A stretch of 63,183 bases of DNA, counting the filler, from Perkinsus olseni (Eukaryota), in NCBI GenBank assembly GCA_013115125.1. It is 41 parts of 41 records of this genome, joined end to end, with 100 filler letters (N's around TTAATTAATTAA, not from the genome) between each part and the next. Parts side by side here need not be neighbours in the genome. Positions count along the whole stretch, not along the records: positions 1,584 to 3,064 come from JABANN010001875.1; positions 3,165 to 4,644 come from JABANN010001876.1; 39 more parts are not named here. One strand, 5' to 3'. Made by a program: the position numbers and the translations under genes. Below, piece by piece: positions 1 through 63,183 of the stretch; within the stretch, counting starts at the first letter, position 1, and each line of letters begins with the position of its first letter. The notes under the pieces are model-generated. The model was not told where the DNA came from. It searched no databases and saw only the letters and a program-made list of their open reading frames with translations.

Positions 1-570
1 ACTGGCATACAGTAGCATAGATGAGGCTGCCATGATCAGGATCACCATTGATGGTGCCGGTGGTCGTTTGAAAAAGTGCAACAAGCGAGCCATAGATGAG
101 ATGGGAACCCAGGCACGGCTGGCCGTAAGTGGGGCTGAAGTGGGATTTAATGCAGACAGAATTTGACTTCACCATCGTGTTACCCATAGTCCACTGAGTA
201 ACTCCATGCGTTTCCCTGCGTTTGTAGTCACTAGAATCAAAAAATATCGGCACTTCAAGTTCTGCGCAAAAATACTGCGCAGAATGGGGGTCACAGGTTC
301 GATTCCCAGTACTTACATTTTATGATAAGTCTACTATACAGTCGAGAAACTTGTTGAAAATACAACCCATCTGCTACGTAGTGATCGCAAACGCACCCAA
401 AAAATTCTCGGAACTTGGGTTGGCACATGAGGTCTGAAATAGCACCGCCAGCCGCACGTTGGACCCCAACCAAGGATTCCCCAGGCTAGCAGCCGTGAGT
501 GCTGCAAGTCACGATTCACATGGCTAGCCAAGTTAAAGGCTCACTCACTGCCATCGCTTTATCCGCTACC

Positions 571-1483
571 ATGAAGTTCCTAGAGATACCGGAAGAGGTT
601 GCTAATGTTGCTGAGCCTCGTCACCTCAAGAATCTCTACCGTGTATGCCGTTTATGTTACACAAGGACAAGTGCTACTGCTGGGAATACAACTCCGCCTC
701 CTGGGGAGAAAAATTGTGGGAGAGCCGCTACCTTCTACGGCATTGACCTAAAGCGCGAAGTCACGAATTTGGCCCTTCCTAAGGTCTTATGTGCAGGCTG
801 TACGCGACGACTGGCACGCTTCGAGAAAGACCCCGATTCCTTCGAATCATGGAAAGAGAGCGGAAGATTCTACGTCGACGCTCTGCAGTTAGATTCCGAT
901 GTGGTAGTGACTCGTACTGACGCTTGCTCCACGGAGGTCCCTTGCAGAGTGTGTGTCATCGTTGCCAACCGGAAGCCCAATTTCCTCCAAGCGCAGCACT
1001 CTAATGCACCGAAGAAAGGGAGAACCTTGGAACAGTCTCCACCTAAAGCTATGTGTTCCAAGTGTGGGCAGCCCATCGCTGATCATGATGATGCATTCTG
1101 TGCAATGGTCATGAAGAATCCTTGTCGGGCTAAAGAAGCCGGTCGTAAGTTCGCCAGAAGAACGGAGGCCAGGGGTTTCACGGAACAGCTGGTCCAGGAG
1201 CATCTGCGGGACTCGTTTACATCAGGAACGGGCGGCTCCAAGAGCTCCAAGACTCCCATGCGTACAGGTGTTAAGCTGGATGGTCACCGTTACCTTGGTA
1301 TCACACCTGCTCGCTATGATGGGAAGGCTGGAACTGGTACATGTCTCTCTACCGAAGCTGCTAGAGACCTCCTGAGACTTGGTCATCTTGGCTTTGGAAA
1401 GGATAGTGCACGGGAGCTGTGCACTATACTGGGCCGCGAAGGTATTCGTTTTCCCAACGGTGGCCTGGAGGAGTGCAGAAATG
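571..1483 (+). mobile_element. N-terminal part of a Chapaev/Transib/RAG1-like DNA transposase (3' truncated by gap)
   Basis: HLKNLYRVCRLC...FYGIDLKRE...LPKVLCAGC...W...CRVC resembles the RAG1 N-terminal/Chapaev Zn-binding motif (H-x3-L-x3-CRxC...ID...P-x3-CxxC). A second CSKC-x6-H-x4-C cluster follows. No introns. Confidence 0.6.
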
Positions 1484-1583
1484 NNNNNNNNNNNNNNNNN
1501 NNNNNNNNNNNNNNNNNNNNNNNNNNNTTAATTAATTAANNNNNNNNNNNNNNNNNNNNNNNNNNNNNNNNNNNNNNNNNNNN
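1484..1583. other. Artificial contig-joining spacer N44-TTAATTAATTAA-N44 (first of 40, roughly every 1.5 kb)
   Basis: An identical 12-mer with stops in all six frames sits inside N runs at every junction. ORF-track tails such as 'XXXLIN' are artefacts of it. Confidence 0.99.
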
Positions 1584-1627
1584 CAAGGATGCGGATTGTA
1601 GATGAAGCAAGTTCTTCGGTCTTCATT

Positions 1628-1700
1628 GCCGGGATAGTCTAGTGGTTATGACGTCTACCTTACACGCAGAAGGTCGCGAGTTCACTCTTCGCTCCTGGTA
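1628..1700 (+). tRNA. tRNA-Val(TAC), variant or possible pseudogene
   Basis: Acceptor GCCGGGA/TCCTGGT. Anticodon stem mismatch (TCTAC/GCAGA) and altered T arm TTCACTCTTCGC. Confidence 0.7.
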
Positions 1701-1796
1701 GGTGCTTTTCGTTTGTAGACCATGTACCAGATCTGCATACAAAAAGATATCTCAAGGATGCGGATTGTAGAGGAAGGAAGTTCTTCGGGCTTCATC

Positions 1797-1869
1797 GCCG
1801 GGATAGTCTAGTGGTTATGACGTCTGCCTTACACGCAGAAGGTCGCGAGTTGAATCCTCGCTCCTGGTA
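1797..1869 (+). tRNA. tRNA-Val(TAC)
   Basis: Cloverleaf with TCTGC-CT-TAC-AC-GCAGA. T loop TTGAATC (C56G). Confidence 0.8.
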
Positions 1870-1965
1870 GGTTATTTTCGTTTGTAGCCCATGTACCAGA
1901 GCTGCATTCGGAAAGATATCTCAAGGATGCGGATTGTAGATGAAGCAAGCTCTTCGGTCTTCATT

Positions 1966-2038
1966 GCCGGGATAGTCTAGTGGTTATGACGTCTGCCTTA
2001 CACGCAGAAAGTCGCGAGTTCACTCTTCGCTCCTGGTA
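1966..2038 (+). tRNA. tRNA-Val(TAC), T-arm variant
   Basis: Intact anticodon arm. T arm GCGAG-TTCACTC-TTCGC. Confidence 0.75.
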
Positions 2039-2134
2039 GGTGCTTTTCGTTTGTAGCCCACGTACCAGATCTGCATTCAAAAAGATATCTCAAGGATGCG
2101 GATTGTAGAGAAAGCTAGTTCTCGGGGCTTCATC

Positions 2135-2207
2135 GCCGGGATAGTCTAGTGGTTATGACGTCTGCCTTACACGCAGAAGGTCGCGAGTTCAATCCTCGCT
2201 CCTGGTA
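2135..2207 (+). tRNA. tRNA-Val(TAC), canonical copy
   Basis: All four stems intact, A box TAGTCTAGTGG, T arm GCGAG-TTCAATC-CTCGC. Confidence 0.95.
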
Positions 2208-2303
2208 GGTGCTTTCCGTTTGTAGCCCATGTACCAGATCTGCATTCAGAAAGATATCTCAAGGATGCGGACTGTAGATGAAGCAAGTTCTTCGGGCTTC
2301 ATC

Positions 2304-2376
2304 GCCGGGATAGTATAGTGGTTATGACGTCTGCCTTACACGCGGAAGGTCGCGAGTTGAATCCTCGCTCCTGGTA
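2304..2376 (+). tRNA. tRNA-Val(TAC)
   Basis: Cloverleaf with a G-U pair in the anticodon stem. T loop TTGAATC. Confidence 0.8.
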
Positions 2377-2472
2377 GGTGCTTTCCGTTTGTAGCCCATG
2401 TACCAGATCTGCATTCAGAAAGATATCTCAAGGATGCGGACTGTAGATGAAGCAAGTTCTTCGGGCTTCATC

Positions 2473-2545
2473 GCCGGGATAGTATAGTGGTTATGACGTC
2501 TGCCTTACACGCGGAAGGTCGCGAGTTGAATCCTCGCTCCTGGTA
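2473..2545 (+). tRNA. tRNA-Val(TAC)
   Basis: Same sequence as the copy at 2304. Confidence 0.8.
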
Positions 2546-2641
2546 GGTGCTTTCCGTTTGTAGCCCATGTACCAGATCTGCATTCAGAAAGATATCTCAA
2601 GGATGCGGATTGTAGATGAAGCAAGTTCTTCGGGCTTCATC

Positions 2642-2714
2642 GCCGGGATAGTCTAGTGGTTATGACGTCTGCCTTACACGCAGAAGGTCGCGAGTTGAGT
2701 CCTCGCTCCTGGTA
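2642..2714 (+). tRNA. tRNA-Val(TAC)
   Basis: Cloverleaf with T loop TTGAGTC. Confidence 0.75.
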
Positions 2715-2810
2715 GGTTATTTTCGTTTGTAGCCCATGTACCAGAGCTGCATTCAGAAAGATATCTCAAGGATGCGGATTGTAGATGAAGCAAGTTCTTC
2801 GGTCTTCATT

Positions 2811-2883
2811 GTCGGGATAGTCTAGTGGTTACGACGCTTGCCTCACACGCAGAAGGTCGCGAGTTCAATCCTCGATCCTGGTA
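2811..2883 (+). tRNA. tRNA-Val(CAC)-like terminal copy, probably degenerate
   Basis: Anticodon loop CT-CAC-AC, with mismatches in the anticodon and T stems. Confidence 0.6.
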
Positions 2884-2967
2884 GGTGCTTTTCGTTTGTT
2901 TGACCGGTCAATTTATTGGGCGAGTTTAAAGCGAGGCGCGCGCGATCGCGATTAGGAGGGAACATAT

Positions 2968-3049
2968 GGGGACGAGACCTGAGTGCCTCCACGTGGCGTC
3001 CCTGGACAACGGAAGGAACCCGGGTTTCCTCCGTTGACTAAAGCTCAGG
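2968..3049 (+). ncRNA. HDV-like self-cleaving ribozyme (predicted)
   Basis: P1 GGGGAC(2968-2973)/GTCCCT(2998-3003) with first G-U pair. P2 CCTGAGT(2978-2984)/GCTCAGG(3043-3049). P3 GCC/GGC around L3 TCCACGT. P1.1 CC/GG(3004-3005). P4 CAACGGA..GGAA/TTCC.TCCGTTG. J4/2 ACTAAA with candidate catalytic C3038. Confidence 0.8.
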
Positions 3050-4262
3050 GTAGGTTGACCGAGCNNNNNNNNNNNNNNNNNNNNNNNNNNNNNNNNNNNN
3101 NNNNNNNNTTAATTAATTAANNNNNNNNNNNNNNNNNNNNNNNNNNNNNNNNNNNNNNNNNNNNTTTAACGCTCATACAAGGACCGGAACGAGTTCGCGG
3201 CGACGCGTAGTCCTACAGCGCTGCAAGGACAGATGGAACATACTCCTTCTTTGAATCCACGTATCCCACGACAGCCTGAAAGGCGAACAGCGGCGGGTAG
3301 GCGTGACTCTCAGGAAGGTTCTCCCCACGAGCGCCGAGTGTCCTCACTTTCCCCCGTTCAGCGGTCGGGTCCACCGCGACGAAGGTTCGCCCATTAGTAG
3401 GCTCTGCCATCCACCGGCCAAGCAACATATCGCCAGGTTTCCAAGGTCTGTATTCAAGTTTGGACGAAATATTGTTGTCTGCCTCGACTTTCGAAAGTGA
3501 ACTATCAGTCGGGGTCTGTAGAGCTGCTCCGGCTGCCGTGCTCCTGATCGCGGTGTGTATTGAGCAGATGCAGGTGATGATTTTCATAATCTCAACCCCA
3601 CGTAAGGAAGCGCAACTGAAAAGAGCATGCCGAAGGCTTTAGAGCTTAAGGTAGCCGGTATACGTATGATCAAGCGCCTCAAACTGAGCGAGTCCTCTCT
3701 CGCACCTTACGTCCCGTCTCGTCTCTTTTACAGTATCGCAACTCCCTGGGAATTGAGCTGTTCAGAATTTTTGGCGCAAGCTTATTGTCGCAGACGTACG
3801 GGATGGGCAGAGGCCTCCGCAGAGGAGAGTCAGGAGATGGCTCCTCAAGCGTTGGTTCCTGCTCGGTTGATAGCATTTTCGAGTGGGTCTACGGGAATGT
3901 GACTCGATACTGTGCTCTGCTTAGATCTCCCAGGAGGCTCGGTGATCAGAGATTGATGCTTCGACGATCAACACAATGAAGGGTAGTTATCAACAACATC
4001 ACGCAGCAGTGCATCGTGTCAGCTGACAGCACGTGGAGATCATGAGGAGTCCTTATTCAGGACGGAGCGTGCTTGCTGAGTAGGGTATACTGCGTCCATG
4101 CGTCTGCGAGTTAGACGGGACCGTAGCAAAAATGATGCGGACAATACGGGCATCACGGTGATAGGACATAATAGAGAAAGAAGCTCGTCTGAGCATACAG
4201 AGACGTCGCGGAAGTTGCCCACTTCAACTTGAGCTCTAATTTGAAGTGCACCCGAAATCGTT

Positions 4263-4309
4263 GGTTCTATCGTTCAGCCTTACCAATGGTAAGGCTGAAC
4301 GATAGAACC
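4263..4309. repeat. Perfect 23-bp inverted repeat with 1-nt centre
   Basis: GGTTCTATCGTTCAGCCTTACCA-A-TGGTAAGGCTGAACGATAGAACC. Confidence 0.95.
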
Positions 4310-5448
4310 CATGGTAAGTTACCATTGACTAAATCCAAGTTGCCTCTATTGTGAAGCTTTACACTATGGATGTCAGCCTGGTCTTCAACTACGAGGTATA
4401 CCGCGACAACTGCTGGCCATCCCTAGCGCATCTACGGAACACACGAGAGCGTGCCCGGTACATGAATTCATCTTGTTCTGGAGCCACCCTCATCAAGCAG
4501 TGTTGTAGTTGCCACAACACGAGGTGCTGTGCACTCACCTCTTTGAGGCCTTTCTGCAGCATTGTCGGTCCGGCCTTTCTATTCCGCCAATCGTCCCTTG
4601 TCATTGCATACGAGATACAAACAACCACATGATTCCCGCGTCCGNNNNNNNNNNNNNNNNNNNNNNNNNNNNNNNNNNNNNNNNNNNNTTAATTAATTAA
4701 NNNNNNNNNNNNNNNNNNNNNNNNNNNNNNNNNNNNNNNNNNNNCGTTGGCGGGCGCATTTTGCGTACCCGTAGGCGGAATTCCATCTTACAAACCGCTC
4801 GAATAAGTGCCAGTGGGGTCGGTAACACACGAGTGGAAGAGAACTCCTTCCCATGGGGTCGGGTGGAGGGCATCAGAGACGCCATCATAAACAGCTGATT
4901 ACTTTAATGTCTTTTGAAGACCTCATCATCAGAGTTCCAGCTGCTGCTGCGTTACTGTCTTACTTCCCTCTGGTTACCGCGATAGGTGCAATGGCTCCTG
5001 ACAATCCCGATGATGTGAGAGCTTCTTTGTCGGCAAATCTCTAGTTGAGCTAACTGAGTTGGTCGGTAGGAGGACAGTTGAACGCGTTTTTCTAACGCGT
5101 TTTTCTTGACATGTTAAGTATCATCCAACTCGGAAACTTCGAGTTTGCGAGAGCACCATGTTACGTGTCTTTCGCCCTCAGGCTTATCCCCCGTGGTGCC
5201 GAAGCTCTTTTTTCGATACCTTGACAAACACGGCTTTTTGCAGCTACAATAACTTCCTTGATCGTAGATCGACTATGACTAGGAGCCTCACTATGGCGGT
5301 TGAGGATAACATGGTTAATGCAGCCGTTGTTGATTGCCCTGAAGCTAATAGTCGGCCCGCATTCTACATAACGTAAGTGAGGAATATCTGAGAATTTTCC
5401 GTATCAGTAGCGAGTCTCGGAGAATCAGACCCTCTGGCAGATCATCAC

Positions 5449-6027
5449 ATGACCCTTTTCCCCGTGTACAGATACTATGATTCTACGCACAGGCTCCGTA
5501 GCTATCGCCGGGAAGGCCGTAACGCCTTTGAATTCATTTTCGATTATCATCCCCTTCCGAACAACACCGGTCTGAATCCGCTCAGGCTGATTGAAATCAG
5601 CAGTATTCTTGATAAGAAGAACAAGCTCGACTTGGCGGCGAGTATGGTGGAATTCCTGCCTGAGGGATACGATGGTGACTCATTGCCTTGGTCTGATGAT
5701 GAAGATGATAATGGAGGGGGAGCATTTTTCAATGAGAACGATTATGATATTGCTGAGGAAGACGAGGAGCCGAAACAACATACCTTTAATGCATGGCGCA
5801 AGAGACGCAGTTATACCGCAACCACCGAGCTCCCGGTCGAGGAGCTCAAAGAAGTGTGCTTGGCTGTCATGGAGGTGGTTGAGGAGACCTTCCCAGACTT
5901 CAATCATCTGTGTGCTGTTTCGTATAAAGCAGCAGAAGAAGCTCTGACTGCTGCTGAACTCAGTAGTTGGCAGTTTGTCCCCATCACCGATAGATGGCAT
6001 AGAGTAATCCCTCCAGCGAGTGAGTGA
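5449..6027 (+). CDS. Hypothetical protein with acidic patch (probably the last exon of a longer gene)
   Basis: 192-aa ORF with protein-like composition and no recognised family. Confidence 0.5.
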   Translation: MTLFPVYRYYDSTHRLRSYRREGRNAFEFIFDYHPLPNNTGLNPLRLIEISSILDKKNKLDLAASMVEFLPEGYDGDSLPWSDDEDDNGGGAFFNENDYDIAEEDEEPKQHTFNAWRKRRSYTATTELPVEELKEVCLAVMEVVEETFPDFNHLCAVSYKAAEEALTAAELSSWQFVPITDRWHRVIPPASE

Positions 6028-6174
6028 GTAGCAGTCGCTGTTGGATGCATGATGGTGGAAGTCACCACGCAATGGCATCGGGCATTCTTCTAAAGAATTG
6101 CATTACTGTCTATCAATGATTCTTACATATATTTTTCCGCCAGTAGCTCAGACATGCTAAAAAGATGTTACCGA

Positions 6175-6223
<49 letters not shown>

Positions 6224-6224
6224 G
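6175..6224 (+). repeat. (GTT)n microsatellite running into the gap
   Basis: Direct reading. Confidence 0.97.
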
Positions 6225-7206
6225 NNNNNNNNNNNNNNNNNNNNNNNNNNNNNNNNNNNNNNNNNNNNTTAATTAATTAANNNNNNNNNNNNNNNNNNNN
6301 NNNNNNNNNNNNNNNNNNNNNNNNGCTGTCTCGCTGTCTGCACGTCTGGAAGTTGCCAACCTCGGCTGGAGAGGCTCGGCAGCCCCCATTTCTTGGTAGT
6401 TCAGTGTCGGCTATCCCAGCGACGAAATCAGTCGGTTGAAATAACTCTTATATCGAACCAGCTCAACCAGGGTATAGCCAGCCAATTCTCAATTTTTATT
6501 AGTGGACACTAGTATTCTCGTCAGTTAAAGCCTTTAGCTTGAAGGTGTAATTGAGCTTTGTCATGAGATGTATTAGGAGGTCGGGGAAACCACGGACTGT
6601 CTAAATGACAGTACAATGATTCATCATTCCAGAGCTGAGGTTACTGAGTAACCTCTGGCCAGTCGAGAGTAACCGTTACTCTCGACTGGCGAGAGAGTGG
6701 ACACGGAAATTACTCCAGCCAATAGTAACGGTAAGTACCCTGTTGATAGATCAACTCAACTTCAAGGATCAAATGGAAAAGAAGAATCAGAGAAACTATC
6801 AGATATTCTTGGCATTCTACTAGCACTGCAATGGATAAGCTTAATGGACAGATATTTGTGTATCGACTACGGTCAATAGAATTGACTATTGACTCAGTAC
6901 TACTGAGTCAGTAGTAGCAAGCTGAGCTCGCCGATATCAATAGCCACTATGATAGACAATACCCACTCTCTACCACAATATATAGGTTGTTGATGCCATT
7001 AACTGGATGGAAACCACTTTTGTAATCCGTAATTACGACTTCTACATAATGATTAATGATTAAACCCACAGCTAGCGCACTAGCGTCAGGATACTTAAGC
7101 CACCCACAGAGTGTGCCAAGGACATCAGAATGGGGAAAAGGAGAGAATCTACACAATACAATTGTCGAGAGTTCATCATTTGTGTCCTTTTGGGACGCAA
7201 GTTGCG

Positions 7207-7574
7207 TCACGCAACAGGGGCTCGAATTTTATGAATCTTCCGTCTTCTAGCAGCCGCAGATCTCAACTTGGTTGATTCCATTCCCTTAGCTGCTCGAATA
7301 TTCCCTCGTAATGCGAGGCTCGTATTGTAGACTTCTCGTTGAACGTGCGTCTGACTCTGACCAGGATTGTCGTCATACGATGTCTGAGAGAACGCTTGAG
7401 GGAACGCTCTATCCATGACGTCACCGATTTCGTAACATCCCAAGCCCGGCATGACGCATCGAAAAACCCTGGCCGGCAAGAGAAGTTCATCCAGCGGCCG
7501 TTGGGGCTGACAATGAAGCCAGTCCACGCGATGTTGCCGCCGCTTTCCGCCGTTGACTGGGCTGAATGATTCAA
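7207..7574 (-). pseudogene. Possible degenerate reverse transcriptase fragment
   Basis: WTGFIVSPNGRW in one frame and FRCVMPGLG...MDRAF...SYDD in another loosely follow Ty3/gypsy RT motif order. Confidence 0.3.
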
Positions 7575-8701
7575 GTTGAATCATTCAACGCGTGTTCGAA
7601 CTCATCGCATAATCCGCGCCGCATATCTCATTGCATCCATGAATGGGAATTCTAGGCGACCGACCAACTATCCGTACTATCGCACGGTGAAGACGCATTC
7701 GCTGGTCACCGTCATGAAAGGGAGTGCACTCACTCGTGCACAGAGGCATCGATACCTGGCGGTACTGCATCCCCCGGTTCATCATTCGGAGGCTTCTCTG
7801 CTNNNNNNNNNNNNNNNNNNNNNNNNNNNNNNNNNNNNNNNNNNNNTTAATTAATTAANNNNNNNNNNNNNNNNNNNNNNNNNNNNNNNNNNNNNNNNNN
7901 NNGAGAAAAGGAAATGAAGGCTCGCGGTGGAAAGTAGTTGAAGACGAGAGAGTAGGCCCGCACCAGGCTAGGCTAAAATCCTTTTTGTTGATGATATTTA
8001 TCATGATGTATGTGTGTGCGTGTATGCGTTATACTCGATTATGTTCGGAGTTGAAAGTTTCTTAGTACCAATCAGAGCGGTCGTGGCCATGCAGATGGAC
8101 CGCAGAGCAATCTCTCAGGAGATCTGTCAGATTGCTCAGCCCCTGCGTGGAGCCATGCATGAGCAATTGGAGTGAGCCGAGTGATTGAATCCGGCCGAGT
8201 TCTGGAAGAGAAACTAGCATGGTCCGCCGCGGCAGAGCTAGTGTTTCGGTGCAGCCCCGCGATGGAGAGTAGATCTTGGCAGGAGGGAATGAGATGGTCT
8301 GTTCCTTCCGCCGCTCGTTGTGATAGCAGCAATCGGGCTAACTGACTAACGTAGCACACAGGTCATCGTCAAGTTGCTGGCACATCGGCATCAAGTCTAA
8401 CTAAGCCGCCCATGGCCTTGGAAACTGACACACACGATCGCGTACCGCCTCCGTTCTTGAGCCGTCCGAGTGTTTGTCATTTACCGATTGGACGGTTTCG
8501 TGGTCGTCACGAGAGAAGCATCAACGTGTCCCCACTCAGTACAGGGAATTGGACTTTTTTGGCTGATCGGTTGATGAGGTGCTACTAGAAAAGGGCCGTA
8601 ATAGTCGTACAGTCGGCATCACATGCCCGGTGAGGTGATAGGCAACTCATAGGAGGGTTACACGGAGCCTGCATGGCTGGAGTAGTTGCAACTCATCAGC
8701 A

Positions 8702-9379
8702 ATGCCCTGGGTCAGCAGACCGGACGCCCATCGTATATACTATAGAGTAGTCGAGCCCGCCGGGGGCGACATGCCAGCAAAGGGGCACGTAGCGATGATA
8801 ATGGGATTGGCTATGTCCCATGTGTGTTGGGCGCCGCAGGTGGGGCGAAGGTCCTGGGTTCGATCCCCGGCATCTCCTCTTTCAGACTGCCTTTTTGTCC
8901 TCAATCGGGTACAAGGTCCTCCTCATCGATAATCGTGGTGTTGGCTTCAGTACCCCGGAGCGTTTTTCTATGTAAACGCCGCATCCAGCAGCGACCAGAA
9001 TTTTCCTGTTTTCTCATCAGTTCGGACTTTCGAGATTATCTCCTCACGAATCTCTTCCGGCGATGCTACCGTATTAACTTCACATTGTACGGCTGCCCTT
9101 TCAGGCGTCCCCATACGGTAACGTCAATGGCTCGAGACGCATTGGCGTGCATTCAGGATTGCGGAATGTCTGAAGTCCATCTCGTTGGTGTCAGTATGGG
9201 CGGGATGATCTCCCAGAGGCTGGCACTGATGGTGGCTGAGGTAAGGCTTACCCTGGGCGCCGCTGCGGATGCCCTCACACGTGTTTCTTGTCAGGGGCAT
9301 GCTACTCTGCGTATCAAGTCTCTGGTATTGATAACGACCCACTGCCGTTCGAGCCTGTCAACCATGCCTTCGCTGGCCG
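8702..9379 (+). CDS. Alpha/beta hydrolase, multi-exon, 3' truncated
   Basis: Exon 1 ...IMGLAMSHVCWAPQ, intron 8840-8885, exon GYKVLLIDNRGVGFS, then nucleophile elbow VHLVGVSMGGMISQ (GxSxG). Confidence 0.9.
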
Positions 9380-11055
9380 NNNNNNNNNNNNNNNNNNNNN
9401 NNNNNNNNNNNNNNNNNNNNNNNTTAATTAATTAANNNNNNNNNNNNNNNNNNNNNNNNNNNNNNNNNNNNNNNNNNNNCGCAGTAGTCCGCCTTCTTAG
9501 TAAGTCTCAGTGTGTATGGGGAAGATAGATGGTCCGGTCCCTATCTCTCTTAAAGGGGTTCCTTGATTTTGTTCCATTGCTTCTTATCCATAACTATCTA
9601 TATGTCTATTTTGACGGGCACAATGTACGGGACGCCTCGCTGTTGGAAACATTAGCAGTGCTCTGATGGTGTTGTGTTTCTAAGTGGGGTTGCCAGTTAC
9701 TATGATTGCACTATCGGTATATTTCGATCTTAATTCTTGGAACGCGACCTATGTTACGGCAAGGGAGACTATTCTTCATCGTTGGATCTGGTCGTCTGTC
9801 TCGGGTTATCCGTAGCGCTATAATCTGGTGGAGGTAAATGTTGTTAAGTTCACCAGTGTGACAAATCAGTTTCACAGGCTTGGATGAAATGCCCCATGCA
9901 CTTGAAACTTGTTAGCATAGAGCAGGAAAACGGTTTTTTGGTTCGTCAACCTAGAAGTTGAAACTCACGTAACGCGACACAAAAAATCAACCCACTCCAT
10001 AACATTTGATACTTTCACTACTTGGACGATCCGCAAGTAGCGTCACAGCACATCATCATGCCACATCATGGCGCTCCACCGTCAGTTCATAGCTGATGTT
10101 CTTAATCCTTCCAGTGAAAGCTGGTACTACCGGCCGCGTCAGGAAGTGTGAGAGTGGAGGTCTACTGTTGTTCGGACACGACTGTTGATTCCTACGTTAT
10201 GCCGAAATTAATGTTCCTCACGACGCGTCCTGGCAAATTTGACGTGGCTATTGATTACCGTGTTGGCGAAATTGGTTCCACCGAGGCGTGTTTTAGCACG
10301 GATGGTCGGCGAATTCCAGTGGAACTACGAAGGAACACGGATCCCAGTTTCGGGCAATCAAAAAAACACCCCTCCCCACTAAGCGACTGCGACAAGGCGA
10401 GGGAACGACAAGAGAACTCGGCACACTAACTTACCTCTCCAACTGTTCTCAGGATTTCTCAGTCGGAAAAACCGCATCGAACACCCCCCCCCTCTTGAAA
10501 CGAGTGTACTCCGAGATACCCTTCCTGCCGTGTCTGGCTTGTTGACCGATGCATGTGTCTGCTCAGCCACTCGTGGATCGGCTGCAGCCAGCTGACAAGC
10601 ACTGACCGTATTATTAGGTTTCACGAAAATAGGCTCGTGGAGGCAGAAATACTATATGCAAAGATGAGTGCTCGCTTATGCAGCGTAAGCTGAACTCTTC
10701 ACGACCTTTCGCAGTCCGAACTCGGTAGCATAACTCGACTTGAACCCAACAGAGTTAGAGCACTGCTAATGTTTCCAACGACGAGACGTCTCGTAGTACA
10801 TTGTGCTGCTCGTCGAAACAGACATATACATAGATATGGATATGTAGCAATGAAATAAAATAAAGGGACCCCTCGACTCAAAGGATTTGAGAAATGGGAG
10901 CTCGTCCATCTACCTTCACATACACTGAGACTTATTAAGACGGCGGAGTACTACTNNNNNNNNNNNNNNNNNNNNNNNNNNNNNNNNNNNNNNNNNNNNT
11001 TAATTAATTAANNNNNNNNNNNNNNNNNNNNNNNNNNNNNNNNNNNNNNNNNNNN

Positions 11056-11344
11056 CAGGAGCATCAATAATAGTGTAGTGCCAAGAGTCTGTGAAGAACT
11101 CCTTAGTAGTGCAAGCGATGGTAACACCGCGCTCACGCTCCTCCTTCTGTCGATCCATATAGAAGGCGAAGGCGAAGGAGGATTTACCAAGACGATCCGC
11201 CTCCTGTTTAAGCTTCTCAAGCTCACGCTCAGGAATACCTCCGAGCTCGAAAAGAAGACGACCGGTGGTAGTAGACTTGCCCGAGTCGACATGGCCGCAG
11301 ATAACGATCGACATGTGGACCTTGCCCTCCTTGCCAGCAGACAT
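11056..11344 (-). CDS. EFL: Elongation factor-like GTPase (EFL), N-terminus of downstream copy
   Basis: [35 protein letters not shown]...[36 protein letters not shown] carries EFL-type rather than EF-1alpha residues. A pyrimidine tract plus AG lies just upstream of the ATG. Confidence 0.95.
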
Positions 11345-12340
11345 TGTCGTGGAAAACTGGAAAAACCGCCGCAAACACTGAGACAATTACTACATCTAGA
11401 CACGCTCCTCAATCTCCAAGCTGAAGTCGATTCACAATCACGATAATAACGCGGCAGTCAAGAGATCAAATCAAACCAACACGAGAGCTAGAAACAAGTA
11501 ACACCAACAGAAGATGTAATACTAGCCACACACTAGCTATGTCTACCCAGCACAAAGTCGGCTGAGCAGGAATGAGCGCCACGAACAGAACAATTCGAAC
11601 GCTGAAAATGAGGCATTTATACCAACCGAGGGTCATTATTGGGCAAGACAAGGCGACATTCTTGAACTAGCTTGAATCACTTATGCGATGACACATTGTG
11701 AAACACTCTCTGCTAGAGGGTCTCCAATACCAGAAACCGTATGGCTTGAAGTGTCGTCACGGAAGATGACAGAATCAATCGAAATAGCTTTGCACGCATG
11801 CGCACATCATTGATCGCTAGGAAGCAAGACTTCAAGTTGATGTACAAAGGGTGGAGGACGAAGAATATGGTTGGAATTCTACCTGACTCACTCTAATTTC
11901 GAGACGGAGAGCTTGGCCCATCCTTGGTCATGAAGCGGGAGCCTCAGCTCGAGCGGGGATACCGGGTTCAAGACGCCCATATACTATACCTTAATGAATA
12001 TGACTATATCGATTTCGATCTGGCAGCCAACTAACCCACCGGTGATTCGCGACCCGGGTACAAGGCATAAAATCACACAATATCATGCGAGGCTTCTTCC
12101 CAAAGTTCACTCAAACAATCTTTTTGAAAGCACTCTTGCAAACATTGAAGTTCTCAACTGATCCACGGGATCGACCGCGTGTCTTAGCTGATATGCGAAG
12201 CACCCAACAATTCCCCGAAACTAATGAACACAACCAATTCTGAATCACATTAGATCTCAGCTGAGCCTACTCTCGTTTAGATACACAAAGAACCCTACCA
12301 GGGATCAATGTCTAACAATCATAATATTGAAAAATGATAA

Positions 12341-12528
12341 CTACTTCACGTCCTTCGCAACAGTAGAGACACACTTGCCGAGCATGACAACACCGTTGCC
12401 TTCCATGAGAGCCACACGAGAGAGACCCTCGCAGTTCTTGAAAGAATCGACAACAAGAGGCTGAATAGGCTCGAACACGACCTCAGCCATTTCATTCGAC
12501 TTGAGAGCATGAGGATCCTCCATCTTCT
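12341..12528 (-). CDS. EFL: EFL C-terminus of upstream copy
   Basis: EDPHALKSNEMAEVVFEPIQPLVVDSFKNCEGLSRVALMEGNGVVMLGK, then stop. Confidence 0.92.
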
Positions 12529-13651
12529 NNNNNNNNNNNNNNNNNNNNNNNNNNNNNNNNNNNNNNNNNNNNTTAATTAATTAANNNNNNNNNNNNNNNN
12601 NNNNNNNNNNNNNNNNNNNNNNNNNNNNTTCTCAATGATGCGACGTTTTTGAGCCACTCTTCGAGCTTTGATTCAAAGCCTTTGGATTTCAATGTATCAA
12701 CAGTACTCTATAGATGATGTGAGCAGAAATTCAAGGGCGTTGTGGACTAAATGAACGTGAATCACGCCGCGTGATTGACCGCCGTGTGCTATGATACCAC
12801 ATCCGGTGGTCCATACACTAGGCCAGAGAGTGGTACACAGTACTACACACTTGGCGATCGAGGGTGGGCTGTATCACACAGGGTCTTTTTCAAAGGAAGC
12901 AGTAGAACTCTGAGAGTTCGACTCTTAGCGTAAAAGCCGTAAGAGTGTTCCTTCGGCTTCGACTCAGGCGGGTAATTCTCAGGGTGCCACCCTGAGGGTG
13001 GTTGACCTGGGTAACAGTTCCGGGACCGGGTTGAGTATTCAACCCCATTGGGACGCAGGTTCGATCCCCAGGGCCTACATTTTTTCGCGCATTTTTTCCT
13101 GCGCGCGCACCTTCTCAGAGAAGTAACTTCTCAGAAGTTCATAGTATCAAGTTCATACATGGACCTAGTATCGAATATTAATGAGTACCAGCCCCTTGGT
13201 ATGCGGAGTCCACAATTCTTATCATTACCCGTGATCAATTCGATGGTTCGGATACTACGAACGCAGGTGGACGATCCTCAGTGAAGATCTCAGAGGAGTT
13301 AGCGTTGGTTATAGAATCAGTGTGATACCATTCCGTGGCTACTTCCACGTAGAGGAAAACTGTTTATATAGCGCATCCGGTCCAACGGGATGTAGCCGAT
13401 GGGCTCACCAGCAGGCAGGTAATATTTCGGCGAGCCTCAGCTATCAATTATACGTTTTTCTTCAGGGACTGTGAGTATACGCAACAGCGACAGCTTGCAG
13501 AGAAGTATTGCTCTCACGGACTGTGAGTCACGGTCCCGTGAACTGACACAACAAAAGTTCGAGGGAAAAGATACATGGTAATTATAGGTGGAGGTCACCT
13601 GGTGAACAGCTCGCTACAAACTAGCATTCTGCCCAGGGTAGGATGAGGGCC

Positions 13652-13942
13652 TTATCCTCGGGTTCCTTTGATCACAATCTTTACACGCTTCGGCACCGGG
13701 GGCTGCATCTCCGGTGTCTGAGGACCTCTGGCTCGTGATCTACTGCGTTTCTTCGGCCGTCTAGAGGCGCTCGATCCTCCATACCTAAGACCATTTCGTG
13801 CTCCCGGAGGAAGCACACTCTCGTCGATTTGTCCATCCCGCTTCCGATGGCGCTTCGCACCTCTGAAGTATACTCTTACAACTTTCCATTGCTTGATCGC
13901 CTCAGGTTTTCTATCCTCGTCGTACCTGCGGGCGACGGCCAC
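13652..13942 (-). CDS. Hypothetical basic C-terminal exon
   Basis: Arg/Lys-rich 96-aa ORF preceded by a CAG acceptor. Confidence 0.35.
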   Translation of the reverse strand: MAVARRYDEDRKPEAIKQWKVVRVYFRGAKRHRKRDGQIDESVLPPGARNGLRYGGSSASRRPKKRSRSRARGPQTPEMQPPVPKRVKIVIKGTRG

Positions 13943-14023
13943 TGCATGCCCACAAACTTAGCTTTCGCCCCACTCAGGGCAGGTGCAATAAGAGGATGAT
14001 CGTCCATTGCGGGGGTAACGAAC

Positions 14024-14093
14024 CTAGGCACACTCGCAGCAAAGCCGCTAGACGTGCGATCTCGAGTTAGGCATTCATTGTGTTGCGATGGAG
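14024..14093. repeat. Dispersed repeat B, copy 1 (mobile element terminus)
   Basis: CTAGGCACACTCGCAGCAAAGCCGCTAGACGTGCGATCTCGAG..., shared with 23394 and 43390. Confidence 0.95.
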
Positions 14094-14268
14094 NNNNNNN
14101 NNNNNNNNNNNNNNNNNNNNNNNNNNNNNNNNNNNNNTTAATTAATTAANNNNNNNNNNNNNNNNNNNNNNNNNNNNNNNNNNNNNNNNNNNNAAGGTCG
14201 ACTCTTGAAACCCATCGGTGTCCACCTGAGGGGCGAATGCGTACCTCACTACTGGCGAGCCATGCCGG

Positions 14269-15207
14269 CTATAACGACACGAGGAGAGTTCCATAACTTA
14301 CTGAGAGCTCTATTTGTTTCGCCGGCACTCCGTAGGTGAGGAGACGATGAACGACGTCGCGTGCGAAGGCAACATCAATGGTGCGTCTGTCGAAGAGACC
14401 TGGATACCCGAACTGGACCGAGATGGTGTCGAAGTATCTCCCAACGCTCGCTTTCTTTATGTACTTCCACAACGGCGAATCTAAAGGCTCCGCCGAGAAA
14501 CTGAAAACACGCGAGGCTTCAGTCGGCTGCCGGGCCCGGAATTTCCGGGCCTGGAAATGAGGGCTTCTGAGAGGGGCCCGCACTCACCCAAGTGACGCTC
14601 CGACCGGTTTTCCGGACCTGGTCTTCAACGGACGACGGATAATCCTACTGACTTTCCACGAAATCTTCCACAAGAATTGTTCACATTTCCCAGCCCAAAT
14701 CCAAAAAGTCACCTCGTCCACGTTAAATTGGGTGACATAAGACTGAAGCTCACGCTTGAAGGCGGTGAAGTTCAATTTACCAGGAGAGCATTTATCGAAG
14801 GGGTAGTCGTCTGTCCACAGCAATAGAGACATCCTCGTACCGTACTTTCTGGCACAATCAGCTATTTCATTGACCATCGTGACGTTTTTCACCTCCGAGT
14901 AGATAGACCCATTGAACAGTAACGTGGCGCCCTCTAGGTAGAACTTGTTGACACCCCGGGAGAACATATTGCAGATATCATCGATTGGTATTACCCACTC
15001 TTGACTACTGAAGGACACCATCGTCCCATCATTACGGGGGACCAACCCGAATAGGATCACAGCGAAGAAGCGCGGGCTGATGACCATCTGGGACAACACC
15101 AATAGCTGATCATGATAAGGATAGGGACCTCCTATCAGCATCGTGACGAACGCAGCGTTGCTCCGATCTCGGAAGGGCGTACAAATCGTACGGTGACATA
15201 GTATCAC
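14269..15207 (-). CDS. Hypothetical protein, possibly divergent GH18/chitinase-like, split across exons or ORFs
   Basis: Two abutting in-frame ORFs. LLTYGVPAKQIELSVSYG resembles the GH18 'GVP-x-K-x-x-LG-x-P-x-YG' segment, but no DxDxE motif is seen. Confidence 0.4.
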
Positions 15208-15939
15208 GGAGCGTCCTGATACACCATCAACTTCAATTGATCATTGACGTTGATGGTGAATCGAGTTTGTACCGCAAAGTATCATAATGATATCGTTACA
15301 GTTGTGATTCACTTGCAACAAACGCCGATGATGGGCTGAACGTGATACCCACATTCTGAATATCTCACACCCGAACTTTACATAACGCATGAAGCATATA
15401 CCACTTCCAACTGCAGTTGACGGAAGGTCAACGGCTGACTGCGGGAAACGGAGGGGACCGTTCTAGGCTCTATTTCCTGCAGTTGCGCATGATCTGGGAC
15501 GCTGAAGGTTCGGCCGCAGTTGTGCCATTTGCTAGCGATGCTAGCCAAGCATCGCCGCACGACGTCACGCCTGCTGCCACCATCACTGTCTCCAGGTGAT
15601 CTTTCTGAACGCCATTTTTAGGCCAGTCAATGGTGTGATTGCCAAATTGAAAACTCTNNNNNNNNNNNNNNNNNNNNNNNNNNNNNNNNNNNNNNNNNNN
15701 NTTAATTAATTAANNNNNNNNNNNNNNNNNNNNNNNNNNNNNNNNNNNNNNNNNNNNCTGCGAAACGCCGCAGGATTCCTGTTCAAACTATCACCATTAA
15801 TCTCCTTTCACTATATAAGCTCTCACACTAACTCACTGGCAGACAGTCTGTCTCGTGGCGCCAACGTGTTGTTGCCATCGAACTGGCAGGCCTGCTCACC
15901 CCCGCTCGAGCGGATCAAACAGGACACTAACTAGGTGAC

Positions 15940-17199
15940 ATGTCAACGATCTCAGGTACTAGCAAACCACTCGCTCCTACCGAACGCAAAGTGTTGGAAC
16001 ACAAAAACTCAGGAGGGTTTGTCCTATCACAATTTCTGAATACGGCGCTGGCTCCGAAGACTCGGCAGTCGTATGACTCTGTTATTCGCTTGTATACCGA
16101 ATTTTGCCTGCCCTACCCTCCGTCCCCCTTACAAGTGCCTCATCTACAAGACTTCGTTCATGCTCTGTCAATGACCGGCTCCCACAAGGGGAGCACGATT
16201 GACAACTACGTTCGCATTCTCAAGGCAACGAATCTCCGACGCGGTTCTGAGCTAGATGCTCCATCCGTGTTTGCTATCAAAGTTGCAGTCAAAGCCGCCA
16301 AGAAGCGGACTGGTGGACCTGAAGCCGCCCAAAAGCGAGCACTCACAAAAGATGAGGTCGTTGGCATAGGCGAGGTCCAGACGGTTCCTGGTGTCGTAAA
16401 TAATCTACAAGAGTTTCGGGCTGCGACTTTGATTGCAATATTTGGTCTTTTACGTTGTAGGGAAGCTCTATCATTGAAGCGCGGAGATGTTGTCTTCAGC
16501 AGTGCTCAGGCAGCCATCACGCTGAGGAAATCCAAGACCGACCAGTTCATGGCTGGTCATACCGTCGTTATTGGCTGTTCGGCCAAGAGCCGCCCTGGCC
16601 CCTGTGTGGATGGATTCTGCCCCTTTCTACGGCTAAAGGCCTGGTTCGAGTCCTGTTCCGGGCAAGCTGACGACTTGCTTTTTCCCGGCCTGACGTATGA
16701 AACCTGGAGACTGGACCTAAGATGCGTGATCGCATATCTCTCCGGTACTCCGACCTCACTAGATGGCGTTGGTACAACGTCCGTGGCCCTTCATTCCCTT
16801 CGGCGCACGGGAGAGCAACTGCTCTGGAGAGCAGGCTTCTCGCTCCTACACTTGCGAGAATATGGGAGGTGGCGCTCCAACGCCTATCTAGAATACCTCA
16901 AAGGTGTGACCTTGTCTGAAGCGCCTTCCTATGCAGCGGCAATGATGGCGCAACCGCCGGAAGCCTTGCCAGAGCCGGCCCTTAAAGCGCACAAGGAACA
17001 TATGGTCTCCAGTACTGTTTCGGATCCTTCGGCTTCCCTCATGGAAGGAGCGCCCGCAAAGGATAAATGTGGAGCTTCCAGTACCTTACTCAAACGCCCA
17101 CGGACTTCTAGGACGACTCCCGCAAGCGAGGACAGGGGAGACCGCATGGGAAGGCTGGTAGTGCATGGTCCAAAGGGACCTGGTAGCCGAGCTACCTAA
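15940..17199 (+). mobile_element. Tyrosine recombinase of a DIRS/Ngaro/VIPER-type retroelement
   Basis: LAPKTRQSY N-domain. Catalytic R (GLLRCRE), K (RKSKTDQ), HSLRR, GRW-x-S and Y (YLEYL). Confidence 0.9.
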
Positions 17200-17320
17200 G
17201 CAACCAGCTTGCTGCCTTCANNNNNNNNNNNNNNNNNNNNNNNNNNNNNNNNNNNNNNNNNNNNTTAATTAATTAANNNNNNNNNNNNNNNNNNNNNNNN
17301 NNNNNNNNNNNNNNNNNNNN

Positions 17321-18655
17321 AGGCAGATATCATCAACATACTCCCAGTGAAGGAGTGGGAGATCATCGACCGAGGCCTCGCAGTTTGACAACGCGGCTTC
17401 GATGAGGCACGTGAGAGCTTCGCGGAGAACAGCCGGGCCACATCGTAGGCCGAAAACAAGGCGGCGCGCTGCGTAGCGCCGACCGAGAGAGCGTATCACA
17501 GCCGTGTGACCATGGAGCCTGACGCGATAAAACGCCGTAGCCGCGTCCAGCGTGCAAAAAGTCAACCGATGAGATGAAGCTTGAGCACCCACGCGCGCGC
17601 GGCGCGAGGATCGTGGCACAGGAGTCCCCGGGGTATGAACTCGGCGGTGATGTAGCATTCCCGCGCCTAAGGTCGACACAGGGTCGTACCTTCTCTCCCT
17701 GCACGACCGGAAAAGCGATCGCCTCCGGAAGGCAGGAATGGTCCTCAGTGCCCTCCGAGGGGAGCCTCTCCTGGAGAGGCTCCCACCAACCGCGCTCCTG
17801 GAAGCGGTCGAGCTCCTCAAGGTACGACTGTTGTTGGGAGGAGGATAGGCCGGCGAAGAGGGATTGGGGGTAGTCGTGTACAGGCCCTTGCCGCGCCAGC
17901 GGCGACGACGACCACCGAACCTCAACTGTGTGGCTCTGAGTAGGGCAATCCTTTGCCTCGCCATCGGCGAGAGGTCTCAAGCGGATGGAGTATTCCGGAG
18001 CGGCCTTAACCTGACGCCATTGTGCACCCAACTTGGCCGTGCGTCCAAAGCACGCACTCTCCTGAGCGGGTCCACTCACAGCCAGGAGCTCATCAACGCC
18101 TCGTTCGCAGCGGTAAACCACGTGTTGACGCTCTTCAACAACAGTGATGGGGAGGTCCTCCCCTGCGAGAGCCACGTACAGCAGGTGGCCGTCCTGGGCC
18201 AGATCGGTGGACGAGGAGTCACTAGAGGGTCTCACAGGAGTACGAACGATGACCTGGCGTGAACCCGAGACCTCGTCGAAGCACAGCGAGATCTTCAACG
18301 CGCACATGGACCGGACGCCGAGGATACACGTGGAACCGTCCACGCCCGGGGAAGCACCGCTTCCGGGGAGAACGAAAAATTGTAGCTCATGATCTCGGCC
18401 GTCACGGTTCACCGTAACCTGAGTGGTGCCACTAAGCTTGACGACCGCGCCGTTAGCGAGCTTGGCAGAGGTCGAGCATGGGCTGATCTTCCAACCCCTT
18501 GCAACAGCCAGCTCATGACTAACGTAGTTTCGAACAGCACCAGAATCCAGAAGAGCTGTGAAAGAGGGCTGCCCCCCAGCGGGGTGAAGGGTAAGCGTGG
18601 GCCCCGCCTGCTTCGCAGGCGCTCCGTCCGCGGTCTCTTGGACGGCCCACAGCAT
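17321..18655 (-). mobile_element. Retrotransposon pol: aspartic protease plus RT, with one frameshift
   Basis: LLDSGA...ILG protease, then VRPCVDLR. In the second frame LDAATAFYRV, LVFGLRCGP and YVDD. Confidence 0.9.
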
Positions 18656-18883
18656 CTGGAGGTCCTCCTCCGGAGAATCGGGACAGCTATTGCCGGCGGC
18701 CTCGCCGGGGTGTCCGCGCGCATCAGACGCGGAGATGGCCTTCAGGTCCCTGTTCGAGGATGTCGGCTGACGGGATGGTGGTCNNNNNNNNNNNNNNNNN
18801 NNNNNNNNNNNNNNNNNNNNNNNNNNNTTAATTAATTAANNNNNNNNNNNNNNNNNNNNNNNNNNNNNNNNNNNNNNNNNNNN

Positions 18884-20344
18884 GAATGAAGCCACAAGGA
18901 TGTTTGATGGGGCATTGAGAGGGTTCGATAGGAACGTTAAAGAGTTATCACGAGGAGATGCAACACATACGATAGCAATGAATAAAGCTATGCGTGACGC
19001 TGAGCGTACAGTGGAAAGAATTGGAGATGCTGTAGAGAGAGAAGAAAAAGATTCAGAGAGTGCTTTAGAGAGGATGGATACTAGTCTAGAGCAGTCAGCA
19101 ACAGGACAGATCCAGGCTATTGAATCATCGACAAGCAATGAGAAGGCAATATTATCACGAAGAGCTGAAATGATTAATAGTAATTTAGCACAGATCACAG
19201 CACAGAGTGAACAGTCGGCCGCTAGAACTGCTGATAGTTATTCACAATTAACTGGTACATTGGCTGTGAACAATGAGAGAGAGATTGAGCATCAGCAAGG
19301 GATTATAGATGGAGCTGAGCAAACTATAGAGAGCGCAGAGAATGATGTAGATAATAATATTAAAGTTAAGGTTGGCGATAAGGAGAAGTTGCTTGTTAAA
19401 TCACAATCCGCTATGAAAGGTATGCTGAGTGGATCTGAGATGGACTTCCAAAATGCTATAACAAAAAGCCGTCAGAATGTTGAGACTATGAGAAATACAT
19501 TGGAGGCACGAGCCCAATCTGATAGGAAAATTAATGATGCAGATGTGAAGAATATGGAAGAAGAATCAAAAGGGCAGCTGGATAGGCTCATGGAGGCGGA
19601 GGATTCAGTTCATGCTTCCATTGAAGGATTGCCTGACGTCGAAACAGCTGTAGGGAGTAGTTCTGAAGGAGCTCATGATATATTGAATGAGATAAAAGGA
19701 TTAAAACAAGATGTGACAAGCTTGATGAATCCTATTAGAGCCGAAGAGGATAAGATGAAGTACGCTGTTAGAGGTCTCGAATCATCAGGAAGTGGTCAAT
19801 TAAATTCAATTCAAGGTATTGATACTGTTAATATTGGGAAGGCAAAAGGGGTACTACATCAACTGGTAACAGATTCAGAAGAACAGATGGATACAAATAT
19901 GAGGAAGCAAATATCACATCTGGCCTCCACTCATGGTATATCTATGAATAGGATAAAAGAGATGCTCGCAGGATTACAAGTTAATGAGCAAAATCAGATA
20001 GCAATGACGGGGAAGATGCGTGATAACATCGCTGACGTAGAGGGAGAGGAGAAGACCGCAAAGGCTAACTTTGGGAAAAGGATGTCACAGACCGTTGCAC
20101 GTGAGCGAGTTATGAGCAAAAAACAGTATCATGACCAGCTCATGAAACTCAAAGAAGAGGAGAAGGAAGCCAAGGGTTTGCTACTGAAATCTGTCCGAGA
20201 TGCTACTGCCAATCTATTATCGGGAGGGAAGGCTAATCAACTGGAGATTCTGCATTCTGTTGATAGCTTACTACGGGTACTAGACAAACTACATAGTGAG
20301 GATATAAAAGAGGATACCGCACTGGCTGATGCTGTTTCCAAATA
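18884..20344 (+). CDS. Internal fragment of a large coiled-coil protein
   Basis: Open across the whole contig, rich in E/K/S/A/M heptads. Confidence 0.8.
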
Positions 20345-20978
20345 NNNNNNNNNNNNNNNNNNNNNNNNNNNNNNNNNNNNNNNNNNNNTTAATTAATTAA
20401 NNNNNNNNNNNNNNNNNNNNNNNNNNNNNNNNNNNNNNNNNNNNCGTGCGTGGACTACGGCTGTGCGGCCGGTTGTCAAGAGGCTCATTATTCATGATCC
20501 ATCCTGAAGTACCCACCCTCCCCTATTACTACCACCCTGGTAACTCCGAGTATTCTCTCAGCGGATATTCGTAGACCCAACAATGAATAAGGGGATATGA
20601 GACTTTGCCACTGTACAATGCTACAATAGTGATGATCAAGGACAAAGTCCACAATGTCCGATAGCCCGTCAAGAACAGTCATAATGGTCAGAAAGACTGC
20701 CTTGGCAGAAGAAAATTACTGGCGAGTACACAGCTCGGCGGCCCAACTTGACCGGCAACTCAAAACCATCAAGTTTTGAGGAAATCTGAACCAGTTGTAA
20801 AAGTAATCTACTTGAAAAATGTCGTCGATGATTTCCACGACTTGCAACAATCCGAAAAAAAGGAACCCGCGTCAGTGACGGGGTGGTGCTGTACAGTACT
20901 CTGATAGAGAGGATGCTACAGCAATACTCCAGAAGAATGGTGGGATGCGGGAACTTCTCCTTCTTACCGAGGCTGAAA

Positions 20979-21824
20979 TTAGCTCTTATATAGACTATCA
21001 GTCGTGAAGCGTCCACGGACATGCATAACATCAGGGGCAGCGAACCCCACAGTTAGGTAATTCGCAACCTCAAGGTCAACTGGCGACAAATCGGGGCAGA
21101 CTTTTTCAAGACTTTTGACAAGGTCCTGCAACGTCTCCCCACCTTTCATAGGAATCACCTTGTAGCGCTCACCAAAACGCTGTCGAAGCAGACTGTACCT
21201 CTTGAAACCAGTATCGCCAGTAGCGCAGCCGAGCTTCACTGCAACACTTCCATCCTCGTTGACGTTGTATTGCATCTTCACCTGTAGTTGTGAGGACTTG
21301 CTGCCAGAGAACTCTCCTGGAGCCAGTGGCAACCACTCGCGCTCGAGAGTGACGATATCACGAAGACGAGCCTTTAAATTGCCCATCTCGTCATAAAAAA
21401 CATAGAATAAACAGGGAGTGAAAGAAAAGTCCAATTGCGGGCATGCGGCATCAAGGCGAGGAAGGTGGAAAAGGTAGTCCTGGTATGATGACCATGTGTA
21501 GAGTGGCCTGGTAGCCGTGCCATGATTCGTCAGAGCGAACCAGGGAGTCGAATATTCACTTTCGCACTCAACGGAGAACATACCTCTGCCGTCGGGGGAA
21601 AGAACAAAGCCGAGCGTCGCAACGTCAGACTGGTATAAAAAGGAGGCGTTAGAGTCGACAGGGCCAAGGGAGAGAGTTGTAGGCTCGGGAGGGCGGGTCG
21701 TTCCCGGGGCAACATGTCTCCCAGGTTGAACAGGCGATCCAGGCTTGGAGACACCCTCCGGTCTATTACCGTAAACCAGAAGGGCGAGAGAAAAAACGGA
21801 GGCGACGATGAGAGGATGCGCCAT
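20979..21824 (-). CDS. Secreted lineage-specific protein (281 aa)
   Basis: Signal peptide MAHPLIVASVFSLALLVYG, Pro-rich linker, two Cys-containing beta-rich modules (second begins LAPGEF). Confidence 0.8.
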   Translation of the reverse strand: MAHPLIVASVFSLALLVYGNRPEGVSKPGSPVQPGRHVAPGTTRPPEPTTLSLGPVDSNASFLYQSDVATLGFVLSPDGRGMFSVECESEYSTPWFALTNHGTATRPLYTWSSYQDYLFHLPRLDAACPQLDFSFTPCLFYVFYDEMGNLKARLRDIVTLEREWLPLAPGEFSGSKSSQLQVKMQYNVNEDGSVAVKLGCATGDTGFKRYSLLRQRFGERYKVIPMKGGETLQDLVKSLEKVCPDLSPVDLEVANYLTVGFAAPDVMHVRGRFTTDSLYKS

Positions 21825-22004
21825 AACGAGTGAATGAACAGCAATCTAGTGGAGGAGCAGGTATGGTGGGGAGATCGTGACGCTTGCGGTTGTGCGGGTC
21901 GTTCNNNNNNNNNNNNNNNNNNNNNNNNNNNNNNNNNNNNNNNNNNNNTTAATTAATTAANNNNNNNNNNNNNNNNNNNNNNNNNNNNNNNNNNNNNNNN
22001 NNNN

Positions 22005-22079
22005 GCGGGTCCTTCCCCGCTCGGGCCGCTACATTTGTGAGGTACCCCGCATAGAGCGAGGCCTCCGTCCACCCAGAAT
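22005..22079. repeat. Dispersed repeat A, copy 1
   Basis: Shares the exact core ACATTTGTGAGGTACCCCGCAT, similar flanks and a GAAT end with 42080-42159. Confidence 0.9.
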
Positions 22080-23397
22080 GCCTTCACTAAAGTCTACCCC
22101 AACACCAACAAGGTCACACTGACAGAGACCATCGATTGGGCAACATCTTACGAACAAAGCCATCCTCAACTCCCTCCGACGACTTCATCCACCAGAACCA
22201 CTACCCCTACACCCGACGACATCGCCAAGATGAAGACACAAGTTTGTCTCAACTACAAACGAGGACGATGCATCTTTGGTGACAAATGTTATCGACTTCA
22301 TGAACCAAAAGATACACCAACTACAACGTCCACAACATCATCTTCGAAACAGGCCACCGCTTCTACGGCAACATCGCCTACAACGACATCCGGCCTAACA
22401 TCAATCTCCAATCACGATGACATCCCCCTCAAGACCATCGTCCTACAGCTTTCACCAGCTGAGACCCTTACTGCTATTATCGACACCGGCTGTACCGACT
22501 CCATCATCAACAAGCACAGAATCCCCCAGGTCGCTCTCACTCAAGTACAACCACTACAACGACCAACTACTGTCACATGTCTCAATACAACTACTGTGGA
22601 CTACACCCACTACGTGCCCCCTGACATGGTCATTCAAAAACAATATCATCGAGCACTCCACCAACTTTCTCATATCTGAAAACCCTCTACCATCATCCAT
22701 CGATATTGTCATCGGCCTCAAGACTCAGCAACACAACAACTTCTACCTCAACCCCATCACAAATACTATAACTGCAAATGGAGACATCCCCACCAAGACG
22801 AGTACCTACAACCCATCTACACCGGTGACTATATCTCCTAACGACAACCTCTACGCCAACCTCGACTACGACATATTGCACATCATCTATGACGGACCAT
22901 GGCTACGAGTCTACCAAGTCCAAACCCCTGAAGGCCCACGCTTCCTTGCCGACGTTTCCATCAAGACCCGTGAAGAAGCTCAAGCCATTAAAGGCCACGA
23001 GAAGCACATCCATAAAAAATGGAGAGCAGCTGATGATGAACTACGCCAAGAAGTCTCAGAGCGCCTCAACAAGCTCGTCACTGACGGCAAGCTAATACCT
23101 GCTGACGACACCGCCATCAACAACATGGCCACCTCATGCTATGGCGTTCGAGGACGCAAACGAGCACGACCCGTCTTCGTCTACTACTTGCTGAACAAGT
23201 TCCTTCAGGACAAGCTCAAAGCTGAACCAGTACCCTATCTACAAGAACCATTATACAGCCTGGTATCTGCACTACGCTTTGAACCTTTCCTGAAAGGCTA
23301 CGACGTCAAAGACGCCTTCTTTCAAATCATGCTGGGTCCATCACTCTCCTCAATGTGCACTCTCCACTTCCCCGACTCTACAGCTACTACTACCTAG
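22080..23397 (+). mobile_element. Retrotransposon gag-protease-RT fragment truncated at both ends
   Basis: CCCH finger CLNYKRGRCIFGDKCYRLH, protease IIDTGC, frameshift near 22620, RT motifs ARPVF and YDVKDAFFQI. Confidence 0.85.
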
Positions 23398-23463
23398 GCA
23401 CACTCGCAGCAAAGCCGCTAGACGTGCGATCTCGAGTTAGGCATTCATTGTGTTACGATGGAG
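23394..23463. repeat. Dispersed repeat B, copy 2
   Basis: One mismatch from 14024-14093. Its TAG ends the RT frame. Confidence 0.95.
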
Positions 23464-23563
23464 NNNNNNNNNNNNNNNNNNNNNNNNNNNNNNNNNNNNN
23501 NNNNNNNTTAATTAATTAANNNNNNNNNNNNNNNNNNNNNNNNNNNNNNNNNNNNNNNNNNNN

Positions 23564-25018
23564 ACCAAGTTTGAGGAGTATGCCAGAGCACTGATGCATC
23601 TGGGAATCACGGTACCATCATCTTATGAGAGGTTGGTATCCCTTACTCAGAGACTCCAGCCTAATATGAAGGCTCTCTTGGGTAAGCATATGAGATCCAA
23701 GGACCTGAGTCTGTACGCTGTCGACTACGACTATCTCTGCCGGGTACTCATTGGTCTAGAGAAGTCCTACTACGCGGTGTATGAGTTCGAGAGTCATGGC
23801 GGCAAGTCCAACTCGAAGTCTAATGACTGGGTCCCGGTTCAACAATCTACAAGGCGACCTCCTGGCCCTCCTGGTGAAGGCCCTTACAAGGGAAAGCCCA
23901 AGCATGATTGTCCTCACTGCGGGAAGAAGGGAGTGCGACACCCTCCAGAGGTGTGCTATTCCAATCCTGCGAGGATAAATGACAGTACCAACGGCGATAA
24001 GAAGACGGAAGGCAAATCTACCGGTGCCTCTCTTTCGAGTTCAGCCCTAGCTGGTACTACTACCAACCAGGATGAGACGGCGGTGCCCCAGTTTATGGTC
24101 ATGCCCTCTGAGACGAACCGGGTTGAATCACGGCTCCATGTTCCCTGTGCCGAAGTTTCTCTCCGTCAGTTGGACCACTGTCATCTGGTGATGGGTATCG
24201 ACTCCTTCTCCGAGGTCAGCATCGTGGACAGACAAGTGGTATCCAAGCTTCAAGATAAGGGGATCTCCTTAGACACCAGAACTGTCGGCAAGAGGACTTG
24301 CAGAGCGGCATGTGGTAGCCTCTTCAGCATTTCCCTCGAGGTTAATCTCCCGGTGATCTTTAACACTGACTGTGGACCCAGGCTAGCTATGATCTGGTGC
24401 TACGCTGTGACTAATTTCAAGTATCCCCACATACTCCTGGGTGCCTCTACATTGTCCCGCATGAGGGCTAGCATCGACCTGGACGAGTACATAATGAGGA
24501 TCAAGAGCATGGACGGAGTCATGGTGCAGCTTTTGGCATCTCCGCCTACAGTACCCCCGGTAGCATCAGCGCCCAGCTCTGATCTCGAAGACTATCTGGT
24601 ACAGTTATCTGATGAGGAGCTCTACCAGTGGCATGTTAAGAGGTGTGAAGATCTACCTACGCCCAAGCTGTCATTCAAGCTCAAGGACATGGTCCCCTCT
24701 GTTACTAGAAAGTATCCTATCCCGGCTCGCTTGAGGGAGTCCGTGGAACTGGAGCTTCAGAAGTTGGCTAGGCAGGGAGTCATCCAAGTGATCAGAGAAG
24801 ACGACATTGGCCCCAACGCTATAATTTCGCCGGGGTTTGCTAAAGACAAAGGCAGACCTGGCCCCAATGGTTGTCCGGCGGTGAGACTATTGTGCGACTT
24901 CTCTGCTCTGAACGCGGTGATCAGCAGTGACCTATCTGCCCACTGGACCCGTTCCACTGATGATCTACAGGACAACATTCACACTATCCCTAGTGGATCT
25001 CAATGGTTCTTCAAGGCC
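23564..25018 (+). mobile_element. Ty3/gypsy-like gag-pol (Zn knuckle, protease, RT start)
   Basis: CPHCGKKGVRHPPEVC, GIDSFSEVS...ILLG, KYPIP...GVIQ...VRLLCDFSALN. Confidence 0.88.
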
Positions 25019-25118
25019 NNNNNNNNNNNNNNNNNNNNNNNNNNNNNNNNNNNNNNNNNNNNTTAATTAATTAANNNNNNNNNNNNNNNNNNNNNNNNNN
25101 NNNNNNNNNNNNNNNNNN

Positions 25119-26090
25119 TCGGCCTCGGATCGTGTGGATGGAAGCCTGAGAATCTGTGAAGAGATGCCATTCTATACCTCTGTGAGCCGAACAGCTCAGC
25201 CATCGCAGGGCTCTGCGGATGGCTTCCAACTCGCACTGGTGAATGGTGGCGAACCGCTCAAGCTTGAAGGCTTGGCGCTCCACCACTTCTCCTTCCTTGA
25301 CAGCCAGGAAGGCTCCGCCGGCGCTGTCGCCGAACTTGGAACCATCAGTGTAAATGGCCGGGCCCCGGTAGGCTGATGCCAGCTTGATCGCTTCTTCTCT
25401 TGGGCGGATGGAGGCGGGGAGGGAAGAGCGCCAAGGCGGGAGAGGATGGGGCTCGCGTCGGTCCACTCTCCAAGCCGGCTCCGCCGCTTCAGGCCCAAGG
25501 GCCGCTATCAGGTCGCTGGAGGTGCCTGTGGTGGCGCGGCACCTCCCTGCCAGCATCCTCAATTGGATGCTGGCTGGGCAGATGCCGGCCATGGCTTGGC
25601 ATGCTGCATGTGAGGCGGTTCTCGGGGCTCTGACCGATATACGGGCCGCTAAGCCCGATACCGAGTCCAGGACCCTGGCTAGCTTCTCATCCTCCAAGGC
25701 TCCGACCCACACGCTGACTGCGTGAGCCATAAATGGCACCACGGCCAACTGGTAGGTCTTCAAGATGCGCTTGGTGTCGAGCCCCGCCCGCTCCCAACCC
25801 AGGGCGTGTAATTGCCCTAGGCGGGAACGAGCTTGGGCAGCCTTCCTCTTGACGTGCTCTTTAAAGAGCAGTCGCTGGTCGATCACCAGCCCAAGGATGG
25901 TGACGGTCTTGGCTCGGCTAATGGCCTTGCCGTCGATCATCAATGCTCGTACCTGGAGCTTGGCAGGGGAAAGGTAGTAACACTTGCTGGGGTTCAGGCT
26001 GAGCCCAGAGGCTCGCGACCAGTCCGAGATCCGAGTCTCGATCTGGAGCCATCGCTCCCTGAACTCTCGGACGCCCTTGGTCGTGAGGAC
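25119..26090 (-). mobile_element. Non-LTR retrotransposon ORF2: RT thumb plus RNase H, 5' truncated
   Basis: GLSLNPSK, ILGLVIDQRLLFKEHV, IYTDGSK, ELEAI, FTDSQAS. Confidence 0.92.
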
Positions 26091-26439
26091 CAAGTGTATT
26101 GCATAAAGTTGGTATGCAATACACTGAGGAAACGAGTCGCTGCATCTGATTGCGAAGTGAAGAAGGTCGGGTACCAACTTGGAAGTTGATTGACGAAGTG
26201 ATATTCTATGCGTGTGAGGAGAATGGTGTGGCGCAGGCCATACTGTCGTTCGATTATTAGTAGTAGTACCACACGTCAATGGCATCACGCGTGGATGAGG
26301 GTTTTAAGTGAAGTATCCTCCCAGATGTTACAACTCAAGGACAAGACATTACCGAAGAAACTAGTGATACTTCAGCAGTCGTGCTAGTTGCATTTGCATC
26401 GTTTGTAGTTGACTTTGCAAGTCTCTAATCACGTCAGTG

Positions 26440-26572
26440 GTGTCGTGGGAAGGCTTGTCGTGGGAAGGCTTGTCGTCGGTAGAAGGCTTGTCGTCGGTAG
26501 AAGGCTTGTCGTCGGTAGAAGGCTTGTCGTCGGTAGAAGGCTTGTCGTCGGTAGAAGGCTTGTCGTCGGTAG
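26440..26572. repeat. 18-bp minisatellite (AGAAGGCTTGTCGTCGGT)n preceded by two 15-bp variants
   Basis: Direct reading. The minus strand would encode (LPTTSL)n followed by a stop, a possible mucin-like C-terminus. Confidence 0.92.
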
Positions 26573-26754
26573 NNNNNNNNNNNNNNNNNNNNNNNNNNNN
26601 NNNNNNNNNNNNNNNNTTAATTAATTAANNNNNNNNNNNNNNNNNNNNNNNNNNNNNNNNNNNNNNNNNNNNCCCAACTCCCCCCCCCCCCCCCCCCGCC
26701 CGCCCGCCGCGGGGGGGGGGGGGGGGGGCCGGGGGCCCCCCCCCCCCCCCCGCC

Positions 26755-26830
26755 CCACAGTCACACTCTGGCGAGTTGGCCACCCCGCATCTATAGAGAT
26801 GGGCTGGCGAAACTGATTTAATCCAAGCAA
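26755..26830 (-). pseudogene. Non-LTR ORF2 C-terminal Zn-finger remnant
   Basis: AHLYRCGVANSPECDCG. Confidence 0.55.
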
Positions 26831-28224
26831 CAGTTGCTATTCCGAGCATTGCCCGGTAAGCCAAGCACTCTTTGTTATACCAAGCACCCATTTGCTGCTT
26901 GAGATAGCTTGAAAAATCAGATCACGGTCACACGATAAGTAGAGGTAATGTCATTTCCCTGTACAGAATGGAGTAGCTCTCAGCTGCATTCCGGAACCAT
27001 TTCTTCAACACTCACTTTCATACTCTTTACTGAAACTGTATCCCTGACAGGAATTGCTAACCTGCGAGTGGCAAGTGCTTCCCCCCGGTTCAACTCAAAG
27101 CTTTGTTAGTCTCCACACAGTATGGAAAGTTATGAAACACTTCTTATCTTTACGACAATTCATCTTCATGTAAGCCACACTTGAACTAAGTGACGTAGTC
27201 GCATATCTACCATTCTGGAACCACCGGCCACTCCATACCTGAAACCAGGACCGTACCATGAACGAGGCGTGCAATTTATAGCAATACTCTGGCCTCCAGA
27301 AGAGTCCGAGTCACCGTCTCTCTTCTTTTGCCATTCTTCGCTAGGAATGGATGTTTTTCCGAGTAGCGATTGTGAAGAACTGCGGCTCGAGCCACCTTCT
27401 CGGCTTGCAACAGCTTCCTCTGGGACGCGGTTCTCTCCAAGGAGGCTGCCTTCTCTGCTACCTCTTTGCCAGTTGCTGTTCATCGAGGTCTACTGACCTG
27501 GTTTCTGGTCTCTGACCTGAAACCATGATACAGACTTGCGAAATGCGGCACGAAGATGCTACAAGTTGGCATTCAAATTCCTTGTGTCACAGCAAAAGAA
27601 TTTATCGCGTTACCTTCAAGCAGGGACTCTCCATCATCGACGACGACAGTATTGTGCCCACTGGTCGAGTATGAACTAACCGTCTCATTATCGTCCGAGC
27701 CGGGTCTCCCTGCAAATGAAGCACAAAGCGTAAAGTCGGCATTCTTGGGGCGAATGAGGCTGAACCTCGTGAGCAATGTTGCGATCAGCTAGCAAGCGGG
27801 ATTACTCGCGGCACGTGCCACGGTGGCACCAATGCTAGATTCCGAGTCTACTCCATCACGGTTCCCCTAGCCTAGGGGCCCTAGGTGAAGTTCACCGGCT
27901 ACTAGCCGGCGGCTGGTGCCTAAGCACTCTGCTGGCTATCGTCACGCTAGCTTCCCTGTTCATCACGTGGATCCACAGCTCTGCTGATAACCTCTGAGCT
28001 CAATGCTTGGTCACGTCTCCGACAAGTGGCGCCTGGCCGGGCTGGAAACCGTGCACTGTTAACCCAACAGTAGAATAACTCTGATGGACAGAGTATAGGA
28101 AAGAGTGGTGAATGAATAGCTATANNNNNNNNNNNNNNNNNNNNNNNNNNNNNNNNNNNNNNNNNNNNTTAATTAATTAANNNNNNNNNNNNNNNNNNNN
28201 NNNNNNNNNNNNNNNNNNNNNNNN

Positions 28225-28476
28225 TCAGTGATGCCCATCACTGGTGGAGGTGAGTAGTCACACCGGCGGCGGAGCGAAGCAATTTTTGCATGCCAGTTTT
28301 CCCTCAGGGAAGACTTCGAAATCCCGGACATTCGTCCCAGTGCGGAGTGGATACAGACGGCACATAAAGTGAAGGCTCGGCTTGAGGAGGAGGCCAAGGC
28401 TGCCATGGAGAACGCGGCCGATCCCCTCGCTGACCTTCCCGAAGGTGACCACGATTCTGGGCATCCTGTGGATTGA
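28225..28476 (+). CDS. C-terminal exons of an unknown gene
   Basis: GTGAGT...CCCTCAG intron, then EDFEIPDIRPSAEWIQTAHKVKARLEEEAK...PVD and stop. Confidence 0.55.
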
Positions 28477-28674
28477 TTCGCCTTAACACGCACACCCTAG
28501 CAAGATGGAATAGGAAATGGCTCCATGCGCTTCTTTCTTGTACCGAGGGCCTTCCAGTGGGAGAGCTTATGGTGAGTTCTCTCGACTGTGTGGTGGTCTT
28601 CGAGTTTTTCTTCCTCCGGACGCGTCGTGCTGTGAGTGATCGGTTAGTTGGAAAACCTCCTTACATTCGTGTGA

Positions 28675-28675
<1 letters not shown>

Positions 28676-28708
<33 letters not shown>
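28676..28708 (+). repeat. (AAGC)n microsatellite
   Basis: Direct reading. Confidence 0.95.
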
Positions 28709-28905
28709 CGCTTAGTTTATACTAGTGTCTAGCGAGAAATCCCGGAAGGGGCGGCGGCGGCGGCGGTGCCTGGACTCACTCAGAGCCTCCTAAGCTCCAG
28801 CAGGCCTCGCACTGTGTGAATATTGTTCGAGCTGCTGGAAGACGCTACTACGCTGGTGTTCCCTCATCATTGGCAGGCCTTACCTGTGGATTGAAGCATT
28901 GGCAG

Positions 28906-29467
28906 GTTACTATGATCTCGAGGCTGTCGATGACAGTGATGACGAAGAGGACGAGGAACCGGCCCAGGCGGATGGTCATTCAGCCGCGACCAAGCAGCCA
29001 GCGGCTCCGGTTGTGAAGAGACCAGAGGACATGGGTGCTCTGGACAGCAACACCTATCACAACAACTATCGCTTCCGCCAGATGAAGGGCAAGGTGGGTG
29101 CGGCGGGTCATCACTGGGGCCTTGGAGAATGGGGAATCTTAGGTCACGGTGGCGATCGAGGTTGAAGATGATATCCGGGATGAGGACGTGAGGGTCACCA
29201 TCAAGCCCAACCATCTCACAGTCCGTATCAAAGGCGCCGAGGGCCTCGACGGTAGCGAGGGAATTTCGTGGCGCGCGGTCATGCGAGTGGTCTGATCTAT
29301 CTGTTTTAGGGGAGCTAAGCGGGAAGGTTGACCCTCGGAAGTCGTCCTGGGAGTTGGACGATGGTGAGGTAAAGATAACCCTACAGAAGGCGTCCATCAG
29401 CGACCCTGAGGATGAGGACAGGACATGGTTCGACTGGTGGGGCGATCTCTGGGCGAAGAAGATGTAA
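28906..29467 (+). CDS. CS-domain (p23/NudC-like) co-chaperone, start uncertain
   Basis: Removing introns 29094-29142 and 29252-29309 gives YRFRQMKGKVTVAIEV...DVRVTIKPNHLTVRIKG...GELSGKVDPRKSSWELDDGEVKITLQK...WWGDL. Confidence 0.85.
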
Positions 29468-29913
29468 GGTAGGCCTGGGTGACCGCTTTCCGCGTCTTTG
29501 GAAATTTGCGAGTTTTTGGTGGAATCAGAATTCAAAATCTTGACTGGGCGACAGCTGAAATTTTCCTGACCGCCAAGTAATGCAATATTGGGAACTATTT
29601 TGTCTAGGCGATGCTGATGAATCGGCCTAAGGCCGATGCTCGGTCATCTTCGATGCCGCCTCGCCCCCTTCGAGANNNNNNNNNNNNNNNNNNNNNNNNN
29701 NNNNNNNNNNNNNNNNNNNTTAATTAATTAANNNNNNNNNNNNNNNNNNNNNNNNNNNNNNNNNNNNNNNNNNNNTCTCAATCAAAAAACTGTAAAAGCC
29801 CTATAGTTGTTCGAAAAGAACGACGGATGTTGTAATTTCCACGGTCGTATTCCACTTGCCCGAGCTGTTGACGTTCTGCCTGTTGGGAATGTTCACTCAC
29901 CCGTGGATGCGCG

Positions 29914-30876
29914 GTGGTAGTGGGAGATAATGCGATAGCTAGGGATTCGGTAGCGAGAGATGCGGAGTTGGCCGGTTTGAACATCCGATTCATAGCTGCA
30001 AATCCTAGAGCGCCATGGAGCACCGCCGCGGAGACCCATCATCGAAGCGCTGTGAGGGCGGCCAGGACGATTCTGAGACAGTACAGAGTATCGGACTGGA
30101 TGGGCGATGCGATGACTTCATTGAAACAAGATCTGGCGGATGAAATCGCGTGGACGCTCAATAGATCACCTTTGTCATCGGCGGACATCAGCGATCAAGG
30201 ATACGTCAAAGCTCTAAAACCCGATGACCTGAGATATGGTTACATTCGCAGAGAGGGGGGCGGAGCTACGCTGATGGACAGCACGGAGCAGGCAGAGGAA
30301 AAGTCGTGTGGTAAGTGGCAGAGGCGTAGGGAGGCTAACCTACGGCGGTTCTTGAATGATTTTTGGCCGGAAAAGCGCAGGAAAGTGTTGGTGTCACTAG
30401 GACGAGCGGCGGCTGTGAGGAATGATTTTATATTCCGCGTCGGAGATCCAGTGATGGTTTACCAACCGACGAGAAAGCACGACATGCTGTGGCGTACGGG
30501 CTTCATAGTTCAGTGTCTGAGCACACGACGCTATCGGGTCCGCATCGTCGGAAGCAAAGGGGAGCGCGTAACGGCAGAGAACCACTACAATTTATGTCCG
30601 CTGGAAGTGAGGAGAGATTATGACACGATGCCACTACCAGATAGAGCAGGTATGAGGATCCGATGCCGATTGAGGCACGAGGACGGTACATACCAGCATC
30701 ATTGGGGCACTGTAGTGAAAGATTTGGCGGAGAAAGTGCTCGTATGCTGGGATGAATCGGATCAAGGTCAAAGTGCATTCGAGTTATTGAAGCTGGAGGA
30801 GGAGCAGTGGGATCTGGGCGATTCCGGAGATACTGACCGCATCCTCGAGAGGGGGGCGTGTCGCGGCACCGAATGA
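29914..30876 (+). mobile_element. LTR retrotransposon integrase core end and C-terminal domains
   Basis: VGDNA...ANPRAPWSTAAETHH (second D and E of DDE), LNRSP, FRVGDPVMV...W..G.IV. Confidence 0.8.
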
Positions 30877-31224
30877 TGAGGCTATTTTTGGGCGTGCGCG
30901 AAAAGCTCCAAGGAGATCCAGCATGAGAAGTATATCTATTATGTTAAGAGTATATGATTGAGTTCCCATTGTAGCTAATTAGTTAGGAGCATGCAATGCG
31001 GACCGTAGCCATCTTGGCTCAAGTGTATTCTGTTTTTGCTCTCCCCTCTTCATGAGTAGTCGCGTTGACGATCCGTCCAAGACCGACGAGTCGGTCAAAC
31101 CCAACATTAAGCTATGTACTTGCGTGCCCTAAGCTTGGGTTTTCTCCGGAGTTGCAGACTTTCAGTAGCCTTTTGATTTTTCCTCGTTCGAGCCTCCTTG
31201 ACTTGAGGTTCGTTCGTCCCGCAC
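30847..31224 (+). mobile_element. Polypurine tract and start of 3' LTR (TGT at 30859)
   Basis: GAGAGGGGGGCG immediately followed by TGTCGCGG at the end of the integrase ORF. Confidence 0.7.
31002..31023 (+). other. Exact spliced-leader sequence without splice donor (relic or encoded SL)
   Basis: ACCGTAGCCATCTTGGCTCAAG followed by TG, not GT. Confidence 0.93.
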
Positions 31225-31324
31225 NNNNNNNNNNNNNNNNNNNNNNNNNNNNNNNNNNNNNNNNNNNNTTAATTAATTAANNNNNNNNNNNNNNNNNNNN
31301 NNNNNNNNNNNNNNNNNNNNNNNN

Positions 31325-31596
31325 TATATGGGGTTGTTGGTGTCGTTCAGAGCACCAGGATATACTTGTGGTGGGGGTTGACGTGAGTCGGCACGATCTG
31401 GATGCAAACGTGGTCCTAGTAGAGGCCAACCGCCGCTGGAGGCTCCGGGTTGAACTGGAGGGGGTTGGTTGACAATAACCGGTGGCGGGATACCACGTCC
31501 GTCTTCTTCACGTGGTGGGGTAGTCTGTACTCCAGCGTTGAAGATGGCGTTCTCACCGTCGTCTCCAATAATGGGATTGTCACCAGAGTTGGACAT
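31325..31596 (-). mobile_element. Probable gag N-terminus with long upstream leader (to about 32772)
   Basis: Pro-rich ORF starting MSNSGDNP runs into the gap. The upstream region has short direct repeats (ACGGTCCCTGTGACCGT twice). Confidence 0.4.
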
Positions 31597-34500
31597 GGTT
31601 GCTTTTGCAAGTTAGGAAGTATAAGCGCTGCAGTTACCAGTGCCCTCACGTTGAACCACCCACGGTTGAATAATTGACGACACAACGTCAAATATATGTG
31701 ATAAGTGAACAAGGGGTAGATAGACTGTCCAAGACAGTTGTAGAAGCTACCAAAAGTAACTCAGCTGACGTCTACTCTACCAGAAGTCAGTCGAGAAACC
31801 ACAGCGCACCTCGTCGTAGTAGGGCAAGTAGTCGGTAGCGATAGGATGTCGCCCTAGTAGATGGTGCAAGTCGAGTCGATGCCCACTATCGTAGATAGTT
31901 CATCAGTAGAGTAATGAGCCACATACGTAGTCGGAGTAGCGAGTAGTAGCCGAAGATGATCTCGACCAAACCATCTCAGCGATGCAGTAGGTTCAGCATG
32001 AGACGTACCGCTCGACGTTCGCCAGAGTAGAGCGGGTAGTACAAGAATATACCCGTACCTCATGCCGTAGTAGTACCAATGTCGTCGAAGGTAACGTTAA
32101 CTGCCTGACTAACGTATCTTCAAGTTGATACCACCGTGGCGAATATCTTCTGCAGAGGGGTTTGACAACTGCCAGACCCAGATATCCACTCTACGTACGT
32201 CAACTGCCTGACTGACATACGTAAGAGGTTGGTGAAATGGAAGACCAGCGGTGTAGTTGGAGACCATAGCTTGCCGTCATTTTAGTGCTTTAGACGTAGA
32301 TATGCCGCTGTTCCACAATCACCAAGCCATAACGTGTAGGAGACCGTCTTCTCCTCCGGAGAAATCACCATCACGTTATGTAGACCGGGACGACAGGACT
32401 GGATCCACCTTGTTGGAAGCCAAACGGTCCCTGTGACCGTCGTCGACAGCAACTGCCGGACTACTGCCGAACGTCCTTGTCGTCATACAACGCTGAGAAT
32501 GAAGTTCCACCTTGGAACGACGTAGTCACCATGACCACGATCGAGGCGTAGGTACCGAACCACCACCTCAATCATTCTCCTCTCGTCAACTTCACGGCGC
32601 CGTTCTTGTTGTAGTACTAGCAACGTGATTGATGACGTTGTAGTGATGGGGGATGACGTAACCCGTCGCGTGGAGCGAACGCCGTTGAAGTGACCGAACT
32701 TGTCGACAACGTAGTGGTAACCGGTAAGGTCTCACCTTGTTGAGAACCACACGGTCCCTGTGACCGTGACTCNNNNNNNNNNNNNNNNNNNNNNNNNNNN
32801 NNNNNNNNNNNNNNNNTTAATTAATTAANNNNNNNNNNNNNNNNNNNNNNNNNNNNNNNNNNNNNNNNNNNNCGTTTTTTGATGTTCATTGTTGGCCTTA
32901 TGTTACTTCTGAAGATTAGCGTTTGTCGTTGCGTTGTAATTCGAGTTCTTCTTCGGAAAGGATGGCGTGTTGATTGGCTCGCTGACGTGCAGGAAGCCTC
33001 GCCTATATTTTTGTTACATGTTGGGGAGATGCCACCTTATCGAAGGAGTTGTCCCTTCCCCTGCCGTATATGAAGCATCTCACTACTCTATGATTCTGCA
33101 GATGTTAAACGTTTGATATGAATGTGTTGACTAGGTTGAGGAGCGGTCACGCGGAGCCGAGGGCTGAAATGCCTGCCTTTCAAACTTTTCCTTTTCTCTC
33201 CCGACCGGCGATTGCGACAGCCGTACGATTTGGATCATTAAGTTCCGTTTCGATTCTCTGTCGTTTCGTGCCAGTATTGCGGAGATTCTCTCGCGTTTGT
33301 GAACGTTTCGCTCCTTGACAGGGGGGGGAGGGGGGGGTTTCCTCGCGATCGCGCGAAAACTTCCGAAGTAAGTTCAAGGGAATAGAGCGCATAACCGGTT
33401 GGAAGTGCTGCTGAGTTTTTTCTGCAGTTCCTGTTAGATGACGGGGCGACGCTTAGTTAAGCCAAAATAGAGGTGAACAGCGTCCACTCCTCTGGCGATC
33501 GACTTTGCAATCTCCTATGGTGTCTACGAGACGTGAGCTATTACGGTTCACCTCGTTATTCGCGTCGCTCGCATTTGTCTCCTCGCCCACCGACGGGCAT
33601 CCATACATTCATTGAGGAGGTCTCTGACAATACTGAAAAGTAGGGTGATTCCAGCACTGCTAATGATCAGCATTGATGGCCGATGTGTTCATCGTCGTTC
33701 CTACGCTTCCCTCAGCTCACTCCACTACTAACGCGTCTTCGTGTTACATTTGCCATTAGCAGAGTAATTCCCTCCGCGGCTTGTAATGCCCAAACTTCAA
33801 CCCAAGCAATCAACTCTCCGACCCTGTGATCTACTCGGCACCGCCAAGCGTGTGGAGGTGGCTCCAACGGTACATCGCACCACTGAGCTTCTCTCCCCCG
33901 GTAATCCTCTAAACGCCAGCGCGCTCCCATAATGAGCATCTCTCAATTGATGTGCATATATCCGAGAAGTCGTCACACTCGATTGGCACGAGATCATAGG
34001 TCGAAGGGTGGCTGCCGAAGCATCTCACAAGGAGGGCAAAGTTCTGTGGAAAGTGATACTCGACGATGCTCGCAAGAGATGAGTTTATCAGCTCAGGAGT
34101 CACCCTTGGTACGGTTCCCATCAGCGACCCCGGTTAATCGGAAGTTCTGTGCTCGGTGTCTCTCGAGTGATCGAGCCACCTGTGGATGTCCAGTGACCTG
34201 GGTTGATTCCATCGACAGGGGCAGCCTCTCAGGGAAGGATTCACTCTTACTGTGCCACCTAGCTTTTCGGAATGACATGGTTCGTCTCGCAAAGGTGCCA
34301 AAAGCTGTCTCTTTCTCAAGNNNNNNNNNNNNNNNNNNNNNNNNNNNNNNNNNNNNNNNNNNNNTTAATTAATTAANNNNNNNNNNNNNNNNNNNNNNNN
34401 NNNNNNNNNNNNNNNNNNNNATGATCGACGGTAGTACTCGAAGTATCTACGAGCCGTATTAACAAGCTAAACCACAATAATGGGATAGACACCATTGACT

Positions 34501-46662: not shown

Positions 46663-48088
46663 TCTACTTCGCCTGCATTATGGCGACATTTGCATTGGGG
46701 CAGATAGCCCCCAATATATCCTTTTTCATCGAGGGCAAAACGGCTGGGGCGAAGATCTTCCCTCTGTTCGAGGTAGTGGCTGCCTTACGTGAGCGCTGGT
46801 TCTGTTCGCCAGTATCTTCTTCCAGGTGCGAGATGACCCGAGTCGTATCGAGCCCCCTCTGTCTGAAGAATCCAGAGACAGCGGCCCACCACCTACTATG
46901 GCCTCCATTGCCTTTCATAACGTCACTTTCAGCTACCCCGCAAGACCAGAGGTTGAGGTGCTGTCTGATGTGTCATTCACGATAAACGCTGGTGAGAAAG
47001 TGGCTTTTGTCGGCGAATCCGGCTCCGGCAAGTCAACCTCCGTACAGCTCCTAGAGCGGTTCTACGACCCTACCGCGGGCGAGATCCTCATCAACGGCAA
47101 GAATATCCTCGAGATGCATGTTCATGACCTGCGTTCAATATACGGGTATGTCGGCCAGGAGCCGTTCCTTTTCGCCACCTCCATAAGAAACAACCTGGCG
47201 TACGGCTTGTCGGGCTCTCAAGTCCCTGATGAGAAGGCTCTCGTCGATGCCTGCCGTAAGGCGCAGGTGCTGGACTTTATCCTCTCCCTACCAAATGGAT
47301 TTGATACCTACTGCGGTGCCGGAGGTGGTCAGATCTCGGGAGGCCAGAAGCAGAGAATTGCCATCGCCCGGGCTTTGTTGAAGCGTCCTCAAGTCTTGCT
47401 ACTCGACGAGGCTACATCAGCCTTGGACAACGAAAGTGAGAAGATGGTGCAGAAGACTATTGACTATTTACAGGAACATTATAATATTACTACTATATCG
47501 ATAGCTCATAGGCTATCTACTATAAGAAATTCTGATAAGATATTCGTAATGAAGAAGGGCCAAGTGGTGGAGTCTGGTACTCACCATACGCTCATGCAGA
47601 ATGAGGGAGAGTACTGCGCTCTGGTAAGTGGAAAGTTCTGCTCCTAATGGCGGTCACTGTCTTTATCCGCAGGTATCAGCCCAGGAGGCTGCTCTCACTC
47701 AAGAGGCATCGCAGGACGGTGTGCATGGTGGGGCTGTCGGCCTGCATCCGTCTGATAGGCGAGTAACTCCTGAGCTACTGAGGGAAAACTCCTCCGCGGG
47801 CAACTCTGAGGTCCCCCTTAATCCCACTGGCATGCAGTTTTATCTGGGAGAAGACGAGGTTGCGATCGAGAAAGCCAGGAAAAAACAGGTAAGCCGAGCT
47901 AGCTCTTCCCTCGCCATCACCTTAGAGTGATTATTGTCCGGCATTCAGGTTGCCAAGTCCTACAAGGTCCCGTATCTACGACTCCTACAGTTCAGCTATA
48001 ATGAGCGGTATTACTACATACCGGCGTGTATTGGGGCCGCTGGCAAAGGTCTCAGCATGCCCTTGCACGCGCTCATCGTCTCCGGAGT
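46663..48088 (+). CDS. ABCB (MDR/P-glycoprotein-type) transporter: end of TMD1, NBD1, linker, start of TMD2, multi-exon
   Basis: FSYPARP, Walker A GESGSGKST, VGQEP, ISGGQKQRIAIARAL, LLLDEATSALD, IAHRLSTI. Short GT-AG introns. Confidence 0.97.
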
Positions 48089-48188
48089 NNNNNNNNNNNN
48101 NNNNNNNNNNNNNNNNNNNNNNNNNNNNNNNNTTAATTAATTAANNNNNNNNNNNNNNNNNNNNNNNNNNNNNNNNNNNNNNNNNNNN

Positions 48189-49608
48189 TCTCCATCGCAG
48201 CCCAATATCTCCGGATCTTGTGTTACACTTCTAGCAGCTCAGCTGCGAGTGTTGCTAGATGACACAGTTGGTTGATGCAGTTGATCTTATAGTTGGTGAT
48301 GTAATCGTACTTGTCTAAATCATCTTCCTGTTGAACGGCGTTTGAGTCATCCTCCGCAGGGGCTTCGTCTTCGACCTGTCGTGCAGAGAAATCAACATAG
48401 TCGTTGAATCTGACCTTGTTGTTAGTGGTCTTGGTCTCCCAGTTAGTCCCAATATGGTAGCCAGCTGGGGAGATAGTGATTCGAGTCCTTAGGCGCGACA
48501 TCGTCGGGCAACCAAGTATCACCGGGTGACTTAGTGGTACCGTTGTAACCAGAAAATTATCTATTGCGGACACTCTTGTAGTCGAAACTCGTAGACGTAC
48601 ATTGCCGATTGTGTGTAAGTGTCCACCATTGGCCGCGCTGAGGGTGTTGATGACTTCGGGTTCGAGGTCAGCGTCCGGAGCGACATAGTTGAGACACTCT
48701 GCCGTTATTAGTGATACGTCAGCACCGGTGTCATAAATAGCCGTCACCTCTGTCTCTTCAATAGTGACGTAGCCGGTCATCATTCCTTCTCGATGTCGGA
48801 CCCGAGGGTCTGGAGTAGGTGGTCTAGTCCTCGAGCTGCGTAGTGTGTAGCAGTGACGCTCTACCTCAGCAGTTCCGTTGTTGAGAAAGGTGGCATGGAC
48901 ATTAGTATTAACCTTGCCTTTGGTAGTAGGTTTAGGGCCAGAACCCTTGCCGGTGCCAGAAGTAGAAGACCGGTTAGTTGACTGGCCAGTAGTCACTCTT
49001 GAGGGAGGTGGCGTTTGTAATTTGGTACCACAAACATAGGCCAAATGCCCAGGGTTGTTACACCTGTGGCACACTAGTCGGTCCGTGTTGATACGGCAGT
49101 CATCAGTGGTATGGGCCGGGTTACCGCAGATCTTGCAACGGGAGTCCAGATTGGCGGGTTGTAGTTCTGGGCAATTCTTAGCCGAGTGGCCTGCCTTGTT
49201 GCAGCGAAAGCAGGTAAAGCCGGTAACATCGTTCTTAATGGCTAGTAGGTGCTTGACAGAGTAGTCACTCTCGGAACCGTCGTTATCAACGTAGTTGACG
49301 GATGACCTTCTCGGAGAATAGGAACGGTCTCTGCTAGTGGTACTCCTCGGTGTATACTCCTTGGCGGTTCGAGCACGAGTAGAGTTGTCCTTTGAGCGTC
49401 GCAGACCAGAGTTAATATCGTCGGTCTCATCTTTGTCGTACTTAGAGCCATAGTAGCTGACGAGCTGCTTATGATGGTGTAGTACACGGTCACGAAACTG
49501 TTCAAAGGACATGTAGTCGTTGACGAGATCAATATCTAGTCGTTGGCGTAGATGAATCGATCTCAAACCTTTGTGTAGTCTGACCTTAAGATCTCGGTAG
49601 GGAACCGG
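48189..49608 (-). mobile_element. Ty3/gypsy-like gag with three CCHC knuckles plus protease
   Basis: CFRCNKAGHSAKNC, CKICGNPAHTTDDC, CHRCNNPGHLAYVC, AIYDTGADVS...ILG. Confidence 0.92.
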
Positions 49609-49899
49609 NNNNNNNNNNNNNNNNNNNNNNNNNNNNNNNNNNNNNNNNNNNNTTAATTAATTAANNNNNNNNNNNNNNNNNNNNNNNNNNNNNNNNNNNN
49701 NNNNNNNNGTCTCTCCTCTATGCTTGACGGCAATGTTCATCCTCCCTGGCGGCCCTTGCCGTGTGTGGTCTGGAGCCCTCTTCCCTCTTCACCGGTTCGG
49801 CCATCGAAGCGGCCACGGTTGGGGCAGTTGGGACCGGTAATTTCGTCCCCTCAACAACAGTTTCGTTCGGCTCTGACTCCGGGCCCTTCATCCGTGTCC

Positions 49900-50906
49900 T
49901 CCGCGAAGGCGCGTAAAGCCCTTCAGGTGGCAGCTGCGACATCCTCCGAGGTCATCGACGTGTTTGTGTACTCGGCTTTCGCGCCTAGTACTACTGCCGC
50001 TAGTAGATCAGCTCACAAGCTCTATTTGTCTATATGTGCTGCGCAATGTAGGCCCCACCTTCCTGTCTCTCTCTCTCGACGTTATTATCCCTAGTTCATG
50101 CTATGACAGAGGCCAGGTATAGCGCTGGAACAGTTAAGAGTTACCTTTCTCATATCAAGTCCCAGGCGTTAAGGTCCCGTTCTCTCTCGCTGGACCCTGC
50201 TGACGAGGCCATTCTCCAGCTAGCCCTTCGTGCCTCTAAGAAGATTCTTGGCGATTCTCCGAAAAGAGCGGTCACGCTATCTCGTGATGACGTCCACGCT
50301 GTCTCTTTGCATCTGCGCGCGAAGGATTCAATAGCGGCCGATCTCTATCTCTTTGGAGTGGCGGGTCTGTTTCGCCTAGGGGAACTTCTCAATATGTCCT
50401 CAGGTGATGTGCAGCCGTCGTGGCCGACGGTGGAAGGAAAAACGACTTTCGCTGCATCAGTCTTTGTGCGAAAATCGAAGACTGATGTTTACGGACACGG
50501 CTATTATCGTCCGATTCCCTGTATCAGCGTCGGTGGCACCGACATCTCCGCGGGCTCTTATCCTCAGTGCTCCTCCGAACTGTGTGGAGCACACCAAGTT
50601 CTTTACCGGTCCCGGTCCGCCCTGTCTCCTTGTGAGTCTCTGTTTCACATTTCCAGAGACTCCTTCTCACGTCTACTTGCAACCGCGATCACTGCTGTCA
50701 AGGGGCAGGTGAGCGGTCGGAGGTCTTCCCATTCCATGAGAAGGTCGGGGGCGGTTTTGTGTTACGAGGCTGGCATGCCGCTTCCCCTTCTCGCGGAATA
50801 TGGGCGTTGGTCTACTACTGAATGCCTCCAGAAGATTTACTTGCGTGATGGCCCACACATGATGAACCATTTTTCGTCGTTCGTGTTCCGAGCCTGGACG
50901 TCCTAA
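49900..50906 (+). mobile_element. Second DIRS/Ngaro-type tyrosine recombinase, frameshifted in a (CT)n run near 50070
   Basis: AFAPSTT N-domain, LFRLGEL, RKSKTD, HSMRR, YGRWST...IY. Confidence 0.9.
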
Positions 50907-51228
50907 GTCTGCGGTCAGTTTGCTTGCTTATTGGTTTGAGGCTCAAACCTTGAGCATTATCAGTTTCTGTCAGCCCTTTATCAGTGTTGGGTTGGTTGGT
51001 CGTGTCCCGTCGCCTCTCGGCTTGGGCTTCTGCCTCACCCTCGGCTCTGCCTCGGGGATGGCGTATTTGGTAGGCTTCATCCCATTCCTCGGCCTCCGAT
51101 ATGTGGCAAGGTTGGGCTTCAATCACCANNNNNNNNNNNNNNNNNNNNNNNNNNNNNNNNNNNNNNNNNNNNTTAATTAATTAANNNNNNNNNNNNNNNN
51201 NNNNNNNNNNNNNNNNNNNNNNNNNNNN

Positions 51229-52646
51229 AAGGGACAACCGTTGCGTATCGCGCACGCCCGGCGTCACAGTAATATAGTATCGAACCCGCGCTACCGCGCA
51301 GGTCGTAGGTCGGTGGCTTTGGATCTTCTCCAGCCCCGGCTCCGTAGTACTCTCGTAGACTTTATCTGCCTCCAGGAGCCCAGCTCCTCCTCACGTAAGC
51401 TTATCGGTTACCAATACCATGGCTTGCGTCGAGGCGAAGAGGCAGCTGTTTTATCTAAACGTGGCACCATGTGCCACACGGTTTTCGCGTCCCGCGACCT
51501 TGCTGTGGTCAAGGGACGTAGCTATGGCGTCGCGTCGCTGTACCTCCACGGCTCTGACATGCCAAGGAGGGAGGCGGCGCTGACGGAGATCGAGGAGGTC
51601 ATAGACTCATGGCCGCCCACTATCCCACTCTACATCTGCTCTGATGCAAACGCATGGCATGTAGGGTGGGGCTCGGTCTCCACTGCTGCCAATCAGCACA
51701 GGCAGGCTTGGCAGCGCGGTGAGGCGCTCGTTGACTGGTGTCTGGATAAAGAAGTTAGGATCCTCAATGACGAGGTTTCTCTGCCGACCTTCGAGTCCAA
51801 CCGGTACCAATCGTGGGTTGACCTCACCCTATTATACGGAGCGCCCAGAGATGGCGTTGAGCCTCGATGGGAGGTCGTGGATGACCTCTGCGGGTCAGAC
51901 CACAGGCTACTCTACGTGCAGTTCGGTGAGCAGGAAGCGGCCCCCGCTCCGAGACTAGCTCACCGTCTTGTAGACATAGCCAAGGTTATTGATGGCGCCT
52001 CTAGGATTCCTCCTGATACTTATCTCTCTGGTATCACGGAATCTTTGAGCGCCTTGGTAAAACGGTACACGCCTGAAGCCCCCGCCCCGTCTGACACCAC
52101 CTGGTGGACGGGTGAGCTGACTAGGCTGAAGGCGAAGCTACGAAGGGCCCAGCGGGCGTTCTTCCGACACAAAAGGTTGAACGGCCCCGATGCATCCTCC
52201 ACGGTGCACTATCGGGGTATCCGTGACGCTGCCGAACGCAAGTTCAAGGTAGCCGTTAGAGGGGCCAAGGGGGTAGCTGCTCGCAGATTCTTCACTGATC
52301 TGCAGAACTACTCCCGCTGCGTTAAACGAGGTTGTCCTCGGATTCCCCCAGCCGCTATATGCGCGCATGGGGTGAATCAGGCGGACTTCCTCCTACATCG
52401 GCTTTTTCCTCGGGACCCCGACAGGGACACTGAGGTTGAGGCCTTACGGTTTGGGCAGCGTACCGAGCCGGTGCCGGCGGTTACCGCCTCTGAACTCAGA
52501 GAGGCAGCCAGCGGACTCAGGCGAGGCGCAGCCCCGGGCGAGGACGACGTTAGTAATGACGTTGTTCTCGATACGCTCGAGGTGCTGAAGGACAGCTGGT
52601 GCGCCCAGCTTAGTGCAGCCCTCGAAGCTGGTATATTCCCCCAAGA
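51229..52646 (+). mobile_element. Non-LTR ORF2: APE endonuclease through RT domain 0
   Basis: ICLQEP, SDANA..WGS, RGE, PTF, VDLT, SDHR, WW..EL, APGED. Confidence 0.93.
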
Positions 52647-53967
52647 NNNNNNNNNNNNNNNNNNNNNNNNNNNNNNNNNNNNNNNNNNNNTTAATTAATT
52701 AANNNNNNNNNNNNNNNNNNNNNNNNNNNNNNNNNNNNNNNNNNNNGTTCCGTACTCGTCCAGGTGGCAGTGCACGAGTCGAAAAACCGGATATGCTAAG
52801 AATTTGTGGAGGGGTGTATAATGAGGAACAATACAGCAGGGCTGGTGTTGTGTGCAGGGTTTCTAGAAAAGTTGACATGCATGTCCATTTGGAAAACGTC
52901 GCGGTGTGTGTCAGTTTATAGTCTAACACCGGTTCCGGCTTACTTAGAGTCCTGCCGTTGGGTATACGTCGACTCGGAACTTGGAACAGAATGTCACACA
53001 GTGTGACTCGCACTGAGCTAGGGAGACTTAGGGGAGTGACTATAGAGTAGAGTAGGGGCAGCGCGCGCCAACAACCACAACAATTAGCTATGGATCCTAT
53101 GCTGCACGCAAGCACATGTATGTGCGCAGAATCCCGTAACAAGCCCCGATTTTCTCTTTAACATCCATACGCTGGATGACCCGATGCAACGTAATTACTC
53201 AAGGCTCGGAGGAGCCGGCCTCATGAGGAGCTACTGGTAGCAATCCCAGTAGAATTATCCTACGCGGCGAGCGAGCGTGGTAATGAAATCACCACACAGA
53301 GCCTGCGAGCGCACAAGAGGAACTTGGGCGCGCCAACGACTCGAGAATCCGCGGCAGTTCAAGAAAGTTCAATGCTAGATGTAGGGAGGAGCTAGCAATA
53401 GGTACAGCTATCAAAGTTATAGCTGTAATAATGGCGGACGCAGGCTCGACCCAACCTTTCGCTCCTTGGATGTGGAGGTAGGATACTTGAGCCGGCTGAC
53501 CGGGTACGGAGTCGGGCAGCTCTCATGTCCCACTGAACCGTAGTGGCTCCCAACCACTAGTTGGTAGCAGACACAGGCTACTGCCTGGCTGCTGGCTCTG
53601 ACGCTGTGAAGGTCCAACAGGTTAGAGCAGAGCCACTCACTGTTCACATTCCCAACCTCTGCATCACGGGCATTTCGGGTGCGGGGAGCAACGAGGTTCC
53701 ATAGCGTGATCCATTTCGCGTACGCATGCACGTCATCACGATAGCCGGACAACGAACCATAGTTGAGCAGGGCTTTTCCGTTATATAATGAATGACAGCA
53801 TTGGGAGCGGTTCTGATTAACATTTCCGTGAGCATAGTATGTGGTTGTCCGCTATGAGTGTGCTCCACTATTGTGTGGGCGACACATCTCTATATATTCA
53901 TGGCGAATCGCGCACATGCTTGCACTGTGGAGCATGGTGATCAGGCCTTTCCAGCTTTTGATCAACG

Positions 53968-54160
53968 ATGGTCAGCTTTATTTCGGCTTCTTCTTTCCTG
54001 TTTCTTCTCTCTGGGGTGGTCATCGCCGACGTCGCGAAGCCCCTGGGTCTCTATACTCCGAGAGGCTTTAAAACCGAGTCTATCCGCGCTGAGCTCGAGT
54101 TCCTCGAGAACGACAGGGTGAAGTACAACATCCGTAGTCCTATGCTTGACTCGAAGAGTA
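53968..54160 (+). CDS. Secreted lineage-specific protein N-terminus
   Basis: Signal peptide followed by KPLGLY. Confidence 0.65.
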
Positions 54161-56166
54161 NNNNNNNNNNNNNNNNNNNNNNNNNNNNNNNNNNNNNNNN
54201 NNNNTTAATTAATTAANNNNNNNNNNNNNNNNNNNNNNNNNNNNNNNNNNNNNNNNNNNNGGGGGGGAATCAAAGTTAATCCGATTCCTGAAAACGCTAA
54301 CCATCCTGGGAGACTTCTGCCCAGCTCTGCGCAAGAGCACTTCTGTTGCTAGTCCTTACGAAGGGTTATTCATATTTGATAAGTTATTCTTTCGTCGAGT
54401 TGTGTTTACGCGCAAACACGTTATGGCGAGTTATCTCGTTGGCTTTTTTGCGTTATTGCGTCTCACGCGTGCGTTATGCGGCGAAGTATTATTGCAACAC
54501 AACATGAATGACTCCAGTTAGACGTTGAGGCTCTTACTAGAGCTCAACAGAACCCTGACCAAGTTGGGACGAGCATAGTGCACGGTGCAACGGCCACTGG
54601 GGAAAAATGGCACCATCGGGCCAATCGCCCGCTAGAGGATGGCATTGCTAGAGGAGTTCCTTTATTGTGACCTGCTAACGGCTGCAAAAACGTGCAGCCC
54701 GTTAACTGCTTGCACATACTTGAACATACTTGAACATGCTTGGACATTGTAGCAAGTTCACTTCTGAATAAGGGAATATAAGAAGAGGCGACCATTAAAG
54801 ATACACTACTTGGTGATATCTTGAGCTGCTCGTAAGCAACGAAACGAAATTATTTACAACAAACTTCGATAATATGTAAGTGAGGCCGAAGGACTGGATG
54901 TACCTTAACGCAGAACTGCGCGCGTCGATAGTGCCAAAACCCTGTTTTTGCTTACCCTACGAGCCTGTACCACCTTCCAAACTGGGCTAGTGGGCCTGAT
55001 TATTCCATCAAATGCTTTTTTCCTTAATCCACGATAGACTTACCCAACGAAGGAGGATGAGTCATGTAGTTCAACTGTATGTTGGACAAGAAATGAGACG
55101 GTTGCAATACACAAGCGTGGTACACCATAGCGATTGCGAAACAGAACCAGGGCCTTGGGTGGTAGACCGGAAACCTGACGGTAAGAGCGTTCTAACGAGC
55201 GATAGCTCAATCAGAAGCTGAGAGATTTACGTTCTCTTCCAGATGAAAACAAAAGGAGCAACAACCAGCAGCGCGTGCTGTACATAGAACACTGCGATCT
55301 CTGAAAAGAAAGACACTACTGCAGGCACAAAAGAAACTGTTGAGAGATGCTTGCATGAGTTCCAATTGAGGCCCGTCCAACAGAAGCACTACCATAGAAC
55401 GAATTGTGGATGACATCTTGAGTGTAACATGAATCAGACTTCTTATACCCTCAAACCAGTCCCCCCTACCGAAAGGATATTCTCGTCTTTGGTATTCACT
55501 CAAGTCCGTAAAGAACAGCGCCAAGATTTGCGCCCAGAATAGATGAGTGTGGACGTTGAAGAAGCTGGCAGAGAGCGAAGAGTCTCTTCTCCACCAGGCG
55601 ATCACCAGCAGAACACAGCTTATCTGCTAGCAATGTGGTCGAGAGATGCTCCCTTTCTGCTGCGGGCTGCAGGNNNNNNNNNNNNNNNNNNNNNNNNNNN
55701 NNNNNNNNNNNNNNNNNTTAATTAATTAANNNNNNNNNNNNNNNNNNNNNNNNNNNNNNNNNNNNNNNNNNNNAACCTGAGAAGTACTCAGCAACTCATG
55801 CACTGGGTCCTTATCACTGAGGACTCCTCAGGTCATCCGTGAGCCATTCATGGTTACAATACAATAACCTGTCTTTCGTTCCTAGAGACATATGCATTGT
55901 ATTAACCATATTGACACAACATAAACCTCAGGCTGTGAAGATTGAAGTATGGAGATGATGGTGCTAATGCGAGATTATCTCTCAGAGATAAGCGGACACC
56001 ACCTTACGATCGGAATGGGGATCACAAAAAAAGCAAAAACTGTTGCCGATAAGGTTGACTTTAGATCTTGGCAGTGCTAGCCCATCCTAGCTGCAACTGC
56101 ATGTGTAGAAGGTCCTGTAGCATCTTTATAGCAGCTAAAACTCGAGCATATCCCAGGTTAGGATTC

Positions 56167-56860
56167 CTAACCTAGCAGGTCTCTCCAGTATCTGCTAGGT
56201 TTTCTGCGGTTAGCTATGGTAGCCTTTTCCACTTCCATTGCGAGATACAAACATTCATCGTCCTTCCAATGCGGGCAAATGATCTGGCAATTCGATCAGG
56301 TACAAACACGTTGGAGCGTCACCAGCCCATATCTCACCTGGAAGCCGATCGGCATGCCATGAGCGTCATACCCTACTGGAACACTGATAGAAGGGAAGCC
56401 TAGCAAGTTGGTTGGCCAGGCATAACGCATCATACGAACACCGAGTTGTGGATAGAAAACACCTACATTGAGATAGACTCGACTCTCACTGTTGATAATT
56501 TATCAACATCATCCCATCCCTATCTCCTACCATGAGATTTGGCATTTTTTGGAATCGGTATGGACGTCAAGGGAAGTGTTGGAGTACAAACAGCATCAAC
56601 GTTCTCGAATACCGAATTCCTGAGTTCGAGCCGAATATCTGCTCAGTTCGGGTAGCTATTCTCATCATGAGGAAGAACAAGAACGGCCGACGCTCACCAT
56701 TGTTCCAAAGACCAGCCCTTCAGCCGTTGGATCGCAAGTGCCTCGACTGCGCTGATGTCTCTTCCGAAGCCAAGTTGAATCTGTTGCAGATCTGACGGTT
56801 AAATCCGACTACTGTGCCGCCCCTTACCTGGGTACCCGGCTGTAACCTACCGAGGTCCTC
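56167..56860 (-). CDS. Amidase-signature family enzyme (FAAH/GatA-like), C-terminal exons, missed by the ORF track
   Basis: Spliced reading gives GRDISAVEALAIQR / VDAVCTPTLP / RYAWPTNLLGFPSISVPVGYDAHGMPIGFQ / IICPHWKDDECLYLAMEVEK...LLG and stop. The gene extends further 5'. Confidence 0.9.
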
Positions 56861-57285
56861 GTGATCTATCGTCTTGCTAAATTCGCAAGTGATGGCGAGA
56901 GCTGCGAAGAAAGGAATCTCTCGAGAATGAAATCAGTTCCAACAATCAGTACGAAACAACGATGTCACAGCGATGCGATTAGCATAAACAACTGGTCCAC
57001 ACGACGTACATATCACGCACGGAAGAATCCAGAGGAATTGGATCTCGATGGATTTCCTTGCCGCGCTGAGTGCTCACATTACGATCGGTGGTCTACCGAT
57101 ACTCGATTCGGACTAATTACAGTGTGATACAGCCTGTGCATTCATGTTTGGCAGAGTGAAGTGATGAACCTCCCAGTTTAGTTTNNNNNNNNNNNNNNNN
57201 NNNNNNNNNNNNNNNNNNNNNNNNNNNNTTAATTAATTAANNNNNNNNNNNNNNNNNNNNNNNNNNNNNNNNNNNNNNNNNNNNG

Positions 57286-58186
57286 ATGCACCCGGGACCG
57301 TTGGGGACACCACCTTCCGGACCGGTTATGATGTCCGGTGTCCGGATGTCCGGTGTCCAGCCTACACCTCGACTGATGGGGACTTATGTCGACCTTCCTA
57401 CTCCGACTGGACCTGTTGTATCCCCACCTTCGTACGGACAGCCGCCCACTTTGAACCCGGCACCTAGGATGGCGCCGTTCATGTCGAATGCGGCTCCGGT
57501 TACGTCATTATCGCCTGGGCTCACAGCAGTGACTCGGACTGTCCCGGAAAGGCGCGCAGTTTGGGGTTCGAAGGTCTTCTCGGAGGTCTTGGCGAGCGTT
57601 AGGAAGAGCGCTAAGCTGCCGGGTGCGCCCTATAAGGGGACTGGCGATCCTCGTTGCCTTGGGGAGTTCTTGCGGGAATTGGAAATTGATTTGACGTTTG
57701 CCGCGGGGGATGAAGTCTGGATGCTCGCGTTTCTCCTCAACATGCTGAGTCACGGGGTACGGGCCGAAATCCTGCAGGCCTACGAGGCTGCGCATCAATG
57801 CCCACTGCAAGGACACTTAGCTGAGGGGCGATATGGATACGCGCTTCAGGCTGTCCAAACTCTCCTGCGACAAGTCTATTCAACGGCAGATGATCGACGC
57901 CAAGTCATCAACAAGTTCAATGCGCTGAGTGTCGGGGGAGGGCACTATCGAGCAGTATGATTACCAGTTTGATCTGCTCCGTACTGAAGTCCAAATAATA
58001 TCAGGCCAACCACTCTCAGAAGACACTGTGATAGCGCATTACCTCAATGGATTAGGACAGCGAGCTCAAAGATTCGCCGAGGTTCACTTGAGCAGCGTCA
58101 CCACTTTCGGTGAGCTACGGCGTCGAATCCGAGCCTTCTGGAAATCTAAGACCAAGTACAAGCAGACGCCTGTTACTGTAGCTTAG
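57286..58186 (+). mobile_element. Retrotransposon gag-like ORF with frameshift in a G run near 57935
   Basis: Pro-rich start, YKGTGDPRCLGEFLRELE, TIEQYDYQF...VIAHYLNGL. Confidence 0.7.
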
Positions 58187-58884
58187 CTGAGTGTGGTGCC
58201 GGTAACAAGACCCCTGAGGTTCAGGGGGCTGCTAAGTGCTACGGGTCGACTGCGCGTGCCGTGTCAGCATCGGGCAGTGCCTCCCCGTCCTTCCCATGTG
58301 GTCATCATCCTCCGGAACTGTTCTTAACGGTTCGCAATCAACCGTCTGTAAAGGCCCGGGTATGTTGCAACACTGTGTTACTGAGGATGCGCCTAGGACA
58401 GTGGCCCTCATTTTGTCTCCACAAGCAAGATTCCTGCCTGAGTGATATTGTTGAGTTCCTCAGATCGAAGGTTAAATACACTTTTCCAAGGAACTCTGCT
58501 CAAAGCCTTTGAGTCAAAGGGCTGTGATTGAAGTGAGCAAGCGCAAGTTCTTGCTGCTACTTGCAGTATAAGAACGCGTCGCGTGGATAATACTGTCGCC
58601 GACAGTGGATAGTCAGGAGAGGTAGAAGATAAATCTTGCTTCCCTTCAGCAAAAGGATCGGAAAGAATAAACTGTGTCCTTTCCAAAGCCGCTTGNNNNN
58701 NNNNNNNNNNNNNNNNNNNNNNNNNNNNNNNNNNNNNNNTTAATTAATTAANNNNNNNNNNNNNNNNNNNNNNNNNNNNNNNNNNNNNNNNNNNNCTTGG
58801 CATTCGGAATGTTGGAGAGTAAATGGCCTGCGAGTCTCCAGCTGATAATCGATAGTGAGCATCCAGTGCAGGCCTCCACATTCA

Positions 58885-59010
58885 GGCGAGCCGAGACTCC
58901 TCGCTCGGCTCGTCGGACCTCGCCAAGGCCTAGGCTCGCTCGGCTCGGCTCGAAGGATTCTAGCGAGCCGAGACGAGACTCGATTTTCAGCTCGGCGGAG
59001 CCTCGCTCCG
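58885..59010. repeat. Subterminal GCTCGGCTCG/CGAGCCGAG motifs upstream of the hAT ORF
   Basis: Several direct and inverted copies. Confidence 0.65.
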
Positions 59011-59365
59011 CCTGCAGTTACTTTTCGAGATTGCAAGATTCACGAAAGACCACGCCAAGTGAATCACTTGAAGTGATCTGCGTCGCAGATGATTGCAAGT
59101 TAGAATTCCAAACATCATTAACATCTCGGGGCTGACTCTGATCATCGATCAATGGTCGAGCTGAGGCTCAAGCCCCAAGCGAAAATTCATTAACATCGAT
59201 AATATCCATTCGAATAGAGTCGGTGATATCGAAGCATCCGATCTCAATCGGTCTTCGAAAAAAGTTGTTTGGAGAGTTCTATGCGGAACATTTCCGAGTT
59301 GAGGGCATGGGCTTTTTAGTCATGGCAAGTCTTTCTCAGTCAGCTTTTCGGGACTCTTCTGTCCG

Positions 59366-60192
59366 TTGCAAAACCTGCGCTGGAGAATGCCTGGCCCTCT
59401 CCGTCCATCTTCCGAACATGTCGGACTGTATGCGGCTAATACTTCCATGTCGGCAAGCAGCTCGTCGGGGGCGTTCATTGATGGCGGTACTGAGAACCTG
59501 ATCTCGGGTGACGAAGCTGATGCTGTTATTCATCCCTTAATTCCTCCAACAACACGTGCTGCTGCACAGTCGTCTCGCACTCCCGCAGCTACTTGTAAAA
59601 CTTCGGCGAAGAAAAGGGCCCCGTCTACGGTGCATAGCACAAGTCGCAAAATTCGCAAGCTGTCCTCCTCTGCATTTGCAACCGTCAAAAAGGGTGATGG
59701 TGGCCCACAGATGGGGCAGGCATTGGATCTGGTGGCATACTCCTTAGCGGGTCCTAAGCCCAACAGTAAGAGCAAGGTCTGGGAAGATTTCAGTCTGGTC
59801 AAGAGGAAGAGTGATAACAAGATATTTGATAACATTGCTGCGTGTAATCATTGTTTGATCGTTGTCTCCCACATCGACGCCAATACATCATCGATGATTC
59901 GGCATGAGTGCAAACATGAGAGCTCGAAACCTATGAAACTGACCCAGTTTCCGGGTGTCCTCCAGCCAGTGTCTCTCCCAGAAGAGCATCGTCGCACTCT
60001 GGTCGACGGCTGCGTGAAATTGTCGGCCGCCATCCCTGGCATTGGCTTTGCTACTCATAGATCAGAGGCTATGCTAGAATTTATACAGATGATAATAGAT
60101 GTAACAACGAAGGTTGGAAGACCCTGGGATGCTGCTAAGTCCATTCCATCTGATACGACGATCAGCAGAAAATGCAAAGAAGTGGCGGCCGA
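59366..60192 (+). mobile_element. hAT (Hermes/hobo-like) transposase N-terminus
   Basis: BED finger SKVWEDF...ACNHC...TSSMIRH, then IPSDTTISR. Confidence 0.85.
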
Positions 60193-60374
60193 NNNNNNNN
60201 NNNNNNNNNNNNNNNNNNNNNNNNNNNNNNNNNNNNTTAATTAATTAANNNNNNNNNNNNNNNNNNNNNNNNNNNNNNNNNNNNNNNNNNNNCGATAAAC
60301 ACAACCCCCCCAGGAATCCGAAACAGCCCGGAGGAGATGGTGGTCAATGACGTTGCAGCAGATCGAAGAGGGAG

Positions 60375-61688
60375 CTACTGGATGCCGAAGATGGGCTTCA
60401 TCCTCATAATCAGCTGCCAGTCCTCCTTCCTCATGTCCTCTCTGAAGTTCTCTTTCAGGCAATCGATGGTCCTGCGACTAATCCTTGACATCAGTGCGTT
60501 GGCTGAGTCGAAGTGGCGGCCGTAAGTGACGTGGGCTTGGGCTGAGGTCGGCTGAATTTTGATGGCAACGCTGTCGCCCTTGATAGCCTTCTCGACTGGG
60601 CGATGGTCCTTCTCTATACTCGCTACTCGGCCGATCTCAAGGAACTCCTTGTCGGGCACACAGAGAGGAGTGTTGAGCCGTAGTGTACCCTCAGAGACAT
60701 CCACACCCACAACGATAGGGTCCTTCTTGTTGAAGACATACTGGGGGATGATATTGAGGACCTGAGTGCTCGGCATGATTTGGGCGGAAGTTGGTATGCA
60801 CGCGACTTACCACTGGGAAAACAGCGTCCTCCTGAACCTGCTGTCGCTTCTCCTCTTTAATCTGCTGCATGTACGCCGTGAATTGGTCAAAGAGATGATA
60901 GATGATCTCGGCCGTCATAATTTTGACTCCGAGTTTCTCTGCCTCATCCCTGGCCTCCGGTGAGACCTTCACGTCGAATGCCAAAATGACGGCGTATTCC
61001 TTCCTCTTCTCAAGCATAATAGAGGCCTTCCGGACGTCCATGAGATGGACCTCGCCGATACCAACTTGATTCACCGGAATATCGCTGGTCTTGAGGAAGT
61101 CCAAAAGGGCCTCGAGCGAACCCAAAGTCGAAGCCTTCACGTACACTCCCTCAGGGGCCCTCTTGAACTCATTCACGACGGCCTTGTAGTCGGCCATAGC
61201 CCTTCGCTTCACCTCCTCCGGGTCATCGCCAGGCCGCATCACGATCAGCTGCGTACCAGCTACCGCCTCCTCCAGGCCAGGAGCGCAGATCTTCACACCC
61301 ATCGAACCTGAGCCCATCACAAACATCATTTCACCGCCGACTGTAGCCAGCCCGACTCACCATTGATGACCTTGTGATGGACATACTCAGACTTTACGCG
61401 AATCTCCTTGGCTGGCGGTGGCGTGAGCAGAGCCCTGATGGTGGTTATCACTGGCCCGCCCAGCGTACATACACAGATCTGGTCGGTGTCCTTGATTTGC
61501 CCATTCACCAATATAACATCGATAGTGGTACCCAAGCCCTCGATATTCTTGACCTCCAGGACGGTGCACTGGAAGAGGTCCGGCTGCTTGGTTATGTTCT
61601 TAGCCATCAGCGTCTGGGTAAGCTTCACGATGAGATAGAGGAGATCGGGCACACCCTCGCCGGTGACAGCAGAGGTGGGCACGATGCT
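60375..61688 (-). CDS. eIF5B: Translation initiation factor eIF5B, C-terminal half
   Basis: PTSAVTGEGVPDLL, CTVLEVK..GLGTTIDVILVNG, ASTLGSLEALL, IIYHLFDQF, SRISRRTIDCLK. Introns about 61308-61360 and 60762-60810. Confidence 0.97.
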
Positions 61689-61788
61689 NNNNNNNNNNNN
61701 NNNNNNNNNNNNNNNNNNNNNNNNNNNNNNNNTTAATTAATTAANNNNNNNNNNNNNNNNNNNNNNNNNNNNNNNNNNNNNNNNNNNN

Positions 61789-63109
61789 CAGAATATTGCC
61801 AATTCCACCGTGTTATCTGCTCCAATAGGTCACTCCGAATCTGGCTTCTTTTATTGAGGTCGTTGATATCAAAGTGTACCCTTTCCACCATTTCCTCCGT
61901 CAGCAAGCGGAGACTTGCAGAACTATGTGGTTCATAAAGCTGTGCTCCATGAGCCACCAATAAGTGTACAGTCAGGCTTGGGTTGAAGCCGCCATCCTGA
62001 TAGGCTGCTCGAAACTCTTCGATCGCGTTCTTAACGTCGTCCAGCGCGTTTGGCCTCATGAGATGAAATCGAACAGTCTCAATAGCGTCAATCACCCTAT
62101 AAGCCTCAGCACCTTTAGGAAGTCCTTCAAGTTCGGCCTTAACATCCGCCACCTTCGACAAGATGACCTTACAATCCTTACCAGTGAATCCCATAGTGTT
62201 TGTCCTCTCCAAAGTACTGCCGGAAATAGGCTTGGTAGGAGTGATATTCAGCTTATTCTTCAAAAGCGCTTCTAAGGCTTCACGCGAAGCTCCACAGCGA
62301 ACCATGTGGTCAAATACATTCCGGCATAGACCCATCAAGATATGAAGCCACGGAAGGAGGACAGTGTTCGGTTCAACCAGAGGTACGAACTTTTGGCCGT
62401 TGATATGGCAAGGAGGGCGTTTGAGACGTTGGACCTTGGAGGAGTACTCGTGAGCCCACTTTGTAGCGTGAACCCAACGATCCTCTGCAGCCTCCAGGTC
62501 ATAAACATGACGGCCTTGCTTGCGCTTCTCAACAACTCCACAAGCCCAGCAGGCAGTAGATGAGGTTCCAATTAGTAGTTGAAGCTGTTTGTTATCTCCG
62601 CTAAACCACAATCGGAATCTTCCAGCAAGGCACTGGATATCCCTCATTACTTCTTCTGTAATTGCTCTGCTGTCTTTCTCACTGTGTAGACCGATGAGGC
62701 ATCCATGACCACCCGAGAGGTTGTAAGGTCTCACGACTACCTTAAGAGAGCCTCCGCCATAATCTAACCCAACAACCAAGCCCAAGGGATCTTCGTCGCT
62801 GCTGCAACTGCGCGACAGACCAAAAAAATCACATACGAAGTCGACTACGTTCTCCGCCACCACGTAACTATCCCGCACAATAAATTGACTTTTGTACTCC
62901 TTGATGGACGACTGAATGGCTCTGCGTGACGGAAGTATTCTGTCGCGGCAATCACGGTTCACCTCAGTCGCCAAGCATTGCAGCTTCTTCTGTGAGAGCC
63001 GGAGATCGGAAGCATAGCTCTTAGCACGACTGATCTTACTACCTCCCGCCCTGGAGCTTGGTTCTGGCACGGAGCAACTTGCCTGGGAGCTCTTGAGAAG
63101 ATGTAGCAC
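61789..63109 (-). mobile_element. Catalytic core of a Chapaev/Transib/RAG1-like DDE transposase
   Basis: VGLDYGGGSLKV (D1), SGDNK..L.G..S..CWAC (D2 plus Zn), PWLHILMG, GFTGKDC, TVHLLVAH, LLTEEMVERVH (E). Confidence 0.8.
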
Positions 63110-63183
63110 ACCTGCCTGCTCCGCAACTCTCTCGAAGTAACGAGCCTTATCGTGCTGGTTGAGGAAGCGGAAGGACCGGAAGT

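What the first reader, a model, noticed from the sequence alone, without database searches (positions are those of the whole stretch)
2900..3064. HDV-like ribozyme fold immediately behind a tRNA-Val tandem array
Seen: the 169-bp unit breaks off after ...TTCGTTTGT (2899). Some 68 nt later a sequence satisfies every pairing of the HDV nested double pseudoknot: P1 with G-U at position 1, P2, P3 GCC/GGC, L3 starting UCC, P1.1 GG, a long P4 and J4/2 ACUAAA. It is on the same strand as the tRNAs. Known: HDV-like ribozymes free the 5' ends of R2, RTE and L1Tc-type retrotransposons from host co-transcripts, and phage theta ribozymes process tRNA 3' trailers. Inference: this is either the 5' end of a tRNA-array-associated retroelement using Pol III read-through (terminators here are only T3-T4), or a ribozyme that trims array transcripts. 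I know of no such report for Perkinsus. Caveat: P1 is 6 bp rather than the usual 7.
Basis: partly seen in the sequence, partly recalled or inferred. Interest (0 to 1): 0.85.

Follow-up and report, generated by a model that had tools for sequence, protein, structure and literature searches.

The report
HDV-like ribozyme candidate in Perkinsus
An 82-base stretch just behind a row of valine tRNA genes in a Perkinsus (oyster parasite) genome folds exactly like the hepatitis-delta family of self-cutting RNAs, far better than chance allows, but whether it really cuts and what it serves cannot be settled from this short contig.

Summary
Window 2968-3049 (+) forms every helix of the HDV nested double pseudoknot: P1 6 bp with a G·U first pair, P2 7 bp, P3 GCC/GGC, L3 UCCACGU, P1.1 CC/GG, a long P4 and J4/2 ACUAAA with C3038. 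A descriptor I wrote found only this locus in the window and none with the catalytic C replaced. It hit 1 of 1,714 dinucleotide shuffles. At the candidate's own helix lengths it hit 0 of 21 million random flanks. Rfam is sub-threshold: four HDV-family models hit the same place, the best at 25.6 bits against a cut-off of 50. Two clean metagenome sequences and one probable one share the unpaired core with different, complementary P1 and P2.

The host is a Perkinsus. The window is 41 unrelated small contigs, and this contig ends 15 nt after the ribozyme. In other public runs the same 165 nt recurs: once as a head-to-head palindrome with no tRNA, once at high depth with diverged flanks. Its link to tRNA is therefore not obligatory. 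Cutting would occur 68 nt inside the repeated unit, not at its edge. This is a new member of a known ribozyme class. Its role, probably 5' processing of a repeated element's RNA, is inferred.

The parts
1627..2899 (+). Tandem array of 8 tRNA-Val units (about 169 bp each: 7 with anticodon UAC, the last with CAC at 2810-2884). The array sequence ends at 2899. This is the upstream neighbour in this contig, not part of the ribozyme.
   Evidence: ARAGORN, Rfam tRNA hits, sequence
2900..2967 (+). 68-nt leader between the array junction and the predicted cut site. It starts with the 12-nt palindrome TTGACCGGTCAA (2900-2911). It is conserved together with the ribozyme in other runs.
   Evidence: Sequence. 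Self-blast inverted match 2900-2911. X1 contig 100% identical over 2900-3064, and an X2 contig starting exactly at 2900.
2968..3049 (+). HDV-like ribozyme candidate; predicted cleavage is 5' of G2968. P1 2968-2973/2998-3003. P2 2978-2984/3043-3049. P3 2985-2987/2995-2997. L3 2988-2994. P1.1 2989-2990/3004-3005. P4 3007-3036. J4/2 3037-3042 with C3038.
   Evidence: Helix check. Descriptor hit and decoys. Shuffles. Four HDV-family Rfam models below threshold at the same place.
3050..3064 (+). 15-nt trailer up to the contig end. 3048-3061 can pair with 2905-2918 in the MFE fold of 2900-3064.
   Evidence: Fold of 2900-3064: -61.3 kcal/mol, z -1.76, 9 of 200 shuffles fold as well. The contig end is shown.

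Best explanation
Window 2968-3049 (+) encodes a genuine HDV-like (delta-like) self-cleaving ribozyme of a Perkinsus genome. When RNA polymerase coming from upstream transcribes it, the RNA folds into the nested double pseudoknot. C3038 in J4/2 then acts as the general acid/base, and the chain is cut between U2967 and G2968. That leaves a 2',3'-cyclic phosphate on the leader and a 5'-OH RNA that starts with the ribozyme. The ribozyme sits 68 nt inside a sequence unit that occurs in more than one genomic context and at high depth in some samples. Its most likely job is therefore to give a defined 5' end to the transcript of a repeated, probably mobile, element that has no promoter of its own and is transcribed by read-through. 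The fold and its non-random nature are shown. Catalysis, the read-through transcript and the nature of the element are inferred.
For: Fold:
- All helices and the CNRA junction are present.
- The descriptor finds 1 locus in the window and 0 with the three decoy bases.
- It hits 1 of 1,714 shuffles.
- The rest of the fold appears in 102 of 21,257,236 random flanks at loose settings and 0 of 21,257,236 at the candidate's helix lengths.
- Four different HDV-family covariance models align to the same coordinates and strand. They match the conserved GCCUCC.CG.GGCG, CUGG and CUAA letters.

Family-level covariation:
- The core pattern returned 15 loci, 11 of them distinct.
- Two distinct sequences (L001=L004, and L007) form the complete fold with different P1, P2 and P4 sequences. 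P1 is again 6 bp in both.
- L008 forms it with one bulged base in P1.

A real, recurring sequence:
- 19 of 24 listed runs hold the stretch or part of it, 12 of them half or more of its sampled words. They come from 12 studies and two organism labels.
- X1 carries 2900-3064 without a single difference.
- In X2 no variant reaches 5% within 2968-3049, while three do just upstream (2947, 2950, 2954). Contigs with other flanks join at 2955 and leave at 3052, so the ribozyme is the best-kept part.

Context:
- The other contigs of the window are full of retroelement pieces.
- P. marinus is reported to carry hundreds of tRNA genes. It also carries five Dada DNA-transposon families that insert specifically into tRNA genes (PMC3706591, passages read).
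Against: - No cleavage assay and no RNA evidence exist. Two raw-read RNA runs gave 0 laid reads, which is no test.
- No Rfam gathering score is met (25.6 against 50 bits). The match is not listed at E <= 10 over the whole window.
- P1 has 6 rather than the usual 7 pairs.
- There is no covariation among true homologues, because the copies seen are identical in the ribozyme.
- In X2, depth falls from 1,016 (contig 2900-2993) to 480 (contig 2964-3052), and two records leave the sequence after 2993. About half of the copies there may therefore lack the 3' half of the ribozyme.
- No ORF, reverse transcriptase or transposase is linked to it; the contig ends 15 nt downstream.
- The 68 nt upstream are conserved, which does not fit copies made from ribozyme-trimmed RNA.
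Confidence: 0.55

Rival explanations
1. It is the 5' end of a target-specific non-LTR retrotransposon that lands in or beside tRNA-Val arrays. It is co-transcribed with the array and released by the ribozyme, as R2 is released from 28S co-transcripts.
For: - HDV-like ribozymes do this in R2, RTE, baggins and L1Tc elements (review passages, PMC6765202; abstracts).
- The genome holds non-LTR elements with an APE endonuclease (window 51241-52646).
- Both are on the same strand, behind a tRNA array whose units carry only T3-T4 runs.
- The X2 contig starts exactly at 2900. That fits a branch at the array junction in a second organism label.
Against: - The cut site is 68 nt inside the non-array sequence.
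- Those 68 nt are conserved in X1, where no tRNA precedes them.
- No RT ORF is visible.
- blastn of 2900-3064 against the whole window gave no match beyond its own locus, so none to any of the retroelement fragments.
Confidence: 0.2
2. The ribozyme belongs to a DNA-level repeat. This could be the sub-terminal part of a tRNA-array-targeting DNA transposon (Dada-like), or of a fold-back palindromic amplicon that begins at the 12-nt palindrome 2900-2911. The ribozyme would trim read-through transcripts of that unit.
For: - P. marinus has five Dada families specific for tRNA genes and three more without an assigned target (PMC3706591).
- The leader 2900-2967 is copied together with the ribozyme.
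- The X1 contig runs exactly 15 nt past the centre 2905/2906 as a perfect palindrome. That is what a 31-mer graph gives for a long inverted repeat without a spacer (my inference).
- Word depth in X2 is high, 480-2,900 on this stretch against up to 3,800 on the tRNA units.
Against: - Described Dada insertions lie inside the tRNA gene with 6-7 bp duplications. Here the junction is 15 nt behind the tRNA, and the other end is unseen.
- No transposase is linked.
- The baseline depth of X2 was not measured, so 'high copy' is relative only.
Confidence: 0.15
3. It is a host device for the tRNA array. It cuts read-through or polycistronic array transcripts behind the last unit, either helping 3' trailer removal or ending transcription.
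For: It is on the same strand, 83 nt behind the last tRNA. Several units lack a T4 run, so read-through between units is conceivable. Theta ribozymes show that HDV-like ribozymes can process tRNA transcripts (PMC10879173).
Against: - The same sequence occurs without a tRNA in X1.
- A T4 run lies between the tRNA and the ribozyme.
- Theta ribozymes are minimal (no P4) and abut the tRNA end. This one has a 30-nt P4 and is 83 nt away.
- Only one of the 8 units is followed by it.
Confidence: 0.08
4. It is a fold look-alike without activity: a chance match or a decayed copy.
For: - Sub-threshold Rfam scores.
- 6-bp P1.
- Ordinary nested folding energy.
- Many windows have been read in this scan, and several earlier 'HDV-like' notes did not hold up.
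Against: - Chance rates are about 4e-9 per position for the loose descriptor. For the candidate's quality they are below about 4e-13, my product of the numbers.
- The catalytic C and all junction letters are intact.
- The stretch is identical in other runs while its flanks vary.
- Two unrelated metagenome ribozyme candidates share the core and the 6-bp P1.
Confidence: 0.12

Closest known systems
HDV-like (delta-like, drz) self-cleaving ribozymes with a structured P4, e.g. drz-Agam-1 (RF01787), the F. prausnitzii ribozyme (RF02682), HDV (RF00094), CPEB3 (RF00622)
   Same: - Strand order of the nested double pseudoknot.
- 3-bp GC-rich P3.
- L3 of 7 nt reading UCC.CGU.
- P1.1 formed by the CC of L3 and the GG after P1.
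- G·U at the cut site.
- C-N-R-A in J4/2.
All four Rfam models align here.
   Different: - Scores are 12.6-25.6 bits, well under each family's gathering score.
- P1 is 6 bp.
- Apart from the core letters there is no sequence relationship to any of them.
- The host is a perkinsozoan alveolate.
5'-end ribozymes of non-LTR retrotransposons (R2, RTE, baggins, L1Tc/Pr77)
   Same: An HDV-like fold on the sense strand behind a multicopy RNA-gene array, in a genome rich in retroelements. The expected product is a 5'-OH RNA that begins with the ribozyme.
   Different: - No RT ORF is seen.
- The cut site is 68 nt inside the repeated unit instead of at or near its 5' junction.
- Upstream sequence is conserved between copies.
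- There is no sequence similarity to the retroelement pieces in the window.
Theta ribozymes of gut phages (PMC10879173)
   Same: An HDV-like ribozyme downstream of, and on the same strand as, tRNA genes.
   Different: Theta ribozymes lack P4, cut at the tRNA 3' end and are confined to Caudoviricetes (passages). This one has a long P4, cuts 83 nt behind the tRNA, and is eukaryotic.
Dada DNA transposons of Perkinsus marinus that target tRNA genes (PMC3706591)
   Same: Same genus. Foreign sequence joined to a tRNA gene array. The genome carries hundreds of tRNA genes that serve as landing sites.
   Different: Dada inserts inside the tRNA gene with a 6-7 bp duplication and encodes a DDE transposase. 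Here the junction is in the spacer, no transposase is visible, and no ribozyme is described for Dada in the passages I read.

Membership tests
HDV-like (drz) ribozyme class | Nested double pseudoknot with strand order P1-P2-P3-L3-P3'-P1'-P1.1-P4-J4/2-P2' | tested here: met
   All helices verified by script. The descriptor gives its single hit at 2968-3049.
HDV-like (drz) ribozyme class | Catalytic cytosine at the start of J4/2 (C-N-R-A) | tested here: met
   C3038-U-A-A lies in J4/2 ACUAAA. The descriptor with A, G or U at this position gives 0 hits in the window. Its role as the active-site base comes from the literature.
HDV-like (drz) ribozyme class | G at +1, in a G·U wobble closing P1 | tested here: met
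   G2968·U3003. This is not universal in the class: the L1Tc-type ribozymes start with C1 (PMC4035085 passages).
   P1 is 6 bp, and a seventh pair would need C2997 of P3. The two clean metagenome folds with the same core also have 6 bp. I therefore treat this as a variant feature, not an exclusion.
HDV-like (drz) ribozyme class | Mg2+-dependent self-cleavage 5' of +1, lost in the C-to-U mutant | not testable with these tools
   This needs an in vitro transcription assay.
HDV-like (drz) ribozyme class | Compensatory changes in the helices among homologues | tested here: inconclusive
   Copies in X1 and X2 show no variant at 5% or more inside 2968-3049. Covariation is seen only across unrelated sequences sharing the core: 2 clean and 1 with a bulge, of 11 distinct pattern matches.
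Rfam families RF00094, RF01787, RF02682, RF00622 | Score at or above the family's gathering threshold | tested here: not met
   25.6/50, 16.9/37, 15.9/44 and 12.6/35 bits. None appears in the gathering run. It is not a member of any of these named sub-families.
Retrotransposon 5'-end ribozymes (R2/RTE/L1Tc type) | Reverse-transcriptase ORF downstream in the same element | not testable with these tools
   The contig ends at 3064. No whole genome is held. The X1 contig runs 199 nt further, but its letters are not given.
Retrotransposon 5'-end ribozymes (R2/RTE/L1Tc type) | Conserved sequence downstream, and unrelated (or target-gene) sequence directly upstream of the cut site | tested here: not met
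   The 68 nt upstream are identical in X1 and in the main X2 contig. The variant joining at 2955 is still related upstream. The criterion comes from PMC6765202.
Theta ribozymes | Minimal fold without P4, with the cut site at the tRNA 3' end, in Caudoviricetes | tested here: not met
   P4 spans 30 nt. The cut site is 83 nt behind the tRNA end at 2884. The host is Perkinsus.
Dada transposons | Insertion inside a small-RNA gene with a 6-7 bp target duplication, and a DDE transposase | tested here: inconclusive
   The junction at 2899/2900 is 15 nt behind the tRNA, not inside it. The second junction and any ORF lie beyond the contig.

The most novel reading that the evidence does not exclude
The ribozyme is the RNA-processing module of a so far undescribed Perkinsus repeat that lives at tRNA arrays. 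That repeat would be either a target-specific retroelement or, more unusually, a Dada-like DNA transposon or a fold-back palindromic amplicon seeded at the 12-nt palindrome 2900-2911. It would rely on host read-through transcription and cut its own RNA free 68 nt inside the unit. If true, this would be the first ribozyme-bearing mobile element in Perkinsozoa. If the unit moves as DNA, it would be the first HDV-like ribozyme tied to a DNA-level element.
Probability: 0.25. Interest if true: 0.7.

Novelty: new member of a known kind. Interest (0 to 1): 0.5.

Why it matters
HDV-like ribozymes are found mostly by structure searches, and their roles outside R2-type elements, CPEB3 and phage tRNA processing are poorly known. 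A clean example in Perkinsus would extend the class to a lineage where my searches found none reported. Perkinsus is a parasite of oysters and an early branch near the dinoflagellates.

The candidate also sits in a genome already known for very many tRNA genes and tRNA-targeting transposons (PMC3706591). That makes a simple question testable: do elements that live in Pol III gene arrays use ribozymes to free their RNA? The 6-bp P1 variant, shared with two unrelated metagenome candidates, may also help to widen search descriptors.

Tried and rejected
- **Whole-genome search:** not possible, because no genome is held for this window.
- **Other copies in the window:** none by blastn, by motif (1 match, 0.06 expected) or by descriptor.
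- **Rfam:** the gathering run lists no ribozyme. The whole-window E-value run does not list the HDV match or any other HDV-family match.
- **RNA evidence:** no RNA holder is listed among the 24 runs. Two raw-read RNA runs (X22, X24) gave 0 laid reads, which the tool itself calls no test.
- **Vector, plasmid or phage origin.** I considered this because 2900-2967 is rich in restriction-site-like palindromes and holds an AGGAGG-N7-ATG. There was no blastn match in plasmids or phages. The tRNAs are of eukaryotic type, and the ORF from that ATG stops after 24 codons (my reading). Rejected.
- **Pattern scans:** viral contigs gave 0. Of the 6 prokaryote-genome hits, none has a contiguous P1 together with P2/CNRA. 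L009 and L012 look like coding sequence, yet L009 passes the loosened (bulge-allowed) test, so that test is not specific.
- **MAFFT alignment A1** of the four ribozymes misaligns the ends. I did not use it for pair counts and checked the helices by script instead.
- **Tandem 155-bp unit.** TTGACCG occurs at 2900 and again at 3055. I rejected a tandem repeat because the X1 contig runs 373 nt without looping.
- **A 7-nt match** (GGTAGGT) between the tRNA 3' end and 3049-3055 is about what chance gives (my estimate).
- **Earlier notes of this scan:** none concern this genome or sequence.
- **Papers:** Webb & Luptak 2011 and Ruminski 2011 are not held. Supplements, including descriptor files and the Dada termini figures, were not seen and may bear on the P1 length rule and on Dada ends.
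Full report
**What the window is.**
The 63,183-base window is not one locus. It is 41 small contigs of 1,483 down to 1,395 bases, sorted by length and joined by N runs around the linker TTAATTAATTAA. The finding lies on one 1,481-base contig, 1584-3064, and the pieces on either side are unrelated. No whole genome is held for the window.

A non-LTR endonuclease/RT fragment elsewhere in the window (51241-52646) has its best protein matches in Perkinsus marinus, P. olseni and P. chesapeaki, at 60-84% identity. Other contigs carry further retroelement pieces: gag-protease, RNase H, and a weak tyrosine-recombinase hit.

**The observation.**
ARAGORN finds eight tRNA-Val genes on the + strand in units of about 169 bp. 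The last is at 2810-2884, with anticodon CAC instead of UAC. The unit sequence stops after TTCGTTTGT at 2899, and 2900-3064 is unique within the window.

- P1 GGGGAC/GUCCCU: 6 bp, first pair G·U.
- J1/2 GAGA.
- P2 CCUGAGU/GCUCAGG: 7 bp.
- P3 GCC/GGC.
- L3 UCCACGU.
- P1.1: the CC of L3 with G3004, G3005.
- P4 3007-3036: 7 + 5 pairs.
- J4/2 ACUAAA with C3038.
- The fold ends with the 3' strand of P2 at 3049.

**Is it more than chance?**
I wrote a descriptor looser than the candidate:
- P1 of 6-7 bp with G at +1.
- J1/2 of 0-8 nt.
- P2 of at least 5 bp.
- P3 of 3 Watson-Crick pairs.
- L3 of 6-8 nt starting UCC.
- GG after P1'.
- P4 of at least 4 bp.
- C-N-R-A before P2'.

In the real window, both strands, it finds this locus only. 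With the catalytic C changed to A, G or U it finds nothing. In 1,714 dinucleotide-preserving shuffles of the 59,183 N-free bases it hit once, which is about 6e-4 per window.

A second estimate agrees. The P3-L3-P3' anchor occurs at 7.9e-4 per base. Given an anchor, the rest of the fold appears in 102 of 21,257,236 random flanks. Together that is about 4e-9 per position.

With L3 restricted to UCCNCGU the anchor rate is 3e-6 per base. That form of L3 is shared with the Rfam consensus lines shown. At the candidate's own P2 >=7 and P4 >=6, none of the 21 million flanks passed. By my arithmetic, a match of this quality is not expected even once in a 100-Mb genome.

**What speaks less well for it.**
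- Rfam's gathering run lists only U6 and the eight tRNAs.
- Searching just 2885-3064, four HDV-family models align to the same place and strand, all far under threshold: RF00094 25.6 bits against 50, E 0.044 for that 180-nt search; RF01787 16.9; RF02682 15.9; RF00622 12.6.
- Over the whole window the match is not listed at E <= 10.
- These models cannot score the two pseudoknots, and the class is known for very low sequence conservation (PMC4870747 passage).
- The nested-only MFE is ordinary: -30 kcal/mol, z -0.42.
- P1 has six pairs, not the usual seven.

**Relatives elsewhere.**
I scanned for the core GCCUCCACGUGGC-N6-GGACAAC. It occurs in 9 metagenome loci, 0 viral contigs and 6 prokaryote-genome loci. 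That makes 11 distinct sequences.

- Two of them (L001=L004, and L007) form the entire fold cleanly, with quite different sequences.
  - P1 is GGUUGC/GCAACU in one and GAGCGC/GCGCUC in the other.
  - P2 is CCGUUGC/GCAACGG and CGCAA/UUGCG.
  - Each has its own P4 and a C-N-R-A junction, and P1 is again 6 bp in both.
- L008 forms the fold with one bulged base in P1.
- The remaining eight fail. One of them, L009, looks like coding sequence yet passes the bulge-tolerant test, so that loosened test is not specific.

These are not homologues of the Perkinsus sequence in any demonstrable sense. They do show that this exact set of unpaired letters recurs with covarying helices, and that a 6-bp P1 goes with it.

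**The same DNA in other samples.**
Of 24 listed public runs, 19 hold the stretch or part of it, and 12 hold half or more of its sampled words. They come from 12 studies and two coded organism labels, and none is on record as RNA. I laid four runs on 2800-3064.

Run X1 (organism A):
- It has one 373-nt contig identical to 2900-3064 that continues 199 nt past 3064. The letters are not given.
- On the other side it reads nine letters that, with 2900-2905, are the exact reverse complement of 2906-2920.
- The contig therefore ends 15 nt beyond the centre of a perfect palindrome at 2905/2906. My inference: in a 31-mer graph this is what a long spacer-less inverted repeat produces.
- There the element stands head-to-head with itself, not behind a tRNA.

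Run X2 (organism B):
- Word depth is very high: up to 3,800 on the tRNA part and 480-2,900 on 2900-3064.
- One contig starts exactly at 2900 (depth 1,016, no differences to 2993). Another covers 2964-3052 (depth 480).
- Other records join from a related but diverged upstream sequence at 2955, leave after 2993 (two records), or leave at 3052 into a related sequence with an insertion.
- No variant reaches 5% inside 2968-3049, while three do at 2947, 2950 and 2954.

The two raw-read RNA runs gave no reads at all, which is no test.

**What this means for the interpretation.**
- The 165-nt unit is real and recurs in at least two contexts, with the ribozyme as its best-conserved part. That fits a functional, repeated, possibly mobile sequence.
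- The unit begins at or before 2900, not at the cut site. Copies made from ribozyme-trimmed RNA would start at 2968.
- The classic sign of a retrotransposon 5' ribozyme is conserved downstream and unrelated upstream sequence (PMC6765202). That sign is not seen.
- The tRNA link is not obligatory, as X1 shows. A T4 run at 2889-2892 lies between the last tRNA and the ribozyme. The cut site is 83 nt behind the tRNA, unlike theta ribozymes, which lack P4 and abut the tRNA end (PMC10879173).
- P. marinus is reported to have hundreds of tRNA genes. It also has five Dada DNA-transposon families inserted specifically in tRNA genes, plus three more without a known target (PMC3706591, passages). A foreign unit joined to a tRNA array in this genus is therefore not surprising in itself. 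The described Dada insertions, however, lie inside the gene, not in the spacer.

**Most likely mechanism.**
This is a true HDV-like ribozyme that cuts transcripts entering from upstream between U2967 and G2968. [quoted passage not shown] Within that reading, I rank the two kinds of unit about equally:
- a target-specific retroelement;
- a DNA-level unit, either Dada-like or a fold-back palindrome seeded at TTGACCGGTCAA.

A host role in array transcript processing, and an inactive look-alike, are less likely.

In the MFE fold of 2900-3064 the leader 2905-2918 pairs with the trailer 3048-3061 and encloses the ribozyme (z -1.76; 9 of 200 shuffles fold as well). I note this but do not build on it.

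**Novelty.**
The ribozyme class is well known and widespread. My searches found no paper that links it to Perkinsus. I file it as a new member of a known kind, with a 6-bp P1 as a minor variation. The open and more interesting part is the element it belongs to.

Noticed in passing
window 1-63183: The window is a pseudo-molecule of 41 contigs (1,483 to 1,395 bases, sorted by length) joined by N runs around TTAATTAATTAA. Adjacency between pieces means nothing.
   Followed up: yes
window 2900-2920, and run X1: TTGACCGGTCAA (2900-2911) is a perfect 12-nt palindrome. In run X1 the palindrome extends to at least 15 nt per arm and the contig stops as a de Bruijn hairpin would. This suggests a long head-to-head inverted repeat of the ribozyme unit in that sample.
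   Followed up: partly
window 2905-2918 with 3048-3061: Leader and trailer can form a helix of about 13 bp, many pairs G·U, that brackets the whole ribozyme and overlaps the last two pairs of P2. The fold of 2900-3064 has z -1.76.
   Followed up: partly
window 1627-2884: The tRNA-Val units are not uniform. Three are called at 75 rather than 73 nt; two of these have altered T-arms and the third, the last unit, has anticodon CAC. Several units have only a T3 run behind the tRNA. Word depth on the tRNA part in run X2 is about 8 times that of the 2964-3052 contig.
   Followed up: no
window 240-1483: On the first contig a tRNA 3'-half-like fragment (about 283-323) and a spacer resembling the Val-array spacer precede a 328-aa Cys-rich ORF (499-1483) with no Pfam hit. 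This could be a tRNA-targeting element of the Dada kind described for P. marinus.
   Followed up: no
window 45641-45743 (-): A full-length U6 snRNA gene (108.4 bits).
   Followed up: no
window 4254-4321: A near-perfect hairpin of about 65 nt, with sub-threshold miRNA-model hits on both strands, on an unrelated contig.
   Followed up: no
window 15940-17199, 25119-26288 (-), 48223-49566 (-), 51241-52646: Retroelement fragments: a weak tyrosine-recombinase SAM-like hit, RNase H, zinc-knuckle plus aspartyl protease, and an APE-type endonuclease of a non-LTR element.
   Followed up: partly
L008 817-888 (-), L007 360-421 (-), L004 193-268 (+): Soil or environmental metagenome contigs carry HDV-like folds with the same core and a 6-bp P1. 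In L008 the fold ends 30 nt before the start codon of an Amidoligase_2 gene. In L007 it lies 29 nt behind a 263-aa ORF and before a small ORF with an RBS-like motif.
   Followed up: partly

Follow-up and report, generated by a model that had tools for sequence, protein, structure and literature searches.

A spliced leader within a probable long terminal repeat of a Perkinsus-specific retroelement

Organization of the contig and its integrase reading frame

The window, i.e., the whole stretch of 63,183 nucleotides of Perkinsus olseni DNA under analysis, consists of 41 unlinked contigs of 1,395–1,483 bp each, sorted from long to short and joined by linkers of the form N44-TTAATTAATTAA-N44. Since separate contigs are joined, any feature crossing a linker is an artefact. 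The contig at 29776–31224 (1,449 bp) is the only stretch of the window bearing on the long terminal repeat (LTR) described here, and as the window is made of small linker-joined contigs, position 31224 marks the end of a contig and not the end of a feature. Evidence on other copies was drawn from contigs of public sequencing runs aligned to 29776–31224, from protein relatives and from published papers. The runs X1 and X3 are DNA runs from two studies; X9 and X11 were taken as RNA by guess only, with no run being on record as RNA.

The retroelement portion of the contig is framed by repeats of other kinds. At the left end, a high-copy repeat (29776–29902) abuts the 5′-truncated integrase. It lies outside the element's open reading frame (ORF), since two stops are found in frame and homology to the best protein relative (P0001, see below) is lacking. 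Contigs of X1, X9 and X11 break behind 29902 (29903 in X11), and the summed depth over 29776–29902 was 1135.9–2384 versus 205.7 for the internal part; this copy of the element is 5′-truncated at 29902/3. At the right end, 31107–31224 represents a piece of another dispersed repeat outside the LTR, with a high-copy core at 31109–31154 and a summed depth of up to 2523. Loose ends before 31109 were found for four contigs each in X1 and X3, and others lie behind 31154/31155. Both 29776–29902 and 31109–31154 are very deep segments (maximum of about 2400–2500 in X1) with many other contexts, and both also occur within long X9 contigs (6307, 1381 and 2089 nt). Elsewhere in the window, eight tRNA-Val genes (anticodon TAC in seven, CAC in one) form an array with a spacing of about 169 nt on one small contig (1627–2884), a U6 snRNA gene is located at 45641–45743 on the minus strand (108.4 bits), and an 18-nt tandem repeat of the GTCGGTAGAAGGCTTGTC type (26439–26572) reaches a contig end.

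The plus-strand ORF at 29914–30876 corresponds to the last two thirds of a Pol integrase, starting in the end part of the catalytic core and extending through the C-terminal domains. It ends with a TGA at 30874–30876 that is followed by a second TGA. Pfam found no family in the 320-aa ORF (29914–30873). Using phmmer against 1.84 billion representatives, 25 matches were obtained at E ≤ 0.001, with P0001 as the best one (80% identity, E 5.5e-170, query residues 2–320 on 140–457 of 457); homology to it begins near 29911. The relatives are Perkinsus proteins of 900–2030 aa. Nine of the matches were looked up, and the seven with a name all belonged to Perkinsus marinus, P. olseni or P. chesapeaki, one being named “Reverse transcriptase domain-containing protein.” Among 14 long relatives scanned, seven showed a Pfam match at E ≤ 0.001 (Integrase_H2C2 in six, rve in one, RT_RNaseH_2 plus DDE_3 in one), always just upstream of the part aligning with the window; only P0014 scored above the Pfam curated cut-off (27.6 versus 25.5), the others below. 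A CxxC and a D..D..E pattern were recognized by eye in P0001. Based on the phmmer relatives and their domains, the ORF can be assigned to the end of a Pol integrase that is divergent and specific to Perkinsus. The integrase ORF of the original prediction was thus borne out via its relatives, though Pfam was silent on the ORF itself.

The integrase ORF runs into the LTR, which contains its last five codons and the stop. The residues encoded by 30859–30873 are identical to the tail of P0001 despite an overall identity of 80%, which argues for an old integrase–LTR junction that is part of the element. Ahead of the LTR, a 10-nt polypurine tract, GAGAGGGGGG, was read from the sequence at 30847–30856 (plus strand). 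It is followed by CG and, after this 2-nt gap, by the TGT of the LTR at 30859–30861, just as the prediction had described. A purine tract directly before the 3′ LTR is a mark of LTR retrotransposons, and from its position this tract may act as plus-strand primer.

The probable terminal repeat, the encoded spliced leader and the presumed coding start

The 3′ LTR comprises 248 nt (30859–31106, plus strand, TGT...ACA), with boundaries defined by the contigs of X1 and X3. In both DNA runs, contigs were found with foreign sequence before 30858/30859 and behind 31106/31107. A variant copy of 30858–30934 is preceded by unrelated sequence (1390 nt of it in X3), and behind the ACA at 31104–31106 at least three different continuations were observed. 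As the sequence breaks at both ends in two DNA runs, the unit is 30859–31106, a bounded repeat that has TG...CA ends and is found in further contexts as well. The boundary proposed at 30859 is therefore of the LTR type, and the proposed extent to 31224 had to be shortened to 31106, with 31107–31224 belonging to the other repeat. The short length of 248 nt, the conserved start codon 28 nt behind the SL and the 5′ truncation of the copy had not been part of the original prediction. One continuation behind the terminal ACA begins with TGG, resembling a primer binding site; by eye, no fit was seen with the eight tRNA-Val genes of the window. Only one copy, the 3′ LTR on the 1,449-bp contig, is visible in the window itself.

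The contig is covered by overlapping unitigs at 29873–30887, 30859–30934, 30905–31083, 31078–31181 and 31164–31224. The unitig 30905–31083 includes the spliced leader (SL), preceded by 97 nt and followed by 60 nt of further sequence; its depth was 583.2 in X1 and 302.6 in X3. For the internal unitig, 205.7 and 79 were reached, respectively, and for the unitig of the junction between LTR and flank 185.2 and 97.2. The resulting ratio of SL unitig to internal unitig of about 2.8 (X1) and 3.8 (X3) corresponds to approximately 3–4 SL-bearing LTR cores per internal copy; as contig depth is not equal to copy number, this ratio lends weak support to an SL-bearing LTR in multiple copies. Together with the homologous SL-bearing loci of P. 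marinus described below, the unitig depth supports the view that the SL is part of a multi-copy repeat and no one-off.

The first 143 nt of the LTR (30859–31001, plus strand) constitute the presumed U3, with an AT-rich stretch at about 30896–31000. The GC content of 0.39–0.40 over 30896–31015, compared to about 0.5–0.6 in the integrase ORF, agrees with the AT-rich stretch noticed earlier before the SL, and the presumed U3 may function as promoter.

An exact 22-mer, ACCGTAGCCATCTTGGCTCAAG, is located at 31002–31023 on the plus strand, 143 nt inside the LTR as counted from the TGT. It is the L-type 22-nt SL of P. marinus, PmaSL1, as printed (PMC3101222; PMC9399869), and both R and the mRNA of the element presumably begin with it. 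None of 100 shuffled sequences contained any SL match. The SL is directly followed by TG at 31024, i.e., there is no GT donor behind it, and the arrangement of an SL RNA gene (exon, GT donor, conserved intron) was not found at 31002–31023. The pattern scan hence reproduced the exact, donor-less SL of the original prediction at the same distance from the LTR start. With up to three mismatches allowed, the second and last site of the window was found at 37141–37162 (plus strand) on another contig (35954–37385). There, the SL is followed by GTAAATATCAGGTCC and represents the exon of a real L-type SL RNA gene, which by eye fits the degenerate 3′-RACE primer PmaSL-LS-F1 as given in PMC3101222. The intron of this gene differs slightly from the L-type intron primer of the same paper. 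Comparing both contigs by blastn, just the 22 nt were found in common. The S-type 21-nt SL and truncated SL relics were absent from the rest of the window. A relic SL of a retroposed mRNA would lie at the 5′ edge of the retrocopy, often truncated at the inner AG or in tandem, with a gene body and a poly(A) remnant behind it. The SL at 31002 does not show this pattern: it is complete and single and is not cut at the inner AG, and the repeat starts 143 nt upstream of it and ends 83 nt behind it.

Behind the SL, a 5′ untranslated stretch of 28 nt (31024–31051, plus strand) leads to an ATG at 31052. The reading frame starting there, MSSRVDDPSKTDESVKPN... (31052–31106, plus strand), contains no stop up to the final base of the LTR and presumably represents the beginning of the first, gag-like ORF. 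The end of the LTR falls into this ORF after 18 codons plus one base. In the 3′ copy at hand, the frame enters the flank and stops at 31130–31132, giving a peptide of 26 aa; in a 5′ LTR, by analogy to Ty1, it would continue into the internal region.

Intron-less SL copies have been described for the genome of P. marinus. Zhang et al. (2011; PMC3101222) counted more than 60 for PmaSL1 and more than 40 for PmaSL2, none of these more than 100 copies being SL RNA genes, and “numerous 22 nt SL sequences encoded in the genome” were mentioned elsewhere (PMC2868825). According to the accessible text of Zhang et al., most of the copies start with T and lie in tandem repeats, and no clear RNA products were found, a description that does not neatly fit the copy at 31002. 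The primers for “S-type SL-like” loci printed in the same paper (S-like-F1 to F4 and shortSL1a/s) are colinear with 31008–31070 and carry a 21-nt variant of the SL. The primer shortSL1a/s has its sole match in the window at 31050–31070, with 3 mismatches and 0 matches expected. Both sequences read MSSRVD from the common ATG, and all three base differences are synonymous; in random variants with three changes, the peptide was kept in 0.64% of cases. Compared to the window, shortSL2a/s contains one extra in-frame codon. The stretch from SL to ATG measures 22 nt in the P. marinus primers versus 28 nt here and differs by indels. According to the primers, an exact functional SL is thus retained in diverged relatives, where it precedes a leader homologous to the present one and a coding start under constraint. 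The primers for the L-type “SL-like” loci (L1-like, L2-like, LongSL1/2) did not align to the LTR beyond chance; their loci are another family or something else.

RNA ends, mechanism and alternative explanations

One X9 contig consists of 9 adapter-like letters followed by 31012–31083, i.e., it begins inside the SL. The depth of X9 was 0 over 30854–31000, and cover set in from 31012 on. No cover was found over 29923–30167 and 30462–31000, and the internal part was nearly bare (4.3–4.5 over 30170–30415). Further X9 contigs run from 31054 beyond the end of the LTR and continue in different sequence. We are aware of the fact that this patchy cover fits the guessed RNA status of X9 and that contigs cannot show true RNA starts. 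Also P. marinus ESTs retain at most 13 nt of the SL (PMC2868825). RNA 5′ ends in the SL are weakly indicated by these data, and an RNA carrying SL and R need not be full-length element RNA. The placement of the SL at the boundary of U3 and R, as originally proposed, gains some weight from X9 contigs that begin in the SL and from the bare 143 nt upstream, to the degree that the guess of RNA is right. Nevertheless, the X9 picture is compatible with a start at the encoded SL and with trans-splicing onto its terminal AG alike.

At a probability of roughly 0.7, we consider the contig to be the 3′ end of a Perkinsus-specific LTR retroelement in which the host SL is an integral, family-wide part of the LTR at the start of the mature RNA. 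The depth, the X9 contig and the P. marinus primers point to an SL that is a feature of the family and marks the 5′ end of the element mRNA. The LTR would accordingly consist of a U3 of 143 nt, the SL, an untranslated stretch of 28 nt and the start codon of the first ORF. The most economical origin would be an element RNA that obtained its SL by trans-splicing and was then reverse transcribed. The complement of the SL at the 3′ end of the minus-strand strong-stop DNA would be carried into the new copy, both LTRs would become U3-SL-R-U5, and the SL would from then on represent the first 22 nt of R. Since an RNA headed by the SL matches the SL copy of the 3′ LTR at first-strand transfer, the arrangement would be self-perpetuating. 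Such an RNA might arise by a transcription start at the encoded SL or, more likely, by splicing of a fresh SL onto the AG that ends the encoded one. In addition, the gag-like mRNA may share its 5′ end with host mRNAs by virtue of the SL.

Several other explanations were weighed against this reading. That the contig is a chimera, with an SL read joined to a retroelement fragment, might be suspected for a very short contig with repeats at both ends. However, the full path was reproduced without differences by the overlapping unitigs of X1 and X3 from two studies, which rules out a chimera for practical purposes and leaves such an artefact with a negligible probability. A one-off event, in which a single LTR of a family otherwise devoid of the SL received part of a trans-spliced host mRNA or was altered by a template switch onto such an mRNA, would be in line with the single copy visible in the window and with the relic SLs of retroposed mRNAs, which are common in the sister group (PMC3229502; PMC7245778). 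Such an event is nevertheless highly improbable in view of the 2.8- to 3.8-fold depth of the SL unitig, which includes 97 nt of upstream LTR, and of the diverged P. marinus loci with the SL before a homologous untranslated stretch, ATG and peptide. Moreover, just 83 nt separate the SL from the end of the repeat, and no poly(A) remnant is found there.

We also regard it as quite unlikely that the unit is no LTR at all but the 5′ end of retrogenes (SL, leader, ORF MSSRVD...) from a dispersed or tandem family, located by chance beside a dead integrase fragment. The conserved ATG and peptide behind the SL would suit such a family, as would the tandem arrays of intron-less SLs reported by Zhang et al. 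(PMC3101222), the far higher abundance of SL-R RNA than of internal-part RNA in X9 and the second LTR not being seen on the 1,449-bp contig. A retrocopy, however, would be expected to begin at the SL and to retain its ORF. The unit instead begins with a TGT that lies 143 nt ahead of the SL and is separated from the purine tract by exactly 2 nt, and it ends with ACA inside the ORF, with at least three continuations; in addition, the integrase ORF ends within the unit, its tail being identical in the 80% identical paralogue. Another alternative concerns the RNA alone: RNA polymerase II may initiate at or next to 31002, so that an SL-headed RNA is made without trans-splicing, which was the stronger claim of the original prediction. 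TATA-like words 40–70 nt upstream in the AT-rich stretch, the missing RNA-like cover of X9 upstream of the SL and the completeness of the encoded SL, which lacks the truncated relic left after inner-AG splicing (rule in PMC3229502), are in favour of such a start. Nevertheless, the same RNA picture would result from a precursor trans-spliced at the AG ending the encoded SL, and short-lived precursors would be invisible in contigs. The 21-nt SL of the P. marinus relatives is easily explained by renewed copying of a trans-spliced RNA, but a 1-nt deletion would equally yield this variant. Overall, we consider a hard-wired start unlikely.

The preferred reading of an SL-bearing LTR has consequences for replication. 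In LTR retroelements, the terminal redundancy R required for strand transfer normally depends on transcription beginning at an exact position of the 5′ LTR. If a host SL was taken into R, the element would have solved this problem in another way, with its RNA end being determined by RNA processing. Going further, we tentatively propose a scenario that we ourselves hold to be somewhat doubtful as a whole: a whole Perkinsus LTR family may carry the SL in R and owe the 5′ end of its genomic RNA to trans-splicing at the AG of the encoded SL and not to a precise promoter start, with the SL as the homology for first-strand transfer and with most of the more than 100 orphan SLs explained in this way. 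If so, even read-through transcripts crossing the 5′ LTR could be trimmed into replication-competent RNA with a host-like cap. Since the 22-nt homology is common to every host mRNA, template switches that retropose host mRNAs would be possible. Independently of this scenario, the LTR element probably explains many of the orphan SL copies long known in the Perkinsus genome and, if true, would provide a concrete identity for copies to which two papers on P. marinus had given no explanation. It would further serve as a marker by which active elements of this oyster parasite can be recognized, and would connect retroelements in a testable manner with the mRNA recycling seen in the sister dinoflagellates.

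Spliced leaders outside Perkinsus and comparison with known systems

The SL together with its 9 following bases gave no match in genome contigs, all of which were prokaryotic. Using a degenerate SL pattern, 245 loci with 301 occurrences, 257 of them distinct, were found in metagenome and viral contigs. A total of 255 of the 257 distinct sites were of the dinoflagellate T-type and two of the Perkinsus C-type. Neither a tblastn search of the 25 Pol relatives against the 245 loci (0 matches) nor a Pfam scan of the 72 longest of their 261 ORFs of at least 250 aa (no RVT, no rve) revealed a related element. Accordingly, the metagenome and viral loci neither support nor refute an SL in an LTR outside Perkinsus. 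The two Perkinsus-type (TCTT) sites are those of L016 (minus strand, site 394) and L045 (site 838); a truncated SL-like relic lies behind one of them, and the other continues with GT as in an SL RNA gene.

As an observation in its own right, the exact dinoflagellate SL 21-mer was found many times in giant-virus MAG contigs, IMG/VR loci L127–L245, with contig names including GVMAG-M-3300023179-82 and -3300023174-52; in L133, for instance, the SL at 2503–2523 is followed by an ORF at 2527–5022. An ORF of at least 100 aa begins at most 150 nt behind the SL at 99 of the 113 giant-virus sites (median 49 nt), compared to 133 of 565 random positions serving as control. The ORFs behind the viral SLs include those for Rpb1, Rpb2, capping enzyme, AEP_C962R primase-helicase, NAD ligase, topoisomerase I and PIF1. 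Either the host SL is hard-wired into viral genes here, or viral sequence has been inserted into dinoflagellate DNA; in the open-access literature, no report of DinoSL in giant-virus contigs was found. In L193 (631–3021, minus strand), an IMG/VR contig of 5319 bp, DinoSL lies directly before an ORF of 788 aa with RdRP_1 (E 4.9e-07). This locus fits the published DinoSL-bearing dinoflagellate +ssRNA virus cited in PMC9651163.

No paper placing an SL in an LTR was found in the open-access literature, and the accessible texts on Symsagittifera, Alexandrium, Polarella, Dada and Echinococcus TRIM had no bearing on such an arrangement. Known systems nevertheless share single aspects with it. SLACS, CRE and CZAR are non-LTR retrotransposons of trypanosomatids specific for SL RNA genes, where the SL is target DNA outside the element. 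They likewise combine a retroelement with an SL, but the Perkinsus SL lies inside the LTR and lacks the intron of the gene. In Ty1, the first ORF (TYA) has its start within the 5′ LTR and continues past both the LTR end and the primer binding site, and the Perkinsus element resembles Ty1 in that its presumed first ORF begins inside the LTR. To our knowledge, Ty1 carries no spliced leader, and its yeast host does not trans-splice.

Relic SLs of retroposed mRNAs are known from dinoflagellates (Slamovits and Keeling, 2008, as cited in PMC3229502 and PMC7245778). Like these, the Perkinsus copy is an intron-less genomic SL located shortly before a start codon and probably derived from reverse-transcribed trans-spliced RNA. 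Dinoflagellate relics, however, lie at the 5′ edge of a retrocopy and are often cut at the inner AG, whereas the Perkinsus SL is found 143 nt inside a bounded retroelement repeat, is complete and would be propagated by replication of the element. The intron-less “SL-like” loci of P. marinus (PMC3101222), at least those of the S-type class, are probably the same thing; in the accessible text of PMC3101222 and PMC2868825, they are tied neither to an LTR or integrase nor to a coding start. In Cer1, a Ty3/gypsy element of C. elegans, the RNA of an LTR retrotransposon also meets SL trans-splicing. There, SL1 was found only on the spliced 2.4 kb subgenomic mRNA and not on the 8 kb genomic RNA, and the accessible text reports no SL in the LTR (PMC3315495). 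Finally, a Symbiodinium +ssRNA virus carries DinoSL at its 5′ end (Levin et al., 2017, as cited in PMC9651163), i.e., a genetic parasite holds the host SL in its own genome (“molecular mimicry”); being an RNA virus, it differs in having no LTR and no strand-transfer role for the SL. Relic SLs, SL1 on Cer1 mRNA and DinoSL in an RNA virus are thus already on record, and, as far as the accessible literature goes, what the Perkinsus element adds is an SL inside an LTR.
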